Shown here in pieces: positions 1-64,000 of a stretch of DNA of 64,000 nt. The DNA comes from Leucoraja erinacea. Its lineage: Eukaryota. Below the pieces are notes generated by a model. That model made no database searches and had not been told where the DNA came from. It saw nothing but the letters and a program-made list of their open reading frames with translations. A program made the translations under genes and the position numbers. Location: positions 21,390,001 through 21,454,000 of the forward strand of contig NC_073407.1 in the NCBI RefSeq assembly GCF_028641065.1. The letters are read 5' to 3'. Within the stretch, counting starts at the first letter, position 1. Each line of letters starts with the position of its first letter.

Positions 1-955
1 AAGCCTTGCAACTGCTTGAAACTATTAACCAGAAACAGCAGTGCATTCATCTCGCTGAATAGGTCTCATTATTCAATCAGATATCATAAATTCAACTCTC
101 CACTCTTTTTTAATCCATATTCTTTACGTAACAAAAATGAATCAATCTTGGCTTAAAACATTTTCAACTGATTTGTACCTTGTGCAACGTTTTGGACTAC
201 TGGGTTCCACAATTTCACTACCTTTTGTGTGAAGGAGTGGGCGCTTCCAGACATCATCCCTGAATAATCCAGTTACATTTCTTTTTTTTTTTTTAATGGA
301 TTCCTCTCATTCTTTACTTTTCTATTACAAAATATTGTTCATATTCATAAATGACATGTAGTTCTTTAAAATAAGATCCCCAAACATAGAATGTAATTAC
401 AGGGTGATGGATTTACATTGAAAGCTTCCATTAAGATAGCATAATGAAAATAAGTCAGGAATTGGATATTAGTTAATATTAAGGAAACATTACCCGCCAA
501 ATTGCTTTTAAGTATTAGTCCAAATCCTTACATAAAAATTTATGGATTCATCACAATTTAGAAGAGGAACGAATTCTAGCTTTCTATGGTTCCAAAGATA
601 ACGAGTAATATTGTGTTCAGCTGTAATAAAAATTGCTGGGAGATATTCAGCGGGCCAGCGGTGACAGCATTGAGCTAATGTTTCACACCAATGATTTTTA
701 ATCTGGTGCTGCTTTGTAATCCTCCTATTTCAGGTATTTTTCATGATCAATTATTTAGTTTCTAGGTTTCACTTGGAGTTTTATTGTTTGTCTGGAACTT
801 CCATTGAAGTCAGCTGCCATGTCAGTGTCAGTCTGGGTGAAAATATTCTACATGCAGACTTTGCTAAAGCAAATGATTCCTATATTGCTCAAGTGGCTTA
901 ATGACTCATCATCAACAATATACTTCCCCGAATCTTTAACCAAGGCTCGGCAAAA

Positions 956-1229
956 GAGGAGCATGGTTGAAGCACAACAGACTTGGTACTGGAGTTGGGC
1001 GTTTCAATGCCAGCATGTGGAGCTGGGGACTCCGCCAGAGCCCAGCCTGTGAATGCGGAGCAGAACAACAGACAGCCAACCATGTCATCTCCAAGTGCCC
1101 GCTCTACCACCCACCAAGTGGAGCTCAGGGCCTGGCAGACATTGACGCAGGGCCAACAACCTGGCTGCTCAACACCCGGCTTGAGATTTAATTATTCCTT
1201 TGGTTTATTTATGTTTCATTCGCAAGAAG
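956..1229 (+). mobile_element. 5'-truncated non-LTR retrotransposon 3' end (Vingi/Ingi- or RTEX-like)
   Basis: ORF 967-1191 RLGTGVGRF...SPACECGAEQQTANHVISKCPLY (C-terminal CCHC-type knuckle of LINE ORF2), tail CATTCGCAAGAAG, flanking direct repeat GGCAAAAG. Confidence 0.65.
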
Positions 1230-1596
1230 TAGGCAAAAGTGTGCTAATCAAACTAAAGAGCGAGCCACACATGGAGATATGATGACCTGGATAAAAATCT
1301 ATCAAACAGGCAGCTATTGGCAAAGCATGTTAAAGGTCAAAGAAATCTAAAAAGGGAAACACCCGGAATATTTCATGGAATTTCTTCCCCAATATAAGAG
1401 CAAATGATATCTATGTGAGATTGGTCCTTATGAGATTGATCAATGCTCATGGAACCGGAATCAGTGTGTGTGTGTGTGGGACTCGTACCCCAGTGAGGGT
1501 TAGTGTGGGTGGGACACATACCAGAGCCCAAGAAGTGAGACAGAACAAAGAAAACCATGCTGACAAAATTGTGCGTTTGAGCTTGTTGGTACGTAC

Positions 1597-2525
1597 AATA
1601 TTTGCTGCTCTCACGTGCATCTCGTAGTGATCCTGCTCACACTGAGTTGCGCGGGAGACCTGTGTCTCATCTTCGACCTGCAAGATAAGATTCAGCTTTT
1701 AGTTCAGAGATTCTGGGAATCCACATCAAGTCTGCAAGAACTGGTGGTTCTAGATAGCTGGCAGCTTGCTACTTCTTAGGTCAATGAATAGTGAAACAAG
1801 GTTCACCCCTCATTCACATCACTGTAAACCAGCAACTCAACCCATCAATGATCCACATGAGGAAACAGCAGAGGTTCACGGCTGATCTGTCCCGCTTACC
1901 CAAATCCCCATCACCCTCAATTCCCTTAATAAATAATCCATCACGACATCTCTGGAGAGAGGCAATGGGTGATGTTTCGGGTCAAGACCCTTCTTCAGAA
2001 GGTCCAGACCCTAAAACATCACCCATTCCTTCTCTCCAGAGATGCTGCCTGTCCCGTTGAGTTACTCCAGCATTTTGTGTCTATCTTTGTTTTAAACCAG
2101 CATCTGCAGTTCTTTCCTACACATTTCTCCTGGGTTGCAATCTCTTCTGTGCTGTTCCCCCACAGCATGGAACCCAACCTGTCAACCAGAAAAATAGAGC
2201 ATGCATAGTGTGCTGTTAAATCCTCAGTCTATGCATGTAGATTTCAGACAACTACTACTGAAAATCTTGCCCACATGCATTTTAGAATCTTGATGCACCA
2301 TTGGGGGCAAAAAGCATCTTAAATTATTCATCTTAAATGAAATGAAGGCTCTTTTGCACAACACCCGTGCACACAATTTGTTCCACATTGATTGCAACGT
2401 ACCCGAGCACTTTTAATGATTTCTGTGAAGTTATCCAGAATAGATTTGATATCGTCTTTCAACCTCTTGTTGTAGGACTGCAGCAGGAGCTCTTTACTTT
2501 GAGGCAGCATCCGTTGCTGCGACAT
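1597..2525 (-). CDS. MED22: Mediator subunit 22 (Surfeit 5), first two coding exons; remaining exons lie left of the window
   Basis: Coding exon 2525-2403 (123 nt, [41 protein letters not shown]; AG acceptor at 2542-2541, GTACGT donor) and exon 1677-1597 (81 nt, [27 protein letters not shown]; CAG/GTACGT). The peptide is recognisably vertebrate MED22. Confidence 0.95.
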
Positions 2526-3060
2526 TCCCCACTTGTTTCCCTGCACGGACAAAAGTCACAATATGCAAGCAGCATGTTATCAAAACATTTTCAACACCTT
2601 CTTTGCTACAGTTGTTGTTCAGTTCAACAGGAGTGGCTTTCCCCTAATGGATACAAAGTCCTGGAGTAACAGGTCAGGCAGCATCTCTGGAGAAAATGGA
2701 TAAGTGACGTGGCGAGGACTCCTTCCTATGGAAAAAAAGGCTCGGAGGTGGAGGAAGAACTCTACATCATGGCGGGCCTGGAACTCCTAGAAGTGGGGGA
2801 AGAGGGGCATATAGGCAAGGCCTCTGTTGAGGACAAACCGTTCTGTATCAGAAAGAGGGAGGTTAGGGAAACACAAGGGCGCGGGCTGGGATTTGAGGGG
2901 TGGAGGGAGACTTGGGTAGGTAGTGTAGGTGGAAGAATGATGGAGGCTGAGAGGGGAGGTGGTTTCTCTGGCATTCCCCTAATGTTTAATTTGGTATCAT
3001 AGTTCCTGTATAGCCCAGATCTGATGACAATAGTGTATTGTTCACAGCAATACTCTAATG

Positions 3061-3407
3061 CAGTGATTCCCAACCTGGGGCCATGGCAAATTTCAGGGGG
3101 GGCCACAGAAAAAATTTGGGATTCAGGGGGCCACAGGTTCAATGAAGGGGGCCACAGAGCTACCACCCAGTTGCCTACTAAATTTCAGTTCTATTAAATT
3201 TAAATCTATGTAGTTGAAATATTTTTGATGTTTGTAGAATAGAATAAAAGAGAATATATGTGCAATTAATAGACACTGATATTTTTATGGAAGATATTAT
3301 AATATTGAAGTACTTTTTTCTGCTAATAATGTCAAGGGGGCGGGGGGGCACAGAAAAATTAAAATAATCCAAGCGGGCCATAAGCTAAAACAGGTTGGGA
3401 ACCACTC
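3061..3407. mobile_element. hAT (Charlie-type) MITE
   Basis: TIRs CAGTGATTCCCAACCTG / CAGGTTGGGAACCACTC; 8-bp TSD CTCTAATG at 3053-3060 and 3408-3415. Confidence 0.85.
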
Positions 3408-5449
3408 CTCTAATGACCTAAAGTTGGAGGGTTTGATGTGATTTCTTCAAAAGGGCAAAGGTTGGGATCCAGTCCTGATGATTGAACATAGACTGCTGAG
3501 GGTTCTTTCACAGCATTAAACTACGGTGGCTTTGCCCAGTCAAGTAGATATTAGACAATCTGACTATACTATTTGACGATAGTTACCTCAACCAGCGTCA
3601 CTATAAACACAAGTTGGTTTTATCACAACGAGGTTTGTGGGAACTTGCTAAAAACAAATGGCTGTCATGTTACCAGATTGGACTTGCCTCAGATGTACTT
3701 AATATCTTATAAAGTGCATTGGGAGTGTATAATATCATGAAAGGTGCTGTACAAGTGCATGTTGCTATTGGAAAGAGGAAAAATAGTTAGGAAACACACA
3801 GAAAGTGAGGGAGGGGTACCAATTGAGGGTTGCGTTATTTTCTAGTGTGTTTAACAATCTCAGAATACTCTAAAGTGCTTTAAAACCCAACAAAATACCT
3901 TTTAAAGTGCTTCAAACAACCCCCCATGGAATAAATGTTACAAGAGTCAGATTGAGGTTCAAGGCAGCAGGGATAATAACTTTCCGCACAATGATGCCAT
4001 GGATTTTTTTATTGGGACGTTGAATATCTGAGCGGAGCGCCATGTTGGTGAAATCAACAGACTGGGTTCACATTTGTGGAAAGAGAAACAGGCTTAACAT
4101 TTAAGATCCCGGACCCTTTGTAGGGGAGCATCAGCAGAAGATTGTGTTTGTGCTTCTACGGGGCCCTGGAGGCCTTAAATATCAAAACAGATCCTTTGCT
4201 CCACCAAGCCCACACTAACATGCATCCACCTATCATCCCATTAATCTATTTTATTATCCCCATATTCCCATTAACTCCCACAAGATTTTACCACTCACCT
4301 ACGAACAATTTACAGTGACCAACAAACCTACCAATCTACGCCTGTGGAATGTGGGGGGTGGGGGGTGGGGAAACAGGAACATTCGGAGAAAACCCACATT
4401 ATCAAGGGGAGAGCGTGCAAACACCACATAGTCTGAAGGTCTTGACCTGAAACGTTACCTGCTCAATCCCTCCATAGATGCTGCCTGACCTGCTGAGTTC
4501 CTACAGCACCATGTGCTTTGCTCAACATTCCATCATCTGCAGTTCCTCGTGTCCCAGTCTTCACCATTCCAAATCAGAGTCAAGAGTTGTACATCACTGA
4601 GCTGTCATTGAGGCAGCCAAGGAGTGCAGAACATCTTCAATTCAGTCTGTGAACGTAGTGCCCATCTTAGACCGGACACCCAACCATTGACTCCATTACA
4701 CTGCCTTGGGAGAACAGCCAACACAATGGAGGGCCTTTCCCATCCCAGCCATTCCTTCTCCCTGCTCCAGTCAGACAGAAGCTTGAAATCACACGCCACC
4801 AGACCCAGGAACGGTCTCAACCCAAAACGTCACAATTCCTTCTATCCAGAGATGCTGCTTGTTAATCCTGAGTTAATCCAGCAGTTTGTGTCTATTTTCA
4901 GGAACAGCTTCTTCCTCTTTGTTACCATACTTTTGAACGGTCCTTCCATAAACTAGGGTTATTCCATTCACCAACCTACATCATTTCGGACATTGGACTT
5001 TTGTCTCTGGAACTGCTGCACTACAATGCTGAGAACAATATTCTGCACTCTGCAGCTTTCTCTTTGCTCTCTTAATCGTGCTTGAGTTTGGGTTGATTGT
5101 ATTTATGTGCAATGTTATCCGATTTGATTGCGCGGCATGCCAAACAAAGCTTTTGACCTTGCCTCTGCACACGCACACACTGAACTTTTATCTCCTGTTC
5201 TGTATTACGTTTACATGATATGTTATGTTGTAGCTCCTTCTTCCCAATAACCCTTTCTGGCTTAAGCCCTCCCTTCACCACCTCCAGTTTAAATTCCATT
5301 TGGAATATTTTGGAGGACCAAGAAGCAAGAATTTCATTGTCCTATCTGGGACACATGACAATTAAAACTCTCTTGACTCTTGTCTCAAATCCATCCCCCA
5401 TTTCGTCCCTCCCACCCGCACAGGTTCAGAAGTGGATCTCTGACCTCCA

Positions 5450-5720
5450 ACGCCGGTTAGGTTCACCCGCCTTTGCCCCTCGTTTACCGCCTGCTCTTCG
5501 GCCCGTCACCTCGGTGGGGAACACCATGCGGCCTTCACCACCCCTCACCCTCAGAACAACTCACCTCAGGCCGCGGCCACGGTGCTCCCCCAACCTCGGT
5601 CCCTGGTCCCTGCTGCCCTACAGCCCGCCTCCTGACAAGGCCGATTGGAGTTGCGGCCCGAACGGATCGCTTTCTCTATGGCGAGCCGAGCTGTCCGTTA
5701 AAAGTGAGCGCCATTTTGGT
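5450..5720 (-). promoter_or_regulatory. CpG island with probable non-coding exon 1 and promoter of MED22
   Basis: GC/CpG-rich stretch. Consensus donor GAG|GTGAGT on the minus strand puts the exon end at 5565. CCAAT box (ATTGG at about 5644) and YY1-like GCCATTTT at 5710. Confidence 0.7.
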
Positions 5721-5960
5721 GAGGTCCTGGTCCTGCTTCTTGATAAGGGAGCGCCATGTTGGTGAGGTCTCGCCTCTTGATAAGGGAGCGCCATGTTGGT
5801 GAGGTCTCGCCTCTTGATAAGGGCGCGCCATGTTGGTGAGGTCTCGCCTCTTGATAAGGGAGCGCCATGTTGGTGAGGTCTCGCCTCTTGATAAGGGAGC
5901 GCCATGTTGGTGAGGTCTTGCCTCTTGATGAGGGCGCGCCATGTTGGTGAGGTCTTGCCA
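5708..5960. repeat. 37-bp minisatellite, about 7 units, each with a YY1-like GCGCCATNTT motif
   Basis: Unit GCGCCATGTTGGTGAGGTCTCGCCTCTTGATAAGGGA; motif starts at 5708, 5751, 5788, 5825, 5862, 5899, 5936. Confidence 0.95.
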
Positions 5961-7061
5961 TCTCCATAGACACAAAATGCTGGAGTAACTCAGCGGGACA
6001 GGTAGCATCAAATGAAGAAAGGTCTCGACCCGAAACATCACCTACATCTTTTCTCCAGAGATGCTGTGTGACCCGCTGAGTTACTTAAAATTCAAGTAGT
6101 AAAATTAAATATGTATCAGAATGGAACAGTGAATAGAATCATGATAATGAATTATATAATGGCATCTTAATATTTGTTGCAGACCATCTAGCTGAGTGAC
6201 AGCTTACCATAAGAAACAAATGAATTTCAAAATTAGGTTGTATTTTATGCTATTTTATTATAATTCTACAAAGTATTGACAGATTTTGTAATTACAAACT
6301 CTATCCATAGACAAGCAGACACGAATGACAAAAAACAGTCGAGACTTACAATCTTCATTTACAATTTGCCTGAAAATTATGGCGATGCAAACTGGCAATC
6401 TTTTTTTTCATTTCAGATAAACTTCTAAAATTCAGTTTAGAACTGAACTGTTCTATCTTAATTTCTTCCTTTTTCAGAGCAATGTCAGACAATATTGAAC
6501 AAGCGAATCTGCTACTCTTCCTGTGAATGAGCTTCTCTAAAGGCTGTCTTTATTTCTGAAGGAACAATTCAATACACTTAGAAAAATACATATCTTTGGC
6601 TTGCATATTTTACTTCATAATTCTTCTTAGACATCGTTGAGGTCTGCTGGCTCCAAAGCTTTGTTCAAACTATTTACAGACGTGCACACATGGACACATC
6701 TCTAATGGACCTGGCAAAGGTGGTGAGTTGTCCAGTGCTGCTGTCTGTGAGATGTAGCTGCTCCACAATGATGAAGTATTGGCAGGATATTTCCAGTAAG
6801 GATACTGCATGACTTGTGGAGGCGAACTACAATTTGGTATTTTCATGCACCTGCTACCCTCATCCTTTCTTGAACCTCTTGCTACTGCAGATTATATAGA
6901 CTACAGGCTTAATGTGTCATCTGCAGTCGTTTAAGCTTATTGGTGGACAATGTCATACTTTGTGGAATTTTCCTCAGATCAGCTGAACTCAAATAAAGAG
7001 GTAATTCCAGGGACCCCAGTGATGATCTCCTTCACCAAAACGTTCTATGCTGGCAACAGTA

Positions 7062-10000
7062 TCAGGATTTAGGTTGATCTCCAGAGCTCAGGTGGCCCTT
7101 AGAAATGTCTCCCTCAGCTGAATCTCCAGGTTTATCACTTTTAACATCTGTCATAATTTCCAGAGAGCCATCACCAATCACTCGATGAACCTTTTCGCCT
7201 CTTGCAGCCAATATTTCTTCAATATTCCTGATGGCATTAGCAAAAGAATAAAATTAAAATGGTGCTTTAACGATCAAAGAAACTTCGAGAGGGGTTAGAA
7301 GGTGAAGGACAATTGAACCACATTAAGTTCAGATATTTAAACGCGATACTCTCATTTTATATTTAACAGTTAACTGAAAACTTGGTTTGCAGAACAGAGT
7401 AAAGTTGCAGTTCAGCTTGAGGAACGACATTGTAGCGTACCAGTTCCAGAGAAAAAGTCCAATGTCCGCAATGAGGAGTTGAGAGAAATAGGGAAGGTTA
7501 TGGCCTTATAAAAGTCTATTTATAGTTGACAATAAGTAGAAATACAGACAAGGTTACTTGAAAACAGTTAATTTTTCATGACAATTTACTAAACATACCC
7601 AGGTGATTTTGTGCAAATCTGGTCATTGCATTTCAATCACTCCTGGCTATTTTTGTTTTACAGTTCATCGCTATCCCATTTAGGAAAAAGAAGTAACAGA
7701 AGAAAACTTTGCAATTGATGGAGAGTGAAGATGCCAATATTGAGCCCCACTAATTTGCTGAAATTGTAAGTAAAATTACACTATTTTAACCAAACAACAT
7801 GGAACTTACTTTTTTCCTTCTAGGTCTGAAAACCATCCCAAATTGTCTGCTATAATATGATGATTGTTGCACCCAGAACACTTTACAATAACCACTCCAT
7901 TGTGATAAGCAAGCTTGGAAATCCTCTTTGCTGATCTTGCATTGCACACCTGAAACAAGATAAAATATCCCTACATTGTTAACAGGAAATGCCCAAGTCA
8001 CCGCTTACATTGTCTTTATGCCTGATTCTATTTTCCATTCTATACTTGACAACAAACCTGTCTTCCCACACACAACCACCCATTCCCCTCATCTTGTGCT
8101 CTTTTCCAAATAAACACTGGATATTGAACACAGGCCATTCAACCTCTAATTGCCCTGTATAAACTCAAAGGTTAAAGAAGAATTTCCCCATATCCCCACA
8201 AATGTCCCCATATTATTAATGTAGATCACAACAGAGTCGTTGTGCGCATTGCAGTGGTGCAGATAGTAGATCTGCTGCCTCACAGCACAACAGCCAAGAT
8301 TCAATCTGACCTACAGCAAAGATCTTTGACCTACAGTGCCTGTATGTATGGAGTTGCATGTTCTCCTGGTGACCACATGGGTTTCCTCTGACTGATCCAG
8401 TTTCCTCCCACATCCACAAAACACAGAGGTTGGTAGAATAATTGTGTGCGCAGATGAGTGGTAGAACCGAGGAAGGGATTCATAGAAAAGATTTGGTTAG
8501 AATTAGTGTATGTTCAATGATATAAACGATGTGCCAAATAGCTTGTTTCCGTGTTGTAACTTTCTATGATAGTCTTCCCTGGCTCTCAAAGTATAGGGTG
8601 ATTTCACTAAAGGTCACTGGAGCGTAGATCCGCACCCACGTGACCAAAATTCTCAAGTGGAGGACACTCGAGGGTTCGGTACATGTTAGTGGATGGGAAA
8701 AAACGCATTTTCCCACCCGTTAAAAACATAGAAAACGGCGAGGTTGTGAGCTGCAATTTACTGTGCCAGTCGGGGTGACCGTGAGGCACAGCTACCTAGA
8801 TTTACAGGAAAAAAAAAGATAGCAAGTAAGGTAAATTCAAGAGGGAACTGAAGGTGCCAAACCGGCGGAAATGAACAGCCGACATTTGCCGTGGATATTT
8901 ACAGGTCCAAAATATCGGGAATTATCGCGTTTGCTCGCTGAATTTCATCAAAAGTAAGGCATTATTAACTTACTTTTGATAAATTCAGCGAGCAAACGCG
9001 ATAATTCCCGATATTTTGGACCTGTAAATATCCACGGCAAATGTCGGCTGTTCATTTCCGCCGGTTTGGCACCTTCAGTTCCCTCTTGAATTTACCTTAC
9101 TTGCTATCTTTTTTTTCCCTGTAAATCTAGGTAGCTGTGCCTCACGGTCACCCCGACTGGCACAGTAAATTGCAGCTCACAACCTCGCCGTTTTCTATGT
9201 TTTTAACGGGTGGGAAAATGCGTTTTTTCCCATCCACTAACATGTACCGAACCCTCGAGTGTCCTCCACTTGAGAATTTTGGTCACGTGGGTGCGGATCT
9301 ACGCTCCAGTGACCTTTAGTGAAATCACCCTATTCCAATTAAACCCAGTAGAGTTGCTGCCTTACAGTGCCAGAGACACAGGTTCATTCACAACCTCAAG
9401 TGGTGTCTGTGTGGAGTTTGCATGTTCTCTCTGCGACCACGTGAGTTTCTTCTGGATGTTCTGGTTTCCTCCCATTTCCCAAGATTTGTGGATTTCTAGC
9501 TTGATCGGCCTCTGTAAAATTTGCCCTAGTGTGTAAGCAGTGGATGCGAGAGTGGGATAACATAACTGTATCTGTGCAGGTGGCAATAATAAACCAATAT
9601 CTGCACATCGTTCCAATTTGGAAGAGCACCATGCGATCACCTGGATAATCCTGTGTAAACTCCACACAGACAGCAACTAAGATCAGGATGAAACCCTCCT
9701 TGCTGAGGCTTTACCGGGTTAATATCTGCTTTCCCCCGCCTGCCAGGTTACTCTCTGGAGACAATAATTTATCCACACTAGTTGCGACTCCCTGGCTACA
9801 GCGGGAGAGTGAACTACCCTCCGGGTTAGTAGCTCACTTTGCAGGTGTAGATCAACTGATAGTGTGTGGCAGAGGCCTGGGTTGCGCCCACGGTGGCCCG
9901 CTGTCCCCGGCCGGTCCGGAGACCTCTGCACTGCACCGCGAACCGCCCGCCTTCGCGACCAGCACCGGCATGGAAAACCGGGCGCGGCCATCCAGAGGCC

Positions 10001-10065
10001 GCCGCCCGCAGCAGCCGAGCGGTCGCTGACCTCCCGAAACGAGCAAACGTGAGGCCCAGGCTCAT
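7062..10065 (-). CDS. DNLZ: DNL-type zinc finger protein (mitochondrial Hsp70 escort protein HEP1/Zim17), 3 exons, 177 aa
   Basis: Exon 1 10065-9838 (228 nt, Arg-rich presequence ending HYQLIYTCK); exon 2 7949-7810 (140 nt, [46 protein letters not shown]); exon 3 7227-7062 (166 nt, [16 protein letters not shown]...QPKS*). All introns GT-AG with consistent phases; CxxC...CxxC and ADNL motif present. Confidence 0.95.
8317..8328. mobile_element. 12-bp hAT TIR-only micro-element
   Basis: CAAAGATCTTTG flanked by 8-bp direct repeat ACCTACAG; termini match the 408-bp element at 59918-60325. Confidence 0.75.
8593..9333. mobile_element. About 740-bp fold-back (palindromic) MITE in DNLZ intron 1
   Basis: Arms ATAGGGTGATTTCACTAAAGG... 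and ...CCTTTAGTGAAATCACCCTAT are near-identical (same 60-aa ORF on both strands, 8607-8789 and 9137-9319); about 10-nt spacer near 8959-8968; TA at both ends. Confidence 0.85.
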
Positions 10066-10165
10066 CTCTTCCACGTAGGCCGCAGCTCGGTTGCTATGGA
10101 AACTCGAGCATGAGTCCCGCTCTGCGTCGCTTCCGGATAATCATCAGTCGAGTCACGTGGCACTG
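10066..10165 (-). promoter_or_regulatory. DNLZ proximal promoter (CpG island edge)
   Basis: RFX X-box GTTGCTATGGAAAC 10090-10103, ETS CTTCCGG 10130-10136 and E-box GTCACGTGG 10152-10160 lie directly upstream of the DNLZ ATG. Confidence 0.7.
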
Positions 10166-10198
10166 ACCAAGGTACAATACCTCTGTTCAAATGCAAAC

Positions 10199-10223
10199 CA
10201 AATATCCTATAGTAGGATCTTTG
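10199..10223. mobile_element. 25-bp hAT TIR-only micro-element
   Basis: CAAATATCCTATAGTAGGATCTTTG flanked by 8-bp TSD ATGCAAAC. Confidence 0.8.
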
Positions 10224-10841
10224 ATGCAAACATCGAGTAGAAAACTGATATCAACATTAACAGCGGGTCAGGCAGCATCTCAAGTTCAAGTGAGTTTATT
10301 GTCATGTGTCCCTGTATAGGACAATGAAATTCTTGCTTTGCTTCAGCATACAGAACATAGTAGGCATTTACTACAAAACAGATTAGTGTGTCCATATACC
10401 ATAATATAAATATATACACACATGAATAAATAAACTGATAAAGTGCAAATAACAGATAATGTGTAATTAATAATCAGAGTTTTGTCCGAGCCAGGTTTAA
10501 TAGCCTGATGGCTGTGGGGAAGTAGCTATTGAAGTAGCTCTGAAGAAGGGTCTCGACGTCACACATTCCTTCTCTCCAGAGATGCTGCCCGACCCGCTGA
10601 GTTATTCCAGCATTTTGTGTCTAGTTGCAATTATTATGTGGTTTCCCTTTGGTTAGAAAATAACCTGTCACTCTGCAAGCCACAGCCCAGCACTAAATGT
10701 CTGAATTAGTCTTGTCCAACACATTAGATAGACACAAAAAGCTGGAGTAACTCAGGAGACAGGCAGCATCTCTAGCGAGAAGGAATGGGTGACGTTTCGG
10801 GTCGAGACCCTTCTTAAAACATTGTCTTGCTCGGTTCCTCC

Positions 10842-10863
10842 GAAAGATGCTATAGGATCTTTG
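10842..10863. mobile_element. 22-bp hAT TIR-only micro-element
   Basis: GAAAGATGCTATAGGATCTTTG flanked by 8-bp TSD GTTCCTCC. Confidence 0.75.
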
Positions 10864-11554
10864 GTTCCTCCTGCTCCTGGGATTGAGAAGCTTATTCTCA
10901 AATAACAAAAGGATGCATCCCTCCAGGAAGCCACGTGAGTGGTAATGGTTAAGAAGGAACTGCAGATGCTGGAATAATTGAAGGTACATAAAAATGCTGA
11001 GGAAACTCAGCGGGTGAGGCAGCATCTAAGGAGCGAAGGAAAAGGCGATGTTTCAGGACGAGACCCTTCTTCTGACTCATGGTGCGCTATGCACAAAAGC
11101 ATTGTGCCAACACTGCCATGTGTAGGGGAAGTAACTATGATAGTGGTTTACATGGAAGATCAACACAATGCTGGATGAACTAATTGGGACACAGCATCTC
11201 TGGAGAAATGAATGGGTGATGTTTTGGGTCGAAACCCTTCTTCAGACAGTCACAGGAGAGGGAGACTACAAATATAGATGGGTATGCTGTGAAAAGGACA
11301 GATCAAAGCAGACTTAGATCAAGGAAATGTAGAAAATTAATCAGGAGGACAGTGAAACTAGTCGGAGAACTAGGGTGGGGGAGGGACAGAGAGAAGGAAA
11401 GCAATGGTTATTTGAAATTAGAGAAATCAATAACCATACCGCAAATATGATGTGTAAAAGCACAATTAACAATGCACAATTCTGTCCTGCTGAGTTACTC
11501 CAGCATTTTGTGTATCTTCTGGTTTAAACCAGCAACTGCAGTTCCTTCCTACTA

Positions 11555-12300
11555 CATTTGCTAGCAGACATGGAACAAAGAGTAGGGATTAACAGGTCCC
11601 TTTCAGAATGGCAGGCAGTCTGGTGGGATGTCGCAATCTCGGTGCTGAGACCGCAGCTATTTACAATATACATTAATGATTTAGATGAAGGAATTAAAAG
11701 TAACATTAGCAAATTTGCAGATGGCACAAAGCTGGGTGGCAATGTGAACTGTGAAGAGGAGGCTATGAGGATGCAGGGTGACTTGGACAAGTAGGGTAAG
11801 TGGGCAGATGCAGTATAATGTGGATACATGTGAGGTTATCCACTTTGGTGGCAAGAACAGGAAGGTAGATTATTATCTGAATGGTGTCAGGTTAGGAAAA
11901 GGGGAAGTACAATGAGACCTGAGTGTCCTTGTACCTCAGTCACTGAAAGTAAGCATGCAGGTAAAGCAGGCCTTCATAACGAGAGGAGTTGAGTATAGGA
12001 GCAGAGGTCCTTCTGCAGTTGTACAGGGCCCTGGTGAGACCATACCGGGAGTATTGTGTGAAATTTTGGTTTTTCACACGGAGAGTTGTGAATTTGTGGT
12101 ATTCTCTGCCTCAGAAGGCTGTGGAGGCTGATTCACTGGATGCATTCAAAAGAGAGTTAGATATGGCTCTTAAAGATAGCGGAGTCAGGGGATCTGGGGA
12201 GAAGGCAGGAACAGGGTACTGATTGGGGATGATCAGCCATGATCACATTGAATGGCAGTGTTGGCTCGAATGGCCTACTCCTGCACCTATTGTCTATCTA
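11555..12300 (+). mobile_element. Degenerate CR1/HER1-type LINE fragment
   Basis: RT motifs LFTIYINDLDEG...ISKFADGTKLGG and the C-terminal LQLYRALVRP...FFTRRVVNLWYSLPQKAVEA. Confidence 0.8.
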
Positions 12301-13622
12301 TCTATAATAATAATAATAATCGCAATAATACAAATTTTAGTTTATGGGCGCCTTTCAAGAGTCTCAAGGACACCTTAAAAAAATTTAGCAGGTAGAGGAA
12401 TAAACAGGTAAGGGGAATGATTAAATAAATAGTAGAGGGACATGACTAGTACACAGAGTATTGTGTTGACAGAATTCAATACAAAACACAATATGAGACA
12501 ATTAATGCCCAAATGAAAAGGGAGGGGGACGTGGGGCTAAGGATAGGCAGAGGTGAAGAGATGGGTCTTGAGGCGGGACTGGAAGATGGTGAGGGACACA
12601 GAAGCGGTAAAAGTTGGTCAGGAATCTGGGGGGACAAGTGGGCTTTCTTGAGCCTACGGATCAGTTGGGGGAGGGAGTGCCAGAGCCTGGGAGCTGCCCT
12701 GGAGAAGGCTCTGTCCCCAAAACTGCGGAGGTTGGGCTTGTGGATGGATGACTGAGGAGAAGTCGACAATAATCTCCTTGTCGGCGGATGTGGTCAGGTG
12801 CTGGATCTCATCCCTGTAGGCTGATCTGTTGTCGGACCAGTCCTACTGAGGGTTGGTATATGGGGGAGAGGACACCTTACAAAAATTTAGAGGTCATGTA
12901 AGGGGAATGAAATAAAATAGTAGAGAGATGACTAGTACACAAAGTGGGGGGGGGGGGGGGGGGGATAGGGGGGCAGATGGGTGGAGGGCTTTGTGTGTGA
13001 CACAGAATCCGGATCAGTTCGTCTGCTTTGAACTGTCCTTTTCACACTAGTTTCCCCCTCAGTCTGAAGAAGGGTCTCATCCCAAAATGTCACCTATTCC
13101 TTTTTCCCATTTCCAGAGATGCTGAGTTACTCCAGTATGTGTCTATCTTCACACATCCTCAGGAAGGCCGTCAGCATCCATAAAGACTCCTCACACCCTT
13201 GTAACGGACTGTTCGAACTACTTCCCTCCGGCAGACGTTACAAGGCCTTCTACGCCCGAACCTCCAGACTCAGAAACAGCTTTATTCCCAGAGCTATAGC
13301 GGCTCTGAACCGGCCCTGCTGAGTGCTCCCCCGCCCCCCTCCCCCCCTGGACTGTCTCCCTCGGATGGTCACATCACACAACTTATTTATTTATTTTACT
13401 TTTATTTTACATCGGTTGGAAGCTGCATACTAAATCTCGTTGCATTGATGTGCAATGACAATAAAGATATATTATTATTATTATTATTCTGTGTAAACAT
13501 TGTGTTTTTGTGTGTGCCCTTTATTATTGTATCGCTGCTGACGTATCATTTCACTTGCACTTTTTGTGCAATGTGACAAATAAACCGTTGTATTGTATTG
13601 TATTGTATTGTACAGTCAGTGG

Positions 13623-13651
13623 CAAAGATCTTATATGCTAGAAGATCTTTG
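13623..13651. mobile_element. 29-bp hAT TIR-only micro-element in the RPL7A promoter
   Basis: CAAAGATCTTATATGCTAGAAGATCTTTG flanked by 8-bp TSD GTCAGTGG (13615-13622, 13652-13659). Confidence 0.8.
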
Positions 13652-13659
13652 GTCAGTGG

Positions 13660-13755
13660 GGGCGCGGTCCCTTTAAATTGAAGCCACGCGAGAACTGGCG
13701 CGGGTATTACCGGGCATGCGTGGCTTCTCCGCCCTCTTTCTATGCCCCCGCCGCC
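13660..13755 (+). promoter_or_regulatory. RPL7A promoter and 5'-TOP start
   Basis: CpG island 13660-14230; oligopyrimidine CTCTTTCT at about 13734 just before the exon-1 ATG; YY1-like GCCGCCATTTTG in intron 1 (about 13950). Confidence 0.75.
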
Positions 13756-20473
<6,718 letters not shown>

Positions 20474-21000
20474 ATCTTGTTAACTCTCCCCATTGTACAT
20501 AAATTAAAAAAATCATGTTCGTTTTCCTGCGTATGTTGTGAATTAAGACAGTGCCTGGTCTTGAGACTACAACAGACTACAGATGTTCAGTTTCCCCTAT
20601 AGCACCTGGTTAATGGTTAGATGAGTGGCATGTTGTATTTCACACACAACTGGTAACTTCCCTTTTATTAACCAGTTCCATACATACATTCCATGGAGTC
20701 TGTACTATAATGACTGACTGGTGATCTTGTAATTTGCTGAGCTGTGTAATGCAGTAGAAGGAATGTCCCTCAAGTTCTCCACATCAACCACCACCTGTGA
20801 TTCTCACAGATGCTTCTTTAGCCACCAATAACTCAGCAAACCAGAGTGGAAATCAATGTCAATGCAGGACAACTGAAGAAATTATGTATTATAACAGGTT
20901 GTAGTTAATTTTAATGGAAAATTTACATCATGATCCATGGAAAAACAGGAAGGCGATAAAATTTCAGAAGATCTGCCGTTATACTTTAATCAACTGGTCT

Positions 21001-24000
21001 CTACGCAGGGATTTTCCGTATGAACTTCTGGAACCACATATAGGACGTAGCTGCACAAAGTCCATACCTGTCAAAGAAAAACAATCCATTGTATATGGTT
21101 ACTATGACCTAACGGATCACTTAACAATTACCAGCATTTTGATGGCATAGACATAGAATTTAAACACCAGTTATCCAATAGAGAACCCAGTAGTTTACTT
21201 TTTCTCCTGTGACTATTCGTAAGAATAATGTGCATTTAAAAGTTGAGCAGGAGAACAAGTAAAAGAAACACCATTGAGGTAGTGTGTATTGAACATGAAT
21301 CTGCCATGCAGGACTGGAATCATGTTCAACTTAGCTGCTCAAACTAGCATTAATTAAGACATGAGTATGCCCTGCACTACTACCCATTGTTGCTATTGGT
21401 ATTGGGTTATTTTTTATCACATCTATCAAGACACAGTAGAAAAAACTATTTTGCATGTTATCCAAACCATACAATAAACAAATATATAGGCAGTGCAAAA
21501 GCGAATAAGTAAAGAGAAAGTTCAGATTTAAAGTGCACTGTCCTTGTCATTTGGAAGATCTGGAATTCGTCCCTTGCACATGAAGGCTGTGCAAGATAAT
21601 AGCGGATGGTGGAAAATGGGCTGTCAAAAATGAGAACTGGTCTACCCAGCCTGTGCTTATGGCCACAGCATCACACCTGCTTAGTTCTGGAACCACTGTT
21701 ACTGAATACTAAAGTTCTATTGATGCATTGTCTAAAGTATCCCAACTGGTTGAGTTTTTTTTAAGGAGGTGATGGATGAGGTATGCGCAGTGAATGCTGT
21801 CTACATGAATTTAGTAAGGTTTTTGATGCAGTCTCCCCAAGTAGGTTGATCCAGAAGATTATGATGCAGGATATTAACAGTCATTTGGATGAACAACTGG
21901 TTACAGAGGACATGGATATAGTGAAAAGACAATATTCTGGCTGGAGGTCTGGCCAATGGAGTTGTTATTTTTATTGATTTAGATGTAAACGTAGATAGGT
22001 TGGTTGGCAAGTTTGCACCAAGATTGCTGGGGTTGTGGACTGGGAAGGCTGTTAGGATATAATTCTGCTTCTGAAATGGGAAATGGAGTTTAATCTGAGC
22101 AAATGTGGTGTGGTTATGGGAGGTCGAATGCAAGGGAAAAACACAACATACGTAACAAAACATACAATTGGCAAAATATGGCAATTCTTAACTCCCTGAA
22201 AGTTGCAACACATGTAGATAGTGGTAAATAAGGCATATGGTACACTTGCTTACATGGGTCAGGAGGTCTTGTGGAAAATCCCTGCCACTGGGCAATGGAG
22301 GCCAATTCACTGGATGGATTTAAGAGAGTTAGATAGAGCTCTAGGGGCTAGTGGAATCGAGGGATATGGGGAGAAGGCAGGCACGGGTTATTGATTGGGG
22401 ACGATCAGCCATGGCCTGCACCTGTTTTCTAATTCATGATGCAACTTAAAACTACTTTGGTTCGGGCCGCATTTGGAGTATTGTGTGCAGTTCTGATTGC
22501 CCCATTACAGGAAGGATGTAGAGACTTTGGAAATGATGCAGAGGGAATGGAGATGGTCTTGTACAATTTATGTGCAAGTATAATTTATAATTCTTTATGT
22601 TACCTAAGTCTATGTAACTGCGATGCTGCTGCAAGCACAATTGTCATTCCGTGTACCTCACCGTACCCGCGTATTTGAATGTAAACCTGACTTGTAATTT
22701 TGAGGGTACACAAAATTGCTGGAGAAACTCAGCGGGTGCAGCAGCATCTATGGAGCAAAGAAAATAGGCGATGTTTCAGGCCGAAACCCTTCTTCAGACA
22801 TTTTGAGATTAGGGCTCACAATAATTTCTCTTGAGATCAGCCTTTGACAGAGACACAACCTAGTCTACCAGCCATGGTCTTACCAGGTTAGGATGTACTG
22901 CAGGTGCTCATTCCTCAAGGTGATGCGAGTCTGCCCACCCACTGGCCCTCCAGCGACTGTGCTGTCTGTAAGAGACGGTGGTGCAATTAGATATACAAGG
23001 ATGCACCATTCTGCACGATGTGCTCAGAACATCCTAAGGTGGTTCAGTCATTTGGAGTTAATTTTGTAGATACTTGTAATTCTAGTCTGAGAAAGGGATT
23101 GTGTTGCCCCTAGATTACCATTGCTCCCAGCCCCCCACTGTTACTGTCGTCCATAACATTCTACAGTCTGCATCTCCCATCCCAGATGTCACTGATAGGT
23201 TCACTTTGGTCCGTTTTATGAGCACAAATAATGAGGCCACGTTTTCTTCTGGCAAATAGTTATTCAGAAAGCATAGGGGAGCACTGGACCCGAGAGTACA
23301 GATATACACGTTATTAAAGAAGAAAGCAGCTCTCCCTCACTGATAGGACAGCACAAAGAAATATACCTGACGCCGGCAAGTCTTACCAAAGTCTGCGTCA
23401 ATAAGGATAGGTTCAGTGTGCACAATCTGTGCCATTGCCTCCAAGTCCCGGTAGTGCCAGATGTTCTTCTCAATATCATTCTGAGGAATGAATGGTTTGC
23501 GTGTCTCAGACAGTCGAACGATGCCAACCAGCTCCACCTCGTCAGTAATCTGGGGGAGTTAATACATAACATAACTTACTGAGGGCGAAAAACCTCTCAG
23601 CTCCTCAGAGATGTGGAGTCCAAATACCAATTCTCCATGACACAAAATGCAGGAGTAACTCAGAGGGACAGGCAGCATCTCTGGGGAGAAGGAATGGGTG
23701 ACATTTTGGGTCAAGACCTTTCTTCAGACTTCTGTGCTACAGCCTTTTGTGTCTACGGTTTAAGCTAGAATCTGTAGTTCCTTCCTACCAATTCACCACC
23801 ACTAGTGTTGAGACCCCACACAGGAGTCAGGATCGAACCCTGTGAGGCAGCAGGTGCCACCAAATGCTGAAATAAACTAATCTCCTGTACAGACAATATT
23901 CTGGTAAACCTCTTTCTGGAATCAGTCTGGAGTACAGAGAAGGTTCACCAGACTGATTCCTGGGATGTCAGGACTTTCATATGAACAAAGACTGGATAGA

Positions 24001-27000
24001 CTCAGTTTGTACTCGCTAGAATTTAGAAGATTGAGGGGGGATCTTATAGAAACTTACAAAATTCTTATGGGGTTGGACAGGCGAGATGCAGGAAGATTGT
24101 TTCCGATGTTGGGGAAGTCCAGAACAAGGGGTCACAGTTTAAGGATAAGGCGGAAATCTTTTAGGACCGAAATGAGGAAAACGTTTTTTCACACAGAGAG
24201 TGGTGAATCTGTGGAATTCTCTGCCACAGAAGGTAGTTGAGGCCAGTTCATTGGCTATATTTAAGAGGGAGTTGTGGCTAAAGGGATCAGGGGGTATGGA
24301 GAGAAGGCAGGTACAGGATACTGAGTTGGATGATCAGCCATGATCATATTGAATGGTGTTGCAGGCTCGAAGGGCCGAATGGCCTACTCCTGCACCTATT
24401 TTCTATGTTTCTGTACCCTCTCCAAAGTCTCTACATCCTGTAATGGGCCAACCAGAACTGCACACAATACTCCAAATGCTACAATCAAAGTTCTGCAAAG
24501 CTGCAATATGATTTCCTGACCCTGAAGGCAAGCATACCATGCACCACCGCTTTACCACTCTTAACTACTTGTGCTCCCACTTGGAGCTATAGACTTGGAC
24601 CCCACGATCCCTGAAGTGCCCCTTACCTTCACCCCACACTCACCTGTCCTTTTCTTCTCGTTTCTGGATTGATCTTCCTTCTAGGTACAAAGCCCCTGTT
24701 CACAAGGATTCGCACTCTGAAAGAAACAATTACGTAGTTCACCTGGAGAGCATGGTGCAAATGCACTGGCTGAGATTTAACGTTGGCCCTGTTGTCCCAG
24801 GCCAGAGGATGACTGCAGAGAAAAGGTAATCTGCTGTAATGATCACAATCTGGGCTTCACATAAGCCGTGCTAACCTACAGTGGAGGGTTTGGTGGCAGA
24901 GGGGGCTTCAATGAGATCTAGACCCCAACATGGGTTTCACTGGGCAGGTTATCAGCTAGTGTTTGATGACTGCTCATGGTAAGTACTGGATTCTAATAGG
25001 GAAATTCCCAGAAATAGCCCGTAGAATATTTATCGTTTGACTGTTTTTCCCACTGTCAGAACATTGATGTCAAAAATAAACAGTCTCAAATGGAAGTGCT
25101 GGCGGGACTGTGAAAAAGGGTCTCGACCCGAAAGGTCACCCATTCCTTCTCTCCAGAGATGCTGTCTGTCCCGTTGAGTTACTCCAGCTTTTTGTGTCTC
25201 TTCGGTTTAAACCAGCATCTGCAGTTCCTTTCTACTTTGGGTTATTTACTGTAACCTCTTGGATTCTATTTAAGAGGCTGAAGGTCTCCTCATGTTCATG
25301 TGCATAGTCTCAAGGGCCTTGACAGCCTCGTCCTGCTGTTCCCAACAAAATAAACTTTTCCACTCCCCTTACCTACTCTAACCTCACCCCCTTTGAACTA
25401 ATAGCCCTCCAGGCACTCTGCAGCAACCCCAACATTACAATCAAAGCCGCCGACAAAGGAGGTGCCGTGGTAGTCTGGTGCTCTGACAACTCTCAGCCAT
25501 CTCCTCCTACTAATCCTTGGACCATAATCCCACAGACGAGCACCAGGCCTTAATCTCAAACACCATTTCTGATTTAATCACTTCTGGCAGTCTGACTTCT
25601 CCAGCCTCCAACCTTATCGTTTCCCAGCCCCACACAGCCCCGTTCTACCTTCTCTCCAAAATCCATAAACACAACAGCCCTTGTAGACCTATTGTTTCTG
25701 CCTGCTCCTGTCCCACAGAAATAATTTCCACATACCTCGACTCCATCCTATGCCCCCTGGTCCAATCTCTCCTGACCTATGTCCAAGAAACCTCATATGC
25801 CCTTTTCTCTTCAATGATTCCCTCGTCTTTACTATGGAAGTTCAGTCACTCTACACCTCCATCCCCCACCAGGAAGGCCTTAACGTCCTCCATTTCTTCC
25901 TCGGCCGCAGAACCATCCAAGTTCCCTCAGCTATCATTCTTCTCCGCCTAGCAGAGCTGTTCCTCACCCCCAACAACTTCTTCTTTGACTCCTCCCACTT
26001 CCTCCAATTCCAAGGCGTAGCTATGGGCACCCGCATGGACCCCAGTTATGCCTGCCTCTTTGTAGGATACGTTGAACAATCCTTGTTCCAGGTGTACACT
26101 GAACTCTATCTCCGTTACTTTGATGATTGCATCCGTGCTACCTCCTGCACCCATGCAGAACATATGGACTTTATTAACTTCACTACCAATTTTCATCCTG
26201 CACTCAAATTTACTTGGACCTATTGACTGACGAGGGGCTGAACAGCCTCATCCTGCTGTTCCCACCTTAAACCCAAGGGGCTGAATGACCTTGTCCTGTT
26301 GTTCCAGTTTAGTAGACTGGAGGGGCTGAATGGCCTTGTCCTGCTGTTCCCAGCTAAAACGAGGGGTTGAATGGCCTTGTCCTGTTGTCCCAGTTTAGTA
26401 AACTGGAGGGGGTGGGCAGTTTTAACTTGCCCTTCAGGCTCTGGGACCGCTGACGTACCCCAGGTCTGTGCAGTAGAAGGGCGTGACAACGTTGGCACCG
26501 GTGTCTCCGCTGGACGTCAGGCGGCCCGCCTCTCTTGCCTCCTTTTCGGGGTCCACCTGCGACCGGGGCATGATGTAGAGCTCGCTGGAGTGGTCGAACC
26601 TCCCGCGTACCATCACCCGCCTGTACTCCAGCTTCTTCACGTCCAGTTGACTGTGGGGCACAGAGGTGAGAGGTGGAAACGGTGGTGCACAAAACAAGCC
26701 GTAAAACCAAACATGTGTGACGAGGTCAGTATTACCCCGGGAGGGGGGGGGGGGGGAGCAGGGTGGGTCAGTGTGGCCCTGGGGGAGGGTCACTGTCACA
26801 ACAGGGGGAGGGGTTCAATGCCAGTCTTACTTACTCCAGGGGAAGGGGCACGGGCTCCAAGCAGCTTCTCTCTGCTAGAGCCTCGATTAGCCGCAGTTTC
26901 CTTTTGCGACGTTGAACCTTAAGGGAAGGGAGAGCGAGAATGTCAGAGACAGGCATGTAGATCAACATGGCAAGAATCAGCCACACACCCAATTGGACAC

Positions 27001-28305
27001 TTGGACTCGCACAAGGAACTGATCTGTAACATAACTGGATCCAGATTACAGGGGAACAGGCAACCTCTAGGTCCTTCTCTGTAGTTCCCTTTCCCAGTGC
27101 AAGTGTCAGCCGGAGTTAGTCAGACCATTACACCCTGGACATCCAAGCTCCAGAGTGACCATAACCCTACAATGGCCCTTGGTTCCATGGTCTCTGACAC
27201 TGCACACAGGCTGCCAGACCCATCCTAAACCCAGACACCTCACAGCGAAGGCCATCCCCACTCTGATCCGGTCAGCACGTAACAAAAGCTTTTCACTGTA
27301 CCTCGGTACACATGACAATAAACCAAAAGCTAAACTGAAAAAAACTAACCCCACTGACCAGTGCAGTCACCAGCAAAGCCCACGCTGTCCCCTGACCCCA
27401 CACAATGACTACAGAGCATTGTTTAATTGGCAACACACTGACACAGGGGAACAGCAAGCAAATATGCCAAACAAATAAAACACCCTCTCATCCTGCGCAT
27501 GGGCTCCCCCTCAGTGCGGTGAGTGAACATGAACCGAACGGCGAAGATACCTGCCAGGTTCCGAGACCAAAGGTTGTGACCGGGATCAGAAGCAGGGCCC
27601 ACTTCAGGAAGGAATCATTGGTGCCCTCAGCAACCGTCGCCGTGGAGCTGCGTGCCACATTGTGCCCGACGACAACCCCTGAACAATAAACACAGTCTGA
27701 GTAACGGCAGATCCTGAGGTTGTTTATCACTGCCCTCAACTCCATTCGCCCTGCAACCGAGCGCACGTACTGGAGGGCTATAGAGGATGAGGAACAGATT
27801 GTGCACAGAACTTCCTTACCTTTGGTTTTTCTTGTGGCAGAGCACAAGATCAAGTGGCCATCTCTGTAGGCCTTTGTTGAGCAGTTATTCAATATCTGTG
27901 GAATAGATAGGAGACTGAGGAAAGGTTTGACGGGACCTGGCGTTAGTGCTAGTGTATGTGTGCGTATATATACACACATTTGCTCTACTGTCCATCCTTT
28001 GCTCTCACACTGATTCCAATTCAGAAGGTCGTTTGGCCCATCCTCCTAAATTTATGGTACACGATGACAGATCTGTGCACTCCAGCACCGTAGCCTCGTG
28101 GTTTACAGTGATGGTCCTCTATCCATGACATACAGTGGCAGACCAATGACCCAGGTACAATCCTACTCCCCAGTGCTACATATCTGGAGTTTGCATGTTT
28201 GTGCTGTCATCATGTCGCATCTCCTCTGTACCCGGATACATGAATAAAGTGAAGCAGGCTGCGATGATTTGAAGGATGAATCTAATGGATGAATATATAT
28301 AAATA

Positions 28306-28363
<58 letters not shown>

Positions 28364-28861
28364 AAGGCTTAAACGGCTTTAATAAACTGATGGCCAGGAA
28401 TAGGCATGTACCCAAAAATAACCAGAGTTGTTAACCTATTGTACTTGCGTTTGGCTTGCTTGTATTCGTGTGTAATATCGTCTGATTTAATTGGAGATCA
28501 TGCAAACAAACGCTCTTCACTGTTCATGACAATAACGAACCTAAACCCGGCAATTCATTTAATGAAGGGGAGGGGGGGTGCAACATAAAGTGATGGCAAT
28601 GGGAGTCATTCTGTGCAACCAGCGCTGCGAATAGCCAGCCTTACTGGGAATAGGAGGCGTCATCAAGGGTGGGGGGCAGAGAGAGGGTCAGCGACGGTGC
28701 CCCAGGCGGGAATTGTCTGTGTCTGTGTCTGTGTCTGTGTCTGTGTCTGTGTCCGTGTCCGTGTCTGTGTCTGTGTCTGTGTCTGTGTCTGTGTCGGCCC
28801 CGAGCTGAGACTCACTCACCCAGAGCCCGAGGAGCCGCGACCCGCGGGCCGCCCGCAGCAT
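21001..28861 (-). CDS. SURF1: Surfeit locus protein 1 (cytochrome c oxidase assembly factor), 9 exons, about 301 aa
   Basis: Coding exons 28861-28820, 27895-27820, 27678-27551, 26917-26835, 26650-26459, 24716-24644, 23549-23387, 22965-22884, 21067-21001 (906 nt, phases consistent). Motifs [58 protein letters not shown]. Exons 1-2 are less certain than 3-9. AATAAA on the minus strand at 20669-20664. Confidence 0.95.
23925..24410 (+). mobile_element. CR1/HER1-type LINE 3' fragment in SURF1 intron 6
   Basis: [31 protein letters not shown]...TRGHSLRI, then the shared 3' UTR ending TTCTATGTTTCT; near-identical copies at 29957-30395 (-) and 63270-63770 (+). Confidence 0.85.
25350..26225 (+). mobile_element. 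Degenerate Penelope-like element reverse transcriptase fragment in SURF1 intron 5
   Basis: Frameshifted PLE RT motifs [65 protein letters not shown]. Confidence 0.85.
28292..28361. repeat. (AT)n microsatellite
   Basis: Long AT dinucleotide run in SURF1 intron 1. Confidence 0.95.
28714..28794. repeat. (GTCTGT)n hexamer microsatellite
   Basis: About 13 copies just inside SURF1 intron 1; explains the VCVCVC and DTDTDT ORFs. Confidence 0.95.
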
Positions 28862-29085
28862 TCTGCACAGCACACAAACCGGAAGCACGGCCACGCTTCC
28901 GCCGGCGTCAGCTGACCACAGCTGGGCCGCGGACCACGTGATCCTTTCCCCCTAGACCCCGTGACTTGGCCTGCGGGACACGTGACGTGACCCGTTCTAT
29001 ACTGTAGACCGGGACCACGTGATCCTGACCCCCCCACGGTGACCCCGGCTGCCAACTGCGGGACACGTGACCCGTTCTAGTCTGT
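28862..29085 (-). promoter_or_regulatory. SURF1 CpG-island promoter
   Basis: ETS sites ACCGGAAG (about 28878) and CTTCCG (about 28896); CACGTG E-boxes at 28935, 28979, 29016, 29064. Confidence 0.7.
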
Positions 29086-29086
29086 G

Positions 29087-29490
29087 GGACCACGTGACTT
29101 GGCCTAGACCGGCGACCACGTGACTGGGCCTAGACCGGTGACCACGTGACTTGGCCTAGACCGGGGACCACGTGACTGGGCCTAGACCGGGGACCACGTG
29201 ACTGGGCCTAGACCGGTGACCACGTGACTTGGCCTAGACCGGGAACCACGTGACTGGGCCTAGACCGGGGACCACGTGACTGGGCCTAGACCGGTGACCA
29301 CGTGACTGGGCCTAGACCGGGACCACGTGATTGGGCCTAGACCGGGAACCACGTGACTTGGCCTAGACCGGCGACCACGTGACCGGGCCTAGACCGGGGA
29401 CCACATGACTGGGCCTAGACCGGGGACCACATGACTGGGCCTAGACCGTGGACCACGTGACCGGGCCTAGACTGGGAACCACGTGGCCAG
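29087..29490. repeat. 26-bp minisatellite, about 16 units, each with a CACGTG E-box (two CACATG variants)
   Basis: Unit ACCACGTGACTGGGCCTAGACCGGGG with 26-bp period from 29091 to 29480. Confidence 0.95.
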
Positions 29491-29564
29491 GTTTACTGGG
29501 CTGACGGGGCCACGTGATTGTCCGGGCTGATGGACAGGATGTTGACCAAAGATGGTCGGATTTC

Positions 29565-30450
29565 TTGGTCCTCCAAAATATTCCAAATGGAATTTAAACT
29601 GGAGGTGGTGAAGGGAGGGCTTAAGCCAGAAAGGGTTATTGCGAAGAAAGAGCTACTTTAAATTTAGTTGCACCTGGTTGGGTAACTATAGTAGGGTGGA
29701 GATTATTCCATGCTTTAAATGTGCGGGGGAAGAACGAATTGCTGTACACATCTGTCTTTGTAGCTGGGATCACAAATTGGATCGAATGCCCTGGTCTGCT
29801 CCTAATTAGTTTGGGTTTGGTGTAGGTCTTGTAGTCTATGTCGAGCTGACCATTTAACATTTTGTAAAAACAGGTTAAACGGTGAGCTTCACGTCTGTCT
29901 TGGAGAGGGTTCCACCCCAGAGAATTCAGAAGTTTGGTGACACTCGCTTCTCTCTCATAGAAACATAGAAATTAGGTGCAGGAGTAGGCCATTCGGCCCT
30001 TCGAGCCTGCACCGCCATTCAATATGATCATGGCTGATCATCCAAATCAGTATCCTGTACCTGCCTTCTCTCCATACCCCCTGATCCCTTTAGCCACAAG
30101 GGCCACATCTAACTCCCTCTTAAATATAGCCAATGGACTGGCCTCAACTACCTTCTGTGGCAGTGAATTCCAGAGATTCACCACTCTCTGTGTGAAAAAT
30201 GTTTTCCTCATCTCGGTCCTAAAAGATTTCCCCCTTATCCTTAAACTGTGACCCCTAGTTCTGGACTTCCCCAACATCGGGAACAATCTTCCTGCATCTA
30301 GCCTGTCCAACCCCTTAAGAATTTTGTAAGTTTCTATAAGATCCCCCCTCAATCTTCTAAACTGTAGCGAGTACAAACCGTGTCTATCCAGTCTCATAGG
30401 TATTAGTAAGAAATCGAGCTGCCTGTCTTTAGACAGGTTCGATGGAAGAT
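29565..30450 (-). mobile_element. L2/CR1-group LINE 3' end interrupted by a CR1/HER1 fragment (29957-30395)
   Basis: ORF ...IPATKTDVYSNSFFPRTFKAWNNL; same family as 54050-55280 and the 5242-5325 tail. Confidence 0.75.
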
Positions 30451-32319
30451 GGGTCTAGGCCAATGACCACACGACCCGCGGGACACGTCACTCCGGGTCT
30501 GGCAGTTGCAGCATCCTGTCTGTGTTGCTCTGCCTCCTCCAGCGTCCACTGACCTCTTAACCTCAGCCCTGTTTAAACCTCAGACCGTCTCTGCTGATCA
30601 CTGTTTGTTCATGTCACGAGTTTGTTGGACGTGGTCCTGATATTAAAAGTCAGCCAGATAAATGTGAAGAGGAAAGACACAAAGTCCTGGAGTACCTCAG
30701 CAGGCCAGACAGCTGTATCACCAGTCTGAAGAAGGGTCTCAACCCGAAACGTCGCCAACTCCTTCTCTCCAGAGATGCTACCTGTCCCGCTGAGTTACCC
30801 CAGCATTTTTTGTCAATCCACAAGATGTATGTTAGATTGGGTTAAGTTCAAGAGGGCACCTGCTATCTAAATATTCAGATCTGCGCAAGGGGTAACGTAC
30901 TAAAAGGAAAATATGACCAGAATTCTCCTATATTTTCCTGCATATTGATGACAAAGTCGGGACTCTTGTAACTTAACGTGTTTTTTGACATTCAATGCAG
31001 AAACAAGTACATCGTGCTCATGGTAGGCTCTATTCGTTGGTTGATACAAGGTATTTTTGGTCAATATATTAATTAACATTATTCACAATAACATCCAATC
31101 ACTTCAAGCGTCATGTGTATTTGACTGTCACGTTCCACTCATATCCTGACTATCTTTTTCTCCAGGGATGCTGCCTGACCCGCTGAGTTACTCCAGCTTT
31201 TTGTGTCTGGCTTCATTGCAAAATAAGCTTCCTGTTGTGCAGGAAGGAACTGCAGATGCTGGTTTAAACCAACGATAGACACAAAAAGCTGGAGTAACTC
31301 AGCGGGACAGGCAGCACCTCTGGAGAGAAGGAATGGGTGACGTTTCAGGTCGAGACCCTTCTTCAGACTGGTTAGGGTTAAGGGAAACGAGAGATGATGT
31401 AGAGAGATAAAGAACAAAAGATTTATAATTGTAATTAATTTATTAGCCAAGTATGTAAACATACAAGGAATTTGATAGGTAAAAAATTAACGATGATAAA
31501 GGAAACAGGCCATTGTTAGCTGTTTGTTGGGTGAAAATGAGAAGCTTGTGCGACTTGGGTGGGGGAAGGATATAGAGAGAGGAAATGCCGGAGCTACCTG
31601 AAGTGAGAGAAATCAATATTCATACCACTGGGCTGTAAGCTGCCCAAGCAAAATCAGTGGACCTGCTTCTCTGCCTGTTTCTGCGCCAACGTTCATGGTT
31701 TGTTTAACTGGAGGGATGCTGGCAGAGTTGATACTTTATCCCAACTCCCTAGAGACTGACATTTAGAATGATTGAGTTTTACAGTTTTTGTGATCTGCAT
31801 TATTTCAGAATTACAGCTGTGGGAGTTCACAGTGTTCTAGATTTACAGTCCTTCTACTTTGCAGTATTTCTAGGTGCCAGCTGATAACTGTATGAGGACA
31901 CTAAATCCAAGATGCATTCCACTTCAGCTTTCATGCAATTTTTTCTTCCGTTGCCTTCGTTTAATTCAGTTGTCTTTTGTTGACTTGCTTTTTGCCCTTA
32001 ATTCCAGGGAATCAACAATATGTGTCCAAGATGACTGATAAACATCGCCTGATTGATGACAACTTTAAATGAAATATCAGGTCTTCAAATTCTTCTGCTA
32101 CAATAAAGGGAATTCATTTCAAAGTATCATGGACTCTTCCCAGTACCAAGCAAAGGAAAGGGCGTGAGATTGTGTGCAACATGCCTGGCCTTCGCACATT
32201 TGAATCGTGTGACTATGCAAGGAAACCACATTAGTCACGATGCTATGTGAGATGCACGCAACACAGTGCAGTTAAACTCTGATATTCTGCCACCTCTTGG
32301 CTTGGAAATTCCGTTGGCC

Positions 32320-32612
32320 GGCACAGCGGTAGAGTTGCTGCCTTACAGCGCCAGAGACCCGGGTTCGATCCTGACTACGGGTGTTGTCTCTACGGAGTTT
32401 GTACGTTCTCCCCGCCATCTGCGTGGGTTTTCTCCGGGATCCCCGATTTCCTCCCACACTCCAGAGATGTACAGGTATGTAGGTTAATTGGCTTGGTATA
32501 ATAGTAAATTGTCCCCAGTGTGCGTAGGATGGTGTTAGTGTGCGGGAATTGTTGGTCAGCTCAGACTCAGTGGACTGAAGGGCCTGTTTCCGCACTGTAT
32601 CTCTAAAACTTA
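32320..32612 (+). mobile_element. tRNA-derived V-SINE (HE1-like)
   Basis: A box GGCACAGCGG, B box GGTTCGATCC, central GGAGTTTGTACGTTCTCCCC domain, tail CTGTATCTCTAAAACT; other copies at about 8250-8570, 9347-9560, 14612-14805 (-), 34870-35625 (-, split) and 51698-51980. Confidence 0.8.
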
Positions 32613-35140
32613 AAAAAACGAACAATCTGATGGCCAAGTGAGAGTGTGTGGTTGTAATCGAGAGAATCTACCAAAGAATTATAGAAACTCACATCAGGGT
32701 TTGGTTAATGTATCTCCACCTTTTCTTCATAAAAAATAAATGCCTCATTCTCAATTAGCTGTCCGGTTTTTAAAGTAATTATTTATGGAATCCGTGTCCT
32801 TCACTTATCTGAAGAAGGGTCTTGATCTGAAACATCACCAATCCATGTTCTCCAGGGATGCTGCCTGAGCTGCTGAGTTACTCCAGCACTTTGTGTCCTT
32901 TTGTTCATCAGGTGCACTGTTACAGACATGAGGTCTATCAAAGTGGGAAAAGTATCACATATCTTTGGATTTCAGATCTGTGATACCATGACAGAGTGAA
33001 GGGTTGTAAATAAGGAGAGCCATTTAGTGAGGGTGGAACTGAGAGAGACAGCTGCTAACTAATCGGCACTTTCACATCATGTTCTACAAATAGCTGACTA
33101 AATGCTCGTTTATTTTAGTGATGTTCGTCAACCCATCTGGCGGAGATGGTGGTGGGGTTGGAACTGTTTGTTCGTGTGCTTTTGTAATTCCGAGTGTGAA
33201 TATTTCCAGACTCTGCCTGAAGCACCATCAGTGTGTTGTTGTGTTTGTGCAATACCAAGAAATAATTTTGAAGTACATTTTGTGCCGCCATAATCTGATT
33301 GAATAGCGGTGTAGCCTAATGGGGGGGGGGGCTCAAAGTCCTCTTCATGTACCCGATAACAACATGGTGGTATCACCCAGAAAATAACAGTTCTGGACAC
33401 AAATACTGTGGCTCCAATGGTAGATTAGTGACTGGAAGAGGATGTCACTTGTGGCTCTCCGAGCTCTCAATTCCTTTCACGTGGCCTGCTGGGTGTGGAC
33501 TTGTCCAACACGGATTCCTGATCCCAGGAATGATTGGGTTAACACATGATGAGTATTTGATGGCACTGGGCCTGTACGCGCTGGAGTTAGAAAGATGAGG
33601 GAGGAACCTCATTAAAATTTACCAATTAGTGAAAGGCCTGTATAGAGTGGATTAGTATGGGATTATGGTGAAGAATGTAGGAGAATGGGATTGAGAGGGA
33701 AAGATAGATCAGCCATGATTGAATGGCAGAGTAGACTTGATGGGCAGAATGGCCAAATTCTGCTCCTATTATTTATGAACATGAATGTGTACAGCTTCAT
33801 AGTCAAGAAGCTCAAGTCCAAGATAGGATGCCTGCTTGATACTATACTACGCCTTAACTGGTTGTTTCCTCCGCCAATAATACACTATACGTGCAGGGGT
33901 CTGAGGAGCAAGTTGCCAAGATTTCTTCAACAAACATTGTCACCTCGAAGCACAAGAGAAGTAGATATACGGGATACCACCACCTTCAATTTCCTCACCA
34001 AGTCACCCGCTGTATTAAGAAACATATTGTCCTTCCTTCATCATTGCTAGGTCAGAATGTTTGAGCTCTGATACTGGAGCAGTGCAGTGGCCCAAGAAGG
34101 GCCTCCAGGGGCTTCACTGGCATCTTCTCAAAGGCAACAAATGTTGGTCTTGCTAGGAAAGTCACCTATCCAATATGAAGTTACCAAAAGGCCAGAAGCT
34201 TATGTGGGATCAAATCCGATACCCAAGGTTGTGAACAGTCAGGTATATGTTAACTTCCAGAGGGAGGGAGTGATGGTGCGTGAGAGCTGTAGGTTGTCAG
34301 GACAGATGTTTTCAGATGATTTTGTGGAAGGTATTGATAAAGAAGAAACAAGAAAGGACCAAGATAACTGTGAGAATTGGACATGCAACTGTTTCAGCTG
34401 AGCCATGGACTAGATGGATAAGAATGGAATCAGGTGAGGTTGTGGTCTCGCCCCAGAGGACAATGGTGTAGAGGCATTAAGGGAGGAGGAAGTGCTCGAC
34501 CCCTTGAAGCTTGCTGGGTTTGGTCACAGACGTCATTAATTACTTTGATAACTAAGAGCCCTTTCTGAAGTATGGAACCTGTTTGGAAGGATTCAAACAC
34601 ATAATTGTGGGAATGAACGGAGTTTGGAAACAGGACAGAAATTTGCAGGGATAGGAGGTATAAAAGTGCAATCTGAACTGCGGAATTTTTATCAGTCTGT
34701 TTTGGTCATTTATAGATTCATACAGCATAGTACAGGCCCTTCAGCACAATTTGTCCATGCCGACCAAGATGCCCCATCTAAGCTAGTTCCATTTGCCCGC
34801 CTTAGGCCCATATTCCTTTAAACCTTTTCCACCCATGTACCTGTCCAAGTGTCTTTTAAATGCTATTATAGTTTAGTTTAGTTTAGCGATACAGCGCGGA
34901 AACAGGCTCTTTGGCCCACCGGGTCCATGCTGACCAGCGATCCCCGCATATTAACACTATCCTACATACACTAGAATTACCAAGCCAATTAACGTCTTTG
35001 GAGTGTGGAGGGGAAACGGCAGATTTTGGAGAAAACCCCATATGTGTGAGAAAGAACTGCAGATGTTAGTTAAAATTGAAGGTAGACACAAAATGCTGGC
35101 GTAGCTCAGCGGGTGTGGCAGCATCTTTGGAGTGAAGGAA

Positions 35141-35490
35141 TTCAACTCACCCTCCCATTCCCAATCTGACCTTCCTGTCCTGGGCCTCCTCCATTGTCAG
35201 AGTGAGGCCCAGTGCAAATTGGAGGAACAGCACCTCATATTTTGCTTGGGTAGTTTGCACCCCAGCAGTATGAACATTGACTTCTCTAACTTCAGATAGC
35301 CCTTGCTTTCTCTCTCCATCCCCTTCCCCTTCCCAGTTCTCCCACCAGTCTTACTGCATTCTATCTTTGTCCCGCCCCCTCCCCTGACATCAGTCTGAAG
35401 AAGGGTCTCGACCCGAAACGTCGCCCATTCCTTCTCTCTAGAGATGCTGCCTCACCCGCTGAGTTACTCCAGCATTTTGTGTCTATCTTC
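35141..35490 (+). mobile_element. Penelope-like element 3' end (endonuclease C-terminus plus pLTR with minimal hammerhead core), nested in a V-SINE
   Basis: FNSPSHSQSDLPVLGLLHCQSEAQCKLEEQHLIFCLGSLHPSSMNIDFSNFR*, then CTGAAGAAGGGTCTCGACCCGAAACGTC at 35395-35422. Confidence 0.8.
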
Positions 35491-38400
35491 GGAGAAAACC
35501 CACACGGGTCACGGGGAGAACGTACAAACTCCGTACAGCCAGCACCCGTAATCAGGGTCAAACCCGGGTCACTCGCGCTGTATTCGCTGTAAGGCAGCAA
35601 CTCTACCGCTGCGCCACCGTGTCGCCCAGCAGTAGCAGTAGTGACTGCCTCAACTACCTCCTCCAACAGCTCATTCCATATACCCACTGTATGAAAATGT
35701 TGCCCCTCAGGTTCCTATTAATTTTGCATTTCTCATCTTATACCAATGACCTCCGGTTCTTGATTCCCCTAATCTGAGTAAAAGACTACATACATTCACC
35801 CTATATATTCCCCTCAAGACTATACAGCTCTATAATATCACCCCTCAGCCTCCTGCACTCCAGGCAATTAAAAAAACTAGCCTGCCCAACCTATCCCGAT
35901 AGCTCAAGACCTTGAGTCCTGCCCACATTCGTGTAAATCTTTTCTGCACTCTGTGTCATACAACTGAAGGACTGAACAAACTGCAGGGGTCAAAGGAATA
36001 AGCTGGGGTCTCGGAGACCACCTGGAGGATCGAAGGCTATTGGCAGTCAAACTACGTCTACAAGAAGATCACACTCACCTTCAATGATGCAGAGGAAGAA
36101 CACCTCCCGGGTGACAGCCCAGAATATTTTTTTAATGCAACATCTTTAGCATCAATCAGGGTCTCATCAGCAATGCAGCTAAACGCAAATAACATGAATC
36201 AGCTGCTGCTATTTCCATCTCTGATTTGGATATCCTGTCTTGTACGTATGTGAAACTGCAGGTAGTAAAATCTCCTGTGGAGACGAATCCTCATTACCCT
36301 TGCAAGCAATGACCATCTGCAAAGTTGACAGAGGATAGAAGGCATCCGGATGATAATGCAAGATTAGACCGAGATATCCATAAGTGAAAAGAAGCTTACT
36401 GTTTCTCTAAACAAGCACATTTAATTCCCTAACAAACAATGAAGTGTGAAAGGTTGATTTGAGGATACGATAGTTATCTGCTCTTAGTGGCAAACATGAA
36501 AAGTTAACCTCTCCAGTGAAATTCACAGAATGTGTATAATTGGAGGTTTGTATAATTATGGCATAAATACATCGCAAGAATAACTGGGTGTATTTAAAGG
36601 GAATGTGTTAAAATATTAAACAGAGTCAGACTGAATGAGATCCCATGGTGAAACAGTGGAGGGGACTGAAGCCAATTGCAGTATGAGCTATAAGCAGCTT
36701 TCTCACAGACATGCGTGACTAACCCTGGACTATATGACTCAGTGCCGAACCAGATGCTATCTTTAATTAGTAAATCATTAGATCATGAATACATTGTTCC
36801 CAAATGAGCGCGATAACATGTACGTAATAGCAAGTTATAGCTGGGACCGACTAAAGCTGCTGAAATCGTGGCCTGCTCCCACACTATATTTGTTCACATC
36901 AATTAAGGTAGCGTTCATCTTCTCACATTCACACCTCCAGTTACAGCAAGTTGGTTCTTCCCGCCCGGCCTTGCTTCCGATTTACTCTTCACTGGATTCC
37001 AAGCCAGATAGGAAAGTTAGAGTGCCTGTGGCAAGTGACAGATAAATTGGAATCTCCCTGGCATGTCCAGGAACAACATTTAACAGAGGACTGCTGCATC
37101 AGTATAATGCCCATAACAAAGGTACAGTGAACTGTAGATGCCAACATCTTGAGTAAAAAGCACAAAATGCTGGAGTAACTCGGTAGATCAGGCAGCATCT
37201 CTAGAGGACATGGATAGGTGATGTTTTGGGTTGGAATCCTTCTTCAGAATTTGTGTTATTTTCTACAATGTTAAAACCATTCTTTCTGACTTGACAGCAT
37301 CTCTGCATTCAACGTCGACATAGAAAATAGGTGCAGGAGTAGACCATTCAGCCTTTTGGGCCAGCACCACCATTCATTATGATCATGGCTGATCATCCAA
37401 AATCAGTACCCCGTTCCTGCTTTTTCCCATATCCCTTGATTCCTTTAGCCCTAAGAGCTAAATATAACTCTCTTGAAAACATCCAGGGAATTGGCCTCCA
37501 CTGCCTTCTGTGGCAGAGAATTCCACAGATTCACAACTCTCTGGGTGAAAAAGTTTTTCCTCATCTCGGTTCTAACTGGCCTGAGCCTTATTCTTAAACT
37601 GTGATCCTGATTCTGATCTCCCCCAACATCAGGAACATTTTGCCTGCATCTAGCCTGTCCAATCCCTTAAGAATGTTATATGTTTCTATAAGATCCCCTC
37701 TCAACCTTCTAAATTCCAGTGAACACCATCCCAGCCGACCCATTCTTTGATCATATGTCAGTCCCGCCATCCCGGGAATTGCAAGTTATTCAGTGTCGGT
37801 CCACCTGACAGATGTTGTAAATATTACGTTCCCTCTGTTGTAACACGAGGCATTCAGATTGAGTTTTGGACAGAAATGGTCAAGCTAATCAAGGTTTGAT
37901 CTTACCAGTGTAGGAAGGAACTGCAGATGCTGATTTATACCAAAGATAAGACACAAAATGCTGGAGTAACTCAGCGGATCAGACAGCATCTCTGGTGAAA
38001 AGGAATAGGTGATGTTTCGGTGTCTGAAGAAGGGTTCCAACCCGAAACGTCACCTATTCCTTTTCTCCAGAGATGCTGCCTGACCCAGAGTTACTCCAGC
38101 ATTTTGTGTCTATCTTTGATCTTACCAGACTGAATGCAAGTGCTTTAGCTTTTCTGTGTAACCTGAATGCAAGTGCTTGATGTGGTCTGATCCAAAGTAC
38201 ATACCACCTTCTGAGCTGGTCTATAGCTGTGACTTTCACATTCTGCTGAGTAGGCTAAGCAGCTAAATCCACCAGCTGTCTTGATTACTGCTCTTCATGG
38301 TTTGGATCTGCATAATGACAAGTCTCTATGAAGATTTAAAATTATTTTATGGCTTTTTTTCCTTTCAACTCCTTTCACTACATTGTTTTTCTCACTGTGC

Positions 38401-41339
38401 ATCTATGCCATGATTATACAAACCAGAGCAAACAGAGAAAATTAATTAGCAAAGTGTAAGCAAGAATTTAATTGTCCTATCTGGGACACATAACAATAAA
38501 CTCTCTTGACTTGACATGCCCTGATTGTTCTCCAGATGTATGGGTTTATATGGAGAGGGAGAGTTGGCTCCATTTCTTTCCTGGGATTGAATTAGTGTGG
38601 TCACATAAAGAGCAGTCATTCGAATAAGGCACTGTAGATCATGCAACATCTGTGAAAGTGTGCTGTAAAGGGATTCATGTAACAAATGCTTCCCAACGTA
38701 AATTGATGCATAGAACTAAAATGTCAGGCGTGTTATCTGGCTCAATTTTCCATTATGGTTTCTTTGCTTATAATCCAATTCTGTTTGATGGCCAGCAAGA
38801 GAAATAAAAATGTCTTTATCAACCTGACTACTGCTGTGAGTAACACTAGATTCCCTTGAAAGAGAAAACTGAAAATTTCTTCATATACAGCAATAGAGAG
38901 AAAGGGAGAATGGGACGAGTTGAAAATGAGAGATACGATAGGGGCCGCTTAAGAGGCTTTTAGATAGGCACATGGATATGCAGGCACTAGAGGGATATGA
39001 ATCACGTGCATAAGATCAAGTTAACATGATTTTTTTACCCCACTGCCATAAAAGCACTAAATGTAGCCGCCAAGGAACGCAGGGGCGATACAGACTAAGG
39101 GACTGTGGTAACGGTGAAATCGACAGAAGGATGGAGGGTTGGGTGTGTATGCGTGCTTTGTCTGTGATATTTATTTATTTGCTTATCTTTATTATTTTAC
39201 CGTGGATGTTTCGTTAGCTTTAGAAATGTTTGAATGCTGCACTGACTGGCTGACATTTTAAATTTCGTTGTACATGGCCCATGTTACAATGACAATAAAG
39301 AAACTATTCTATTCATGGTGTCGTGTTCGGCATGGATATTATGGGCCAAAGGGCCTGTTCCTGTGCTGTCCTGTTCTATTGTTCGAGGGAACTGCAGATG
39401 CTCGTTTAAACCAAGGTTAGACCACAAAATGCCGGAGTAACTCAGCAGGACAGGTGGTATCACTGGATAGAAGGTCAAGACTCGACCCAAAACGTCACCC
39501 ATTCCTTCTATCCAGAGATGCCAATTGTCCCGCTGAGTTACTCCAGCGTTTTGTGTCTGTACTATTTTATTTTCTATGAGTGAAGAAAAGAGTAGGGACG
39601 GGGAAGATGACTGAGGAAGAGAGTGGAGATAGGTGAGTAAAAGAGAAACAGTAGATTGTTAGTGTGAGATCTGGGGAAAGTGTGGGGGTTACAGGAGTGC
39701 GGAGAGAACAAAGACAAAACAAGAATGAATGAATGATATCCATGACCTGGTGTTCCCAGCCAAAGAGTCAAGAAAGAATAACCAACATCACAAGTTTCAG
39801 AATGTGCTATTTATTAGATAATTGCCAAGAAGATGTGGAACTGTATAATTTAAATATTTTCACATAATTTGTTAAAAAGTATGTGCATCAGTAATACCCC
39901 TCAGACAAAAACGGAGGAGAAATTTCAATATCACATGAAAATTTTACAAAACGGAAAAATTATTTGGCAAAATATACAGCAAAAAATGACCAAAAAAAGG
40001 ATTAAAAACACAAAAGTTAAACAATGTTCTTTTCTCTCTGCATCACCAATGAAGCGCACTAAAGTATATTAGAAGGATTTTGTTAGTAGGCATTTAATTC
40101 AAAAGCCTGTGCTTATGATTCAGTGAATGATTTCAAATAGTTTTTTACAAGAATGATTCCAGGAATGAGTGGTTTAGCATATGATGAGCGTTTGACAGCA
40201 CTGGGCCTTTACTCGCTGGAGTTTAGAAGGTGACCTGATTGAAACTTACAGAATAATGAAAGACATGGATAGAGTGGATGTGGAAAGGATGTTTCCACTG
40301 GTGGGAGTCTTGGACCAGAGGTCAGAGCCTCATAATTAAAGGGCACTCTTTTTAAAAAAAGTTGGTGAGGAGGAACTTCTTTAGTTAGAGGATAGATAAT
40401 TTGTGGAACTCATTGCCACAGAGGGCTGTGGATGCCAAGTCAGTAGATGTTTTTGAGGCAGAGATAGACAAGTTCTTGATTAGAACGGGTGTCAAGGGTT
40501 ATAGGGAGAAGGCAGGATAATGGGATTAAGTGGCAGAGATCAGCCAGGATTGAATGGTGGAGAAGACTCGATGGGCCGAATGGCCTAATTCTACTCCGAG
40601 AACTTGTGAACTCCCACCGAGCCAGCAGGAGAATTTAAATGGAGTTAGTTAAGTCCGGTGGAATCCCATCTCCACTCTAAGAATACGTTCCATAGCAAAA
40701 CTAAATAGGATAGACTCTAAACAGCAGACCATCTTCTGCAGTCTTGCCACCAGACCTGCCCGACAAGACCTTGGGAGCAGATAGTTTACACGCGGATGTT
40801 CCAAAACTCGATGCAGAAGAACGTCAGTCACAAGTCCACAACTTTATCTTCCACATCTGAGAAAAGCAGGAAATGTCAGCAATCTTAGTGAAACTCAGCG
40901 GGTGCAGCAGCATCTATGGAGCGAAGGAAATAGGCAACGTTTCGGGCTGAAACGTTGCCTATTTCTTTCGCTCCATTGATGCTGCTGCACCCGCTGAGTT
41001 TCTCCAGCATTTTTGTCTAACTTCCATTTTCCAGCATCTGCAGTTCCTTCTTAAAGCAATCTTAGAGATGTGTTAATGTGACCTTCCTCAAAGAAGGAGA
41101 CATATCCAATTGCGTTACTACTTTAACCAGGACCTCCTTGTTGTCAGCCAAGGTCCTCCTCAGCCGCTCCTCCCATTGACACAGGGACACAGCACACTTT
41201 CTCCTCAAGCCTAAGAAAAGTGACGGCCTTGTTCCACCTCACTTAACACGTGGGAATACATCGACTGGGAAGAACTGCAGAACATTCTCCTCTGATCTGG
41301 CTGCCTGCAGACATTCTGTATAAGAATTACATTTGTTGC

Positions 41340-41720
41340 ATGATGGATGGCCTGACCATTTGCATTCGCATCTGATCCAATCATTGCAATCCAGTATCAA
41401 GCAAGGCTGTGTAATTACTCTCGACTTGATCTTCATGTTTTCTCATCATCGTGGGTGCATCTCAACTGCATGAGTGCAGTTACTCTGCAAACTAATAGGA
41501 AACTGTTTTATTTACTGCATCCTCTCTCCGGAACCAAGGTCAGAGCAAACACAACACCAGCTGCAGTTTGCAGGTGATGCTTGTGTATTTGTGCATTCAG
41601 AGACCAAGTCGTGGAGTGTACAACAGGATGAGGTTTACACTCAACATCTGCAAAACCAAAAGGCCTTCTAGACCAGGATTGACTACAGCAGGTACTGAAG
41701 ACCTCGCATCACATTAAACA
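41340..41720 (+). mobile_element. Old RTE-clade LINE RT fragment
   Basis: Eroded motifs LLHDG, KQGCVI, LQFAGDACVFVHSE. Confidence 0.5.
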
Positions 41721-42742
41721 GCTGGAGGATTTTACTTTGGTTAATTCGTGAAATCCCTTCTTCACCAAGAGAACATGTTCCGTCATGTAATGTGGCACTA
41801 CCACTTCCCTAACCAGGATAGATTCAGTGACTCTGTGTTCAGCACCTGTGAGGAGCTGGGGGCAAGCAAGGATCGTGTGAATTTGGGTGTCAGAATGGCA
41901 GCAGAGCTCAGGGGAATCTGGAAATGCACCAAAACTTGGAAAGCTGTGCAACAGAATTGTCAAGCATGACACCGTCACTCAATCAATCATACCATTCAAT
42001 ATAGACACAAAAAGCTGGAGTAACTCAGCGGGACAGGCAGCTTCTCTGGAGAGAAGGAATGGGTGACGTTTCGGGTTGAGATCCTTCTTGTTCAATATCC
42101 CAGACTTCTCCGTAACCATCCCTTTCTCACTGGCTCAACATACTCATCACAACTCAGACAAACTCACGTGAGTGTGCTTTGGGACTCATCAAGTGTTAAT
42201 TGTGGGTGAGGTAATCTATGCAGATTATCACCTACTATTCCTGCCCAGGTAGATGAATCAGTGCCCATCACATATGAATATCACCGGGTATAAAAGGTAC
42301 CCGGGGTGGGGGTGGGGATGGCATGGAGTGGAAGGGGTGTCCCATCCTGGAGTTCCTTTCCAAATGGTCATGTCCAGCAGGACATGGCTGCTGAGTAACT
42401 TCAGGAAAACGACACACAAACAAAATCAACTTGACTTTGACCGCAGAACATCCATCCACAAAAAAAAAAAATTGGTAAGACTGATCAATGCATTGAATTT
42501 GCCTTCACATGGCTATGCTGTGGGATTCAACCACTGCATTTTGTTGAGGAGATTCAGAGTAAAACTGGTAATTTAAAACTGGGCATGTAATAGCTGCTCT
42601 GGGACACAATCACAGTAGAACTGTTTTCCACCACAGTCTGCAAATTCATGGCCCAGTAGGTCCTCATTACTGTTGAGGTGGGACACAACTCAATGAAGAC
42701 TGCAGAAGAGCAAATCTCTAAAGGTGTTGCCTTATAAAGTCC

Positions 42743-43054
42743 TCCCACCGTACAAGTTCATTCCAAGAGCTCTCCCGAGTTAAAATAAAAAATCAAACTC
42801 GTGGTAAGCACGGAGAATGAACGTAGCGGGTACGTCGGAGCTCGGGGACGTCTCTTCTTAACGCTAACGGCAGGTACTCGGGAAGACTCGCTAACGGCAG
42901 GTAAGCACGGGAAGACTTGTGAAGATTTTTCAACATGATGAAAAATGTCCACGAGAGCCCCGAGTACCGACGAGTGGCCATTACCGTAAATCTCCGAGTT
43001 CGAATCAGGGCAAACTCGGGAGAGCTCTTGGAATGAACTCGTACCGTGGGACAG
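42743..43054. mobile_element. Palindromic MITE (PIF/Harbinger-like), same family as 45688-46014
   Basis: Long TIRs ...GTTCATTCCAAGAGCTCTCCCGAG; interior is homologous to the 45688 copy. Confidence 0.75.
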
Positions 43055-43870
43055 AGTTACCATCACATTCTCAAGGACAATTCGGAATAGATAATAAACG
43101 CTGGTCTTGCTGGCAACATCTCCTGTAAATCATCACTTGACATTAGACTTAGTATTTAGACATAAATGAATGTTGTGGAAGACAAGATACTAATGTTGCT
43201 GGTAACAATTTGCCTCACCTCTCCAAAACTGGCCCCCATCACCAATAACTGCCTTACGAACAACAGTACTTCATCTCACTTCAAAATGAGGTCTCTGGAT
43301 CAGCAAAAATTTTCAGGAGGTACAATTTTTTTTTGCAATTTCCTACACTGTACTGGTTGACAAATCCTGGCACAAAATGATATTACAGTTTTATTTTGAA
43401 AAAGGTTATGTTTTATAAAATCAATTGCACAATCATTTCCTGAATCTACACGAGAAAGTAGTTTCTGATTCTCTGGTTTGTCAAATATAATCAGTGCAAC
43501 ATCATCTCAACCAAGATCCAATGCAGATAGATTTTTCTTTAAAAGTATTTCCTGTTGCATACCAGAAATCTCCCCAAGATAAGTTTAGAAGTCAATTTTT
43601 TTTAATACTCTCACGGTGACTTGGTAATTTGGGTATCTGAAGTTGCTAATTGTCTCCTTGATTAAGAGAAACTGCTTTCTCTATTGTGTTACAATGCACA
43701 GCTGGAACACCCAACACTATTTCACTCAGTTGACTTCTTTAAAAATAAAACAACTTAAAAATTACATTAATAATGAAAGCCCGAACAAAAATGTCAAAAA
43801 ACAGTTTGCTTCCTCCTTTAATAATTAAGTTAAGATGTACAAACCCAAATGATAGTTTGAGAAAAAGTTA

Positions 43871-45484
43871 CAGTGCCCTCCATAATATTTGGGACAAAGA
43901 CCCATCATTTATTTATTTGCCTCTGTACTCCACAATTTGAAATTTGTAATAGAAAAAAAAATCACATGTGATTAAAGTGCACATGGTCAGATTTTATTAA
44001 AGACCATTTGTTTTCATTTTGGTTTCACCATGTGGAGATTACAACTGCGTTTTGTACATAGTCCCCCCCCCACCATTTCAGGGCACCATAATGTTTGGGA
44101 CACATGGCTTCACAGGCGTTTATAATTGCTCAGGTGTGTTTAAATGCCTCCTTAATGCAGGTGTAAGAGAGCTCTCAGCACCTAGTCTTTCCTCCAGTCT
44201 TTCCATCACATTTGGAAACTTTTATTGCTGTTTATCAACATGAGGACCAAAGTTGACCCAATGAAAGTCAAATAAGCCATTATGAGACTGAGAAAAAAAG
44301 CATAAAACTGTTAGGGACATTGGTCAAACCTCAGGCTTACCCAAATCAACTATATTGGAACACCATTGGAACACTGGTGAGTTTACTAATCACAAAGGGA
44401 CTGGCAGGCCAAGGAAGACCTCCACAGCTGATGACAGAAGGATTCTCTCTATAATAAAGAAAAATCCCCAAACACCTGTCCAACAGATTAGGAGTCAGGT
44501 GTGGATTTGTCAATGACCACTGTCTGCAGAAGACTTCATGAACAGAAATACAGAAGCTACACTGCAAGATGCAAACCACTGGTTAGCTGCAAAAATACGA
44601 TGACCAGGTTACAGTTTGTTAAGAAGTACTTAAAAGAGCAACCACAGTTCTGGAAAAAGTTCTTGTGGACAGATGAGACGAAGATTAACTTATATCAGCG
44701 TGATGGCAAGAGCAAAGTATGGAGGTGAGAAGGAACTGCCCAAGATCCAAAGCACCTCATCTGCGAAACGTGGTGGGGGTGTTATGGCCTGGGCATGTAT
44801 GGCTGCTGAAGGTATTGGCTCACTTATCTTCATTGATGATACAACTGCTGATGGTAGTAGCATAATGAACTCTGAAGTGTATAGACACATCCTATCTGCT
44901 CAAGTTCAAACAAATGCCTCAAAACTCATTGGTCGGCGGTTCATTGTACAGCAAGACAATGATCCCAAACATACTGCTAAAGCAACAAAGGAGTTTTTCA
45001 AAGCTAAAAAATGGCCAATTCTTGTGTGGCCAAGTCAATCACCCGATCTGAACCCAATTGAGCATGCCTTTTATATGCTGTAGAGAAAACTGAAGGGGAC
45101 TAGCCCCCAAAACAAGCATAAGCTAAAGATGGCTGCAATACAGGCCTGGCAGAGCATCACCAGAGAAGACACCCAGCAACGGGTGATGTCCATGAATCGC
45201 AGACTTCAAGCAGACATTGCACGCAAAGGATATGCAACAAAATACTAAACGTGACTACTTTCATTTGCAAGACATTGCTGTGTCCCAAACATTATGGTGC
45301 CCTGAAATGGGGGTGACTATGTATAAACATTAATTTCTACATGGTGAAACCAAAATGTATAAAAATGGCCTTTATTAGAATTTGACCACATGTGATTTTT
45401 TTCTATTACAAATCCCAAATTGTGGAGTACAGAGTCCAATAAATAAATGATGGGTCTTTGTCACAAACATTATGGAGGACACTG
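43871..45484 (+). mobile_element. Full-length but inactivated Tc1-like DNA transposon
   Basis: TA TSDs and long TIRs starting CAGTGCCCTCCATAAT. Transposase from about 44240 with stops and frameshifts: LWTDETKINLY, GGGVMAWACM, QQDNDPKHTAK...WPSQSPDLNPIE (DD34E). Confidence 0.93.
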
Positions 45485-45687
45485 TATAAGCATAAATCCT
45501 ATTCCAATTGAAAGCAATTGTTACCAGCTGCAAACGACTGGCTGAGGGGGGAGTCACCCTGCTAATGGTTACTTAAATTCCAGACCTAAATGCACCCAAT
45601 CTGGTATGAGAACTGGCAACTGTGAGATGAGAATTTGGAAGACAATCACATTACCGAGCAGAGTTGGGAGTTGCTAATATGTTTGAT

Positions 45688-46014
45688 GGCCCTGTCCCAC
45701 TGTACGAGTTCATTCAAGAGCTCTCCCGAGTTTTAAAAAAATCAAACTCGTGGTAAGCACGTAGAATGAACGTAGCAGGTACGTCAGAGCTCGGGGACGT
45801 CTCTCAACGGCTCGTAACACTAACGGCAGGTACTCGGGAAGACTCGCTAATGGCAGGTAAGCTCGGGAAGACTCGAGGAAGATTTTTCAACATGTTGAAA
45901 AATGTTCACGAGAGCCCCGAGTACTTACGTGCGGCAATTATCGTAAATCTCCGAGTTCGAATCAGGGCAAACTCGGGGAGAACTCTTGAATGAACTCGTA
46001 CAGTGGGACAGGGC
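45688..46014. mobile_element. Palindromic MITE (PIF/Harbinger-like)
   Basis: TIRs GGCCCTGTCCCACTGTACGAGTTCATTCAAGAG / reverse complement. Confidence 0.8.
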
Positions 46015-46343
46015 TTTAAGGCTAAGCGCTGGGAAAAGGAGAGAGGTGCGCTATTTTTCACTTGGTGTTACTGTACCTGACTTGCTTAACCATTTAATTT
46101 TCTCTAACTTCAATGAACAAATGCAAAATTAAATCGCCCTCCTGGCATCCTGAGTCACACGCTACCAATTTACCAATTAAACAGCATTGGTTAAGATTCT
46201 TGGCAGCAATCATTTAAAATAAAATGAATGCAAAAAAAAAAAAGATCAGGTACCTTCTGCAGGGATGCGTGCAAGTGAGTTCAGTTTACTGTACACATTT
46301 TCTGTTCCAAATACATATCTTCACTTCAATTCAAAGCAATATC

Positions 46344-46397
46344 GGGGTGGGAGATTGCAACCTTCATGTGGTCCGCCCTGTTTCGACAAATGCAATC
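46344..46397 (+). ncRNA. Predicted minimal HDV-like self-cleaving ribozyme
   Basis: P1 GGGGTGG/CCGCCCT (G1-U wobble), P2 GATTGCA/TGCAATC, P3 ACC/GGT, L3 TTCATGT, 1-bp P1.1, tiny P4 T-TTCG-A, J4/2 CAAA with candidate catalytic C46387. Confidence 0.75.
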
Positions 46398-46470
46398 AAC
46401 CTGGCGTGCACAATCAAATAGAACAAGTCGACAACTTTAGGCTGTGCACGCCATATGCAAGAAGAAGAAG
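46344..46470 (+). mobile_element. 127-bp non-autonomous retroelement with 5' HDV-like ribozyme and (GAA)n tail
   Basis: 11-bp TSD AAAGCAAT(A/T)TC at 46333-46343 and 46471-46481; tail CATATGCAAGAAGAAGAAG; no Pol III A/B boxes seen. Confidence 0.85.
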
Positions 46471-46750
46471 AAAGCAATTTCCATCGTACCCCATCACACA
46501 ACAGATCAATCGTTACATATCTTAGCATTCCAACTTCAGACTATCCCATCCATAACTGCATTCATGTATCAACCCAATTAGTACTATCCAGACACAAGAG
46601 GCATCGGTGACAACCCCATATAAAGTCCATGAATATCTTCCAAGGTAGAGCCTGGATCTGATTTGTCTCCTCTGACTCTCAGAGATGCTGAGAGATCATT
46701 AAACCCCCCGGCTTTGATCAAATACCCCTCTGAAAAAAACCCAACAAGAA

Positions 46751-46962
46751 TAATGCCCCTGTCCCACAGGAAACCTGAACGGAAAACTCTGGAGACTTTG
46801 CGCCCCACCCAAGGTTTCCGTGCGGTTCCCGGAGGCTTTGCAGATAGTGGAAGCAGGTAGGGAGACTGACAAAAACCTCCGGGAACTGCACGGAAACCTT
46901 GGGTGGGGGGCAAAGTCTCGGGAGGTTTCCGTTCAGGTTTCCTAAATGGGGCAGGGGCATTA
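46751..46962. mobile_element. Palindromic MITE with CCTGTCCCA termini
   Basis: TAATGCCCCTGTCCCA...TGGGGCAGGGGCATTA with long internal inverted arms. Confidence 0.7.
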
Positions 46963-47510
46963 TGCCCAGGCAGTTTCCAAGATTTTGGAATGGGTTGCAG
47001 TGGGTAACGTCGCTGAACGGGCATTGGAGAATGTGTCGCACTCACCCTGAACAACCCAAACTCGAACCAGTCGGAGTTGCGAAAAAGCAAACCCCGTCTG
47101 GGGAAACCCAAACGACTGGGGAAGCAAAATGCAGCGACATTTCACGGAATGGGTCACAGTCATGGCAAGAAACAGTTTTAAATGAGGCAACCATAGTTTA
47201 ATCAACCTTTGCTTTGAGAAGATAATAATAGGTATTTTTTAAACAAAAAAAATCTTCTCTTTGCCATTTAGTCAAATCCTGAAGTTTATCTGGGAAATCT
47301 TTCATCAAACCAACCAAAAATTGTCTGAAATCACCTGCCAACAGCCCACTGTCTGCAAAGGAATTTTATGACTACATCTTAAATAATTAAGAGAAGAGCC
47401 ACTGTACAGTGTTATACTTACACCTCAGCATCCTGACCATACTGTCCTGAACTGCTAGTCTCCATTCTATCCTCATCACCTGATTGATCATTAGCTTTGT
47501 TGTGAAAGGG

Positions 47511-50500
47511 TTAGGGTCTTTTCCCCTCAGCTGCCTCTCCTGTTCTTCTCTCCCTGTCATTTTCCTCTTCATTCTGACTTTCCAACGAGACCTGTCTCAG
47601 CGGCCGCCACTGGCAGGCATGGGAAGTCTCGTCACCTTCTTTACCTGTGGGTTGACTGCTGGCCTTTGCTTTAGAACTGCCCTCTGCCCTCACTAATGGT
47701 TTCCCTGACTCGTTGCTATGTATGCCCTGGTCTACACTGTCGGTTTCCTGGTGGGTTGAGGGCGTGGAATGTACAGCGATTGGGACACGGGTGTTTGGTC
47801 CTGAACGTGGCGTTGCAAAGGCGGATCGTTCAAACCTCGCGTCTTGCTTCGCCCTCAGCTCCTTCCTCGTCCCACTCTGATAGTTATGGTCATTCTGCTC
47901 CTGCCAGGTAACGCAGGGCAGGCCCCTCGACTCGCTGGAATGGGCGCTTGCACTGACCGATGGCATCGGAGTTGGGGAGGGTCTGCCTAGATATGCACCC
48001 TGGTCAGGTTTAGTTTTACTACCGCTTGTCCAACCTAGGTGCGAATGTGTCGCATGTGGCCTCTGCTCTGTACTACAACCTGCATGTGACTGGCTTTCTG
48101 TGGAATATCTATCCTCACTGCTTGTAACATTAATCTTGTCTTTTGGCACTGTGTCACTGAGGAGGTCGGTCAAGAAGACACTCCATGATTTTAATTTGTT
48201 CTTCGTTTTCTCCGAAGGCCTCACTTGAACAGCTTTCGCTTGAAGCTGCCCCACGCCCGGCTCTCTTGAATCAATATATTGCACACACTGTCCCTGGACC
48301 AACAGTTGAATTGTTTTCAAATCAGGAGTTGCCCGTTTCTCCTGCAAGTTCTGGGTGATGCCACTTCCCAAGGGCTCATTAATCTCTCTGTCCAGCAGGA
48401 CTTCACCGTGCAAGTCAAACCAGCTGCTACACCTCTCTTCCCTTTGACAACCCGGGCCGTCAACTAGCAAACTCCCCTGATCGACCCCGGTTGTGGTTTC
48501 AGTTTGGATCGCAGTTGTTGTTCCTCCTACAACCTGTCCGTGTTCAGTCTGGTGCTCCGCACTGCGAACGGCATGAAGGTCCTGAACCAAATCCCTCCCG
48601 TCAATGCTGCCCTTGTCTTCAGCAGCACCACTCCCTGTCCCTCCACACGCCTGGTCTGCTGCCACCTCCGCTTCCTCAAGACCTTGGCCCTTCGCACAAG
48701 CCCCCTCAGTTTGTTGAGAGACCGAAAGCATTTTGCCACCAAGGCCTGGCACTTCTGACGACCTGCTTTCTTCACCTTGCCCTGTAAAACCCTGCACTCC
48801 TTCCTTGGCTTTCAAGCTCTCTTCCGCTACTCGGGCCTTTTCCGCCAAGAATCTCAGAATCTCTTGCTCGATCCCATCATCGCTGTCCCCGGAACTGCTT
48901 TCGCTTGATGCCATGTTTTTCGGATTCTGCCCTACAGCCAGGGTAGATGGAGCAGCAGTTAGCGAGCTCCCCAAGGACTTCCCCATTCCTGCCACCTTGC
49001 CGTGTCCGTCACCTTCCGACGTCTCCACTCTTCTTTTGTTATTCTTACTTTTAACATCCAAGTAGCTTCTACAAACTGCTCGGCTAGTTTTTGACAGGCA
49101 GCTCTTCAGGGGAGCATGGCTCAATGCAAAGCCTTCACCAGCGGCCTTGGGAGTTTGATCACCGAGACCACTGCTTTGCTCGGAGAATGTAAGCACCTCT
49201 GCTCCCGTAAACCGGACTCGCTTCCTGCTCTGGCTCTTAGAGTCCCTTAATCTCTTGCCCAGTCTTTTCCTAGTTTTCAACAGATCCTTGGTTGCAGTAT
49301 CCAGATCCTCATCACTGTCCAACGAGCTACTTTTATCATCTGTCTGCCAAGCGTCATGAAGGGGCTTGTTGTGACAGGACTGTTCACTGGCAGCCCAGGT
49401 GATGGGCGATAACTTGCCTGGATTACTGGTGACTGCCTTGCCGCCGTCCTGGGTGTTATATCCATCAAAAGCATCTCGTTCCAGCAAATCACCTTCAGGT
49501 TTATCCTTGAAGATGACAATGCCAGAGTTAGTCTTGGAAACAGGTGCCTCAGTGATCTTTTGCTGGCTTCCTCTCAGCTCTTCCGTTTCCAGTTTGTGAT
49601 CAATGCTGACGTCATTCCCCAAGCTTTCTTTCGTCAATAACTGCACACGAGATGAAGACGAAGGAGAGGGCAAAGACGGAGGGTTGCTGAGACTATTTTC
49701 CTGCATCAGTTCTGCGGGCAAGTCTCTGCCTGGTTCGTTCAACGTTCCCACTCCATTTGATTTCTGGCTGCTGACGTTCACTTTCAGAGCCAAGTAACTT
49801 TGAATTTCTTTTTCAATGCCGTCACTGCTATCCACAGAACTGTCTTCACTGTCGGAAAAGATGATTTGGTGCGAGCCTGCGGTGGTGCGTTCACTGGGTG
49901 TCGTCCAGCAGTCCGCACGCTCTTCCCCTCCCAGTGGTGTCCGACCCGTGGAGCCATCCGCACCTGTCCGAGCGTTGACCCCACCCTGCTGTCGGGACAA
50001 TTCCGACGGGGTCTCTGTCCGATTTAAACTTATCCCGGAATCGGCGAGTTTTCTTTCGCTTTGCTTTACAAAGTCATCGCTCAACTGGTCGTTGGGGACA
50101 GTCGGCGAAAAGTTGAGGGAATGAGGCGTCTTTGACTCCTGAGACTTGGGCGCACACTGCTTCCGCCTCTTGCTCGGTGGTGTTGCCCGTGCGGCTTCCC
50201 TCCCCTCGCCGGCATCCAACGAAAGATCGGGACCCTTGGAGCAAGGGGAGTTACGAGGCAATACTCCGAGGGCAGAGGGCATATCCCGGGATTTCTTCTG
50301 TTCCAACTGATAAAGTTGGATGGCTTCTTCGATGCCGTCATCACTACTGGAATCAGATAGCTCAGCCCCTGTGGTGATGGAGATAGGCTTTGCCACAGGG
50401 AGCTCAGTCTGCACCTTCCTCTGGATGATACTACTTTTGGAGAGATCCTTAAAGCTGGGCGATGCTGTTGGTTTCTTCTCTTGGGCCGGCTTTTTAAGGC

Positions 50501-51471
50501 CCTTGAGATTCCTTTCATTGTTTTTCCCTGTTTTGCAGATGCTGCCAGCTTCACCCAGGTGGGTGGATTTGATGGCAGTAACGTGAGGGCTGGCATTTGT
50601 TACCAAGGCTTTGACCACACGTGTTTGGCTCCCAGTCCCGGGCTTAACGTACCCCTTCTTGCTCTTCTGTCCCACCCACTTCACCAAATTATCCTTCAGT
50701 GCTGGCACTCCCTCTGTCGGCACCTTGCTGCCGGGATGGCTGGATTCTTTATCCCGCTTGTCCTGCAAGAACTTTTCAATCTCCGCCTGAATGCTCAGTT
50801 CAAACGAGTCGTTGCTGCTGATGCTGGAGGGAGAGGAGCACCTGGAGTCTGCAGCATCCGTTAGGTGGGCAGGCAGCGGGACATCGCTGACAAGGTCGGT
50901 GGGGACCACCTCCCCTCCTAGTGAGGTACCATCGCTGGCATCTGGAGCACAGTCTTCCATAGCCGGATGCATGCCAGGGGGAACTAGCACGTCATGTACG
51001 GCGTTGTTTATCGAGCAGCTCTCTTCTGTTTTCTTCTTCAAGTACTCCTGTATGGCCTCTTCTATACCTCGGTCTACAGACGCATCGCTGTCTGTGTCCA
51101 GGACACAGTGGCTCAGGTTGGATTCCTCCGTGCCAAGCATGAAGGTTGGATACCCAGTCTTTAGATCCTCCACGGCCGCCCCTTTTAAACACATTGATGG
51201 TGCTGTCGTCCAGCACGCCATCGCTCCGCCATTTTGAGACGAGATTTGTCTGAGCGTTACTGCTGGGGTCATTGTTCCTGGCACGAGACGAGTCATGGGG
51301 TTGCAGGTTTTCCACAATCATTTGCACATTTACGTTGATAGCACTTCCAACAGGCGAGAACTTCTCCCCCGGCGGGGAGAAAACCACGGGGAGGCTATAG
51401 CTCTGGGATGCTCCAAAGGGCTGCCAATCTGTCTGTACCACAGAGACAGGTGCCAGGTTCATTAAAAACAT
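47511..51471 (-). CDS. PPP1R26: Protein phosphatase 1 regulatory subunit 26, single large coding exon, about 1319 aa if a 1-nt frameshift near 51100-51290 is corrected
   Basis: N-terminus MFLMNLAPVSVVQTDWQPFG...NVQMIVENLQ (ATG 51471) is in one frame. VLDTDSDASVDRGIEEAIQEYLK, SDSSSDDGIEEAIQLYQLE, SSSLDSDEDLDTATKDLL and the RVxF motif KRVRF are in the 47511-51317 frame. Acceptor TTTTGCAG puts the exon start at 51528. Confidence 0.85.
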
Positions 51472-52879
51472 TATAGCAGGAAAGTGGCAGACTGGACATG
51501 TACCCCGTAGTGCTCTTCTCCTCACATCCTGCAAAACAATGCAGACCAAAAATAAGCAACACGGCTGCAAAATAAACCAATTTAGCTGAACACTTATTTG
51601 CACTGGTGCTTTGTAAGAGTCAGGCAATATAGGTAAGCTGACTTATCTTCTGCTTGGTCATTTTGGAAAGTAAACAAATGCAAAAACAAAAGACTAACGG
51701 TGGCACGGTGGCATAGCGGTACAGTTGTTGCCTTACAGCGCCAGAGACCCGGGTTTGATCCTGACTACGGGTGCTGTCTGTACGGAGATTGTACGTTCTC
51801 CCCGTGACCTGCGTGGGTTTTCTCTGAGATCTTCGGTTTCCTCCCACACTCCAAAGACGTGCAGGTTTGTAGGTTAATTGGCTTGGTGTAAATGTAAAAT
51901 GTTAATGTGCGGGGATCGCTGGTCGGCGAGGACTCGGTCGGCCGAGGGGCCTGTTTCCGCGCTGGATCTCTAAACTAAACTTGGTTGACTTTTACTGAAG
52001 AAGGGTTTCGGCCCGAAACGTTGCCTATTTCCTTCGCTCCATAGATGCTGCTGCACCCACTGAGTTTCTCCAGCATTTTTGTGTACCTTTGACTTTTACT
52101 GACGTTGGTGAGGGGTAATTGTTGGTCAGGCAAATAGTGATAACTCTCCTACTCTTCTTCAAAATAAAGCCTGCAGGATCATGAGAGGAATAGATCGGGT
52201 CGATGCACAGTGTCTCTTGCGCAGAGTAGGTGAATAAAGGACCAGAGGATATTGGTTGAAGGTGAAGGGGAAAAGATTTAATAGGAATCTGAGGGGTAAC
52301 ATTTTCATGCAAAGGGTGGTGGGTGCATGAATCCATGCACGTTTGGTGAACAGGCCATCTGATTTTAAACCCATGCCCATTTAAAATGTATTACAAATGA
52401 GTTTGTTCATCTTTGATTTGGAGGCTCATAAAAAGAGGACATAGGGTTCACCCTCTCTAGCCAATTCTGAATCAATGGGCACTGATAGTTTGGCCGGATT
52501 ACAAGAGAAAGTGGGTTAAAAGATATCTCCATCTTTGATTTGAGGCTACATTAGGATGTTGCTTCTTCATGTTAAAGGATAGTAACTGAGTTGCAGCTTG
52601 TGATTGTTGCCCCTTGGCCAGTGCCCTGGGTATAGTAGGGATATTGATAGCAGTCAGCAATGCCCCAAGCAGTAGAATTGCCAATTATACCAGGTCCACC
52701 AGGCCATAAAGTGCAAGGGAAATAACATATTGTAACCTTCATAAGTACAAGATCCATGGTATTTTGGTCAGACTTTGGCTCCAGGTTGGCAGTGCCCCTA
52801 AACTGCTGCGAGGGTCAGCACCACCTCACCCACCCCTGGTGACCCTCCAACTATCTGATTCTCTCTTGCAACCGGTTTC

Positions 52880-53560
52880 CTTCGCCGGGCCCCGGTCACA
52901 CGGAGCCTCCCGTTGCCGCCCTGCTCCCAGCTGCGGCCGGCAGTCGTTAAACCCGACCCCGCAGGCTCAGGCCACACCCTCCGACCTGGGCCCGGACTGC
53001 AAAGCAAGTGTAGGGTAGGGTAGGGTGGGGGAGCAGAGGCTGGGGCTGGGGCTGGAGGAGAAGTCCCCTCTCCTTGCTTCCCCTTAACCGGTGCAACTGT
53101 TACAACGTTTTATTCCCTGCAAATGCAGCATGGGGAAGAGAGTGCAAAGATAGGAGGAAGGCCGGGCCTCCGCCGGGTGCAGCTAGGCCCGAAGCCTCGG
53201 GTGTGGAGCCGGTCGCCCGTCCGGCCAGCTAGCAGCTTGAGTCCCGGGTCCCGGGTCCCCGGGCTTTGATTGACAGGCGGCGGCGGCGGCGGCGCGGCCC
53301 GGATCCCCGGGGTCTGATTGACAGCCGCCAGGTCCCCGGGAGCGTGCGTGCGGGCGCCCCCTCACTAACCTGCTCGCACGCCGCTCCCTCCCTCGGCTGC
53401 AGCGACAACAGCGCACTCGCACCGGCTGCAGCAGGCAAAGTTCACAGGCACAGGCGAGGAGGCGGAGGGAGCAACAGGAAATAAATAAATATATAGATAT
53501 TTCCACCCACCCAACGGCTGCAAGAACACCAGCGGGCGGAGAGGAGAGCGCAGAGCAAAG
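52880..53560 (-). promoter_or_regulatory. CpG island with probable non-coding exon 1 of PPP1R26
   Basis: Very GC/CpG rich; donor CAG|GTTAGT on the minus strand with exon end at 53370; two TGATTGACAG decamers (53267, 53315). Confidence 0.65.
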
Positions 53561-54049
53561 TTATTATTGACATAAAGGTGTTTGCCGCGAGTTGGAACTG
53601 TCTTTGCAAACAAAAAAATGTGAACAATTTGTGAATACTGCTTTCGCAGCTTTTGCAAAAGCAAAGCACCCTTCTCTCAAAATAGTTGCAAGGGATTTGT
53701 GCCACAGGGTTTACATGTACATCTTCCAGTTGCACGTTGAGATTCCGACACTCAGTTAGCACAGGAGTGATAGATAAGGTGACTGTGAGCTCGGATGCGG
53801 GCAACTGTCAAGAATCACGAGTGTTTAATTGTATGCAGGGGGACCAGAACAATATTTTTATTAAATTTGCTGCAGCTTTAGAGGCACATTAAACAAATAT
53901 ACAAAATAATTATACCAGGTAAATAGTGCAAGCACAAATAGTGCAAGCCAAAGCAAGCAGTACCACCTTAGTACTATAAGGTCCATGAGGGAGGGTTGTG
54001 GTTGTGTCTACTGTCTAGGGTGGTTCTACAGTCTGAAGGGAAGAAGCTG

Positions 54050-55280
54050 TTCTGGAACAGTGAAAGCAACAGGTGGCCTAAACTTTCTGAGGCGCAACTT
54101 TCATCATTGTTCAACTTCTGTCAAGGAGAAGCTATACTTCACCCTCGTTAGACCTCATTTAACCATATAACCATATAACAATTACAGCACGGAAACAGGC
54201 CATCTCGGCCCTACAAGTCCGTGCCGAACAATTTTTTTCCCCTTAGTCCCACCTGCCTGCACTCATACCATAACCCTCCATTCCCTTCTCATCCATATGC
54301 CTATCCAATTTATTTTTAAATGATACCAATGAACCTGCCTCCACCACTTCCACTGGAAGCTCATTCCACACCGCTACCACTCTCTGAGTAAAGAAGTTCC
54401 CCCTCATATTACCCCTCAACTTCTGTCCCTTAATTCTGAAGTCATGTCCTCTTGTTTGAATCTTCCCTATTCTCAAAGGGAAAAGCTTGTCCACATCAAC
54501 TCTGTCTATCCCTCTCATCATTTTAAAGACCTCTATCAAATCCCCCCTTAACCTTCTGCGCTCCAGAGAATAAAGACCTAACTTATTCAACCTATCTCTG
54601 TAACTTATAGTTGTTGAAACCCAGGCAACATTATAGTAAATCTCCTCTGTACTCTCTCTATTTTGTTGACATCCTTCCTATAATTGGGCGACCAAAATTG
54701 TACACCATACTCCAGATTTGGTCTCACCAATGCCTTGTACAATTTTAACATTATATCCCAGCTTCTATACTCAAATTTGGACTAGGCAGTTGCAGCATGG
54801 GACCCATACACAGATAAAAACATTTCTTCCATCAAACGTGTCCAAAGACAGGCAGCTCGATTTGTTACTAACAACTATGAGAGAGAAGCGAGTGTCACCA
54901 AAGTTCTGAATTCTCTGGGGTGGAACCCTCCCCAAGACGGACGTGAAGCTCACCGTTTGACCTGTTTGTACAAAATGTTAAATGGTCAGCTCGACATAGA
55001 TCACAAGACCCACACCAAACCCAAACCAATTAGAAGCAGACGAGGGCATTCGATCCAATTTGTGATCCCAGCTACAAAGACAGATGTGTACAGCAATTCG
55101 TTCTTCCCCCGCACAATTAAAGCATGGAATAATCTCCACCCAACTATAGTTACCCAACCAGATGCAACTAAATTTAAAGTAGCTCTTTCTTCCCAATAAC
55201 CCTTTCTGGCTTAAGCCCTCCCTTCACCACCTCCAGTTTAAATTCCATTTGGAATATTCTGGAGGACCAAGAACCAAGAA
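54050..55280 (+). mobile_element. L2/CR1-group LINE 3' end with nested CR1 fragment (54161-54772, minus)
   Basis: KEKLYFTLVRPHL is interrupted and resumes to YSNSFFPRTIKAWNNL...; nested piece encodes [18 protein letters not shown] with a (GGTTATAT)n tail. Confidence 0.75.
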
Positions 55281-56955
55281 CCTGGCAGGCACAAGTCATG
55301 TGCTCCTGCAACTTATTCTCGGTGAAAGCAGCAAGATGTGCCCATTTACTTTATTGTCACGTGCACCGAGGTACAGTGGAAAGCTTTTTGTTGCCTGCTG
55401 TCCAGTCTGTGAAAAGAGTATACATGATTACAATCGAGCCGTCCACAGTGTACAGAAACGGGTTAAAGGGAGTAACGTTTGGTGCAAGGTAAAGTCCATT
55501 AAAGTGTGATTGAAGATAGCCCGACTGTCTCCAATGAGGTAGATGGTAGCTCAGCGCTGTTCTCTAGTTGGTGGTAGAATGGTTCAGTTGCTTGCTACAG
55601 CTGGGAAGAAACCGTCTCTGAATCTGGAGGTGCGTGTTTTCACACTGCCGTACCTCTTGCCTGATGGGAGTGGGAAGAAACAGAAAAATAGGTGCAGGAG
55701 TAGGCCATTCGGCCTTTCGAGCCAGTACTGCCATTCAATATGATCATGGCTGATCATCTACAATCAGTAGGTACACAAAAATGCTGGAGAAACTCAGCAG
55801 GTGCAGCAGCATCTATGGAGTGAAGGAAATAGGCAACGTTTCGGGCCAAAACGTTGCCTATTTCCTTCGCTCCATAGATGCTGCTGCACCCGCTGAGTTT
55901 CTCCAGCATTTTTGTGTACCTTCGATTTTCCAGCATCTGCAGTTCCTTCTTAAACATCTCCAATCAGTACCCCGTTCCTGCTTTTTCCACCATATCCCTT
56001 GATTCCTGTAGCACAGAGCTAAATCTAACTCTCCCTTGAGTCTGGGGAGCCTGGGTTGAGCCATGTCTTTGTGAAACAGGGCACACAGCATTCCCTCATC
56101 TCCCTTTGCCCTTAAATCCTCAATCTTATTTTCCAGGGACTGCACAGTGGTCAAGAGAATGCCCAGGAGTGGTGGAGGTCGCAGTGTGGAGCACTTTATT
56201 CTCACTTTCAGGCTGCAACGGTGAGCAAGTTTCTGGACAGAGAAGAGGGCTCCCTGGTCTTCCAGGCAATGTCCTCGCTGTTTGTTGCTGGAACTCCAAT
56301 GCTGCAGGGCATTCGATTCAAGGGCATTGGTGGGCGGTGGTAGCTTGCAGGGACAGTCGAGAGGCCAATGTGATGACCCCGAGCCACTCGCGGAGCCCCT
56401 TTCCCTGTCCCTACTGCAGAGAATTCTGGACGCAGCCCAGACCATCACACAAACTAACCTCCCTTCCATTGACTCCATTTATACCTCACGCTGCCTCCTG
56501 CCTCGGCAAGGCCAGCAGCATAATCAAGGAGGAATCGCACCCTGGCCACTCCCTCTTCTCCCCTCTCCCATCAGACAAAAGGTATAGAAGTGTGAAAACG
56601 CACACCTCCAGATTCAGGGACAGTTTCTTCCCAGTTGTTATCAGGCAAATGAATAATCCTACCACACCCAGAGAGCAGTGCAGAACTACTATCTACCTCT
56701 GATGACCCTCAGGCTACCCTTGCTCGGACTTTACTGGCTTTACCTTGCACTAAACGTTATTCCCTCACCATGTAAATGGCTCGATTGTAATCACGTATTG
56801 TCTTTCCGCTGACTGGTTAGCACGCAACAAAACATTGTACTTCAGTACACGTGACAATAAACTAAACTGAACTGAACAGTCCACTGATGCAGTGACTGCT
56901 GGAGAGGAAGTGGACTGGGCTTGTGCATCGCTCAGTATCGCAGGTCCACTCTGGC

Positions 56956-57540
56956 TAGGGTTGCCACCTGTCCCGTATTAGCCGGGACATCCCGTATATT
57001 GGGCTAGATGCACAGTGGCCAAGAGAATACCCAGGAGTGGTGGGGGTTGTAATCCGTAGGCTTGCGGCCTCCAGCCCCATATGGGACCGCCCTTGTCCCG
57101 TATTTGACCGCTACTACTCGGATCGAGGGGACTGTCGGGTCGGATCGCCACGTCTGGCCCCGCCTCACCCGTCCCGACGTAGTGCAGCCCATGGAGTGCA
57201 GCAGCAGCGCCTCGCCTGTGGCCCCGTGGGTGGGCAGCCGGCCAGCTGTCCGGCCTTCGGACCTTCGCTTTCCGCCGACACCCCCACCGCCCCTACTTCT
57301 CACGGCCGATCATCGGTTCATGAGTTGGACGGGGCGCCGGACTTTGCGTTCGACGTTGCGTGGCACGGGCCAAAACTCCTCAGCTGGCCCGCCGGCTGGG
57401 CTTTGTGTGCAGTCCAGCACCCGGGGCAACTCATCATTCACCCAGACACGACCGAGTCGGTCAACAAATTGCCGTGGGGAATTTGTCCCTTATTTTGACC
57501 TTTTGTCCCTTATTTGGGAGTGAGGAAGTTGGCAACCCTA
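56956..57540. mobile_element. hAT (Tip100-type) MITE
   Basis: TIRs TAGGGTTGCCA / TGGCAACCCTA; 8-bp TSD ACTCTGGC. Confidence 0.88.
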
Positions 57541-59534
57541 ACTCTGGCCGACCCACCCCACCCCACGCCGACCTATGGATTCCTAGTGTGTTGCAAACAG
57601 TTATTCTTCTCCATCGGGGAGTTGAACAGAGGTACTGAAGAAGCATTTCACATACAAGTGTGGAGAATGTTACAAAGATGTCAATGATGGGGCACACAGA
57701 ATATAAGGTAATTGAGAACAGAACTTGGCTAGACGGCCCGAATGGCCTCCCGAGTTATGTCGCTCATTAGGCCTACATTATAATTCCGAGCCACTGTTGT
57801 TAAAGTCAGAGCATCTGCCCAGTGACCGAATTAACCACAATTCAAATCTTTCTACCCTTCATTCCTCTCCCATGTTCATTCCCAGAGATTTGAGGTTTTA
57901 ACACTAGGTGGCAGCAGACACGTTCTTTTCAGATGTACCCTTTAAACTGTTCACCTCCTCAATCACAGCAGAACCCCCCCCCACACACACACACACACAC
58001 ACTGGCCCTCACTGGCGTACAAGTCCCCCCCCCACACACATTGTTCCTCATAGGCCATGTCTTCAGCCTAAGATGCAGAATTCCCAGTTGAAACCTCTCA
58101 GCTCTCTCTCTGCAGGGGCCCAATACCTCCTGTAGCCGCCTCACGTCTCATTGGAGACCACAGCTGTGAGGAGCCAAGAGAGTTTCACTGTGTTCGAGCT
58201 GCTAAATTCCAGCAGTGAGCAGCCATTGTAATCTGGGCTAACACACATCTGGGCAAGGGGGCATAATCTGACTTCAGTGGTGGGTCAGATTTTAGAGTCC
58301 ATTATTAAGGATAAGGTTTTGGGGTACTTGGAAGCACACGATAAAACAGGCCAAAGGCAGCATGGTTTTGTGAATGGGCGATCTTGGCCGACAAATCTGT
58401 TAGAATTATTTGAGGAAGTAAATAGTGGGGTAACTGCTGTGGGGCAGGGGGGGAGAACAAAAGGAGGAGCCAGTATATAACTTTGTCAGTGTCTTAGGTG
58501 GTTACTATTTATATACAATGGGAATGCAAACAAATTTCACTCTGCCTTGTCACATATAACAATAAAGTATTTCATTCCGTTCCATACCATACCATACTTT
58601 ATCTATTTTTATTTATCCCAGGAGGGAAATTGATAGAACAGGATAGACACAGGAGGGTCGGTGGATGTTGTTTACTTGAATTTTCAGAAGGCCATTGATA
58701 AGTTGCCAGACATGAGGCTGCTAAAGAAGACAGGAGCCCATGTAGAATTCATTGTGGAGACCAAGTCTGACTCCACCACTTCCCCCCCCACCTCCCCCCC
58801 ACCCCTTCTTCCCAAAGAATGAAGAATTAATCTTTGCACATCCCCAATCCTGGACTTTCCACTCCTCACTTGTATTTCATGATTCAGGTACCTTGTTGTG
58901 TGTCAGGACTGTTGGCAGACTAACTTCCCTCCTGGGATAATATAGCGCATAGTATCTTAAGTCATTGGGTATTTTTAAAACGGAGATTGATAGGTTGTTG
59001 AATAGGAAGGGCGTCAAGGGAGAATGGCGTTGAGAGGGATAAATAGATCAGCCATGATTGAATGGCGGAGTAGACTGGAAGGGCCGAATGGCCTAATTCT
59101 GATGCTATTCCCATGGTCTCATGGTACACATCTGGACCAGGAAGCGATGCTGTGGTAGATGGAGCAGTGCTGCCATCCTCTGGCCAGTGGTGGGGATACA
59201 AGTCCCCAGAGGGAGGGAGAGGTGGGGCTGGGTGGGGAGGCACCAGACTGGCCATGGGGAAAAGAGAAATGACTAATTGTTAAACCATATGGGATAAATT
59301 AAGTTGCACTGTGCAGGGCCAGGTGATTGAAGGATGAGGCAAAATGTTGAAACAAGGAACTGGACATGCTGGTTAATACACAAAAGGGCACAGAGTGCTC
59401 GGCAGGTCAGGCATCCATGTTCCATGTTCTCCTAAGATGCCGACTGACCCACTGAGTTGCTCCAGCACTCTGCATCCCATTGAAGGATCAGTCACTGACT
59501 GACAGGATAACACTTGAGTCACAGTGTTGTGGGA

Positions 59535-60420
59535 CCAGGGTTCAGGGTCGCAGTGTTAAGGGTCAGGGTCGCAGTGTCAAGGGTCAGGGTCGCAGTGAAG
59601 GGGTCACAGTGTCAAGGGTCAGGGTCGCAGTGAAGGGGTCACCGTGTCAAGGGTCAGGGTTTCAATGAAGGGGTCACAGTGTCAAGGGTCAGAGTCACGT
59701 TGTCAAGGGTCAGGGTCGCAGTGAAGGGGTCACAGTGTCAAGGGCCGGGGTCACAGTGTCAAGGGTTAGGGTCGCAGTGAAGGGGTCACAGAGTCAAGGG
59801 TCAGGGTCGCAGTGAAGGGGTCACAGAGTCAAGGGTCAGGGTTTCAATGAAGGGGTCACAGTGTCAAGGGTCAGGGTCATGGTGTCAAGGGTCAGGGTCG
59901 CAGTGAAGGGGTCACACCAAAGATCCTATAGCGAGCAAGATAGGTCCCTCGACGAAAAAGACGTAGTGCGGTCATGGGCAGATTCATGGGGAATTTTTGG
60001 CCCCATTTCCGTAACCGGCTTCCGTCTCCGCACCAAAGATCCCGTAGCGGAGCAAAGATACTAGTGCGGAGACGGAAACCGGTTACGGAAACATCCTCGT
60101 AAAAATAAAAGTTATTTGGGAAAAATCTTCTCATTTTCAGAATTATAATTTATTAACACAAACTGTTCCCCTGCAACGTTGATTACACTGCGAGTCGGGT
60201 CGGGTCGGGGGGCGGGTTACTGAAATGGATGAAAAAAAGGCCCACGTTCCGCTCCGTTGCGTACTACACGTCAGCCCATTGCATTTAGAAGGAGTGGTCT
60301 ATCTTGCTCCGCTATAGGATCTTTGGGTCACACTGTCAAGGGTCAGGGTCACAGTGAGGGGGTCACAGTGTCAAGGGTCAGGGTCACAGTGAGGGGGGTC
60401 AGGGTCACAGTGAGGGGGGT
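59535..60420. repeat. G-rich minisatellite (GTCAAGGGTCAGGGTCGCAGTGAAGGGGTCACAGT-type units) interrupted by a hAT MITE
   Basis: Repeated 16-19-bp subunits on both sides of 59918-60325. Confidence 0.9.
59918..60325. mobile_element. 408-bp hAT MITE, parent family of the micro-elements
   Basis: TIRs CAAAGATCCTATAGCG(G)AGCAAGATAG / reverse complement; 8-bp TSD GGTCACAC (59910-59917, 60326-60333). Confidence 0.9.
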
Positions 60421-61164
60421 CGATGGTGTAAGTCGCTCAGTAAGATGGCGACGTTATTGAGGAGTCAGTCACAACATGAAAGGGTCAGTAAGATGGAGGC
60501 ACCATCGAGGGGTCAGTCAGATGGGGACAGGCTGCCGTGGTCCTGGGGTGTGTGTGTGAGTCCTACCTGTGCCACAGTGTTGTGGTCCGGGGTCAGCTGG
60601 TGTCAGCTGGGTTTGGGCAGCGGGTGTAGATTGGATGACTTGTGGTGTGAGCCCTGAGTCAGATGGCGATGGTGCCAGTTCCCTGGGCACTGCCCTGGCA
60701 GCAACTACATGCCATCTGCAGCTCCACACATTGCCCAACTTCCAGGCCCAGCTAAAAATAAATACGGTATTTTTATATGCAGATCAGTGTGCAGCAATAA
60801 AACAACATCTCGGGAGAAGAAAGATTGTGCTAATTTCATAATTAAAGTCCAAATTAGTCTCTTTTATGTCAGAGAGATGAATTAACTTGGAAATCATTTT
60901 TTTTTTAAATTCTGCAGACACTTTGCATGGTGAGGCTTCATAAATACCAAGTCCCTGAGTGACACTCGAGGGGGAACAGAGCGCTTTTTTATGAAGCTGA
61001 ATAAATTTAGATCCTATTTAAAAATAAGTGCATTCATTGAGATTTTATGAAACAACGGAAGGGAAAAGCGTGACAGAGTTGTGGTGCGAGTTGCAGGTAG
61101 ACACAAAATACTGGAGTAACTCAGCGAAACAGGCAGCATCTCTGGAGAGAAGGAATGGCTAAGA

Positions 61165-61800
61165 GAGAGCTGTAGTTGCATAAGACGTTGACGAGGCCGC
61201 ATTTAGAGTATTGTGTTCATTTCTGGGCACCGTGTTACAGGAAAGATCCATCTTCCAAGCTGGAAAGGGTACAGAGAAGATTTACGAGGATGTTGCCAGG
61301 ACTAGAGGGTCTGAGCTACAGGGAGAGGTTGAGTAGGCCAGGATTCTATTCCTTAGAGCGCAGGAAGATGAGGGGTGATCTTGTAAAGGTGCATAAAATC
61401 ATGAGAGGAATAAATTGGGTATACGCACAGAGTCTCTTGCCCAGACTAGGTGAATCGAGGACCAGAGGACATTCTGGAGGTTTAAAGTGAAGGAGAAAAG
61501 AGTTAATTGGAAACTTTTTCACACAAAGGGTGGTGGGAGTATGGACTATCCCAACATTGAAGAAACACAGAGAGTGGTGAATCTGTGGAATTCTCTGCCA
61601 CAGAAGGTCGTTGAGGCCAGTTCATTGGCTAGATTTAAGAGGGTTAGATGTGGCCCTTGTGACTAAAGGGATCAGGGGGTATGGAGAGAAGGCAGGGATG
61701 GGATACTGAGTTGAACGATCAGCCATGATCATATTGAATGGCGGTGCAGGCTCGAAGGGCCGAATGGCCTACTCCTGCACCTATTTTCTATGTTTCTATG
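61165..61800 (+). mobile_element. CR1/HER1-type LINE 3' fragments
   Basis: HKTLTRPHLEYCVHFWAP...LERVQRRFTRMLPGL followed by the shared CR1 3' UTR. Confidence 0.8.
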
Positions 61801-62760
61801 TAAACAGTTAGACACAAACATGGATAAGGCAGGTTTGGAGGAATACGGGCCAAACGCAGGCAGGTGGGACTCGTGTAGCTAGGACATGTTGGCTGTTGTG
61901 GGCAAGTTGGGCCTCATCCTCCTGCTCTCTAAGGAATCGAGTCCCAGCCTACTCCACCTCTCCCTGTAGCTCAGACCCTCTAGTCCTGGCAACATCCTTG
62001 TAAATCTTCTGTCCATTCCCTCCACAGACGCTGCCTGACCTGCCGAGTTCCTCCAGCACTTTGTGTTTTACTACAAAAGCCGTGGTAATCACTTCCTGTC
62101 CTTCACGCCGGGCCTTTGTGGTTCATGTACCAAGTCCAGTCATATTTATCATCACAAGCAGAGGGACAGTGAGGAAGAGCCACAAATGAAAACCTTGCTT
62201 CCAGCAGCATCATGGACACACAGACAACATACACATGTACCTAAATAAACATCCATTACACGGAACATTTCCAAAACAAATAAGCTTCTTTCCAAATCCC
62301 TTTGCACTTATTAACCATATAACAATTACAGAACGGAAACAGGCCATCTCGGCCCTTCTAGTCCATGCCGAACACTTACTCTCACCTTGTCCCATCTACC
62401 TGCACTCAGACCATAACCCTCCATTCCTTTCCCGTCCATATGCCTATCCAATTTATTTTTAAATGATAAAAACGAACCTGCCTCCACCACTTCCACTGGA
62501 AGCTCATTCCACACAGCTACCCTCTCTGAGTAAAGAGGTTCCTCCTCATGTTGCCCCTAAACTTTTGTCCCTTAATTCTCAAATCATGTCCTGTTGTTTG
62601 AATCTTCCCTACTGGAAAAAGCTTTTCTACGTCAACTCTGTCTATCCTTCTCATAATTTTAAAGACCTCTATCAAGTCCCCCCTTAAGCTTCTGCGCTCC
62701 AGAGAATAAAGACCTATCTTGTTCAACCTTTTTGTAGCCTCGTTCTATTGTAATAATATC

Positions 62761-62991
62761 TAAAGGGCCTGTCCCACTTGGTGATATTTTCGGCAACTGC
62801 CGGCATCATTGACTGACTTATCAGGTCGCGTAGAATTTGCGGAGTGGTGACGTATGGACGCGCGATGATTTTTCAAGCGTCGCAACATTTCTTTTGTCGC
62901 TGCTGGATTTTGGAACGTTCAAAATCTTTTGGCGACACCGATATGACGCTGGCAGTCGCCGAAAAACTCGGCAAGTGGGACAGGCCCTTTA
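62761..62991. mobile_element. MITE with GGGCCTGTCCCACTTG termini (PIF/Harbinger-like)
   Basis: TAAAGGGCCTGTCCCACTTG...CAAGTGGGACAGGCCCTTTA. Confidence 0.75.
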
Positions 62992-63264
62992 ATCAGTCTG
63001 AAGAAGGGTCCCAATCCGAAACATCATCTGCTCATGTCTTCCAGAGATGCTGACTGACCTGCTGAGTTACTCCAGCAGATGGGCACAAAGTGCTGGAGTA
63101 ACTCATCGGTCAGGCAGCATCTCCGGAGAAAAGGAATAGGTGACGTCTCAGGCCGAGACTCTTCCTCAGACGGAGAGTTAGGGGAGAGGGATACTAGCGG
63201 TATGTAAAGGTACAAAGAACAAGCGAATGAAAGGTATGAATAGAACAAATCAAAGCCAGCACTG

Positions 63265-63770
63265 TACTTGCCATAGAGGGAGTACAGAGAAGGTTCACCA
63301 GACTGATTCCTGGGATGTCAGGACTTTCATATGAAGAAAGACTGGATAGACTCGGTTTGTACTCGCTAGAATTTAGAAGATTGAGGGGGATCTTATAGAA
63401 ACTTACAAAACTTAAGGGGTTGGACAGGCTAGATGCAGGAAGATTGTTCCCGATGTTGGGGAAGTCCAGAACAAGGGGTCACAGTTTAAGGATAAAGGGG
63501 AAATCTTTTAGGACCGAGATGAGAAAAGCATTTTTCACGCAGAGTGGTGAATCTCTGGAATTCTCTCCCGCAGAAGGTAGTTGAGGCCAGTTCATTGGCT
63601 ATATAAGAGGGAGTTAGATGTGGCCCTTGTGGCTAAAGGGATCAGGGGGTATGGAGAGAAGGCAGGTACAGGATACTGAGTTGGATGATCAGCCATGATC
63701 ATATTGAATGGCGGTACAGGCTCGAAGGGCCGAATGGCCTACTCCTGCACCTATTTTATATGTTTCTATG
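63265..63770 (+). mobile_element. CR1/HER1-type LINE 3' fragment
   Basis: Near-identical to 23925-24410. Confidence 0.85.
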
Positions 63771-64000
63771 ATTATCAATGCAAGGTGGAGCCCACAATGG
63801 TCCATTGTTGACAGTGGAAAAGGGGATAGGAACAGAAAAACTAGCAGGACAACTATGGTGAGGGAGGGACGGAGAGAGAGGGAATGCAAGGGTTACTTGA
63901 AATTAGAGAAATCAATGTTCATACCACTGCGTGTGAGCTGCTGGTGCTGTTCCTCTATTTTGTGTTTGGCCTCACTCTGACAGTTGTGGAGGCCCAGGGC

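Follow-up and report, generated by a model that had tools for sequence, protein, structure and literature searches.

The stretch of DNA analysed here, called the window, comprises 64,000 nucleotides from the skate Leucoraja erinacea (contig NC_073407.1). It contains DNLZ and the 5' end of RPL7A, four very short stubs (E1 to E4) flanked by duplications, and one longer element with the same termini. The features are as follows.

7815..10065, minus strand: DNLZ, with a zinc-finger exon at 7815-7958 (Pfam zf-DNL, E 2e-22) and a first exon, ATG at 10065, predicted from the translation
8309..8336, no strand: E1, a 12-bp stub at 8317-8328 between 8-bp duplications at 8309-8316 and 8329-8336
10191..10231, no strand: E2, a 25-bp stub at 10199-10223 with 8-bp duplications on either side
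10834..10871, no strand: E3, a 22-bp stub at 10842-10863 with 8-bp duplications on either side
13615..13659, no strand: E4, a 29-bp stub at 13623-13651 with 8-bp duplications on either side
13725..13758, plus strand: 5' end of RPL7A, comprising a pyrimidine tract, the ATG (13756) and, after it, a splice donor
59910..60333, no strand: non-coding element of 408 bp at 59918-60325 with 8-bp duplications at both sides
60006..60091, no strand: internal hairpin of the 408-bp element, with 28-bp arms around a repeat-like copy of the terminus

A CpG island (9701-10200) is located at the predicted first exon of DNLZ. The second gene, probably RPL7A, carries SNORD24 and three copies of SNORD36 in its introns; the single RPL7A exon that was tried in Pfam gave no match. 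E1 is positioned in a SINE within the putative intron 1 of DNLZ, E2 about 135-146 bp upstream of the predicted DNLZ start codon and E3 787 bp from it. E4 precedes the RPL7A pyrimidine tract by about 85-100 bp.

An earlier note on this DNA had described four stubs of 12, 25, 22 and 29 bp, each within a perfect 8-bp duplication, and all four were found exactly as described. They are fused tips of the terminal repeats of the 408-bp element, and every junction is different, as had also been claimed. The two arms of E1 (8 + 8) overlap at the 4-bp palindrome GATC. E2 consists of arms of 14 and 11 without microhomology, or alternatively of a 22-bp join that later acquired a 3-bp duplication. E3 can be read as 7 + 15 with one mismatch, or as a join at the palindrome CTATAG with two mismatches. 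The arms of E4 are 13 + 16 or 14 + 15, with four mismatches. Because position 9 is a T in both of them, they likely belong to a variant subfamily of the terminus.

Several tests confirm that the four stubs are real. A scan of the window for 8-bp direct repeats of any sequence, with the enclosed insert 8-599 bp long and ending in these termini (at most 3 mismatches in 14), returned exactly five sites, namely E1-E4 and the 408-bp element. A relaxed scan of the window, with inserts of up to 60 bp and up to two mismatches in the duplication, gave nothing further. None of 40 approximate dinucleotide shuffles of the window produced a stub, compared to the four observed. The 16-nt terminus has seven matches in the window (0.29 expected), a number reached in 0 of 100 shuffles, and all seven lie within E2-E4 and the 408-bp element. 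Furthermore, five of the six aligned paralogs of the SINE that hosts E1 lack exactly 20 bp (12 + 8) at the E1 site, the sixth being poorly aligned; E1 is thus a true insertion.

The 408-bp element is the sole intact family member in the 64-kb window, where it is present in one copy. Its terminal inverted repeats agree at 26 of 27 bp with one 1-bp gap and continue imperfectly out to about 34 bp. An inverted 9-bp word with one mismatch is found 57 and 48 bp from the ends. It was compared to a feature of the P superfamily, the internal 10-bp transposase (THAP) sites that stand apart from the repeat, but a rough estimate indicates that chance could yield it. The scans of the 64-kb window recovered no derivative intermediate in size between the stubs and the 408-bp element, which is likely a non-autonomous member of the same transposon family as the stubs.

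The terminus is also found outside the skate. Six of the 21 matches in a metagenome scan for the 17-nt terminus are stubs, located at five distinct sites (30, 33, 33, 32 and 41 bp) in a different, AT-richer animal genome. None of 33 other terminus matches has a partner end within 70 bp (up to 2 mismatches in 10). Because the pattern searched for required an arm of 17 nt, only the opposite arm of each metagenome stub is unselected. These five arms are 8-15 nt long when measured ungapped, and in the two hosts together none of the 13 unselected arms exceeds 16 nt. The selected arm is 17 nt in four stubs and 20 nt in one, and could be 18-19 nt in three. The 20-nt arm, that of L011, matches the skate repeat over its length, and three sites have two more letters in common past position 17; the stagger may therefore exceed 17 nt, or some arms may derive from synthesis. 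L020 bears an insert resembling its own end junction. Three of the five sites have 7-bp duplications, each matching at 6 of 7 positions, and the other two have no clear duplication. Reading L001, L010 and L020 as 8-bp duplications that lost the last base was rejected, as it takes about twice the changes of the 7-bp reading. L002, which resembles an element end, was discarded because it is located within a bacterial reading frame. A 22-nt terminus pattern found no metagenome loci. The 16- and 17-nt patterns matched 6 viral and 12 prokaryotic sequences, none with a partner end, and these are taken as chance.

None of the eight skate arms is longer than 16 nt, compared to a terminal repeat of 27 bp. 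The probability of this is 0.025 if breakpoints are uniform within the repeat, and 0.0035 per stub if they are uniform across the element. Excision of Drosophila P elements gives junctions of this kind. The Drosophila enzyme makes a documented staggered cut 17 nt inside the repeat (PMC7776569), and the two copies of the duplication are retained together with the tips that they enclose, of up to 17 nt each (PMC2895639 Table 1; PMC7776569). The order is duplication, up to 17 nt, a microhomology, blunt join or insert, up to 17 nt, and duplication (PMC2895639). The earlier note assumed that a footprint of excision normally loses at least one repeat end; this does not hold for P, whose excision retains both (PMC2895639, PMC7776569). 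We consider it probable that the four stubs are excision scars of a DNA transposon family of the P-superfamily type.

The scars would have arisen in four steps. Insertion of the element created the 8-bp duplication, as the SINE paralogs establish for E1 and as an apparently empty ortholog suggests for E4. The transposase would then have cut within each repeat with a long stagger. To judge from the arm lengths this would be about 17 nt, the value for Drosophila P, and it would leave two non-complementary repeat tails on the chromosome. End joining would have trimmed the tails and fused them at the self-complementary words GATC or CTATAG, by a blunt join, or around a short templated insert; the junction shapes are observed, and the pathway is conjectured from them. 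The products, devoid of the inner repeat, would be immobile and were passed on across skate lineages, where they are found to be shared.

This sharing is seen in sequence runs of related skates. E2 is spanned without a 33-bp gap in all four (X1, X3, X15 and X19), and E3 is gap-free in X3 and X15, the runs with a spanning piece listed. Both stubs are common to related skates. E4 is identical in X1, equal in length in X15 and a different allele in X3, and its site appears to be empty in X19, the most distant relative. Two related runs contain 16 extra letters somewhere in 9657-10309, and a third has a net gain of 10, read as +16/-6. These letters could be at E2. A SINE piece near 9690-9715, which is shorter than its paralogs, is another candidate position.

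Membership of the family in the P superfamily is probable as well. Because the scans of the 64-kb window and the metagenomes recovered no autonomous element or transposase with these termini, and those outside the window no intact end, it is argued from structure. The target duplication is 7 or 8 bp in Galileo (PMC4168063) and 8 bp in hAT (PMC3942097); here it is 8 bp at all five skate sites and 7 bp at three of the five in the second host, the range of the P superfamily. Repeats of 27-32 bp, which are typical of P but not universal, are given in PMC1562414, and the 27-bp repeat fits P better than hAT, for which 10-25 bp is described (PMC3942097). A likeness to Anopheles P termini found no support in the text of PMC1562414, where the 5-letter start has 0 occurrences (the termini are in a figure). 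KolobokP does not apply, its duplications being of the TTAA type.

The earlier note had called the stubs hAT micro-elements, a label that is probably wrong, since the 8-bp duplication is common to P elements too, and the retained tips and the 27-bp repeat suit P better. A family belonging to hAT, or to another edge-cutting group with 8-bp duplications, would nevertheless account for the duplications in skate, for the target half-sites, 6 of 10 of which have T at position 2 or else A at position 7, and for the terminus starting with CA, which fits hAT ends. The stubs would then derive from gap repair off the sister chromatid that was aborted and completed by end joining, a known origin of deleted copies (for P, PMC2895639 and PMC4168063). 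Direct end joining would hardly do, because hAT elements are reported to be cut at their edge with the hairpin left on the flanking DNA (PMC5499845), so that no repeat is expected to be kept. Abortive repair, however, leaves the ceiling near 17 nt (13 of 13 unselected arms) and the missing intermediate sizes unaccounted for. In addition, the 7-bp duplications on the same terminus and the repeat, which at 27 bp, imperfect to about 34, narrowly exceeds the hAT range, deviate from the hAT description (PMC3942097). This origin is rather unlikely.

The target sites do not discriminate between P and hAT. Compared to the 14-bp palindromic target motif of P, the five skate sites have 18 of 40 core matches (P 0.003), due to the outer positions: the outer GT..AC letters are enriched (12/20, P 0.0008), whereas the inner four are not (6/20, P 0.30).

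The earlier note had proposed either recurrent collapse or mobile micro-elements. The stubs are indeed better seen as immobile, but both proposals fit worse than excision scars. Without any transposase, the element could have folded back on its repeats during replication, the loop being deleted or nicked out, and its long terminal repeats and internal hairpin would favor this. E2-E4 also form hairpins when folded (z -3.6 to -5.6), although folding is a trivial outcome of fusing inverted repeats and is uninformative on their origin. Collapse predicts full 27-bp arms or total loss via the duplication, whereas the skate arms end at 16 nt, which makes it very unlikely. That the stubs are mobile and inserted in their present form might be argued from the two termini in each of them and the clear duplication around 7 of 9. 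However, all nine (four in skate and five in the second host) differ in sequence, which argues against mobility, and they lack the inner repeat and the internal sites; Drosophila P requires more than 100 bp at each end (PMC1562414). Nor do they form a MITE family of many copies uniform in size and sequence, as far as a sample of nine can tell. Mobile stubs are scarcely credible.

A transposase chemistry that is neither P nor hAT but also makes a long stagger inside the repeats would agree with the possible 18-20-nt arms of the second host, with the absence of a transposase link for the family, and with a literature search for the terminus, whose one match concerned gut microbiota and not transposons. 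A long stagger is reported for P alone in the literature compared, and the 7/8-bp duplication, the 27-bp repeat and the apparent promoter bias all suit P, so that this is highly improbable.

The proximity of the stubs to promoters, claimed earlier, is suggestive only. Each of the four has a promoter anchor within 2 kb (P about 0.009 in this one window, with five anchors chosen by the analyst from 12 CpG-rich segments). When the 408-bp element, 6.6 kb from its nearest anchor, is included, the count is 4 of 5 (P 0.034). P elements and P-MITEs favor 5' regions (PMC7776569, PMC1562414), and clustering at promoters would follow from the preference of P for open chromatin.

If the stubs are P scars, they would preserve, like fossils, the manner and places in which these transposons moved in a vertebrate. 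Natural scars with the anatomy of P in skate would demonstrate germline insertion and excision of a vertebrate P-type family with a geometry similar to that of Drosophila. A pattern search could count scars genome-wide, making stagger length, target preference and the frequency of promoter relics testable. Promoter relics of 20-40 bp are likely missed by repeat masking, and scars are irreversible shared characters for skate phylogeny. It is a tentative thought, with the balance slightly against it, that a single P lineage with a conserved 17-20-nt terminus was germline-mobile in skates and a distant animal, leaving scars genome-wide that outnumber the intact copies. Its presence in two hosts, with 8-bp and 7-bp duplications, respectively, would possibly reflect horizontal transfer. 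The scars would in that case reveal how a vertebrate P transposase cuts, how it targets promoters and which products end joining yields in the germline, and would provide a general sequence test for P against hAT among unclassified elements with 8-bp duplications. As the excision mechanism is already known, P-type scars in skate would be an extension and not a new system.

Among known systems, hAT MITEs share the 8-bp duplication and the short, non-coding body, but have repeats of 10-25 bp and a flank hairpin at cleavage (PMC3942097, PMC5499845). Zebrafish Pdre/THAP9 is a vertebrate P-like system with 8-bp duplications, as in the skate family. However, the repeats of Pdre2 are 13 bp long and unlike the skate terminus in sequence, and in cell assays excision by THAP9 removed more of the flanking DNA than the fly enzyme does, without forward transposition (PMC10983969). 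The larger deletions count against reading the stubs as P scars. Galileo, a P-superfamily member, has 7-bp or 8-bp duplications in one family and a GT..AC target consensus, but its repeats are very long and its hosts are insects (PMC4168063). The Anopheles P-MITEs (PMC1562414) and BuT5 (PMC3698922) resemble the 408-bp element in being non-coding, a few hundred bp to 1 kb long and flanked by duplications of about 8 bp. The former are enriched in 5' gene flanks and their masters have 27-32-bp repeats. They differ in that their master P elements are known, their hosts are insects and the passages of these two papers that were compared make no mention of scars. A close counterpart is the set of P{wa} excision junctions of Drosophila (PMC2895639). 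Those were induced in the laboratory with an enzyme that is known, whereas the skate stubs are natural and inherited, have another terminal sequence and are attributed to a putative enzyme. Nevertheless, both keep the two duplications with at most about 17 nt of each repeat, overlap in size, and are joined at short microhomologies, bluntly or with templated inserts.

Four short structures in the window, termed stubs, each consist of two fused tips of a terminal repeat held between target duplications. They and a non-coding 408-bp element with the same termini were found at the coordinates that the earlier note had assigned to them, all with perfect 8-bp duplications, and neither strict nor relaxed scans of the 64-kb window recovered any further such structure. 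Each stub was fitted as a left prefix plus a right suffix of the long element's repeat.

8317-8328: E1, 12-bp stub; fit 8 + 8 with overlap at GATC, 0 mismatches
10199-10223: E2, 25-bp stub; fit 14 + 11, 1 mismatch
10842-10863: E3, 22-bp stub; fit 7 + 15 with 1 mismatch, or a CTATAG join with 2 mismatches
13623-13651: E4, 29-bp stub; fit 13 + 16 or 14 + 15, 4 mismatches
59918-60325: the 408-bp element

This structure is plain in all four stubs. The arms, the tip lengths contributed by either end, reach at most 16 nt, and there are no derivatives of intermediate size within the window. If the joins were symmetric and fell at self-complementary words of the first 17 nt, the expected lengths would be 12, 20, 22, 24, 28 and 30 bp; those observed are 12, 22, 25 and 29 bp. 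Chance is excluded as the source of the stubs because 40 approximate shuffles produced none and the window contains 7 terminus matches where 0.29 are expected. E1 originated by insertion: its host SINE has six aligned paralogs, of which five lack exactly the 12-bp stub and one 8-bp copy, the sixth being poorly aligned.

The terminal repeats of the 408-bp element match at 26 of 27 bp and continue imperfectly up to about 34 bp. The element contains a hairpin (60006-60091) whose 28-bp arms enclose a copy of its own terminus, which reads as a nested or rearranged end. A GGGTCA-rich minisatellite (59535-60420) surrounds the element.

E2, E3 and E4 are each shared with at least some related skates. 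Contigs from four related organisms were compared over 9340-13900, with E1 outside that range; near DNLZ they differ from the window by 4 letters in 894 (X1), 7 in 651 (X15), 13 in 653 (X3) and 16 in 648 (X19). E2 is spanned in all four, with 22, 16, 16 and 12 gap letters versus the 33 needed for an empty site, and is thus older than all splits among these relatives. Within 9657-10309, X3 and X15 have 16 extra letters that are absent in X19, and X1 has a net 10, read as +16/-6; the length-variable site is possibly E2 itself. E3 is aligned without gaps in X3 and X15, and among the pieces listed none spans it in X1 or X19. For E4, X1 carries the identical stub and X15 one of the same length, and the X3 allele differs, since its match begins at 13644. 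The X19 match begins exactly at the right duplication (13652), leaving 47 unaligned letters. With a single copy of the duplication present, the X19 contig would begin no more than one base away from the X15 contig start. This suggests an empty E4 site in X19, for which precise excision is an alternative to a site that was never filled.

Stubs of the same kind recur in a second host with an AT-richer genome. When metagenome contigs were scanned for the 17-nt terminus, 21 loci turned up; six are fused stubs and, as L012 and L017 coincide, represent five distinct sites, with lengths of 30, 33, 33, 32 and 41 bp. All remaining matches were kept in the comparison, and for none of them (15 metagenome, 6 viral and 12 prokaryote matches) was a partner end found (at most 2 mismatches in 10, within 70 bp). 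The flanking DNA looks animal-like: it includes a KH exon of BICC1 that passes the Pfam cut-off, along with weak immunoglobulin and reverse-transcriptase matches (3 of 6 frames). Three sites (L001, L010 and L020) have 7-bp duplications matching at 6 of 7 positions, with a chance of about 0.002 each; scored at 8 bp they match at 1, 5 and 3 positions, respectively. No clear duplication was found at L011 or L012/L017. Beside the L011 stub (2950-3006), three more inverted letters and an offset near-repeat take the place of a clean duplication. The search pattern imposed one 17-nt arm on each stub, and the partner arms measure 12, 8, 15, 11 and 15 nt ungapped; allowing small deletions brings two of them to about 16. 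The L011 arm matches the skate repeat over 20 nt and three sites have two more letters in common past position 17, so that the stagger may slightly exceed 17. The L020 insert resembles that locus's own end junction. None of the six loci contains an intact element end, although the ratio of stubs to intact ends in metagenome contigs is no true count, because repeats assemble poorly. That the two hosts match over 17-20 nt is not proof of horizontal transfer.

The PPP1R26 exon in the window is 95% identical to that of Amblyraja radiata and at most 78% to those of other rays and sharks, which makes the host a skate. The region also contains DNLZ (Pfam zf-DNL), SURF1 and a gene with intronic SNORD24 and SNORD36 that is presumably RPL7A. 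DNLZ lies between what is presumably MED22 and RPL7A in the Surfeit cluster (1550-28900), with SURF1 and PPP1R26 further on; this order is unlike the mammalian one. At the CpG island of the presumed MED22, on the minus strand, a tandem array (5750-5960) has units of about 36 bp, each with a word that we assume to be a YY1 site. A DDE_3 (Tc1-type) transposase fragment (44634-45080; Pfam E 6e-8) shows no link to the stubs.

The distance to the inferred DNLZ start is 146 bp for E2 and 787 bp for E3; E1 sits 1.7 kb inside DNLZ, and 100 bp separate E4 from the pyrimidine tract of RPL7A. Four points inside 5.3 kb of 64 kb have a post hoc P of 0.002. Measured against five promoter anchors of our choosing, all four fall no more than 2 kb away (P 0.009). 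Including the long element, whose nearest anchor is 6.6 kb off, gives 0.034. Both values are affected by that choice because a CpG scan found 12 segments. The family may target promoters. Between E1 and E2, in the inferred DNLZ intron 1, is a perfect foldback (8593-9333) of two 353-bp arms, 100% complementary, with a 35-bp spacer and TA or AT flanks; it is probably a young non-autonomous DNA element from another family.

The earlier note described the stubs as hAT micro-elements; we consider it likely that they are instead P-type excision scars, because junction anatomy, repeat length and duplication lengths fit P, and the repeat length and the 7-bp duplications depart from the hAT description. 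hAT elements are described as having 10-25-bp repeats and 8-bp duplications (PMC3942097), and their enzymes leave the hairpin on flanking DNA (PMC5499845). P repeats in Anopheles and Drosophila measure 27-32 bp, and 5' flanks are enriched in P-MITEs (PMC1562414, PMC3698922); Galileo has duplications of 7 or 8 bp (PMC4168063). The two cuts made by P transposase are staggered: one strand is severed at the end of the element, the other 17 bp into the 31-bp repeat. Homologous repair or end joining then closes the donor break, and P insertions prefer promoters and nearby sites (PMC7776569). The search found no transposase linked to these termini. Outer target positions are common to some hAT elements too. 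The target sites agree with the P consensus (PMC2577343) at these outer positions only. In cell assays zebrafish THAP9 produced larger deletions on excision than the fly enzyme, with no forward transposition (PMC10983969). Abortive gap repair of an element cut at its edges could also produce stubs, and is a less likely source. If they are P-type scars, a P-type transposase would have excised the elements with a cut staggered inside each terminal repeat, an end-repair route would have fused the tips, and the resulting stubs would be immobile.

The stub observation is real, and the family with this terminus may already be catalogued in Repbase or Dfam, under P or hAT. The 14-nt terminus matched the text of one paper, which concerns gut microbiota. 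Searches of mostly open-access literature returned no title on natural P scars in a vertebrate, nor any that dealt with P elements of cartilaginous fish. The scar type itself is already known from Drosophila experiments. In P repair junctions there, the two 8-bp copies persist along with as much as 17 nt from each repeat, and the joins include microhomologies, blunt joins and templated inserts; their anatomy is the same as in all nine stubs (PMC2895639).

What the first reader, a model, noticed from the sequence alone, without database searches (positions are those of the whole stretch)
46344..46470. Ribozyme-headed SINE: a 127-bp retroelement that begins at the predicted cleavage site of a minimal HDV-like ribozyme
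Seen: the element is bounded by an 11-bp TSD (1 mismatch) and ends in CATATGCAAGAAGAAGAAG. Its first 54 nt map onto the HDV nested double pseudoknot: P1 46344-46350/46373-46379 with a G1-U wobble, perfect 7-bp P2 46353-46359/46391-46397, P3 ACC/GGT, 7-nt L3, single C-G P1.1, P4 reduced to T-TTCG-A, and J4/2 CAAA (C46387 in the C75 position). The 3' half is a separate 10-bp hairpin (GGCGTGCACA/TGTGCACGCC). No tRNA/7SL/5S head is visible. Established: HDV-like ribozymes form the 5' ends of R2, RTE and ingi/L1Tc retrotransposons and their short non-autonomous derivatives. Inference: this is a promoterless SINE-like family that self-cleaves out of host Pol II transcripts and is copied by a Vingi/Ingi-like LINE. 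I do not know of it being described in cartilaginous fish, but I cannot search to confirm that.
Basis: partly seen in the sequence, partly recalled or inferred. Interest (0 to 1): 0.9.

Follow-up and report, generated by a model that had tools for sequence, protein, structure and literature searches.

The report
Ribozyme-headed mini-retroelement in a skate
This 127-base insertion is one copy of a very abundant short retroelement of skates whose first 54 bases look like a cut-down version of the self-cutting CPEB3/HDV-type RNA enzyme, and every copy starts exactly where that enzyme would cut.

Summary
All helices, the 10-of-11 TSD, the 3' hairpin and the (AAG)4 tail are at the stated coordinates.

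A loose HDV descriptor finds only this site in the window, but 0.85 hits are expected per shuffled window. The fold alone is therefore not significant. Two other results carry the case.

- **A huge family with one 5' end.** Word depth is 1.3-4.4 million on the element against 13-50 in the flanks, in three DNA runs. In 261-331 contigs per run the likeness stops exactly before G46344.
- **A CPEB3-type core.** Counted from G1, the head matches the CPEB3 ribozyme at all 12 unpaired core letters named in passages of PMC4836649, using the family's majority letters; this copy matches 11 of 12. P4 is replaced by 5 nt.

Against this: Rfam gives no hit, the poly(A) RNA run shows no pile-up of starts at G1, covariation could not be tested, and cleavage is untested. 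The Vingi partner was not tested here.

The host is a skate. First readers of this scan noted the same family at least 21 times on other DNA of this genome. Ribozyme-headed non-autonomous retroelements are known, so I class this as a new member of a known kind.

Novelty: the claim of a new class is too strong. A 2019 review already states that some non-autonomous SINEs use HDV-like ribozymes (PMC6765202, passage).

The parts
46333..46343 (+). left target-site duplication, AAAGCAATATC
   Evidence: 10 of 11 alike with 46471-46481, only at offset 0
46344..46397 (+). 54-nt head: P4-less HDV/CPEB3-type ribozyme fold. The predicted cut lies between C46343 and G46344
   Evidence: pairings; CPEB3 letters; family 5' end at 46344
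46344..46350 (+). P1 5' strand (positions 1-7)
   Evidence: 7 pairs with 46373-46379, including G1.U36 and U5.G32
46351..46352 (+). J1/2 (GA). 46351 is A in about 30% of family depth
46353..46359 (+). P2 5' strand (positions 10-16)
   Evidence: 7 Watson-Crick pairs with 46391-46397
46360..46372 (+). P3 (ACC/GGT) enclosing the 7-nt L3, 46363-46369. Position 46367 is T here and C in about 89-92% of family depth
46373..46379 (+). P1 3' strand (positions 30-36). 46375 G>A in about 15% of depth turns U.G into U-A
46380..46381 (+). G37 and U38: the 3' side of P1.1 (G-C with C46365, U-U with U46364)
   Evidence: PMC4836649 passages
46382..46386 (+). 5-nt linker UUCGA in the place of P4
   Evidence: inference
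46387..46390 (+). J4/2. C46387 sits at the place of the catalytic C57/C75. 46388 is A here, G in about 61% and T in about 20% of family depth in X1
46391..46397 (+). P2 3' strand (positions 48-54)
46403..46452 (+). 3' hairpin, 10-bp stem GGCGTGCACA/TGTGCACGCC. Its loop (46413-46431) is the variable part of the family, and most copies carry 4-10 extra letters there
   Evidence: tables 4, 7
46459..46470 (+). (AAG)4 simple-repeat tail, longer in other copies
   Evidence: table 7 (loose ends behind 46472 begin GAAGAA)
46471..46481 (+). right target-site duplication, AAAGCAATTTC

Best explanation
Window 46344-46470 is one old, slightly shortened copy of a very abundant, non-coding, two-part non-LTR retroelement of skates.

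Its 3' part is a hairpin plus an (AAG)n tail. I infer that this is the handle by which a LINE reverse transcriptase copies the RNA into a nicked target, leaving the 11-bp duplication.

Its 5' part, 54 nt, is a CPEB3-type HDV-like ribozyme in which P4 is replaced by five bases. I infer that source copies, which have no promoter of their own, are transcribed as parts of longer transcripts. The head then cuts the RNA just before G1. This gives every new copy the same first base.

Shown: the copy's anatomy, the family, its common 5' end, and the sameness of the core letters with CPEB3.

Inferred: self-cleavage, read-through transcription of source copies, and the partner LINE.

This copy carries two CpG-decay changes in the core (L3 position 24, J4/2 position 2) and may itself be weak or dead.
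For: (1) Retroposition. The TSD is 10 of 11 alike, flush with both ends, and the tail is (AAG)4.

(2) Family. Word depth is 2.55, 1.26 and 4.41 million on the head against 19.1, 14.7 and 50 in the flanks in X1, X3 and X7. X1 laid 11,593 contig records. Depth at 46343 is 5,435 against 1,172,862 at 46351 in X1.

(3) Ends. Loose ends 'before 46344' occur in 331, 313 and 261 contigs, with unlike flanks (agreement 0.34-0.35). No other 5' boundary is among the listed rows; 492 further rows are not shown. The 3' loose ends lie at 46470-46472.

(4) Core. Passages of PMC4836649 name these CPEB3 letters: G17 C18 G19, U20 U21 C22 A23, G25 U26, G37 U38, a P1.1 of one G-C plus one U-U, and a 4-nt J4/2 of C57 G58 A59 A60. 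Counted from G46344 the element has P3 at 17-19, L3 at 20-26 and G37 U38. Its J4/2 is 4 nt. All 12 named unpaired letters are the same with the family's majority letters, and 11 of 12 in this copy.

[quoted passage not shown] Function alone therefore does not demand such sameness.

(6) P4-less HDV-like ribozymes exist. P4 is absent in the R2 ribozymes of five silkmoths, and self-cleavage was measured for one of them. Minimal HDV-like ribozymes are also reported (abstract and reference list).

(7) With the majority letters, the nested minimum-energy fold of nt 1-54 is exactly P1+P3 (-12.4 kcal/mol). P2 alone is -4.8.

(8) Of the 5 head positions with a variant at 10% or more, 4 are unpaired and 1 (46375) keeps its pair. 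None is at C46387.

(9) No Pol III head: Rfam and ARAGORN give nothing, and the best A-box and B-box matches have 3 mismatches.
Against: - Cleavage has not been tested.
- Rfam's HDV-family and CPEB3 models give no hit even at E up to 10 on 65 bases. Those models hold no pseudoknots and expect a P4.
- In the oligo-dT RNA run X24 (about 5% of the run read), 1,139 reads run through G1 into unlike upstream sequence. Table 6 lists no place where molecules begin or end. Reads lie equally on both strands, 91% run on into unlike sequence, and the flanks of this copy have no reads. Expression looks passive, with no sign of cutting in that library. Short non-polyadenylated products would be lost there, and the table's threshold is a fifth of the depth.
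- No compensatory change on both sides of a pair was seen. Paired positions simply do not vary at 10% or more, which says nothing either way.
- Sameness of core letters can arise by convergence, as discussed for R2 and HDV in PMC3774820.
- Letter 24 of CPEB3 was not named in the passages I saw.
- My descriptor shows that the bare fold is expected about once per window by chance.
Confidence: 0.7

Rival explanations
1. The head descends from a LINE's 5' ribozyme but no longer cuts now that P4 is lost. It is kept for another reason, such as an internal Pol II promoter, a protein-binding site or a protected 5' end, as in the dual promoter/ribozyme Pr77 of L1Tc. On this reading the common 5' end is a transcription start.
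For: - No starts pile up at G1, and many RNA reads run through G1.
- The first 77 nt of L1Tc/NARTc are both an internal promoter and an HDV-like ribozyme (abstract of PMC3383444, listing).
- About 10^5-fold depth seems a lot for an element that depends on chance read-through.
Against: - The catalytic C, the U20/G25 letters, P1.1 and all helices are kept family-wide with no variant at 10% or more.
- P4-less relatives cleave.
- The start lies to the base at the predicted cut.
Confidence: 0.17
2. It is an ordinary Pol III SINE whose head comes from a small RNA not yet recognised. The HDV-like fit would then be a coincidence of a structured head.
For: - SINE size, copy number and a sharp 5' end are typical of Pol III SINEs.
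- The Rfam ribozyme models are silent.
Against: - No tRNA.
- No Rfam small-RNA family at E up to 10.
- The best A-box and B-box matches have 3 mismatches.
- 12 of 12 named core letters match CPEB3 in register.
Confidence: 0.08
3. It is a chance match: a hairpin-rich 5' end that happens to fit a permissive double-pseudoknot descriptor.
For: 0.85 descriptor hits are expected per shuffled window against 1 found. The whole-element fold has z = -1.07.
Against: The hit starts at the base that the TSD and hundreds of other copies mark as the element's first base. Its unpaired letters equal those of CPEB3. A core-letter scan of both strands found no second full match: 5 weaker hairpins, none with both the P1.1 C and the following G-U.
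Confidence: 0.03

Closest known systems
Mammalian CPEB3 ribozyme (HDV-like, intronic)
   Same: - 7-bp P1 starting with G1 on a wobble with U.
- P3 at positions 17-19 and a 7-nt L3 at 20-26, with U20, U21, C22, A23, G25 and U26.
- G37 and U38 giving a P1.1 of one G-C plus one U-U.
- A 4-nt J4/2 of C-G-A-A.

The CPEB3 letters come from passages of PMC4836649.
   Different: - P4, which spans positions 39-56 in CPEB3 numbering, is replaced by 5 nt.
- The P1, P2 and P3 helix letters differ.
- It is multi-copy and heads a retroelement, not a single conserved intronic locus.
[quoted passage not shown]
- The Rfam CPEB3 model does not score it.
SIDEs of R2, and NARTc/RIME of L1Tc/ingi (two-part non-autonomous LINEs with an HDV-like ribozyme at the 5' end)
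   Same: A 5' ribozyme end joined to a 3' end recognised by the LINE enzyme, with no ORF. The 5' end is made by self-cleavage of a co-transcript (abstracts of PMC3414825 and PMC3383444; PMC5786205 passages).
   Different: - Much shorter: 127 bp here, about 140 for most copies.
- Dispersed with variable targets, not in rDNA.
- A vertebrate host, and depth about 10^5 times the flanks.
- The parent LINE was not identified here.
Vingi-clade LINEs and their internally deleted derivatives
   Same: Vingi is one of four clades reported to give two-part non-autonomous LINEs (PMC5786205 passage). Other first readers of this scan report a Vingi-like LINE with the same 3' end and a fuller ribozyme head (unchecked).
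   Different: Vingi is not among the six clades listed as having a 5' ribozyme in that 2018 paper. No Vingi sequence was compared here. The Vingi paper itself (PMC3002237) is not held.
Minimal (P4-less) HDV-like ribozymes: silkmoth R2 ribozymes, microbiome and theta ribozymes
   Same: A double pseudoknot without a P4 stem. Activity was shown for some (PMC3774820 passage; abstract of 10.1101/2023.06.13.544163).
   Different: The silkmoth R2 forms have very long J1/2 loops. The theta ribozymes sit next to phage tRNAs. None heads a SINE-sized vertebrate repeat.

Membership tests
HDV-like / CPEB3-type self-cleaving ribozyme | Nested double pseudoknot: P1 and P2 interleaved, with P3 and P1.1 inside | tested here: met
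   P1 7 bp, P2 7 bp, P3 3 bp, P1.1 C-G (+U-U), in the right order and spacing
HDV-like / CPEB3-type self-cleaving ribozyme | G1 on a G.U wobble at the base of P1, directly 3' of the cut | tested here: met
   G46344 opposite T46379
HDV-like / CPEB3-type self-cleaving ribozyme | Catalytic cytosine in J4/2, and the U20/G25 letters in L3 | tested here: met
   C46387, U46363, G46368. No variant at 10% or more at these places. Letters as in PMC4836649
HDV-like / CPEB3-type self-cleaving ribozyme | Site-specific self-cleavage | not testable with these tools
   The only indirect data are from the poly(A) RNA run X24, which shows no pile-up of starts at G1 and 1,139 read-through reads
HDV-like / CPEB3-type self-cleaving ribozyme | Match to the curated Rfam models of the family | tested here: not met
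   no HDV, CPEB3 or drz family at E up to 10. The models lack pseudoknots and include P4, so this is weak evidence against
HDV-like / CPEB3-type self-cleaving ribozyme | Compensatory covariation in the helices | tested here: inconclusive
   the only paired place that varies at 10% or more is 46375 (U.G to U-A). No copy sequences could be fetched
Non-LTR retroposon, two-part non-autonomous LINE / SINE-like | Target-site duplication and a 3' simple-repeat or A-rich tail | tested here: met
Non-LTR retroposon, two-part non-autonomous LINE / SINE-like | Many dispersed copies with a common 5' end and unlike flanks | tested here: met
   tables 2, 3, 7
Non-LTR retroposon, two-part non-autonomous LINE / SINE-like | An autonomous LINE sharing the 5' and 3' ends | not tested
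   None in this window. Only unchecked scan notes exist
Classical Pol III SINE (tRNA, 5S, 7SL or snRNA head) | Head derived from a small RNA gene, with internal A and B boxes | tested here: not met
   (no family, no tRNA). (3 mismatches in the best A-box and in the best B-box match)

The most novel reading that the evidence does not exclude
The mammalian CPEB3 ribozyme is a domesticated head of this retroelement lineage. A LINE/SINE family with a CPEB3-type 5' ribozyme was already present in early jawed vertebrates, and one copy in the CPEB3 intron was kept in mammals. The skate family would then be the first non-mammalian outgroup of the CPEB3 ribozyme. Its 54-nt form would be the smallest natural CPEB3-type ribozyme.
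Probability: 0.25. Interest if true: 0.85.

Novelty: new member of a known kind. Interest (0 to 1): 0.65.

Why it matters
If the head cuts, skates carry on the order of 10^5 depth-equivalents of a 54-nt self-cleaving RNA. That would be a vertebrate genome in which a ribozyme, not a Pol III promoter, defines the ends of its most abundant short repeat.

It would give a natural set of thousands of variants of a minimal CPEB3-type ribozyme. It would extend 5' ribozymes to another LINE lineage, possibly Vingi.

It would also make a long-standing question testable: where the mammalian CPEB3 ribozyme came from. That ribozyme has no known relatives outside mammals (PMC8233481 passage).

Copies in introns and UTRs could also cut host transcripts.

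Tried and rejected
- **Second copies in the window.** None found by pattern search with 3 mismatches, by short-word BLAST or by a core-letter scan.
- **Copies from public collections.** 0 hits in viral, metagenome (two scans) and prokaryote genome contigs. These hold little or no skate DNA, so the blank means nothing for the family.
- **More skate DNA through an exact-protein look-up.** Alignment, R-scape-like counts and a covariance model were therefore not possible, and build_rna_model and the count of structure pairs were not used.
- **Rfam.** Nothing but a chance plastid match at E 7.6.
- **tRNA head.** None.
- **MITE or DNA transposon.** Rejected. There are no terminal inverted repeats, the TSD is 11 bp and the tail is a simple repeat.
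- **5'-truncated LINE tail.** Rejected, because the 5' ends are not ragged.
- **Prior art.** These searches found no description of this element:
  - 'HDV-like ribozyme/SINE/shark'
  - 'HDV-like/ribozyme/non-autonomous/retrotransposon/SINE'
  - 'Vingi/ribozyme' (6 papers, none on this)
  - 'CPEB3-like/CPEB3 ribozyme/retrotransposon/LINE/origin'
  - 'ribozyme/Leucoraja' (1 paper, irrelevant)
  - 'HDV-like/cartilaginous fish' (1, irrelevant)
  - 'ribozyme/skate/retrotransposon' (1, irrelevant)

  One search was badly framed and useless.
- **What I could not see.** Repbase and Dfam could not be consulted. Webb 2009, Ruminski 2011 and Kojima 2011 are not held. Their texts and supplementary lists of HDV-like ribozymes, and the figures of PMC4836649 (letter 24), may bear on novelty and on the letter count.

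Full report
**What is in the sequence.**
Counting G46344 as position 1, a script tabulated every pair.
- P1 is positions 1-7 with 30-36: seven pairs, two of them wobbles (G1.U36 and U5.G32).
- P2 is positions 10-16 with 48-54: seven Watson-Crick pairs.
- P3 is positions 17-19 with 27-29 (ACC/GGT).
- L3 has seven bases, positions 20-26.
- C22-G37 pair, with U21 and U38 beside them.
- Five bases (UUCGA) stand where P4 would be.
- J4/2 has four bases, beginning with C46387.
- Downstream lies a 10-bp hairpin (46403-46412 / 46443-46452), which the minimum-energy fold also shows.
- Then come ATATGC and (AAG)4.
- The 11 bases before G1 recur right after the tail with one mismatch. They fit only in that register: 10 of 11 at offset 0, and at most 5 of 11 at eight other offsets.

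**Is the fold more than chance?**
By itself it is not. A deliberately loose HDV descriptor found one site on both strands of the window, this one. The descriptor required a 7-bp P1 with at most 2 wobbles, a 3-bp P3, an L3 of 5-9 nt, a P2 of 6 bp or more, one P1.1 pair and a C in J4/2. Forty dinucleotide-preserving shuffles gave a mean of 0.85. The whole element is not unusually stable (z = -1.07). Rfam gives no HDV, CPEB3 or drz hit at E up to 10, on 301 or on 65 bases. The case must therefore rest on other evidence.

**The family.**
I laid the contigs of three DNA runs and the raw reads of one oligo-dT RNA run on 46100-46700 at 80% likeness. The DNA runs were X1 of organism A, X3 of organism B and X7 of organism C. 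The RNA run was X24 of organism A.
- Summed word depth is 19.1, 14.7 and 50 in the flanks.
- On the head it is 2.55, 1.26 and 4.41 million, a ratio of about 0.9-1.3 x 10^5. The tool warns that this is not a copy number.
- X1 alone laid 11,593 contig records.
- The edge is sharp. Depth at 46343 is 5,435 against 1,172,862 at 46351 in X1.
- The best-supported loose ends on the 5' side all lie 'before 46344': 331, 313 and 261 contigs and 1,139 RNA reads. Their loose letters agree only at 0.34-0.43, so the flanks are unrelated. A further 492 rows were not shown.
- On the 3' side the loose ends lie behind 46470-46472. Many begin GAAGAA, which means longer tails.

Contigs of B and C run from the single-copy 5' flank 23-26 letters into the element, with 4 and 5 differences. 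Others run from the 3' flank 9-25 letters into it. No contig skips the element. The insertion is thus probably shared by A, B and C, although these pieces fall short of the tool's 31-letter rule for bridging.

Most copies carry 4-10 more letters in the hairpin loop (tables 4 and 7), so this copy is a short variant.

**Majority letters.**
This copy differs from most of the family at CpG sites (X1 shares).
- 46367 is T here and C in 88.6% of depth.
- 46388 is A here, G in 60.6% and T in 19.7%.
- 46456 is T here and C in 79.7%.

In the head, five places vary at 10% or more.
- 46351 lies in J1/2.
- 46367 lies in L3.
- 46385 lies in the P4 substitute.
- 46388 lies in J4/2.
- 46375 lies in P1, where G>A at 15.4% turns U.G into U-A.

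No paired place is broken at that level, and C46387 does not vary. This is compatible with a constraint on source copies but is not covariation. Invariant pairs say nothing either way.

With the two majority letters put in by index, the nested minimum-energy fold of nt 1-54 is exactly P1+P3 (-12.4 kcal/mol), and P2 alone is -4.8. In this copy a competing inner helix is marginally better, at -12.9.

**The core is that of CPEB3.**
Passages of Skilandat et al. 2016 (PMC4836649; I saw passages only, not the figures) name these CPEB3 ribozyme letters:
- G17, C18 and G19 in P3;
- U20, U21, C22, A23, G25 and U26 in L3;
- G28;
- G37 and U38;
- a '4-nt long J4/2 linker' with C57, G58, A59 and A60.

The U20.G25 wobble presents the catalytic Mg2+. 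The deep-mutational paper PMC9901934 (passages) likewise speaks of a single-base-pair T1 plus a U:U.

Counted from G46344, the element has P3 at 17-19, L3 at 20-26 and G37 U38. Its J4/2 is four bases long.
- All 12 unpaired letters named in those passages are the same when the family's majority letters are used.
- In this copy 11 of 12 are the same; the second J4/2 letter is A.
- Letter 24 is not named in what I saw.

The head is colinear with CPEB3 up to position 38 and differs mainly in having 5 bases in place of the 18 of P4. Passages of Eickbush and Eickbush 2013 (PMC3774820) say that R2 ribozymes share only the catalytic C and four other fixed positions. Function alone therefore does not force such sameness. 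[quoted passage not shown] That paper further reports that the P4 stem is absent in five silkmoth R2 ribozymes, one of which was shown to self-cleave. Minimal HDV-like ribozymes are also on record (abstract and reference list of 10.1101/2023.06.13.544163).

**Evidence against cutting in vivo.**
In the oligo-dT RNA run (about 5% of the run read) the element is covered about 1,000-fold on each strand. Of the reads, 91% run on into unlike sequence, and 1,139 run through G1. The table of places where molecules begin or end is empty. The flanks of this copy have no reads. Expression thus looks like passive transcription of copies inside other transcripts, in both directions. Nothing shows cleavage.

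The library would lose short non-polyadenylated products, the table needs a fifth of the depth, and most copies are decayed. This is therefore weak evidence, but it is the only in vivo evidence and it does not support the model.

**No Pol III head.**
ARAGORN finds no tRNA. Rfam finds no small-RNA family. The best A-box and B-box matches each have three mismatches.

**Host and neighbourhood.**
The 1,268-codon ORF at 47511-51317 on the minus strand is PPP1R26. It is 95% identical to Amblyraja radiata and 78% to Rhinoraja longicauda. The window therefore comes from a skate close to, but not the same as, A. radiata. The element lies about 1 kb beyond the stop codon, on the other strand.

**What is known.**
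[quoted passage not shown] So are two-part non-autonomous derivatives of RTE, Ingi, Vingi and R2 (Kojima 2018, PMC5786205, passages).
- Vingi is not listed there as having a ribozyme.
[quoted passage not shown] It also says that hundreds of intergenic HDV-like copies with conserved downstream and differing upstream sequence had been seen (PMC6765202, passages).
- The kind is therefore known.
- My searches found no description of this skate family. Repbase, Dfam, the papers of Webb 2009, Ruminski 2011 and Kojima 2011, and all supplements were out of reach.

**Earlier notes of this scan.**
At least 21 first-reader notes on other DNA of this genome describe the same family. Some name a fuller, CPEB3-like ribozyme at the 5' end of a Vingi-like LINE, and a Vingi-like LINE with the same 3' end. 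None is marked as checked, and I could not read that DNA. I treat the partner as a lead only.

**Verdict.**
The element is a real, very abundant, ribozyme-headed two-part retroelement of skates. Its head is a P4-less CPEB3-type HDV-like ribozyme by anatomy and core letters. The family's first base is the predicted cleavage product's first base. Self-cleavage, read-through transcription of source copies and the Vingi partner are inferred. I class it as a new member of a known kind. Its added interest is that it may be the first relative of the CPEB3 ribozyme outside mammals.

Noticed in passing
window 47511-51317 (-): A single 1,268-codon ORF is the large exon of PPP1R26. It is 95% identical to Amblyraja radiata and 78% to Rhinoraja longicauda, which places the window in a skate.
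   Followed up: partly
window 46413-46431, inside the element: The hairpin loop is the family's variable part. Other copies insert ATCAAATAAG or AACGGAAG behind 46412, TGTC behind 46428, or TCCT behind 46430. The RNA run shows different subfamily shares from the DNA runs, for example T at 46388 in about 46% of RNA reads against about 20% of DNA depth.
   Followed up: partly
window 46472 -> 46344 (joint in run X7): One contig of organism C joins the end of one element to the start of the next ('goes back 129'), which is a head-to-tail dimer (table 5).
   Followed up: no
window 30047-30397 (-) and 54243-54590 (-): Two similar 115-116-codon ORFs look like the C-terminal ends of one LINE-type family.
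   Followed up: no
window 44673-45083 (+): A 136-codon ORF looks like a Tc1/mariner transposase fragment.
   Followed up: no
window 25517-26226 (+): Two overlapping ORFs look like reverse-transcriptase pieces of another retroelement.
   Followed up: no
window 46205-46246: An A-rich run upstream of the element shows a small bump in depth in all three DNA runs. It may be the tail of another old repeat.
   Followed up: no
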